Origin: Synechocystis sp. PCC 6803 substr. PCC-P
GTDB taxonomy: Bacteria; Cyanobacteriota; Cyanobacteriia; Cyanobacteriales; Microcystaceae
Length of the DNA: 32,000 nt
Assembly (NCBI RefSeq): GCF_000284455.1
Contig: NC_017039.1
Span: forward strand, 2,490,001 to 2,522,000
Direction of reading: 5' to 3'
A model generated the notes under the pieces. The model was not told the DNA's origin. It was given only the letters and a program-made list of their open reading frames with translations, and searched no databases. Positions 1-32,000 of this stretch are shown one piece after another. Position numbers and translations under genes: made by a program. The stretch's first letter is position 1; each line of letters opens with the position of its first letter.

Positions 1-2
1 TT

Positions 3-830
3 TTGCAAACTTCCCAGTTCCAATCCCTCACAGCCCGCAGTAATCTGAGCAGTCAACGGGAGCAGGCTAGCACGCTCACTTGGACATCCCGTAGTCCTGC
101 CCAATATAACAGCGTCAATACCTCCGTTAACCTCAGCAATAATCCCAATCCCGGCTATTTTGGTACTGGCTTAGGGCTGACTTACCGGGGCTTTCTGGGG
201 GATATTAATCTCAACCATGATTATGATCAGGCTAGCCATCGCACTAACTTAAATTTTGGTACGGCCTTAGTTTATGCTGATGGGCGTTTTGGCTGGAGCC
301 GACCAGTACGGGATAGTTTTGTGATTTTTAGCCGTAACCCTAATTTTGCGGATCAATTAGTATTAATTAATCCTGGTTTGTATGGTCCTGTGGCGGAAGC
401 TAATGATGTCGGCCCTGGGGTAGTGCCGGATCTAAGCTCCTATACTTTGACCACTATGCGGGTAGATGCTCCTAATATGCCCCTTGGCTATGACTTGGGC
501 AATGCGGTATTTAATCTTTTACCGAGCTATAAAAGTGGTACTTTAATCACAGTGGGTACGGAATCCACCGTATTTTTACGGGGGACGTTGGTAGATAAAG
601 CAGGGAACCCGATTGCGCTTCAAGTCGGGCAAGTTAGGTCTTTGTCTGATCCCAGTTGGTCGCCGTTGGAGTTATTCACTAATCGAGCGGGACGATTTGC
701 GTTGACAGGACTGGGACCAGGGAAGTATGAATTGCAATTATTCGGTGATCCTCCCCGGGCCATTCGCTTTGAAATTCCGGCGGATAAAACTGGTATTTAC
801 GACATTGGAACTGTGACAATAGGCGGTTAA
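3..830 (+). CDS. C-terminal ~275 aa of a chaperone-usher-type outer-membrane usher-like protein (gene starts upstream of the window)
   Basis: The open frame runs off the 5' edge and stops at 830. The layout resembles PapC/FimD C-terminal regions: ...GTALVYADGRFGWSRPVRDSFVIF..., ...GVVPDLSSYTLTTMRVDAPNMPLGYDL..., and a terminal beta-sandwich-like ...NRAGRFALTGLGPGKYELQLFG.... Recognised by eye only. Confidence 0.5.
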   Translation: MQTSQFQSLTARSNLSSQREQASTLTWTSRSPAQYNSVNTSVNLSNNPNPGYFGTGLGLTYRGFLGDINLNHDYDQASHRTNLNFGTALVYADGRFGWSRPVRDSFVIFSRNPNFADQLVLINPGLYGPVAEANDVGPGVVPDLSSYTLTTMRVDAPNMPLGYDLGNAVFNLLPSYKSGTLITVGTESTVFLRGTLVDKAGNPIALQVGQVRSLSDPSWSPLELFTNRAGRFALTGLGPGKYELQLFGDPPRAIRFEIPADKTGIYDIGTVTIGG

Positions 831-858
831 AAGATTAATGAAATTAATAGTATTTGTC

Positions 859-1368
859 TTAGTAATCAGTTTTAATCCCAATGACACCATTGTTGTGGTC
901 AATCTTAAATTCATTACCATATGCATCTAGATGGAAAAGATCTAAGCCTAAACCAGGTTGACCCTTTAAAAAGTAATCGTTAGCTTCTGCTCCACCAATG
1001 TCAAGCCAACCATTAATAGTTTTATTAATAGGGTCAAATCGGAATTGCAAAAAATTATTCTCCCTTGCCTGACTATTATTGACATTGTCGTAATTTGCTA
1101 TAGTTCGACCTTTGCTATCAATAACTTGCACGGTCAATTCAGTTAAATTTTGAAGTGTTTGCAGTCCTACTACTTGTACGATTTTCGTTGAATTGTCTCT
1201 AAATTCATCTGGGTAAACCACCCGGGCTCGAACTTGATATTCGCCATCTCCTTGCCATAGCAGAGTTACTTCCCCGGCGATCGCCTGGGCGGAAAAACCG
1301 ACGAAAGCAGTGAGTACAAAAATAAAAACTAAAAATAATTTAACCAATTGATGAAATATTGACACCAT
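859..1368 (-). CDS. Secreted or periplasmic hypothetical protein (~169 aa from the ATG at 1368; the ORF track extends to 1419)
   Basis: From the ATG at 1366-1368 the N-terminus MVSIFHQLVKLFLVFIFVLTAFVGFSAQA|IAGE looks like a Sec signal peptide with an AxA cleavage site. This start also avoids overlap with the upstream gene, which ends at 1404. The mature part is beta-rich and Asn/Gly-rich. I recognise no family. Confidence 0.55.
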   Translation of the reverse strand: MVSIFHQLVKLFLVFIFVLTAFVGFSAQAIAGEVTLLWQGDGEYQVRARVVYPDEFRDNSTKIVQVVGLQTLQNLTELTVQVIDSKGRTIANYDNVNNSQARENNFLQFRFDPINKTINGWLDIGGAEANDYFLKGQPGLGLDLFHLDAYGNEFKIDHNNGVIGIKTDY

Positions 1369-1403
1369 TATTGTTGCTTTAAAACTCAAACAGTTTGGGT
1401 ATG

Positions 1404-1979
1404 CTAAATTTTTAGCCAATCAAAAACTTCGGCGGCGGTAATGGACCAATTTTCAAGCTCAGCAAAAACCGTTAGGGATTCTTGAATTTCAGTTTCAGCT
1501 AAATAAACCTGGGGTAAACTGGCGGTGAAAACCGTAATGGATTTGGCCATGGGATCCACTAACCAAGCTAATTCTGTGCCAGCCTTGAGAGAAAAAATGA
1601 TTTTTTCCATTACCAGGGTGACCGACTGATCTGGGGAAAGAATTTCTATGAGCCAATCCGGGGCCCGATCAAACCGGTCTGCTATTTCGCCACCATTATC
1701 TAAAGGCAAGTTTTGCCAGCGCATCACCGCAATGTCAGGCACAATGGAGCGATCGCCAAAGGTACAACGAAGTTCCGGCAGAGCATAGGCAATTTTGTCC
1801 GGCTTCACTTGGGCATTAATAGCGGCCGCTAGCTCAAATTGGATTGTGCTGTGTTTACCTTTGGGCATGGGTTTCTGGGTGACAATGCCCCGGCAATATT
1901 CCTGGGCAGGTTTGGTTTCCGGTAGGGCCAAGAATGATTCCAGGGAAAGGGTTGGTACTTTTGCTGAGGCTAAAACCAT
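1404..1979 (-). CDS. Uma2-family (DUF820) putative restriction-endonuclease-fold protein
   Basis: 191 aa with typical family features: N-terminal ...SLESFLALPETKPAQEY..G.., then ...PELRCTFGDRSIVPDIAV... and ...APDWLIEILSP..., which is a PD-(D/E)xK-like core. The family is highly expanded in cyanobacteria. Confidence 0.8.
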   Translation of the reverse strand: MVLASAKVPTLSLESFLALPETKPAQEYCRGIVTQKPMPKGKHSTIQFELAAAINAQVKPDKIAYALPELRCTFGDRSIVPDIAVMRWQNLPLDNGGEIADRFDRAPDWLIEILSPDQSVTLVMEKIIFSLKAGTELAWLVDPMAKSITVFTASLPQVYLAETEIQESLTVFAELENWSITAAEVFDWLKI

Positions 1980-2030
1980 CTACTTCACTCCCCAGAGGAT
2001 TTAAGTGTTAATTGATTGTAATCGCACCAA

Positions 2031-3221
2031 TCAACTATAACGAATGCCTGCCTGTTCAATGCGCTGTAATGCTTCCCCCAGGCGATCGCCATCGGCAATT
2101 AAACTTAAGCGGACGTACCTTTCTCCCCCTTCTCCAAAGGCGTTACCGGGGGTCATCACCACACCGGTTTTTTCTAGAACCGTTAAGGCAAAATCAGTGG
2201 AACTCATACCCACGGGACAGGGAACCCAAAGGTACATGGTGGCTTGGGAAGGGGTAATAGACCAACCCAATTTACTCAAGCCATTAATAACAAAGTCCCG
2301 CCGTTCTTGATAGCGCTTTCGCACTACTTCAATGTAACTTTCTGGCAAACTGAGGGCTGTTTCTGCTGCTTTTTGTACGACTCGAAAAATTCCATAATCC
2401 AAGTTAGTTTTCAGCGTTCTCAAACCTTGAATAATTTCTTGATTTCCCACGACAAAACCTACCCGCCAACCGGCCATATTGTAGGTTTTGGAAAGGGTAT
2501 GGAATTCCACACTAAAATCCTTGGCACCGGGAATTTCTAATAAGCTGGTGGGCTGATAACCGTCAAAGGCCAATTCTGCATAACACAGATCATGGACTAA
2601 CATGATTTGGTAATGGCGGGCCCAATCGGTGATGGCTTCGTAAAATTCCCTGGGAGCGGTGGCGGTGGTGGGATTATTGGGATAGTTAAAATAAAGGATC
2701 TTGGCCCGTTGAGCGATCGCCTCGGGAATTTGGTCCAGTTGGATTAACCAGTCATCCTTTGCCGATAACATGATCGGATAAATTTCCGCCCCGGCAATGA
2801 GGGGGCCTCGGAAATGGGCCGGATAGGAGGGAGTCGGCACGAGTACTAAATCCCCTGGATTAACGTAGGCTAGGGCTAAATGACCCAGACCCTCTTTGGA
2901 ACCAATTAAGGGTAACGCTTCGGAATCGGGGTCTAAATCCACCCCATACTGGCGGGCGTACCAGCGGGTAATGCTCTGACGGAAGCTCTGGGTGCCTTCA
3001 AAAGGGGGATAACCGTGGGATTCTGGGTTTTCCAACTCGGCGATCGCCGCTTCGATAATCGGTTGGGGGGCTTTGCCATCGGGGTTGCCCATGCCCAAGT
3101 CAATTAAATCCAGGCCCTGTTCCCTGGCCTTGGCTTTCAACTCATCGAGGCGGGCAAAAACATAGGGGGGTAAGGCTTGTAGGCGATCGGCGCGACTAAT
3201 CCAATTCAGACTCATTACCAA
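2031..3221 (-). CDS. Class I/II PLP-dependent aminotransferase (AspC/AlaA-like; probably sll0006)
   Basis: 396 aa. It has the motifs YFNYPNNPT and the PLP-lysine motif SKTYNMAGWRVGF. GNAFGEGGERYVRLS lies near the C-terminus. Confidence 0.9.
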   Translation of the reverse strand: MVMSLNWISRADRLQALPPYVFARLDELKAKAREQGLDLIDLGMGNPDGKAPQPIIEAAIAELENPESHGYPPFEGTQSFRQSITRWYARQYGVDLDPDSEALPLIGSKEGLGHLALAYVNPGDLVLVPTPSYPAHFRGPLIAGAEIYPIMLSAKDDWLIQLDQIPEAIAQRAKILYFNYPNNPTTATAPREFYEAITDWARHYQIMLVHDLCYAELAFDGYQPTSLLEIPGAKDFSVEFHTLSKTYNMAGWRVGFVVGNQEIIQGLRTLKTNLDYGIFRVVQKAAETALSLPESYIEVVRKRYQERRDFVINGLSKLGWSITPSQATMYLWVPCPVGMSSTDFALTVLEKTGVVMTPGNAFGEGGERYVRLSLIADGDRLGEALQRIEQAGIRYS

Positions 3222-3318
3222 GGCAATTTGGGGACGTAACCTTTTATTGTCTCATTGACCGGCACTGGCTTGATCTCGCCTCAGCAAAATTTTGACTGGA
3301 ACCTATGGCAACCATGGC

Positions 3319-5364
3319 CTAGGCTGCATTGCGGATTTTGATGGCTGGATTGGGCTGACTTTCCAAAGCCAGGGCCCATTGCCGGATTACCCTGGCGATC
3401 GCCTTTTGCAGTAGTCCTTCCGCCACCTGTTGACCCATCCGACGGGAAGTGGGATTAACAATAATTTGACTCAACACCGGCACAAACTTGAGGGGGTCAA
3501 AACCGGGGGTCTCTTTAAGAATTTGCCAAAGATTTTGTAAATGCTGCCAAGTTTCCTCCTGTTGAGCGATGGCGGGTTGAGGCACAACTTTGATCGTTTT
3601 GGTTTGATGGGCTTTACCGTTGCCATTACCTAAGTCACCCAGAAAACTAATTCTTTCCTGGATATTGTGGCTGACCTGTTGCCAAGTGTTGCGCCCCAGT
3701 TGATCAATACTGTTGACTAATTCCGCCACCAGGCGATCGCGAATGAATTGTCCCCGGTCTGAAAGTAAAAATTCTGTTGCTTCATTAAGCACATAATCAA
3801 AATCAAAGCCAGGGGAATTTTTGGCATTACGCAATAAATTTTCCAAACGATTCCATCGGAAACTCCCCTCTTTAAATAGTAATTCTTTCAGGGAAGTGCG
3901 TAGCTCTTCTGATTGATCCGTTAACAATCTTTTAGCGATATAGGGATAGGCTTTGCTCAATACCTTGAAGTTAGGATCAATACCAATGGCAATACCTTCT
4001 AGGGTGACCATGGAACGAATAATCAGAGCATAATAAGCCGGCACCCGGAAAGGAAACTCATACATCATGGCCGACATTTGATCGGTGATGCTCTTAAAGT
4101 TTAACTCCGCCACACTGGCCCCCAACGCATTACCAAACACCTGACCAAGGGCGGGAATAATCGGTTTTAAATCCGTATCTGGTTTGAGAAAATCCAGTTT
4201 GACATAATCCTTAGCTAGGGAATCAAAATCCCGGTTCACCAAATGAACCACTGCCTCGATCAAACCATAGCGCTGGTAAGGCTGAATAGTACTCATCATG
4301 CCGAAGTCCAAGTAGGCCAAACGGCCGTCCGCCATGGCCAATAAATTGCCGGGGTGGGGATCGGCGTGGAAAAAGCCATGTTCCAACAATTGCCGCAGGG
4401 AGCACTGTACCCCCACTTCCACCAAATGGGTAGCATCAATACCCTGGGCTTGGATCGCTTTGATATTGGTTAACTTAATTCCTTCCACCCACTCCATGGT
4501 CAAAACCCGTCGGCCAGTGTATTGCCAATAGATACTGGGCACATAAATTTCTGGCAAACTGCCATAGAGTTGGGCGAATTTTTCGCCATTAATGGCCTCT
4601 TGGTAATAGTTCATTTCCTCGAATACTCGACTGGCCAATTCGTCGGTAATGGCCACCAAATCAGAGCGCAATCTTTTCACCGATCGCCGGGCCCAGAGGG
4701 AGAGGGAGCGCATGATGTAAATATCAAGGGTGATGCGTCGCACCAAATCTGGCCTTTGTACCTTAACTGCCACAGCTTCGCCGGTTTTCAACTTACCCTT
4801 ATACACCTGCCCCAAGGAGGCGGCGGCAATGGGCTCCGGAGATAATTCGGCGTAAATTTCCTCGGCGGGGGCCCCCAACTCCTCTTCAATAAAACGATAG
4901 GCAACCTCGTTGGGAAAGGAAGGTAATTGGTCCTGTAACGTTGTCAACTCATCCAAAAAGACCGGCGGCACTAAATCGGGCCTGGTGGAAAGAGCTTGGC
5001 CAACTTTGATATAAGTAGGGCCAAGATTGGTTAATAGTTCTCTTAATTGAATAGCTTTCGCCCTGGAAACGGTGGGGTCTTTACCCCTCAATTTTTCCCA
5101 CCAAATACCCAGAATAAATCGCAATAGGGGAAACAAAATATTGATTAAACGACCTAATACTTGTAACGGCCGCTTGCGATAAAACTCCATGATCAAATCT
5201 GGGTGATATTCCCAACTTTCCGGGAACATATCACTAACAGGTCCTAAATCCTCCAGATGACTTTTGGGCAAACGGGGGGGGCGAACTTCCTCCACCACTG
5301 CGTCGATCACCACTACATCGCGATCTTGTTCGGCGGTGGTAACGGGCATGGGGGCTGGAGACAT
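3319..5364 (-). CDS. ABC1/UbiB-family atypical protein kinase (probably sll0005)
   Basis: 681 aa. Motifs seen: KVGQALSTRPDLVPPVFLDELTTLQDQLP, AAASLGQVYKGKL, VAVKVQRP, the catalytic HADPHPGNL, and LDFGMM. Confidence 0.9.
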   Translation of the reverse strand: MSPAPMPVTTAEQDRDVVVIDAVVEEVRPPRLPKSHLEDLGPVSDMFPESWEYHPDLIMEFYRKRPLQVLGRLINILFPLLRFILGIWWEKLRGKDPTVSRAKAIQLRELLTNLGPTYIKVGQALSTRPDLVPPVFLDELTTLQDQLPSFPNEVAYRFIEEELGAPAEEIYAELSPEPIAAASLGQVYKGKLKTGEAVAVKVQRPDLVRRITLDIYIMRSLSLWARRSVKRLRSDLVAITDELASRVFEEMNYYQEAINGEKFAQLYGSLPEIYVPSIYWQYTGRRVLTMEWVEGIKLTNIKAIQAQGIDATHLVEVGVQCSLRQLLEHGFFHADPHPGNLLAMADGRLAYLDFGMMSTIQPYQRYGLIEAVVHLVNRDFDSLAKDYVKLDFLKPDTDLKPIIPALGQVFGNALGASVAELNFKSITDQMSAMMYEFPFRVPAYYALIIRSMVTLEGIAIGIDPNFKVLSKAYPYIAKRLLTDQSEELRTSLKELLFKEGSFRWNRLENLLRNAKNSPGFDFDYVLNEATEFLLSDRGQFIRDRLVAELVNSIDQLGRNTWQQVSHNIQERISFLGDLGNGNGKAHQTKTIKVVPQPAIAQQEETWQHLQNLWQILKETPGFDPLKFVPVLSQIIVNPTSRRMGQQVAEGLLQKAIARVIRQWALALESQPNPAIKIRNAA

Positions 5365-5551
5365 ATTAATGGTTTTAATAATTACTTAATTTTGCTGGCT
5401 GGTTCAGCGGGAGCCAACATTGGCAAGGATTGAGGAGGAACCCGTTAATGGATGACTAAATACTGCCAAGCCTAGGCTTCCAGTGGCATTCTAACGAGAA
5501 TGGGTTGGCCCTGGCTACCTGGGTTAGGATGGGGAAAACCGTCTTTAGCTG

Positions 5552-8047
5552 GTGCAATGTAGCTTGGTTGAGGTGTCTGTGTCCGTTGATTGGCCTCGTT
5601 TACAAAAGGCTTTGACCGTGGAAGTGGAGCGGGGTTTTCAGAATTTGCAGGGTAAACAGCACCGCTTTGGCGACTTCCTCTGTTTAAGTTTTGGCAGTCC
5701 TCCCCCCCCTGGTAGTTCCCCCGGCGATCGCCAGAAATGGCGGGAGTTTGCCCAAAGATTTGCCCAGTATGACCAACTGGAGGAAGCTGAAAGAAAAAGT
5801 TTGGTGGCCAGTACCCGTCGTTTTTTACATCAATTACGTCGCAGTTTGGAATCTCCTCCTAGGGATTCTGTACCAAAAAAGGATTTACTAGCCCAGGTTA
5901 ATCGTCCCCAAGTTTCCGAACCCCGTTATCCTAAATCGGGTCAAATTGAACTCCATACCCCTTTAGCAACGGTAGTTTCCCAGAGTCAACATCAAACTAA
6001 ACTGCTCAAAAACTTGGGTTTAGCAACGGTGGAAGATTTGTTGTTCTATTTCCCCAGGGATTATTTGGACTATGCCCAACAGGTAACTATTGCTGAATTA
6101 ACAGCGGGGGAAACGGTAACCATTGTGGGGCGGGTGGTAAATTGCACTTGCTTTACCAGTCCCAAAAATCAGAATTTAAATATTTTGCAAATCCAGTTGC
6201 GGGATCAAACAGGGCGGATCAAACTATCCCGTTTTTATGCCGGTAAACGGTTTGCCCATCGGGGTTGGCAAGAGAAAATCAAAAAACTTTACCCTCCCCA
6301 GGCAGTGGTGGCGGCCTCTGGCTTGGTGAAATCTAGTAAATTTGGTCTGACTCTGGATAATCCGGAAATTGAGGTGCTAGATCGCCATAGTCCCAGCATT
6401 GACTCTTTCAAAGTGGGTCGGGTGCTGCCCGTTTACCCCCTCACTGAAGGCATAACAGCGGATTTTTTACGGAAATTAGTTCTAGCCTGTCAAACGGCGA
6501 TCGCCAAGTTGTCTGATCCTCTGCCCCAAGAGATTAGGGAAAAATATGAATTAATTGATTTGCAAACCGCCATTGCCCAAATTCACTTCCCTGAGAATAC
6601 GGAAAAGTTAAGTTTAGCCAGGAGAAGATTAGTATTTGATGAATTTTTCTATTTACAGTTAGGATTTTTGCAAAGACGTTACGAACAAAAACAGCAGCAA
6701 CAAAGCGCTATTTTTACTCCCCATGGCGAATTATTAGAAAAATTTAGTGACTTATTGCCCTTCCGGTTAACCCAAGCTCAACAACGGGTAGTAAATGAAA
6801 TTTTGCAAGACTTAAATAAACCAAGTCCTATGAATCGTCTAGTACAAGGGGATGTGGGATCCGGGAAAACGGTGGTGGGGGTTTTTGCAATTTTAGCCGC
6901 TCTCCAGGGAGGTTACCAAGCGGCTCTAATGGCCCCTACGGAAGTGTTAGCAGAACAGCATTATCAAAAATTAGTAAGTTGGTTTAATTTGCTTTATTTG
7001 CCAGTGGAATTGTTAACGGGGTCCACTAAAACTGCCAAAAGAAGGGAAATTCATGCCCAATTATCTACGGGTCAATTACCGTTACTAGTGGGAACTCATG
7101 CCCTAATTCAAGAAACAGTTAACTTTCAACGGTTGGGTTTAGTGGTTATTGATGAACAACATCGTTTTGGGGTACAACAGCGGGCTAAGCTTTTGGCCAA
7201 AGGTAATGCGCCCCATGTTTTAAGCATGACCGCCACTCCCATTCCCCGCACCCTTGCTTTAACCCTCCATGGGGACCTAGAAGTGAGCCAAATTGACGAA
7301 TTGCCCCCCGGCCGTCAGCCCATTCACACCAGTGTCATCACTGCCAAGGAAAGGCCACAAATGTACGAACTGATTCGGCGGGAAGTGGCCCAGGGTCGTC
7401 AAGTCTACATCATTTTTCCGGCGATCGAAGAATCGGAAAAATTAGACATTAAAGCAGCAGTGGAAGAGCATAAGTATTTAACTGAAAAAATCTTTCCCAA
7501 CTTTAATATCGGCCTGTTACATGGCCGATTAAAAAGTGCTGAAAAAGAGGCCGCTCTAACAGCTTTTCGAGAAAAGCAAACAGAAATTATTGTTTCCACT
7601 ACCGTGATCGAAGTGGGGGTCGATGTTCCCAATGCCACAGTGATGGTGATTGAAAATGCAGAGCGTTTTGGTCTTTCCCAACTGCATCAATTGCGAGGGC
7701 GAGTCGGTCGAGGTAGTCACCAGTCCTATTGCTTATTGGTCACCAACAGTAAAAGTAATGATGCCCGGCAAAGATTGGGAGTAATGGAACAGTCCCAAGA
7801 TGGTTTCTTTATTGCAGAAATGGATTTACGTTTGCGGGGCCCAGGGGAATTTTTAGGCACTAAACAATCAGGATTACCGGATTTTGCTTTGGCTAGTTTG
7901 GTGGAAGATCAAGAGGTTCTATTGTTGGCGAGGGAAGCAGCGGAAACCATGATGGTAGAGGATCCTAATTTAGAGGCGCATCCTGATTTAAAAATAAAAT
8001 TAGTCCAAAGATATGAAAAGTTATTAGGGGGAGAAATATTGACCTAA
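5552..8047 (+). CDS. recG: ATP-dependent DNA helicase RecG with a long N-terminal extension
   Basis: 831 aa with a GTG start in the ORF track. Motifs seen: Walker A GDVGSGKT, DEQH box VIDEQHRFG, MTATPIPRT, motif VI QLRGRVGRG, and the C-terminal TRG-like RGPGEFLGTKQSG. Confidence 0.93.
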   Translation: MQCSLVEVSVSVDWPRLQKALTVEVERGFQNLQGKQHRFGDFLCLSFGSPPPPGSSPGDRQKWREFAQRFAQYDQLEEAERKSLVASTRRFLHQLRRSLESPPRDSVPKKDLLAQVNRPQVSEPRYPKSGQIELHTPLATVVSQSQHQTKLLKNLGLATVEDLLFYFPRDYLDYAQQVTIAELTAGETVTIVGRVVNCTCFTSPKNQNLNILQIQLRDQTGRIKLSRFYAGKRFAHRGWQEKIKKLYPPQAVVAASGLVKSSKFGLTLDNPEIEVLDRHSPSIDSFKVGRVLPVYPLTEGITADFLRKLVLACQTAIAKLSDPLPQEIREKYELIDLQTAIAQIHFPENTEKLSLARRRLVFDEFFYLQLGFLQRRYEQKQQQQSAIFTPHGELLEKFSDLLPFRLTQAQQRVVNEILQDLNKPSPMNRLVQGDVGSGKTVVGVFAILAALQGGYQAALMAPTEVLAEQHYQKLVSWFNLLYLPVELLTGSTKTAKRREIHAQLSTGQLPLLVGTHALIQETVNFQRLGLVVIDEQHRFGVQQRAKLLAKGNAPHVLSMTATPIPRTLALTLHGDLEVSQIDELPPGRQPIHTSVITAKERPQMYELIRREVAQGRQVYIIFPAIEESEKLDIKAAVEEHKYLTEKIFPNFNIGLLHGRLKSAEKEAALTAFREKQTEIIVSTTVIEVGVDVPNATVMVIENAERFGLSQLHQLRGRVGRGSHQSYCLLVTNSKSNDARQRLGVMEQSQDGFFIAEMDLRLRGPGEFLGTKQSGLPDFALASLVEDQEVLLLAREAAETMMVEDPNLEAHPDLKIKLVQRYEKLLGGEILT

Positions 8048-8147
8048 CCAGAGATACATGGGGAATGTCCATCGTCCCAGCCTTTGTTTGTTAGAATAGT
8101 TCCCCATTGATTAATTGTTTTGTAATTCCTTTTTGTTAGTAAAATTT

Positions 8148-8981
8148 ATGATTTGGCCCTTCAAAACCAGCACCCGTAAAAAGATTGCCCGCATTGAAGT
8201 GACCGGGGCGATCGCCAGTGGAACCCGCAAAGCAGTATTGAAGGCTCTAAAGACGGTGGAAGAAAAAAAATATCCCGCCCTATTGGTCCGCATCGATTCC
8301 CCTGGGGGCACAGTGGTGGATTCCCAGGAAATTTACACTAAATTGAAGCAATTAAGCGAAAAGATCAAAGTTGTGGCCAGTTTTGGTAACATTTCTGCTT
8401 CTGGAGGTGTGTACATTGCCATGGGTTGTCCCCACATCATGGCGAACTCTGGCACCATCACCGGCAGTATTGGCGTAATTTTACGGGGCAATAACCTGGA
8501 AAGATTACTAGAGAAAGTGGGAGTTTCTTTTAAAGTGATTAAATCCGGGCCCTACAAAGACATTTTGTCCTTTGACCGGGAATTGCTGCCGGAGGAACAG
8601 TCTATTTTGCAGGCTTTGATTGACGACAGCTACGGGCAATTTGTCTCCACGGTGGCGGCGGGGCGCAATTTGGCAGTGGAAAAAGTCAAAGAATTTGCCG
8701 ACGGAAGAATTTTCACCGGGCAACAGGCTCTGGAATTGGGTTTAGTCGATCGCCTGGGCACGGAGGAAGATGCAAGGCAATGGGCCGCTACTTTGGCGGG
8801 CTTGGATCCAGACAAAGTAGAACTGGATACCATTGAAGACCCCAAACCTTTAGTCAGAAGACTCACCGGTGGTGATAGTCAACTACAGACCATGGCCGAT
8901 AACCTTGGTTTGACGGAAAGCCTAAAATGGTGCGAGTTTGAGCTTTCCACCAGTGGTCAACCCCTCTGGCTTTATCGATGA
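8148..8981 (+). CDS. sppA: Signal peptide peptidase SppA, 36K type (S49 family)
   Basis: Motifs seen: IDSPGG, ISASGGVYIA (Ser nucleophile region) and IKSGPYKD (Lys region). I chose the ATG at 8148 (MIWPFKTS...). The ORF track begins at a TTG at 8115. Confidence 0.88.
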   Translation: MIWPFKTSTRKKIARIEVTGAIASGTRKAVLKALKTVEEKKYPALLVRIDSPGGTVVDSQEIYTKLKQLSEKIKVVASFGNISASGGVYIAMGCPHIMANSGTITGSIGVILRGNNLERLLEKVGVSFKVIKSGPYKDILSFDRELLPEEQSILQALIDDSYGQFVSTVAAGRNLAVEKVKEFADGRIFTGQQALELGLVDRLGTEEDARQWAATLAGLDPDKVELDTIEDPKPLVRRLTGGDSQLQTMADNLGLTESLKWCEFELSTSGQPLWLYR

Positions 8982-9046
8982 ATGGGGTAAATTTATGTCT
9001 CAACTTTGCGGAGTGACTAAACCACGCCCATATAGTTAGTCGCTAG

Positions 9047-11704
9047 TTACTCAGATTTACGGGCAGCAGGGGGAGCGGGTAATCCGGCATTAGCATCGGC
9101 GGGGGCGGCTGCAGGAGCAGCAACTGGGGCCGGAGCACTGACTGCCCTAGGGGGAGCTGAGGGTGCAGAAGCTGGAGCACTAGTCCTAGCAGTTTGGATA
9201 TTACTGGGGCGGGCGGCATCGGTCTGGGTACGGCGATGACGGCGGGGTCGCTCAGTGGTGTTCTGACCGTCTGTTTCCGGTGAGCTAGGAGGAGCAAGGG
9301 TTTTGACCCGACGCTTAATGGGTTCGGCTTTAATGCTGGGTTTACGTTGGTCGAGATTTTTGGGCAGGGCAGGGAAGGATTGCACCGGCATCCCCTTGGT
9401 GGCGTCCCGCATAAATTGTCCCCAAACCATGGCGGCGGTGGTGCTGGCTCCATTGGTGGGGCGACTATTGTCGTTGCCTAACCACACCCCGGTGACCAGT
9501 TGGGGAATATAACCAATAAACCAAAGATCCTTTGCTTCATCCGATGTACCGGTTTTTCCTGCTACTTGGCGATCGCCTAATTGAGCGGGGCGACCAGTAC
9601 CGGAAGTGACGACCCGACGCATCATGGAAGTGAGGATGGCATTGCTTTCGGGATCTAGGGCTTGGGTTTGTTTATGTTCTGCCTTGTACACCACTTCCCC
9701 TTGAGCGTTGACCACATTTTGGATGGCGTAGGGTTGCACATGGGTACCCTTATTGGCAAAGGTACCGTAGGCACTGGTCATTTCCAACGGGGTCATTTCC
9801 CAAGCGCCTAAAGCGAGGGAATAGGTAGGTTCCAGCTTGGAAGTAATCCCCATTTGTCGGGCCAAATTGATGACTGGATTCCAGCCCACATCCAGCAGTA
9901 AGCGCACCGCCACCACATTGACAGAACTGGTGAGAGCATCCGTCAGGGACATGTTGCCGCCAGTATAGCGATCGCCATAGTTGGCCGGTTGGTAGCCGCC
10001 AATGTCAATGGGCACATTAAGGTAACTTTTGTTGGGGGAAATGCCGGAGGCGATCGCCGCTCCGTACAGAATGGGTTTAAAAGTTGATCCTGGTTGTCGT
10101 TTGGCTTGGGTCACTCGGTTAAACTGACTGGCATCGTAGTCTTTGCCACCCACCATCATTTTGATGGCCCCGGTGCGGGGATCCATGGCCACCATGGCCC
10201 CTTCAGAAAACCGCTGCCAACGGCCGTATCTTTTCACCGCATCGCTGAGAACAGTTTGGGCTTCCTCTTGCCATTGTTGATTGAGGGTAGTGTTCACAGT
10301 TAATCCCCCCTGTTGCAGTTCTTCTTCCGGTAATTTGGCCCGCAACTCATCCAAAATATAGTCAGCAAAAAATTCCGCCTCCCGGTTAAAGCGCTTCAGG
10401 GGACTGGGGTTGATTACTAAGGGTTCGGCGATCGCCGCCTGGGCCTCTGCGGGGGTAATAAAACCCACTTCTGCCATGCGGTTCAACACTTCATTACGGC
10501 GACGGGTAGCTAGCTCCAAATTTTGTCGGGGGGAATAAACACTGGGGGCTGGTACTACTCCCGCTAAAGTGGCCGCCTCCCCTAGGGTCAACTCTTCCGG
10601 AGTCTTGCTGAAATAGGCATGGGCCGCATCTGCTACCCCGTAGGCCCCAGAGCCCAGATAGATCAAGTTTAGATAGCGTTCCAAAATTTGATCTTTGGGT
10701 AAGGCAGTCTCAATTTTTTGAGCCAATCGCACCTCCTTCAATTTCCTGGCTAGGGTGCGGTCTTGGGTAAGAAACACGAGGCGGGCTAACTGTTGGGTAA
10801 TGGTACTGCCTCCTTGCATTACGCCCCCGGATTGCACATTGGACAGGGACGCCCGCATAATGCCCTGGAGATCAATGCCCCGGTGTTCCCGGAAGCGACT
10901 ATCTTCACTGGCAACGAATGCCTGCTCCACTAGGGGCGGAATTTCCCCCATGGTGACTTTATCGTGGCTGACATTACCAATTTCCTGGAGAATGGCCCCA
11001 TTGGCCGCCTTGATGGTCATGGTTCCCCTAGGGGCATAGGTGACCACATCGGCGATCGCCACCTGGGTCATGGTTTCCAACTGGTAAAAGCCCCAGGCCA
11101 AAGCGGAAGTTCCCATGCCGGCCCCCAAGCCAAAACCAAATACCAACCAAAATCGAGGCTGTTGAGTTAATTGGGAAACCGATCGCCCAACGTTTTTTAG
11201 TCCGGTGACCAAAGCAAGGGGCGTTTTGGGCGCAGACTGTTTATGTTTACCCCTTTTGCGGCGGCGACGGCGGCGGCTCCCCCTCTCCAATGTATTGTCG
11301 GCAGAGGATAGGGGAACGGACGTAACTTGCTCAGCAGTGACGGTAGATGCCCCAGGTTCACTACCATTACCATTGCTTTTGTTTTGCTCCGCTGCTGCTG
11401 CTCCATTGGCTGAGCTATGGTGTTGAACGTTTTGAATATTAATGGCTGTAACCATTTCCCTGCCCCTGCCATAACCCGGTTCCAGTTCGGCGGCATCGCC
11501 ATCCCCAGGGAAAATTAACCCATCATCGCCATCGACAGAATTTTGCGCTTCAGACTCAAGATGTTGTGCAACCTGTGCAACGGGGAGAGTCTTTTCCTCG
11601 ATCGCCGAAGATTTAACCTCTTCCTCCACTTCCAATGTGTTCGCTAACTGGTGGAGAAAGTTGACGGTAGAGCGCTTAAGTTTGCGGGAGAAGGATTTAA
11701 ACAC
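9047..11704 (-). CDS. Class A penicillin-binding protein (bifunctional GT51 transglycosylase / transpeptidase; probably sll0002)
   Basis: 885 aa with a GTG start. GT51 motifs: EDSRFREHRGID, GGSTITQQL, RKLKE. Transpeptidase motifs: STFKP (SxxK), SVN (SxN), KTGTS (KTG). A single TM helix FWLVFGFGLGAGMGTSALAWGFY follows a run of RRRRRRKRGKHK. Confidence 0.93.
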   Translation of the reverse strand: MFKSFSRKLKRSTVNFLHQLANTLEVEEEVKSSAIEEKTLPVAQVAQHLESEAQNSVDGDDGLIFPGDGDAAELEPGYGRGREMVTAINIQNVQHHSSANGAAAAEQNKSNGNGSEPGASTVTAEQVTSVPLSSADNTLERGSRRRRRRKRGKHKQSAPKTPLALVTGLKNVGRSVSQLTQQPRFWLVFGFGLGAGMGTSALAWGFYQLETMTQVAIADVVTYAPRGTMTIKAANGAILQEIGNVSHDKVTMGEIPPLVEQAFVASEDSRFREHRGIDLQGIMRASLSNVQSGGVMQGGSTITQQLARLVFLTQDRTLARKLKEVRLAQKIETALPKDQILERYLNLIYLGSGAYGVADAAHAYFSKTPEELTLGEAATLAGVVPAPSVYSPRQNLELATRRRNEVLNRMAEVGFITPAEAQAAIAEPLVINPSPLKRFNREAEFFADYILDELRAKLPEEELQQGGLTVNTTLNQQWQEEAQTVLSDAVKRYGRWQRFSEGAMVAMDPRTGAIKMMVGGKDYDASQFNRVTQAKRQPGSTFKPILYGAAIASGISPNKSYLNVPIDIGGYQPANYGDRYTGGNMSLTDALTSSVNVVAVRLLLDVGWNPVINLARQMGITSKLEPTYSLALGAWEMTPLEMTSAYGTFANKGTHVQPYAIQNVVNAQGEVVYKAEHKQTQALDPESNAILTSMMRRVVTSGTGRPAQLGDRQVAGKTGTSDEAKDLWFIGYIPQLVTGVWLGNDNSRPTNGASTTAAMVWGQFMRDATKGMPVQSFPALPKNLDQRKPSIKAEPIKRRVKTLAPPSSPETDGQNTTERPRRHRRTQTDAARPSNIQTARTSAPASAPSAPPRAVSAPAPVAAPAAAPADANAGLPAPPAARKSE

Positions 11705-11930
11705 GGCGGTGGATAGGCACGGGAAGGCCGAATTTGGTTAAAAAGGACAAACCTAACAGCTAAATAGCTTCGCCGACAAGCCCTTTCCTAATGTATCTCC
11801 TACCATTATGTCAAGGAAAATTTCAGTAAGGGCAAATCTAAAGTGCAGATTAGGGACTGGAGAAACAGTCCTGGCCAATCCTAACTAAGCTATGGAATCA
11901 ACGGTTAGCTTTTCCAGTTTAATTCTGATA

Positions 11931-12015
11931 CGGAGAGGGGGGGATTCGAACCCCCGTTGAGTTGCCCCAAAACAGATTTCGAGTCTGCCGCATTCAACCG
12001 CTCTGCCACCTCTCC
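11931..12015 (-). tRNA. tRNA-Ser (anticodon CGA), class II with a long variable arm; 3' CCA not encoded
   Basis: The reverse complement folds by hand into a cloverleaf: acceptor GGAGAGG/CCTCTCC, anticodon stem GCAGA/TCTGT with loop CT-CGA-AA, variable arm TTGGG-GCAA-CTCAA, T arm GGGGG-TTCGAAT-CCCCC, discriminator G. The next bases downstream are TAT, not CCA. Confidence 0.9.
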
Positions 12016-12240
12016 AGGGAATTCTTGAGAAGGATTTCTGCAATTTTCCGCCCCCATCTTAGCGCAGATTTGCCGTGGGTTATTCTGGGCTTCAGGTATT
12101 GGGGTAGAATACGGGGATTGTTGACGACCATGGCCTTGCCGTCAGTTAGACCCAGAAACGACACCACGAATCTAGTCTCTCTGAGGTGTGCCTGGGGATT
12201 CGCCCTCACCTCCAGTATAAATTCCTGACTGCCGATCGCC

Positions 12241-13869
12241 GTGACTACCCAAATCCCCGTTCCCCCCGTTGTAAGCGACCAGGCTCTGCCGGACCGCATA
12301 TCCGATCGCCTCAAGGGGCAGATCATCGTTATTTTAGACTTTGGCTCCCAGTATTCGGAACTAATTGCCCGACGCATCCGGGAAACTGAAGTTTATTCCG
12401 AAGTTTTGTCCTACCGCACCACGGCGCAACAGTTGCGGGAAATTAAGCCCAAAGGCATTATCCTTTCCGGTGGCCCCAATTCCGTTTACGACCAGGGGGC
12501 TCCCGAGTGTGACCCAGAAATTTTTCAGTTAGGCGTTCCTGTGTTGGGAGTCTGCTATGGCATGCAACTGATGGTTAAACAGTTGGGCGGCCGGGTGGAG
12601 CGGGCCAAGCGGGGGGAATATGGCAAAGCGAGTCTGCACATCGACGACCCCACTGATTTGCTCACCAATGTAGAAAACGACAGTACCATGTGGATGAGCC
12701 ATGGGGATTCCTGTGTGGATCTGCCGACGGGCTTTGAAATCCTCGCCCACACGGACAATACTCCCTGTGCAGCGATCGCCGATCATCAAAAGGCTTTGTT
12801 TGGGGTACAGTTTCACCCGGAAGTGGTGCATTCTGTGGGGGGCATTGCCCTCATCCGCAACTTTGTCTATCACATTTGCCACTGTGAACCCACTTGGACC
12901 ACCGCCGCTTTCATTGAAGAATCCATTCGGGAAGTCCGTTCCCAAGTAGGTGATCGCCGAGTTTTATTAGCCCTTTCCGGTGGGGTAGACTCATCCACTT
13001 TGGCTTTTCTGCTCCATCGGGCGATCGGGGATAACCTCACCTGTATGTTCATTGACCAAGGTTTCATGCGTAAAGGGGAGCCGGAAAGGTTAGTGGAACT
13101 ATTTGATCACCAGTTTCATATCCCGGTCCAATACGTCAACGCCCGCGACCGTTTCCTCAAGCAACTGGAAGGAGTAACGGACCCAGAGGAAAAACGTCGG
13201 CTGATTGGGCACGAATTTATCCAGGTATTTGAAGAAGAGTCCAACCGTCTTGGGCCCTTTGATTACTTGGCCCAGGGAACCCTTTATCCCGACGTAATCG
13301 AATCGGCTGATAGTAACGTGGACCCGAAAACCGGCGAACGGGTGGCGGTAAAAATTAAAAGTCACCACAACGTCGGAGGTTTACCCAAAAATCTCCGCTT
13401 TAAACTGGTGGAACCCCTCCGCAAACTATTCAAAGACGAAGTAAGAAAATTAGGTCGCTCCATTGGTTTACCAGAAGAAATTGTCCGTCGTCATCCTTTC
13501 CCTGGCCCTGGCCTAGCCATTCGTATCATTGGCGAAGTTACCTCAGAGCGGCTTAATATTTTGCGGGATGCGGACTTCATTGTGCGGGACGAAATTTCCA
13601 AACGGGGTATTTACCATGACTATTGGCAAGCTTTTGCTGTACTGTTACCCATCCGCAGCGTGGGGGTAATGGGGGACAAACGCACCTATGCTCACCCCGT
13701 TGTTCTACGCTTTATCACCAGTGAAGACGGTATGACCGCCGATTGGGCCCGGGTTCCCTACGATATTCTCGAAGCCATTTCCAACCGCATTGTCAACGAA
13801 GTTAAGGGGGTTAACCGGGTAGTTTATGACATCACGTCCAAGCCCCCTGGCACTATCGAGTGGGAATGA
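12241..13869 (+). CDS. guaA: GMP synthase (glutamine-hydrolysing)
   Basis: 542 aa with a GTG start. The GATase domain has the Cys nucleophile GVCYGMQ and FHPE. The ATP-PPase P-loop is SGGVDSS. The C-terminal end reads PPGTIEWE. Confidence 0.95.
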
Positions 13870-13878
13870 TCAGAACAA

Positions 13879-13910
13879 TGGGGAAGACATAAATAAATTC
13901 CCCAATTTTT
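13879..13910 (+). terminator. Candidate intrinsic terminator downstream of guaA
   Basis: A 7-bp stem TGGGGAA (13879-13885) / TTCCCCA (13898-13904) with a 12-nt loop, followed by AATTTTT (T-run at 13906-13910). It begins 10 nt after the guaA stop. Confidence 0.55.
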
Positions 13911-13956
13911 AAGCAACGAAGTCAAATTTAAGCGCTAGAAGAAAACCAGAAAAACC

Positions 13957-15231
13957 ATGGCCAGACCCATTGCCATCGACTTGTTTGCGGGCTGTGGTGG
14001 CATGTCCTTGGGTTTAGAAGCCGCTGGATTTGATATTGCCGCCGCGGTGGAATTTGATGCAGTGCATTGTTTGGTCCATCATCATAATTTTCCCTATGGT
14101 GTTACTATCTGTCGGGATATTGCTCTGGTAAGTGCGGGCGAAATTCTAAGAAAGTTAAATAATAAAGGTTATTCAAGCGATATAGACCTGATTGCTGGAG
14201 GCCCTCCCTGTCAAGGCTTTTCCCTCATGGGTAAAAGGCAGTTGGATGATCCTCGTAACTCCTTGGTGTTTGAATATGTGCGAATGATTCGGGATCTCAA
14301 ACCCAAATATTTTTTATTTGAAAATGTTCCCGGTATGCGATCGGGGCAACATAAAAAATTTTTAGAGGAATTAGTTAGGGAATTTGAAACCATTGGTTAC
14401 CACATCGAAAAACCAATTTTAGTGCTAGATGCGTCCCTCTATGGTGCTCCCCAAAAACGAAAAAGGTTGATTATTCTCGGCTCCAGAAAAGATGTCAAGC
14501 CTGTCACCTATCCCCTTCCACTCTATTTTGACGTTGCTGAATTAAAACAAAGTAATTGTTCTGAAAAATCAGTTTCTAACATAGCTTATAAACCGCCATT
14601 TACCTGTGGAGAAGCCATTGATGATCTAGTTGACCATACACCCTATGCAGTAGGAGAAGACCAAGGTATTCCATCAGAATTATTGGATTATTCAGCCCTG
14701 AGAAAAAGTTATGCCATCCATGCAAATGGAGCATTTTCCCTCTGCCATAAGCGCCAAGTTAATAATTTAGTTTATGGCCATATTGGTTCTCAACATACTG
14801 AAAAATCAATGAAAAGATTTGCGGATACTGTCCCTGGAACGGTGGAAAGAACCAGTCGCTTTCTGCGGCTATCAAAAACTGGTTTATGTAATACCCTGAG
14901 GGCCGGCACTGCTAGTGATAAGGGTGCTTATACCGCCCCTAGGCCAATACACTACGCCTTACCTAGATGTATAACTGTGAGAGAAGCGGCCAGACTCCAT
15001 ACCTATCCGGATTGGTTTCAGTTCCACAACACCATCTGGCACGGCTTTCGGGAAATTGGTAACTCCGTCGTACCTTTGCTGGCTAAGGTTTTGGGAGAAC
15101 AGGTTATGGCCGCATTGAATTGTTCTGTTGAGGATTTGCCGGTTTATGAACTGGAGCCCCAAGACCGAACATTACTACATTACAATTTGCCCCAGGCTAG
15201 TCGATATTTATGTGCCAAATCCCATTCCTAA
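13957..15231 (+). CDS. DNA (cytosine-5)-methyltransferase, Dcm-type, orphan (probably slr0214 = M.Ssp6803I)
   Basis: 424 aa with canonical m5C-MTase motifs in order: I DLFAGCGG, IV GGPPCQGFS, VI FLFENVPGM, VIII QKRKRLIILG, X REIGNSVVPLLA. No nuclease-like ORF lies on either side; the neighbours are guaA and uppP. Confidence 0.93.
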   Translation: MARPIAIDLFAGCGGMSLGLEAAGFDIAAAVEFDAVHCLVHHHNFPYGVTICRDIALVSAGEILRKLNNKGYSSDIDLIAGGPPCQGFSLMGKRQLDDPRNSLVFEYVRMIRDLKPKYFLFENVPGMRSGQHKKFLEELVREFETIGYHIEKPILVLDASLYGAPQKRKRLIILGSRKDVKPVTYPLPLYFDVAELKQSNCSEKSVSNIAYKPPFTCGEAIDDLVDHTPYAVGEDQGIPSELLDYSALRKSYAIHANGAFSLCHKRQVNNLVYGHIGSQHTEKSMKRFADTVPGTVERTSRFLRLSKTGLCNTLRAGTASDKGAYTAPRPIHYALPRCITVREAARLHTYPDWFQFHNTIWHGFREIGNSVVPLLAKVLGEQVMAALNCSVEDLPVYELEPQDRTLLHYNLPQASRYLCAKSHS

Positions 15232-16242
15232 AGCAGTTAGAATTACCACTCCAAAAATTAGACGGTACCAAACAAAAATCCAGGTGCTACGTTTTTGCAA
15301 AAATTTGATCAGCCAGGCGATCGCCAGATAGGAAAAAACAGCAGAGGAAATGGTGCCAACAATGAGGGGGAGGATTGCATCGTTACTGAGATTTTTGTCC
15401 AGTAGACCCTTTAATTCCACTAGACCAGCGATAGTAATGGCCGGGATGCCCAGCAGAAAAGAAAAACGGGCAGCGGCGGCCCGCTCTAGATTGATAAATA
15501 AACCAGCAGTTAAGGTCGAGCCGGAACGGGATACTCCGGGAATCAGGGCTAGGGCTTGGGCGGTGCCCATAATTAACCCATCCTGCCAGCGTAATTTTTC
15601 AAAGGGACGGCGATGGGTGCCCAATTTTTCTGCCAGGGCTAGCAATAGGGCCATGACAATGGAGGCGATCGCAATGGTGCTCAAACTGCGGAAGAAGGAA
15701 TTGTCCAAGTCTTGCACTAACAGTTTCATTAATAGTCCAAAGAAAACAATGGGAATGGTGCCCAAACCAATACCCAGACCTAATTTAAATTCGAGGGAAT
15801 CGTATTGGCGAGTTTGCACAGCTTTGATAATGCCCTTAGCAATGCCGGTTAAATCTTCCCAGAAGTACCAAAATACGGCTCCAATGCTACCCAATTGAAT
15901 AACGGCGGTGAACGCCACCCCTGGATCGCCCCAACCTAAAGCCATGGGCACTGCTTTTAAATGGGCTGTACTACTAATGGGTAGAAATTCCGTTGCCCCC
16001 TGAATAAAGCCCAACACAAAGGCTTGGAACAGATTAATGGATATGCCATTAGATATTACCCCCGTCTCCACTGCCTCGCTGGGAAGGATGGGCTGGGCCA
16101 CTGCAATCCCCCAAGCTTGATGATAAACAACGGCGATCGCCACACTGAGACTAAAGGCACTGAGAAAATTTAATTGGCGGGGGGACATTAACTGTCGATG
16201 ATAATCGGGACTCAAAGATCCTAGCCTATAGTGGCAGAGCAA
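15208..16242 (-). CDS. uppP: Undecaprenyl-diphosphate phosphatase (BacA/UppP) with an N-terminal extension; start uncertain
   Basis: Signature motifs GATEFLPISSTAHL and PGVSRSGSTL, and multiple TM helices. About 65 aa precede the conserved core. There is an alternative ATG at 16188 (MSPRQLNFL...). Confidence 0.88.
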   Translation of the reverse strand: MLCHYRLGSLSPDYHRQLMSPRQLNFLSAFSLSVAIAVVYHQAWGIAVAQPILPSEAVETGVISNGISINLFQAFVLGFIQGATEFLPISSTAHLKAVPMALGWGDPGVAFTAVIQLGSIGAVFWYFWEDLTGIAKGIIKAVQTRQYDSLEFKLGLGIGLGTIPIVFFGLLMKLLVQDLDNSFFRSLSTIAIASIVMALLLALAEKLGTHRRPFEKLRWQDGLIMGTAQALALIPGVSRSGSTLTAGLFINLERAAAARFSFLLGIPAITIAGLVELKGLLDKNLSNDAILPLIVGTISSAVFSYLAIAWLIKFLQKRSTWIFVWYRLIFGVVILTALGMGFGT

Positions 16243-16302
16243 TTTCTTGAAACGTTTTTAAACTGTCCCCTAGAATTGTGATCGCCCCACCGTTGCAACT
16301 CC

Positions 16303-16860
16303 ATGGCTTTTCCTATCCTCGTCACCGGCCCCAGTCGTTCAGGTAAAAGTGAATGGGCCGAACATCTTGCAGCGCAAAACCATCCATCCGTTATCTACAT
16401 TGCCACTGGCAAGGAAAATGCCGCGGACGTAGACTGGCAAAATCGCATTCAACAACATCGCGATCGCCGTCCGTCCCATTGGCAAACGTTATGCGTAGAC
16501 CAGAATTTGACTGACACTCTAGAAACCCTACCGGCGGGAAGTTGTGCCTTAGTGGACTCCCTGGGAGGGTGGGTAGCCAATACCCTAGAGCTATCTCCAG
16601 AGCAATGGCAAACTAAACAAAGGGAATTGATCACTTTTGCGACACAGGGGCAAAATACTCCCATAACTATTATCTTTGTGGCCGAAGAAACGGGGTGGGG
16701 GGTGATTCCAGTCTATGCCTTAGGACGCATTTTTCGGGACCGTTTGGGCGCCCTCACTCGTCAACTGGGGGGACTTTGTGGTCAAGTTTACCTCGTGACC
16801 GGCGGTTATGCAGTGGATTTGCGCCGATGGGGAGAACCCCTACCGCCACCAAGGGATTGA
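16303..16860 (+). CDS. cobU: Adenosylcobinamide kinase / adenosylcobinamide-phosphate guanylyltransferase (CobU/CobP)
   Basis: 185 aa. The N-terminal P-loop is ILVTGPSRSGKSEWAE. Later segments VDSLGGWVAN and FVAEETGWGVIP are typical of the family. Confidence 0.85.
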   Translation: MAFPILVTGPSRSGKSEWAEHLAAQNHPSVIYIATGKENAADVDWQNRIQQHRDRRPSHWQTLCVDQNLTDTLETLPAGSCALVDSLGGWVANTLELSPEQWQTKQRELITFATQGQNTPITIIFVAEETGWGVIPVYALGRIFRDRLGALTRQLGGLCGQVYLVTGGYAVDLRRWGEPLPPPRD

Positions 16861-16987
16861 TGAGCAAAACTGAAGTAATCATTAAGTTGTTGTAAACAAA
16901 TATCAGTCCCCACTCAGGAATCGTTAACATGGAGGCCAGCCGCACAGCAGGAGGAAACTTCTGGATTTTTCAGGAGTATTATTCACC

Positions 16988-17410
16988 ATGGCAGACGCCA
17001 TTGAAGTTAAAAATTATCTAGGTCACTGGTTTCAGCTTGGCCGGGCAGTAATCTTTCCCAAAAGTAATGAGGTCGTTTTACCCAGTCCGATTTTTGCTGG
17101 CCAACGATTCTCCCGAGCCTTCGAAGATTGTTGGCAACGCATCCTCACTAGTCGGGAAGATTGTTATCTAGAAGGGACGGAACAAACCCTCCAAAGCCTA
17201 CTTAGCGGTGATTGGGAAATTATCAGTTGTGCCCGCTGTGCGTTGCCGGTGCCCCTGTCCCACAGTCAAATTCCCAATTCTCTTTGTCCTTGTGTTGAGG
17301 TGGAATCCTGGCCGAATTTGGAGTTACCATTGCCCCGCCTACCGGCCAATCAAGTTTGCACCCTAAGAAAAGTTCAGGAGCGGCTGATCCGACAGGAGGA
17401 GGGAGACTGA
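16988..17410 (+). CDS. Hypothetical Cys-rich protein (140 aa), function unknown
   Basis: ATG-initiated ORF in the only long frame in this interval, not antisense to any other gene. It has seven Cys residues, including CARC (CxxC) and CPC (CxC) 16 residues apart. I recognise no family. Confidence 0.55.
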   Translation: MADAIEVKNYLGHWFQLGRAVIFPKSNEVVLPSPIFAGQRFSRAFEDCWQRILTSREDCYLEGTEQTLQSLLSGDWEIISCARCALPVPLSHSQIPNSLCPCVEVESWPNLELPLPRLPANQVCTLRKVQERLIRQEEGD

Positions 17411-17591
17411 CCAATGTTCACATGGACAATGTGTTTGCTGTTCGATCGCCTTTGAGTAGACTGGGGGACACTGGCTGGGCTAGAAATTTTCCAGCATCGA
17501 CAAAAGTGAATGGATGCCCGAGAATCACAGGCAAAATCTGCCTGGGCACTGCTTCAAAACCGTAGAAAAGGTTAAATTACCGGATTTTTGA

Positions 17592-17619
17592 TTGCCAAGG
17601 CTGGCCAATAGATTAGAAT
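17592..17619 (+). promoter_or_regulatory. Candidate sigma70-type promoter (TTGCCA-16 nt-TAGAAT) upstream of the small membrane ORF
   Basis: TTGCCA at 17592-17597 and TAGAAT at 17614-17619 with a 16-nt spacer. The -10 element ends 29 nt before the ATG at 17649. No experimental support is available here. Confidence 0.3.
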
Positions 17620-17648
17620 GTAACGGAAAGGTTTACATTTTGTTACAT

Positions 17649-17840
17649 ATGTTGGTGCCCATTCTCATTTTTGATGTGGCTTTGGTGGCCTGGTCCCTCC
17701 ACCTTATGCAACAGGCGATCGAAGAGCAGGAATTTTCTTTGATGCTGGCCGGAACTCTCGTAGCAGCAGCGGCGGCCGCCACATTGGTGGTTTATTTTCT
17801 CATGGGCCATTGTTTATCTCAATTGAGCCAGACTCTTTGA
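17649..17840 (+). CDS. Possible small membrane protein (63 aa, two predicted TM helices)
   Basis: The ATG at 17649 gives MLVPILIFDVALVAWSLHLM...FSLMLAGTLVAAAAAATLVVYFLMGHCL.... That is two hydrophobic helices joined by the charged loop QQAIEEQE. The ORF track starts earlier, at a TTG at 17592. No homolog recognised, so it could be spurious. Confidence 0.35.
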   Translation: MLVPILIFDVALVAWSLHLMQQAIEEQEFSLMLAGTLVAAAAAATLVVYFLMGHCLSQLSQTL

Positions 17841-18098
17841 CCAGCAGCATTGAGCTTTGATAATTGGTTGTCAAATTAGTCTTTGATTCAAAAGTTTACC
17901 TAAGACAGTCCCTCTTTGAGCTAGCCCAGCAGTTTTAGGCACGAATCCTCTGAATTCACCCATTTATAAAGTCTCTAGGAAGGCAGGAATATTTTAGATT
18001 AAGCAGATATCTTCTATGGAAAGCACGGGGAAATATTGACTACTGGCCACTGTTTCAGACCTTGTTCACCAGCTCCACACACGCCCTATCCTGTCGGC

Positions 18099-19121
18099 CT
18101 AAAGAGCTACTAAAGGGCAAAAGCCATGCTTGACAGAAGCTTCACCAATCGCCTCCATTTTATTAACGGAAATTTGGTTGCGGCCCCAGGAAAAATTAGT
18201 GCGCCAGCCCTCAAACTCTAGCAAAATGGCCTCCGCAAAACAGGCGAACATTTGCCGGGAGGGAATATCCATCTCCACAATCTTCATAATTTCCCAGGTA
18301 ATATCAAGGGAATGTTCTACAATCCCCCCCTTGAGAATATGCACCCCATCCGCTTTCACCCTGGTGTCTAAATTCTTGGGATAGCCCCCATCCACAATCA
18401 AACAGGGCTTTTTCAGCATTTCCCCCGCAATTTCTACCCCCTTGGGCATACTAGCCACCCAAACAATAATATCTGCCTGGGGCAGGGCTGTTTCCAAATC
18501 CATAATTTTGCCCCGACCCAATTCCTCTTGGAGATTTTCCAATCTTTGGCGGTTACGGGCAATTAGCAATAATTCCTTAACTTGATGTTTGCTATCTAAC
18601 CAACGACATACGGCGCTACCAATATCTCCCGTGGCGCCACAAACCGCTACCGTTGCCTGACTTAGATCAATACCCAACTGTTTAGCTCCAGACTCGACCT
18701 GACGGCAGATCACATAAGCGGTGTGGGTATTACCAGTGGTGAACCGCTGAAAATCTAGTTCCACATTGCGGACTTGATTATTTTGCTTGAGGTTAAATTC
18801 TTCAAATACGATTGAAGAAAAGCCTCCCAGGGCCGTAATATCCAAGCCCACCTTTTGGGCCAGGGCCATAGCATTGAGGATTTTACGAATGGCCGCTTTG
18901 ATCCGCCGTTGGGTTAACATTTCCGGCAAAAAGCAAGACTCCACATATTTGCCTTCAATCACCTGCCCCGTCACACTTTTCACCTGAAAATTATCAACCA
19001 CTTGGGGAGGAGCCGAACACCAAAAATCCAGGCCTTGGTTGGCGTACTCAGGATAGCCTAAATCTTCAGCAACCGCTTGGGCGTGTTCTAAACTCGTGAG
19101 ATGACCAATAAGACCAAACAT
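18099..19121 (-). CDS. aar: Acyl-ACP reductase (fatty aldehyde-forming), alkane pathway step 1 (probably sll0209)
   Basis: 340 aa. The start [18 protein letters not shown]... is typical of AAR. The Rossmann motif is [10 protein letters not shown]. Cys294 sits in the context [16 protein letters not shown], matching the catalytic Cys294 position of the characterised S. elongatus enzyme. Confidence 0.95.
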
Positions 19122-19267
19122 TGATAATAGTCAGAATAAATAGGGGAAGGTATCGCTTTCCGCTCAGTTAACGACTCCGATCGCCATAAAGCTTTACACA
19201 GTATGGCACAATTTGACGAACTTCCCGTTGGCATGGGCCAGCTTCCTAAAAGCACTCCAGAATAGGG

Positions 19268-19305
19268 AAAAACCCACAGATCCTAAGAAGCTTGGGATTT
19301 GTGGG
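19268..19305 (-). terminator. Intrinsic terminator immediately downstream of ado, between ado and aar
   Basis: The minus strand reads CCCACAAATCCCAAG-CTT-CTTAGGATCTGTGGG-TTTTT. This is a 15-bp stem with 2 mismatches, a 3-nt loop and a U5 tail, beginning 35 nt after the ado stop codon. Confidence 0.65.
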
Positions 19306-19339
19306 CTCATGAAATAGTTGAAGATATTTCTAGCCGGGA

Positions 19340-20035
19340 CTAGACTCCGGCCAAACCGTAGGAAGACATACGCATAATTTCCCTGGTGCTGAAGCCGATG
19401 TTACTGAGGGCTTCGCCGTAGCTGATCATAAAATCTTCCACTAGGGCTTCTTTTTCCATGCCCAATACCTTGGCGTCCCCCTGCACTTGGTTGAGCATTT
19501 TCCACACTAAGGGTAGGTTTTCTTTGTTGGCCTGCTCCAGTTCTTCCTTAGCGGTGGCAAAGTTGGCCTTTAGCCATTCTTCCCCGTAGTTGAGGTGGGT
19601 GTATTCGTCCTTGACTACGCCCTCAGTGATTTTCCGAGCAAAGTCGTCCGCCACAGGGATATATATGTTATAGGCGGCGATCGCAAAAGCTTCGATAATC
19701 AAAGCCTGGATCAATAAACAGGTAACAACTTTCCCTTCGCTAAAAGCGTGCTGGAAATTGCCATGGAGACCGGCGAAAAATTCCTGGGCATAGGGCATAT
19801 CAGGGTTCACTTGGAGGTTGTTGCCACAGGCTTGGAAACCTTTTTTATGGCGGTTTTCCATTTTGGCCAAGCGGGTCAACTCTTCTTTGTCTTCCGGCAA
19901 GAGTTCCGCCATCTGGAGGTAGTTGCTGTAGGCTTCCTGTTCGCCTTCAATGACAATGGCGTTGATGCGGCTATAGGCGTCTTTGTAAATTTCGCTGGAA
20001 TAGTCAAATTCGGTGCGGACAGCAAGCTCGGGCAT
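19340..20035 (-). CDS. ado: Aldehyde-deformylating oxygenase (ferritin-like di-iron), alkane pathway step 2 (probably sll0208)
   Basis: 231 aa. The di-iron ligand pattern is intact: E33, E60-x-x-H63 (MENRH), E115 ([10 protein letters not shown]), E144-x-x-H147 (DEYTHL). The overall sequence is typical of cyanobacterial ADO. Confidence 0.96.
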
Positions 20036-20130
20036 AGGGGCGTTGGACTCCTGTGGATGGACGGTTAAAAGGTCGATGAAGACCAGAGAATCAAAGTAAA
20101 GAAAGGTTAAGAAATTAACCCCCGGTTGTC

Positions 20131-20159
20131 TTTATAATACAGACTCTAAATTAATGCAA
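20131..20159 (-). promoter_or_regulatory. Candidate ado promoter (TTGCAT-17 nt-TATAAA on the minus strand)
   Basis: On the minus strand the -35 TTGCAT is at 20154-20159 and the -10 TATAAA is at 20131-20136, with a 17-nt spacer. This implies a leader of about 90 nt containing AGGAG 14 nt before the ATG. A second -10-like TAGAAT lies further upstream at about 20250. Confidence 0.35.
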
Positions 20160-20292
20160 ATCCCGGAGGATCATAGCGGTCTAACCATAGGGAACACCTA
20201 TCCAGTTGATTTAGTAATCTACATGGCCAGATCTGCTGCGATTTGAGTTGGCACCATTCTAGCAAAACTAGTCTAAGTTGCTGGGGGGGAGG

Positions 20293-21390
20293 TTAGTCCT
20301 GGGGATAGGAAGAGGGTCCAATTAGTTCCACTTGGGAATCATTACCAATCAGGAAGCGCAAAGCCTGGGGACGGCGGGGAGCGGGAAAAATTTTGGCGTT
20401 TTTGCCGATGACACTATCGACAATTCTTTGTTGGATGGCCACAATGCTAGCTCCTTGGAGCACGACACTATGTTCAAGATCTGCATCCCTGATTTTAACT
20501 CCCTCGGCAATACTGCTATAGGGACCGATGAAGCAGTTTTCCAGATGACAGTTGGGGCCGATCGCCACGGGGCCACGGATGACGCTGTTGATAATTTGAC
20601 TGTGGGGGCCAATGGTTACCCGACCGGAGATTTTGCTTTGATCGTCTACGGTGCCTTGGATGTTTTTTTCCACTAGGGTATCGAGGATAATCTGATTGGC
20701 GGCCAGCAGGTCGTCTTTCTTACCGGTGTCGAGCCACCATCCTTTTAGTTGTAGGGATTCCACCCGATAATCATGGCTGATCAGATATTGAATTGCATCG
20801 GTGATTTCTAGTTCTCCCCGGGCAGAGGGCTCAATGTTGGCGATCGCCTGGTGAATGGTCGGGGCAAAAAAGTAAAGTCCCACTAGGGCCAAGTTGGAAG
20901 GGGGATGCTCTGGTTTTTCCACTAGGGCTAAAACTTTGCCTTGGTCATTAACGGTGGCCACCCCAAAGGCGCTGGGATTGGACACTCGCCGCAGTAGAAT
21001 CAAGGAATCGAGGGATTTAGCCTGAAAATGGGCGAGGAATTGCTCTAGGTGGTCTTGAATTAGGTTATCGCCTAAATACATCACAAAAGGGGAATCTTGG
21101 AGAAAGTCTGCCGCCGTTTTCACTGCATGGGCCAACCCCAATGGTTCGGATTGCAAAATATAGGTAATCTGGATACCGAACTTTTCTCCGTTGCCGGTGA
21201 TAGTTTTAATTTCCTCTCCCGTTTCTGGGCTAATAATAATGCCAATGTCGGTAATGCCAGCTTTGGCGATCGCCTCAATGCCATACCAGAGGATTGGTTT
21301 GTTAGCCACAGGCACCAACTGCTTAGCCCCGGTGTAGGTGAGGGGACGCAAGCGAGTTCCTTTGCCACCGGAGAGAATGAGAGCCTTCAT
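20293..21390 (-). CDS. Sugar-1-phosphate nucleotidyltransferase, long form (glucose-1-phosphate thymidylyltransferase-like, with a C-terminal left-handed beta-helix)
   Basis: From the ATG at 21390 it reads MKALILSGGKGTRLRPLTYTGAKQL (the GGxGTRLxPLT signature). The C-terminal third is made of hexapeptide-repeat-like I/V-G-x segments. The 28-aa upstream extension in the ORF track lacks homology features. Confidence 0.85.
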   Translation of the reverse strand: MKALILSGGKGTRLRPLTYTGAKQLVPVANKPILWYGIEAIAKAGITDIGIIISPETGEEIKTITGNGEKFGIQITYILQSEPLGLAHAVKTAADFLQDSPFVMYLGDNLIQDHLEQFLAHFQAKSLDSLILLRRVSNPSAFGVATVNDQGKVLALVEKPEHPPSNLALVGLYFFAPTIHQAIANIEPSARGELEITDAIQYLISHDYRVESLQLKGWWLDTGKKDDLLAANQIILDTLVEKNIQGTVDDQSKISGRVTIGPHSQIINSVIRGPVAIGPNCHLENCFIGPYSSIAEGVKIRDADLEHSVVLQGASIVAIQQRIVDSVIGKNAKIFPAPRRPQALRFLIGNDSQVELIGPSSYPQD

Positions 21391-21631
21391 AAAAATCTTG
21401 ATAGCGGTTATGTTGTTGGGTCTAGGGTTCAGTGAACAGTTATCAGTAAGCAGGAATCGGTCAACACTGACCATTAAAACCTAATCGAGAAATGATGGCG
21501 TAAGCATCTGCCCGTAAATTGACTGATTTCGTGTCATCATCAAAAATCTCTATGCCCCATCTCAACTTGCCTGATATGTTTATTGGTGGTGGCTTTTGCC
21601 TTCCCTAACCGACCCATTGCTCCCTTGCCCT

Positions 21632-23800
21632 ATGCCCCTGCAAACCTTTCTATTTGAAATTGGAACTGAAGAATTACCCGCCGATTTTGTTCGCAGTGCG
21701 ATCACCCAGTGGCAAGGGTTAATTCCCCCAGGTTTGGCGGCGGAGTTTTTACAACCGGAGTCGGTGGAAATTTACGGCACGCCCCGGCGCTTGGCGGTGT
21801 TGATCAAAGGCTTACCAGAATGCCAGCCCGATCGCCTGGAGGAAATTAAGGGTCCTCCGGCCAGTGCCGCTTTCAAAGACGGGCAACCCACCCCGGCCGC
21901 CTTGGGCTTTGCCAAAAAACAGGGGGTCAACCCGGAGGATTTTGAGATCCGCTCCACCCCCAAAGGGGACTTTATTTTTGTCAATAAGCAATTACAGGGC
22001 CAAGCTAGCCGGGATTTGTTGCCCAAGCTGGCCCTAAGCTGGCTCAAGGCTTTGGACGGTCGAAGGTTTATGCGTTGGGGAGATGGGGATTGGCGTTTTC
22101 CCCGCCCCATTCGTTGGTTAGTTTGTCTGTTGGATGACCAAGTTTTACCCCTACAAATTGACAATGGCTCCACTACCCTAGTAGGCGATCGCCTTTCCCG
22201 GGGGCACCGCATTTTGCACCCAGCAGACGTCAGCTTAGAGCATGGTCAGAATTATTTGGCCCAGTTAAAAACGGCCGGGGTTGTAGTAGATCCCCAAGAA
22301 CGGCGGGCCATGATTGAACAACAAATCACCACCCAAGCGGCCACCCTAGAAGGCGAAGCAATTATCTATGAGGATTTGCTTGATGAGGTGGAACAGTTGG
22401 TGGAATATCCCACAGCGGTATTGGGCAAGTTTGATCAGGAATTCCTCAGCTTACCCAGGGAAGTGACTACCACGGTTATGGTTACCCATCAACGCTATTT
22501 TCCCGTGGTGGACAAAGATGGAAGGCTATTGCCCCATTTCATCACCATTGCCAACGGTGATCCCAGCAAAGGAGACATTATTGCCGCCGGAAATGGCCGG
22601 GTCATTCGGGCCCGCTTAGCCGATGCCAAATTTTTCTATCAAGCCGACTGTGACGATAGCCTCGATAGTTACCTGCCCCAACTAGAAACGGTTACCTTCC
22701 AAGAAGAGTTGGGCACCATGCGAGACAAGGTGGACCGCATTATGGAAATGGCCGCGGCGATCGCCGACCAGTTGGGAGTAACAGAGCAACAACGGGGAGA
22801 AATCGATAGTACCGCCATGCTGTGTAAAGCGGATTTGGTCACCCAAATGGTGTATGAATTTCCCGAACTACAGGGCATTATGGGGGAAAAATATGCCCTC
22901 GTTAGTGGTGAATCGGCAGCGGTGGCCCAGGGCATTGTGGAGCATTACCTCCCCCGGCACCAGGATGATGATTTACCCCAAGGCTTACCGGGTCAAGTGG
23001 TGGGCATGGCCGATCGCCTGGATACTCTGGTGAGTATTTTTGGGTTGGGTTTATTACCTACCGGATCTTCCGATCCCTTTGCCCTGCGGCGGGCCGCCAA
23101 TGCGGTGATTAATGTAGCCTGGGCAGCGAGTTTAGAAATTAATTTGCTGGAATTGTTGACCCAGGGCTGCCGGGATTTTGTTACTTCCCACCCCGATAAA
23201 ACCTCTCCCCTGCAAGCGTTAAAGACGTTTTTTCTGCAAAGATTACAAACCCTACTTCAGGACGAACAGGGCATTGATTATGATCTAGTCAACGCCGTAT
23301 TGGGCAATGGGGAGACAAACTGCGACGAGGCTCAAAGTAGATTACATGATCGCCTGTTAGCAGATTTACAGGATGTCAAAGAAAGGGCTCAATATCTGCA
23401 AGAATTGCGAGATAACGGTCATTTAGACGCAATTTATCCCACTGTGAACCGTTCTGCCAAGCTAGCTAGTAAAGGCACTTTGCCAACGGACCAATTAGAC
23501 CCCCGTCCAGTGATTCAAGCGCCCCAACTAGTCCAGGATTCAGAAAAAGCAGTTTACCAAGCATTGCTGGCCATTTATCCCAAAGCGGTAGAAGTACAAG
23601 AAAGCCGTGACTATGAAACCTTGGTAAATGCACTACACGAGCTTGCCCCCACCGTGGCGGAATTTTTCGACGGGCCGGATAGCGTATTGGTGATGGCAGA
23701 AAACGATGAATTACGGCAAAATCGCCTTAATTTACTCGGTTTAATCCGCAACTATGCTCTGATCCTCGGAGACTTCGGGGCAATTGTTAAAGGCATTTAA
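21632..23800 (+). CDS. glyS: Glycine--tRNA ligase beta subunit
   Basis: From the ATG at 21632 it reads [19 protein letters not shown], the canonical GlyS N-terminus. It also has ...YGTPRRLAV... and ...DPFALRRAA.... The alpha subunit gene (glyQ) is not in the window. Confidence 0.93.
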
Positions 23801-23975
23801 GAGCCTGTTTTAAATGTCCTCCTGGCCTCCAATTTGGGGGGAAACTGAGTGAAAGTCCCCCAGTATTGCCGGAGCTTTAGTGAAGAGATTTAGGGGGCTG
23901 AACAAAACTGCTAAACACGTTCTAAGCAATAAGGTTCAAGGAATGAAAATGACTCATACAAACAGGTTATTGTTC

Positions 23976-24353
23976 TCATTCCCAGATTAAATTAACGTTG
24001 TATTTTTTGAAATTTTCGTCTTTGCTAATGACGGAAAAATTATGTTGCTGAGCCTGGGCAATAATCATACGGTCAAAAGGATCTCGATGATGCAAGGGCA
24101 AATTGCGACAAGCTTCCAAATGTTGCCATGTGATGTTCAAAACCGAAATATTGAGATCAGCAAGTAAATTCTCTAGATCAGTAAAAGCGTAATTAAGCCT
24201 TAGTTTGTTGATGTTGAGTTTAATGGCAATCTCCCAGAGAGATACAATGCTGACATAAACTTTTGGCTTGGCTTCAATCAAACTCTTGAGATGTGATGGT
24301 AGTTTTATATCATTATCTAAAAACCACAAAAGCGTGTGGGTGTCCAGTAGCAT
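23976..24353 (-). CDS. vapC: PIN-domain ribonuclease toxin VapC
   Basis: 125 aa. It starts MLLDTHTLLWF (first acidic residue D4), then SIVSLWEIAIK, DPFDRMIIAQA and VISKDENF, which is the typical four-acidic-residue PIN pattern. Its ATG directly abuts the stop of the upstream small ORF. Confidence 0.85.
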   Translation of the reverse strand: MLLDTHTLLWFLDNDIKLPSHLKSLIEAKPKVYVSIVSLWEIAIKLNINKLRLNYAFTDLENLLADLNISVLNITWQHLEACRNLPLHHRDPFDRMIIAQAQQHNFSVISKDENFKKYNVNLIWE

Positions 24354-24575
24354 TTACATATACTCCTGCATTTCTTCCAAAGGAGCATCAAAGTCATCTG
24401 CCATCCAAATTTTCCCCTTTAGAACACCTGCTTGACGATATTTTTTTTGTCCATCATTGGTTACTGGACTGACTGGTGGTTGCTTAGTCAGCAGAAATTC
24501 GACAAAGTGTTCTACTTCAATTTTCATGGCATCGGGGAGAGCATTGATCTTTTCTAGTAGGGCGGTGTCTGTCAT
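24354..24575 (-). CDS. Type II antitoxin (DUF2281-like) partner of VapC
   Basis: 73 aa. The N-terminal INALPDAMKIEVEHFVEFLL and the C-terminal DDFDAPLEEMQEYM are typical of DUF2281 antitoxins paired with PIN toxins. An AAGGAG Shine-Dalgarno sequence lies 7 nt upstream of the ATG. Confidence 0.75.
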   Translation of the reverse strand: MTDTALLEKINALPDAMKIEVEHFVEFLLTKQPPVSPVTNDGQKKYRQAGVLKGKIWMADDFDAPLEEMQEYM

Positions 24576-24606
24576 GGGATTGCTCCTTAATTTTGACTTT
24601 GTATCG

Positions 24607-24636
24607 ATTCTAAGCTGACTTTTTTGGTAGTTGCCA
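24607..24636 (-). promoter_or_regulatory. Candidate vapBC promoter in the 64-bp gap after trmFO
   Basis: On the minus strand there is a -10 TAGAAT (24607-24612) and a weak -35 TGGCAA (24631-24636) with an 18-nt spacer. The -10 element ends 31 nt upstream of the antitoxin ATG. Confidence 0.3.
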
Positions 24637-24639
24637 TCC

Positions 24640-26010
24640 CTAAACTCGACAGGTTGCTAGACTTTTGATGCTAGTTTGCCAGGTTGTTAAATCAGCCAAA
24701 GCTCGATCCCGATATTGACCGTAACGTTCTTGCTTATTACGAATCCGCTGGGGCAATTCCGGTAAAATTCCAAAATTGGGCGGCATGGGCTGGAAATGTT
24801 TGGGGGAAGCGGAACTGATGAAGTTAAATAAAGCTCCCATCATGGTGGTGGCCGGCAATGTGAGCAAAGGTAAACCCAACGCCAACCGGGCCGCATTGGT
24901 GCCCGCTAACCATCCCCCGGCTGTGGCAGCGGCATAACCCTCCGTTCCCACTAACTGCCCCGCCGCAAATAAAGTCTGGCGATCGCCGAAATGGAGACTA
25001 GCGGTCAGAAGTTGGGGGGAATTAATAAAAGTATTGCGGTGCATTACCCCCATGCGAACAAACTCAGCGTTTTCCAAACCGGGAATCAAGCGGAAAACCC
25101 GTCCCTGTTCTCCCCAGCGTAAATTGGTCTGAAAACCCACCATATTCCACAATTGTCCTGCCTTATCTTCCTGGCGCAATTGCACCACTGCATAGGGCTT
25201 TTTCTCCTTGTTAGCAGGATCTCGAAAATCCCCCAAACGGGCATCAAATAGACCAACGGGCTTTAGGGGGCCGTAACGCATGGTGTCTTCCCCCCGCTGG
25301 GCCAACTCTTCTATGGGTAAACATCCCTCAAAAAACTTAGCTGTTTCTCGGTCAAAGTCCTTCAGGGGAGCTTGTTCGGCCTCACACAATGCCTGCCAAA
25401 AATTGAAATATTGCTCTCGGTTAAAGGGGCAGTTGAGATAGGCCGCCTCCCCTTTGTCATAACGGGAAGCAAAAAAAGCTACTTCTTTATTGATGGAATC
25501 CCCCACCACAATGGGACTGGCCGCATCGAAAAAGCTTAGGTATTCCATGCCGGTGAATTGTTGCAAATCCTCCGTTAGCGCTGGGCTAGTGAGGGGTCCC
25601 GTAGTCAGCACCGTAATACCTTCCCTGGGAATTTCCGTTACTTCCCCCCGCCGTAATTCCACCAGGGGATGGCTGGCCACTTGCTCTGTCAAAGACCGGC
25701 TAAAAATTCCCCGGTCCACCGCCAAAGCACCCCCAGCTGGCACTGCATGGCGATCCGCTGTGGTAATAATGAGAGAACTCAACTGCCGTAATTCTGTTTG
25801 CAAAAGTCCCGCTGCCCGATCGCCAGCTTTGGCCCCAAAGGAATTGCTACAGACCAACTCCGCCAAATCCTCACTGTGGTGGGCTGGACTCAGACGTTCG
25901 GGGCGCATTTCCGTCAAAATAACTGGAACTCCTGCTTGGGCAATTTGCCAGGCGGCCTCCGTACCCGCTAAGCCTCCACCGATAACATGGATGGGCGTTA
26001 AAGTGGTCAT
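24640..26010 (-). CDS. trmFO: Methylenetetrahydrofolate--tRNA-(uracil54-C5)-methyltransferase TrmFO (Gid)
   Basis: 456 aa. The N-terminal FAD-binding motif is [16 protein letters not shown]. The length and the GQL.GTEGY..A.A.G motif near residue 350 are typical of TrmFO. Confidence 0.93.
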
Positions 26011-26146
26011 AGGGAACTTTGAAAATTCAAAAATAGTTAGAGACTAACATTTTAAAGCAGGGGACAGTCTACCGCCCAAGGAGAAGGCCCCATCTCCTGA
26101 AGAATGGAATTTTCCTTGTCTTGATCAATGTTTGACCTTGGAACCC

Positions 26147-29100
26147 ATGCCTATCATTCCTAGCCCCAAAGTCCTGTTAGTGGATGATCAGCGGGAAAAT
26201 CTTGTTGCTCTGTCACGGGCCCTGGATTCCCTGCCAGTGGAAATAATCACCGCTAACTCCGGCCAAGAGGCGATCGCCACCGCCGCCACCACAGAATTTG
26301 CCTTGATGATTTTGGCCCAGGAAATGTCTGAATTGGACGGGCTAAACACCGCTAAAATTCTTCGTTCTTTTCCCCTGGCTGAACAAACTCCAATTATTTT
26401 TCTAGCTCGGCAAGAAATTATCACCAAAGCAATGGCAGAAATAAATATTTTGGGGTTGGTTGACTTTCTGGCACAACCGCCTAACCAAAATTTTCTTCAG
26501 GTGAAAGCTAAACTTTATTTGCAGCTTTTCCAGCAGAAACAAACTCTGCAATACTATAATAATTACCTAGAAAGTTCAGTTAAATCTGTTCATTTTGATG
26601 TAAAAAATAATCATTCAGAACAACTCAGTGAAATAATTTTAGCCAATATTTCCGATACTGTCTTTGTCACTGATTTATCCGGAAAATTTACTTTTATTTG
26701 TTCAAATATTGATAATATCTTCGGCTATTCCTTGGCGGAAGTAAACGCCATGGGAACCGTAGAAACGCTCCTGGGTGATTTTAGATTTAACGAATATGAG
26801 TTAAAAGAAAAGGGGGAATTAAAAAATTTACGGCATGATGTTCAAGATAAACAAGGTAAAATTCATTATTTACTCATCAATCTTAAGAAAGTCGCTATTA
26901 ATGGAGGTATTTATCTTTATAGTTGTCGGGATATTTCAGAATGGGCTCGAAAGGAACAAGCCATTAGAAACAGTGAAGCCAATTTCCGAGACATTTTTGC
27001 CAGCATCAAGGACGGGCTATTGGTTTTAGATGAAGATAATTACATTTGTTATGCCAATGCCCAGGCAGTGAAACTTCTTAACTGTACTTTGGAAGAATTA
27101 GTGGGAACCATTGGCAGTCCATTGGAAGATACGGAATTTAGCTTACTAGTAGACGACGGCACTATTTACACGGTGGATGTTAGTGTAACCGAAATTACAT
27201 GGTATGGACAAACCGCAAAGCTAGTCTCTTTACGGGATATTAGCGACCGCAAACGCATGGAGAACCAATTGCGGGAAAATCAGAATAAATACTATCGTCT
27301 TTTAGAAAATCTTGACAATGGAGTAATAGTACACAATGCCAATGCCGAAATTGTTTATGCTAATCCTAAAGCAGAATCTTTCCTCGGTTTAACAGATTTA
27401 GAAGGCAGGGATATTGATGATGAATATTGGATGTTTTTTGATAAAGAAGGAGAAAAATTAGAAAAAGAGGAATTTCCTGTGGCCCAGGTTTTAGCCAACC
27501 AATCTTCCTTAAAAAATTTTGAAATGGGTATTTATCGTCCCGACACTGACCAATTACTCTGGGCGTATATTAATGCTTACCCTGAATTCTATAATGAAGA
27601 CACCATTCAGGAAATAATAGTAACTTTTTCTGATATTACTGAACGCAAGTTAGCAGAAATTCAACTAAAAACTATTAATGAAAACCTAGAAGTTCTTATT
27701 GAAGAGAGAACCAGTGAGCTGGAAAGTAGCAATAGCCAATTATTGCAGGAAATTATCGAGAAAGAACAGGTGAGTATTACCCTTACCACCCAGGAGGCAA
27801 AATATAGAGCTTTAGTCCGAGATGCCGGTGATGCAATTATTTTAATTACCATTGACTTCATTGTCCTAGAAGTCAATTATCGGGCTGTGGAGTTGAGTGG
27901 TTATGATCAAGAAGAATTAATTGGGCATTCTTTGCTTGACCTTAGGCTATTGACCCCAGAGTTTTATGCTCAACAAAGACACTTTTGGCGCACTCTTAAA
28001 AGGGAACAAATTTCCCAATTAACCGATGTCAGACTCGTAAAAAAATCTGGAGAATTAATTTCCGTTGACATTTCCGCCAGTGTAATTACCTATGAAAATC
28101 ACTCAATTGTTCAGTGCATAGTCCACGATATAACCCTCCAAAAGACCATTCAAGCCCAACTGCAACGGGAAAATTATTTTCGTCGGCAATTATTGGAAAA
28201 AATGGTGGAAGGATTATTTGTTTGTTATGAAGTTGAGCAGTTTCCCTTCCTGCAATTTACTGTGTGGAATCCGATGATGAAAAATATCACTGGCTATAGT
28301 CAAGAAGAAATCAATCAATGCGGTTGGTATGAAACTCTTTATTCCCATGGACAGCCTCAAGAGGCAGTAAGGGTGAGAATGAAGGCAGTGGCCTTAGGGG
28401 TAGATATGGTCAAGGAAGAGTGGCAAATTATCCGTCGGGATGGAGCTTTGCGTACCGTTGAAATTTCCACTGCCTTGATCACTTCAAATAATCAGACCAA
28501 TATCCTTGCGGTGATTCAAGACATAACAGATCAAAAACGACAGCTACAAATTATTCAAAATAACGAAGCTACTCTCCGTTGTATTGTGGAAAATCTGCCA
28601 ATTTTCTTTGGCATGAGAACAATAAACTTTAGTAATTGGTATTATATTAATCCATCTTTTGAAAGTTTGACGGGTTATACTCCAGATGAAATGTATGAAG
28701 ATCCCCTGCTATGGCAAAAAATTCATCGGGAAGAATATGCAGAAAATCTAGAACAGGCACGTCCTAACCTGGGGGAGTGGACTATTTTTTCTATGGAGAA
28801 AAAAGACGGCACACAAATTTGGGCGCAAACAGTAGAATCTTTAGTTGATGATCTATCAGACACTGCTCGGGTGGTGGTGTTTGGCCAAGACATTACTGAC
28901 ATTAAACGAGCGGAAATCGAAACCCTGAGATCTTTGGTCAAAGAACGGGAACTAAATGAAGCTAAAAGTCAGTTTGTTGATATTGTGTCCCACGAATTTC
29001 GTACTCCTTTAACTTCTATTATTGGTTTTGGAGAGTTATTGTCCAAATATTTTGATCGTCTTTCTACAGAGAAAAAACAACAATATATTAACAATATCCA

Positions 29101-29683
29101 AAATTCTAGCCAACGGCTGAAACAACTAATTGATGATGTGCTTTCCATTAGTCGCTATGATGCCAATAAGATAGAAATTGAGCTAGGTAACATTAACCTA
29201 AGGAACTTAGCTAACGATTTAATCGAGAATTTTAGCTGTGGCCTGGGCAGTGAACATAATTTTGAGCTTAACTACCATCTCAAGCCGGACGAACACTCCC
29301 TGGTGGATGTGAGACTACTCCGCCATATTTTGGAAAATATTTTAAGTAATGCCATTAAATATTCGGCCCCGGGTAGCACTATCACCCTAGATATTAGTAA
29401 GGATGAAGAGCATTTACTTTTCCAAGTACGGGACGAAGGCATTGGTATTCCCCTCCAGGACCAGGAAAAACTGTTTGAAGCTTTCCATCGTGCCAGCAAC
29501 GTAGGGGATATTCCCGGTACTGGTTTGGGATTGAGCATTGTTAAACGCTATGTGGAATTTCAGGGAGGGACAATCGAGGTGATATCGATGCCAGGAAAAG
29601 GGACCACAATGGTGATCAAATTGCCCCTAAACCCTGCCCCGATCATCCAGATTGCTCAGGGGGAAACCGATCGCCTGAGTTGA
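26147..29683 (+). CDS. Soluble multi-domain sensor histidine kinase: degenerate receiver + 6 PAS + HisKA + HATPase_c (possibly slr0222/Hik25, from memory)
   Basis: 1178 aa from the ATG at 26147. The receiver-like N-terminus is KVLLVDDQ...[14 protein letters not shown]. Six PAS-like modules each end in D-I-[ST]-x-x-K. The H-box is [11 protein letters not shown], the N-box [10 protein letters not shown]1 VRDEGIGIP and G2 [14 protein letters not shown]. No hydrophobic TM segments. Confidence 0.9.
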
Positions 29684-31563
29684 GTTTCTAGATAAACCAG
29701 GAGGGCATTGATATCGGCGGGGTTAACGCCCCCAATGCGACCGGCTTGACCAATGGTGAGGGGTTGGAACTGGGTTAGTTTTTCCCTTGCTTCCATGGAT
29801 AGGGTTTCAATGGCCATGTAATTTAAGCCGGGGGGCAAACGTTTTTGGCTATGGCGGCTCACCTGTTCAATTTGGGTTTGTTGCCGCTTAATGTAGCCGG
29901 AATATTTGATTTCGATTTCCACGCTGGTTTTTTCCTCCGGTTTTAATTCCTCGTTACCCAACTGAAATTTTTCTAAATCTGGATAATGAAATCCAGGTCG
30001 TCGTAGTAACTCCGCCAGCACAATGGAGCCTTTAATTTTCTGTTGGGTATAATCAACAATTTCTTTACCCACTGCATCTTGCTCTTTGATGCGGGTACTG
30101 TACAGTCTTTCTTTTTCGGCGGTGATGTTAGCTTGTTTGGTTTGGAATAGGTCCCAACGGCGATCGTCAATTAAGCCAATTTCCCTTCCCAGAGGGGTTA
30201 ACCTTTGATCGGCATTGTCGGAACGTAAAATTAAGCGGTACTCGGAACGGCTGGTGAGCATCCGGTAGGGTTCCCGCAAATCTTTGGTGCATAAATCATC
30301 AATTAATGTACCCAGATAACTTCCCTCCCGGGAGAAGATGATCAATGATTTTCCTTGACAATGACGGGCCGCATTGATCCCCGCCACCAGACCCTGGGCC
30401 GCCGCTTCTTCATAGCCAGTGGTGCCGTTAATTTGCCCAGCACAAAATAGTCCTGCCACTTTTTTGGTCATCAAACTGGGATAACACTGGGTAGCCGGTA
30501 AAAAGTCGTATTCCACTGCGTAAGCGGGGCGCAACATGACACAATTTTCCAACCCCGGTAGAGTTTGTAGCATGGCCAATTGCACATTTTCCGGTAGCCC
30601 CGTGGAAAAACCTTGAATATACAATTCAGGAATGTCTCGACCTTCCGGCTCGATAAAAATTTGGTGACTTTCTTTGTCAGCGAAACGAACAATTTTATCT
30701 TCGATGGAAGGACAATAACGGGGCCCCTTAGAGTCAATAAAACCGCCATAAATGGGAGATAAATGGAGATTATCTTTAATTAATTGGTGGGTCTTAGCTG
30801 TTGTTCTGGTCAAATAACAATTCATTTGCTCCCGCTCTACCCACACTTCCGGGTCAAAGCTAAACCAACTTACCTGTTCATCTGGGGGTTGGGGCTCTAA
30901 TTTGTCATAATCTACCGATCGCCGATCAACCCTGGCCGGAGTTCCCGTTTTTAACCTGCCAGTTTCAAAGCCCAGTTCATTCAAAGTTTCCGTTAGGCCT
31001 ACTGCCGCAAATTCGCCGGCCCGCCCCGCTGGCATGGACTTATTACCAATCCAAATTTTGCCCCCCAGGAAAGTCCCTGTCGTAATCACCACCGACTGGG
31101 CTCCAAAGCAAGCGCCAAAGTAGGTCTGCACACCTTGAATCTCATCATTGTCCCCCAACACCAAATCCGTCACCATCCCTTCCCGAATGGATAGATTAGG
31201 TTGATTTTCAACGATATTTTTCATCACCGCCGCATATTCCCGCTTATCCGTTTGGGCCCGCAATGCCCACACCGCCGGCCCCCGGGAAATATTTAACACC
31301 CGCTTTTGCAGATAGGTACGGTCGGCCATTTTGCCAATTTCCCCCCCCAGTGCATCCACTTCATGGGTTAACTGGGATTTAGCCGGCCCTCCCACTGCAG
31401 GGTTACAGGGTTGCCAAGCAATGCGGTCTAAGTTGAGGGTTAACAGTAGGGTGCGACAGCCCAACCGAGCCGTGGCCAAGGCCGCCTCACAACCCGCATG
31501 GCCTGCCCCCACCACGATGACATCAAATTGGTCTTGGAATTCCACTGGCGATCGAAGGGTCAT
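29656..31563 (-). CDS. mnmG: tRNA uridine-5-carboxymethylaminomethyl(34) synthesis enzyme MnmG (GidA)
   Basis: 635 aa. The FAD motif is [16 protein letters not shown], followed by ...[11 protein letters not shown]..., ...[19 protein letters not shown]... and a C-terminal ...[14 protein letters not shown].... Confidence 0.95.
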
Positions 31564-31692
31564 GGCGGCGCACTAAAATGGTAGCAGGGCTAAAAACTAT
31601 ATTTTAGTCTTTAGTTCAACTTTTAGAGAATTAAACTGAATTTCAGACAAATATTAACTAATTGACTTGTTATGGCATTATTAGCCTAATTT

Positions 31693-32000
31693 ATGGATCA
31701 TTTATTTTGGATTTATATACTTGTATTTTTTGCTATTATTTTGTTTAGATATTTTCTAATTGCGGGGGGAACCTATGCTTTTTTTTACTCCCCTTGGGGT
31801 CAATCGTTACTTAAGAACCATTTACCCATTAATATTCCCTCTTCGCAATCAATTCGCAAAGATATAAAACTTTCCATAATTTCAGCAATTATTTTTGCCC
31901 TGGCAGGGGCATTTATTTTGTCGAGCTATGGCGGAAAAATGAATCGTTTATACGTCGATCCATACCAACACGGACTTTGGTATCTGGGAATAAGTTACGT
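31693..32000 (+). CDS. N-terminal part of a fatty-acid-hydroxylase / sterol-desaturase-family membrane protein (runs off the 3' edge)
   Basis: Hand translation from the ATG at 31693 gives MDHLFWIYILVFFAIILFRYFLIAGGTYAFFYSPWGQSLLKNHLPINIPSSQSIRKDIKLSIISAIIFALAGAFIL..., with no stop before the window end. The hydrophobic N-terminus is typical of the family. The His boxes would lie beyond the window. This ORF is not in the supplied track. Confidence 0.5.
   Translation, partial: MDHLFWIYILVFFAIILFRYFLIAGGTYAFFYSPWGQSLLKNHLPINIPSSQSIRKDIKLSIISAIIFALAGAFILSSYGGKMNRLYVDPYQHGLWYLGISY

Follow-up and report, generated by a model that had tools for sequence, protein, structure and literature searches.

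Analysis of a 32,000-nt stretch of DNA (the window, in whose numbering all positions are given) revealed two adjoining minus-strand ORFs which are, with a probability of roughly 98%, the characterised pair ado and aar of the two-step alkane pathway of Synechocystis sp. PCC 6803, and no evidence against this identification was found here. The original prediction, made from the letters of the sequence and its ORFs, had placed two adjacent minus-strand genes of alkane biosynthesis between 18099 and 20035, and both ORFs were found there (Table 1). It had also called the system described rather than novel, which is correct given that the pair is sll0208/sll0209; the locus is already known and nothing new is added on the pathway itself. 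The present analysis established which genes these are, their catalytic residues, how the terminator folds and that the gene order is conserved; the enzyme chemistry, the transcript ends and the mutant phenotypes are taken from the literature.

Table 1. Genes, promoters and transcript features at the ado and aar locus, in window positions.
Feature	Position	Strand	Description
rmlA-long, long-form glucose-1-phosphate thymidylyltransferase	20293-21474	-	upstream of ado; TIGR01208, 561 bits
Distal ado promoter P1	20249-20261	-	-10 element TAGAAT at 20256-20261; TSS1 at 20249 (PMC4094844)
sRNA SyR9, ~160 nt	~20249 down to ~20090	-	transcribed from P1 (PMC4094844)
Proximal ado promoter P2	20123-20159	-	published TSS 20141 or 20123/20124
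ado (sll0208), aldehyde-deformylating oxygenase (ADO)	19340-20035	-	231 aa, ferritin-like non-haem di-iron enzyme
Intrinsic terminator of ado mRNA	19268-19308	-	hairpin GAGCCCACA...UGUGGGUUU followed by a U-run
ado mRNA 3' end	19265	-	published position 2511439, 75 nt past the ado stop codon (PMC4094844)
aar promoter P3	19193-19205	-	-10 element CATACT at 19200-19205; TSS3 at 19193, 72 nt before the aar ATG
aar (sll0209), long-chain acyl-ACP reductase (AAR)	18099-19121	-	340 aa
aar 3' UTR	18035-18098	-	mapped mRNA end 64 nt past the stop codon (PMC4094844)

Gene identity and catalytic residues

Exact-sequence look-up matched the 231-aa protein to BAA10217.1 (sll0208) and the 340-aa protein to BAA10216.1 (sll0209), both of Synechocystis sp. 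PCC 6803. All 231 residues of the former (231/231, 100%) are identical to those of the ADO crystal structure PDB 4Z5S_A, and through this identity to a solved structure the ferritin-like helical fold with its substrate tunnel is present as well. Relative to sll0208/sll0209 and PDB 4Z5S no difference was detected: the window pair is identical, and the positions of the published transcript ends and of the deletion primers agree exactly. Regarding family membership, the 231-aa protein scores 414.9 bits against Pfam PF11266 (cut-off 28, E=1.1e-124) and 421.5 bits against the NCBIfam equivalog TIGR04059 (cut-off 222.65, E=8e-127; model positions 2-219 of 220), and the 340-aa protein scores 664.1 bits against the NCBIfam equivalog TIGR04058 (cut-off 449.7, E=4.3e-200; model positions 1-338 of 339), matches well outside what chance would give. 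The predicted assignment of the two proteins to the AAR and ADO alkane pathway is thus borne out both by equivalog scores above the cut-offs and by the exact matches to sll0208/sll0209.

A comparison with orf1593 (ADO; PDB 4QUW, 4RC5-8) and orf1594 (AAR; PDB 6JZQ, 6JZU; complex 6JZY) of S. elongatus PCC 7942, which had been proposed as a check of the prediction, gave gapless alignments with equal lengths and the same residue numbering, at identities of 72.3% for ADO (167/231) and 68.6% for AAR (232/338), the latter aligning with PDB 6JZU_A over residues 1-338 at E=7.2e-161. While about 30% of the residues differ between the two pairs, they agree in every iron ligand, in C294, in the GXXGXXG motif and at the interface residues.

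The iron ligands of S. elongatus ADO are Glu32, Glu60, His63, Glu115, Glu144 and His147 (PMC4286721), and all six are found at the S. elongatus positions in the window ADO, which contains two E...EXXH di-iron motifs. Five of these ligands (E60, H63, E115, E144 and H147) had been predicted as such; the sixth had been given as E33, a position that holds Gln within the stretch E30-G-E32-Q33-E34. Glu32 is the first iron ligand, since it aligns without gaps with Glu32 of S. elongatus and is listed for that enzyme (PMC4286721), and the slip by one residue leaves the conclusion unaffected.

In AAR, the ten-residue motif of the original prediction is present at residues 162-171 of the 340-aa protein, where the NADPH motif GXXGXXG takes the form G162-A-T-G165-D-I-G168 (GATGDIG), identical to that of S. 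elongatus AAR. The Cys predicted at residue 294 in the context FACFAE is likewise present and aligned without gaps to C294 of S. elongatus AAR, the role of this residue being the formation of the acyl-enzyme thioester (PMC9743570). The basic residues R73, R79, K80 and R118, which constitute the AAR patch for docking onto ADO (PMC9743570), are all conserved relative to S. elongatus (4/4).

Gene order and genomic neighbourhood

For the analysis of gene order, one genome per species was scanned, yielding 405 stretches with an AAR relative, of which the best 80 were examined; the order and spacer counts refer to the 76 loci among these best 80 of 405 that have at least 1300 nt upstream of aar. Of these 76 loci, 52 carry ado immediately before aar in the same orientation, with spacers of 49-510 nt (median 221.5 nt), a length compatible with separate promoters being common. 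At 24 of the 76 loci no ado was present in the flank within 5 kb of aar, many of them in Crocosphaera and diatom-endosymbiont genomes (loci without a nearby ado include L011-L013, L016, L018, L020, L023-L026, L028-L031, L033, L054, L055, L059 and L060), in agreement with the split of ado and aar already reported for some species (PMC4094844).

In a published survey, ado immediately precedes aar in the same orientation in 76% of genomes, as it does in the window, and 61% have the pair clustered with accA and a short-chain dehydrogenase (PMC4094844). An ORF of ~326 aa is found 3' of aar in many of the relatives scanned here, and the one tested (L032) is accA (TIGR00513, 477 bits). Unlike the ado-aar-accA clusters, the window has after aar a 258-nt gap, in which no ORF of at least 60 aa was detected, and then an 82-aa ORF without a family match (17592-17840, plus strand) that converges on aar. 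As no accA follows aar here, the local context gives no tie to fatty-acid metabolism, which accords with the predicted neighbours, a sugar nucleotidyltransferase upstream and a gap downstream, and with the remark that they offer no local hint of function. Neither the 82-aa ORF nor the 140-aa ORF at 16988-17410 (plus strand) has a Pfam or NCBIfam match, and in Synechocystis salina (L001) both show 94-98% identity.

Around the pair lie chromosomal housekeeping genes of an ordinary kind, namely recG, a class A penicillin-binding protein, guaA, a C5 DNA methylase, bacA/uppP, cobU, rmlA-long, glyS, two GIDA-family genes and a hybrid histidine kinase. The rmlA-long ORF as listed is longer by 29 residues at its N-terminus than the family model, which starts at residue 30, and from its sequence the real start is probably the internal Met at residue 29 (MKALILSGG). 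The C5 cytosine DNA methylase (PF00145; 13957-15231, plus strand) has no obvious restriction partner adjoining it, and at its 3' end it shares 24 nt with the convergent BacA/UppP ORF (15208-16242, minus strand). In the latter the BacA domain starts only at residue 74, and the true start therefore probably lies further in. A PIN-domain ORF of 125 aa (PF01850) and a 73-aa ORF abutting directly before it (23976-24575, minus strand) look like a putative VapBC-type toxin-antitoxin pair. No more than 6 kb separates two genes of the GIDA family, one of 456 aa (24640-26010, minus strand) and one of 635 aa with MnmG C-terminal domains (29656-31563, minus strand); they flank a hybrid PAS histidine kinase of 1183 aa, in a stretch of low GC content (0.38-0.40). 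The octamer GCGATCGC, which we take to be the cyanobacterial HIP1 repeat, occurs in 27 copies in the window against 0.24 expected, and one copy is situated inside ado (19677-19684).

Separate transcription of ado and aar

The original prediction had described the pair as a module, which stands in so far as the two dedicated enzymes adjoin and does not stand in the sense of an operon: the two genes form separate transcription units, with two promoters for ado, one for aar and a terminator between them (PMC4094844). Mapping at sll0208/sll0209 has placed three transcription starts and two mRNA 3' ends (Klaehn et al., 2014; PMC4094844), and the published transcript ends 2512423, 2511367, 2511439 and 2510209 were converted to window positions with a single offset of 2492174. 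The converted ends reproduce the published distances (72 nt before the aar ATG, 75 nt past the ado stop codon and 64 nt past the aar stop codon) as well as the published mRNA lengths of 985 nt and 1159 nt, the aar mRNA of 1159 nt running from 19193 down to 18035. For the comparison of non-coding regions, the window was aligned with its three closest relatives, L001 (Synechocystis salina) and two MAGs.

Transcription of ado and aar as a single operon, from one promoter and as one dicistronic mRNA, would fit their adjacency on one strand and the position of ado upstream of aar in 52/76 related loci, and some read-through of the terminator is conceivable from sequence alone; it is nevertheless very improbable and already largely refuted. 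The 218-nt spacer that follows ado contains a hairpin and U-run where the 3' end of ado mRNA was mapped; the segment 19255-19339 (minus strand) folds at -23.8 kcal/mol (z = -2.59), and by eye, the alignment shows a hairpin with a T-run in the corresponding place behind ado in three Synechocystis-clade relatives, although the sequence has diverged. The spacer also holds a promoter box, conserved and situated where aar transcription was mapped to start: TSS3 is published as 2511367 (PMC4094844), primer extension independently placed the aar start at -72 (PMC12127877), and TGCCATACTGTGTAAAGC, the P3 box, does not vary between the window and L001-L003. Northern blots give monocistronic sizes only (PMC4094844), and the spacers of the relatives, with their median of 221.5 nt, are long as well. 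Neither one shared promoter, nor a spacer free of internal terminators, nor a dicistronic mRNA, by which an operon would be recognised, was found.

Regarding the two promoters from which the separately transcribed ado gene is expressed, the distal promoter P1 begins ~30 nt past the stop codon of rmlA-long, and the window, L001 and L002 have TTTTGCTAGAAT in common in this region. SyR9, besides being a short RNA, is also the 5' part of a 985-nt SyR9-ado co-transcript (20249 down to 19265), and it overlaps the proximal promoter and the ado 5' UTR. The regulatory elements reach ~20261 and thus past the interval 18099-20035, with SyR9 lying partly outside it.

For the proximal promoter P2, the published start positions disagree: a start at 2512315, equal to -106 from the ATG and to window position 20141, was given by Klaehn et al. 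(2014; PMC4094844), one at -88 was obtained by primer extension (Nagao et al., 2025; PMC12127877), and a start at -89 is attributed to Kopf et al. (2014) as quoted in PMC12127877, the positions -88/-89 corresponding to 20123/20124 of the window. The hexamers TTGCAT (20154-20159) and TATAAA (20131-20136), separated by 17 nt, lie at the right distance for a start at -88/-89, and both fall within blocks invariant across four Synechocystis-clade genomes. At P2 these four genomes agree fully in the blocks ATTTGCATTAA and TATTATAAA-ACAAC, and CTGTATTATAAAGACAAC is identical in three of the four, with 2 mismatches in L003.

A consensus promoter scan of 17400-20400 returned 8 sites against 3.7 expected, none of them a mapped promoter, and a consensus terminator scan of the same interval returned 5 sites against 3.7 expected and missed the real ado terminator, probably because its loop is longer than the limit of the scan. 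The consensus scan was set aside, and the promoters and the terminator rest on published mapping, folding and conservation. In an 8-mer survey and a fuzzy search of 53-54 upstream regions, the boxes of P1, P2 and P3 turned up nowhere except in the window and the three genomes closest to it, a sharing that is no more than close kinship predicts.

Parts of SyR9 are conserved within the Synechocystis clade. It might be regulatory in its own right, either as an attenuator that sets the short RNA against the full ado mRNA or as a trans-acting sRNA that ties alkane synthesis to some other process, a tentative suggestion that we consider rather unlikely. The whole ado leader (20036-20249) folds no more stably than shuffled sequences (z = -0.64) and the candidate 3' hairpin of SyR9 (20105-20123) is weak (-8.2 kcal/mol, z = -0.77 against shuffles), so that the energetics lend no support to an attenuator. 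Rfam searches of the whole window at the gathering threshold returned only tRNA-Ser, and those of 17400-20500 at a permissive threshold (E up to 1) returned no match, and hence SyR9 and the UTRs correspond to no described RNA family.

Pathway chemistry and alternative functions

The enzyme chemistry has mostly been worked out on orthologues from S. elongatus, Nostoc and Prochlorococcus and not on these exact proteins. Following that work, AAR would take up a C16 or C18 acyl chain from acyl-ACP as a thioester on Cys294, and NADPH, bound at GATGDIG, would reduce the thioester so that a fatty aldehyde is released in a ping-pong mechanism; the two enzymes would form an electrostatic complex via R73, R79, K80 and R118, in which the insoluble aldehyde may pass directly into ADO, between the hydrophobic tunnels (acyl transfer, ping-pong reduction and AAR-ADO aldehyde channelling are described in PMC9743570). 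The di-iron centre of ADO, with O2 and electrons from ferredoxin/FNR/NADPH, would then remove C1 as formate and yield a Cn-1 alkane or alkene (PMC4286721, PMC9743570), and by analogy with this literature the window ADO is expected to convert a Cn aldehyde to a Cn-1 alkane and formate. The pathway, which the original prediction had called complete, is so with respect to its two dedicated enzymes only; the electron donors, which for ADO would be ferredoxin/FNR/NADPH, and the acyl-ACP supply are encoded elsewhere.

Product chain-length preference varies among strains and is for C17 in Synechocystis 6803. The main products of this organism are heptadecane and heptadecene, and its alka(e)ne content was doubled by overexpressing sll0208 and sll0209 together, with no doubling by either gene alone (PMC3679977). 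Deletion of the two genes, a further check that had been proposed, has a published counterpart. The primers used for the replacement of sll0208-sll0209 (Berla et al., 2015) match window positions 20036-20053 and 18080-18098, and because they abut positions 20036 and 18098 the replaced interval is exactly 18099-20035. According to the abstract of that study, the mutant makes no alkanes and grows poorly in the cold.

The slowness of ADO, with a kcat below 1 per min (PMC5356278), and the use of a sll0208 and sll0209 knockout to raise fatty-alcohol yields in engineered strains (PMC4096523) could be taken to mean that the pair mainly makes fatty aldehydes or alcohols in vivo, aldehyde reductases diverting the AAR output and alkanes being a by-product. 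This is very improbable, for conservation extends to the residues by which AAR docks onto ADO and channels the aldehyde, and the alkane-free mutant, in the wording of the abstract, has a cold-growth phenotype; alkane formation by the pair is the preferred reading.

Regarding homologous enzymes of other pathways, the thioester-reductase domains of PigE and TamH (prodigiosin and tambjamine biosynthesis) are Rossmann-type reductases with a catalytic cysteine, like AAR, but they are fused to a PLP aminotransferase and serve pigment biosynthesis, and the window AAR falls far under the cut-off of that family. That the reductase is a PigE/TamH-like thioester reductase of another pathway and the di-iron protein a ferritin-like oxidase with another substrate, as the fold shared with the PigE reductase domain (NF053554, 101.4 bits; PDB 4PPM, E=8.3e-12) and a weak hit on the CER1-like C-terminal domain of plants might suggest, is next to impossible: the PigE model reaches 101 bits against a cut-off of 850 and TIGR04058 reaches 664 against 449.7, the PigE/TamH-type and CER1-like readings of the reductase being rejected on score, and the reading is refuted by the exact identity to the experimentally studied sll0208/sll0209, whose deletion abolishes alkanes according to the published abstract.

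The annotation label for this locus is thus ado (sll0208) and aar (sll0209) of the cyanobacterial alkane pathway, and any expression analysis or engineering of the pair must reckon with three promoters, the terminator between the genes and the SyR9 RNA. The alkane pathway that these two genes encode is relevant both to biofuel engineering and to the physiology of thylakoid membranes.
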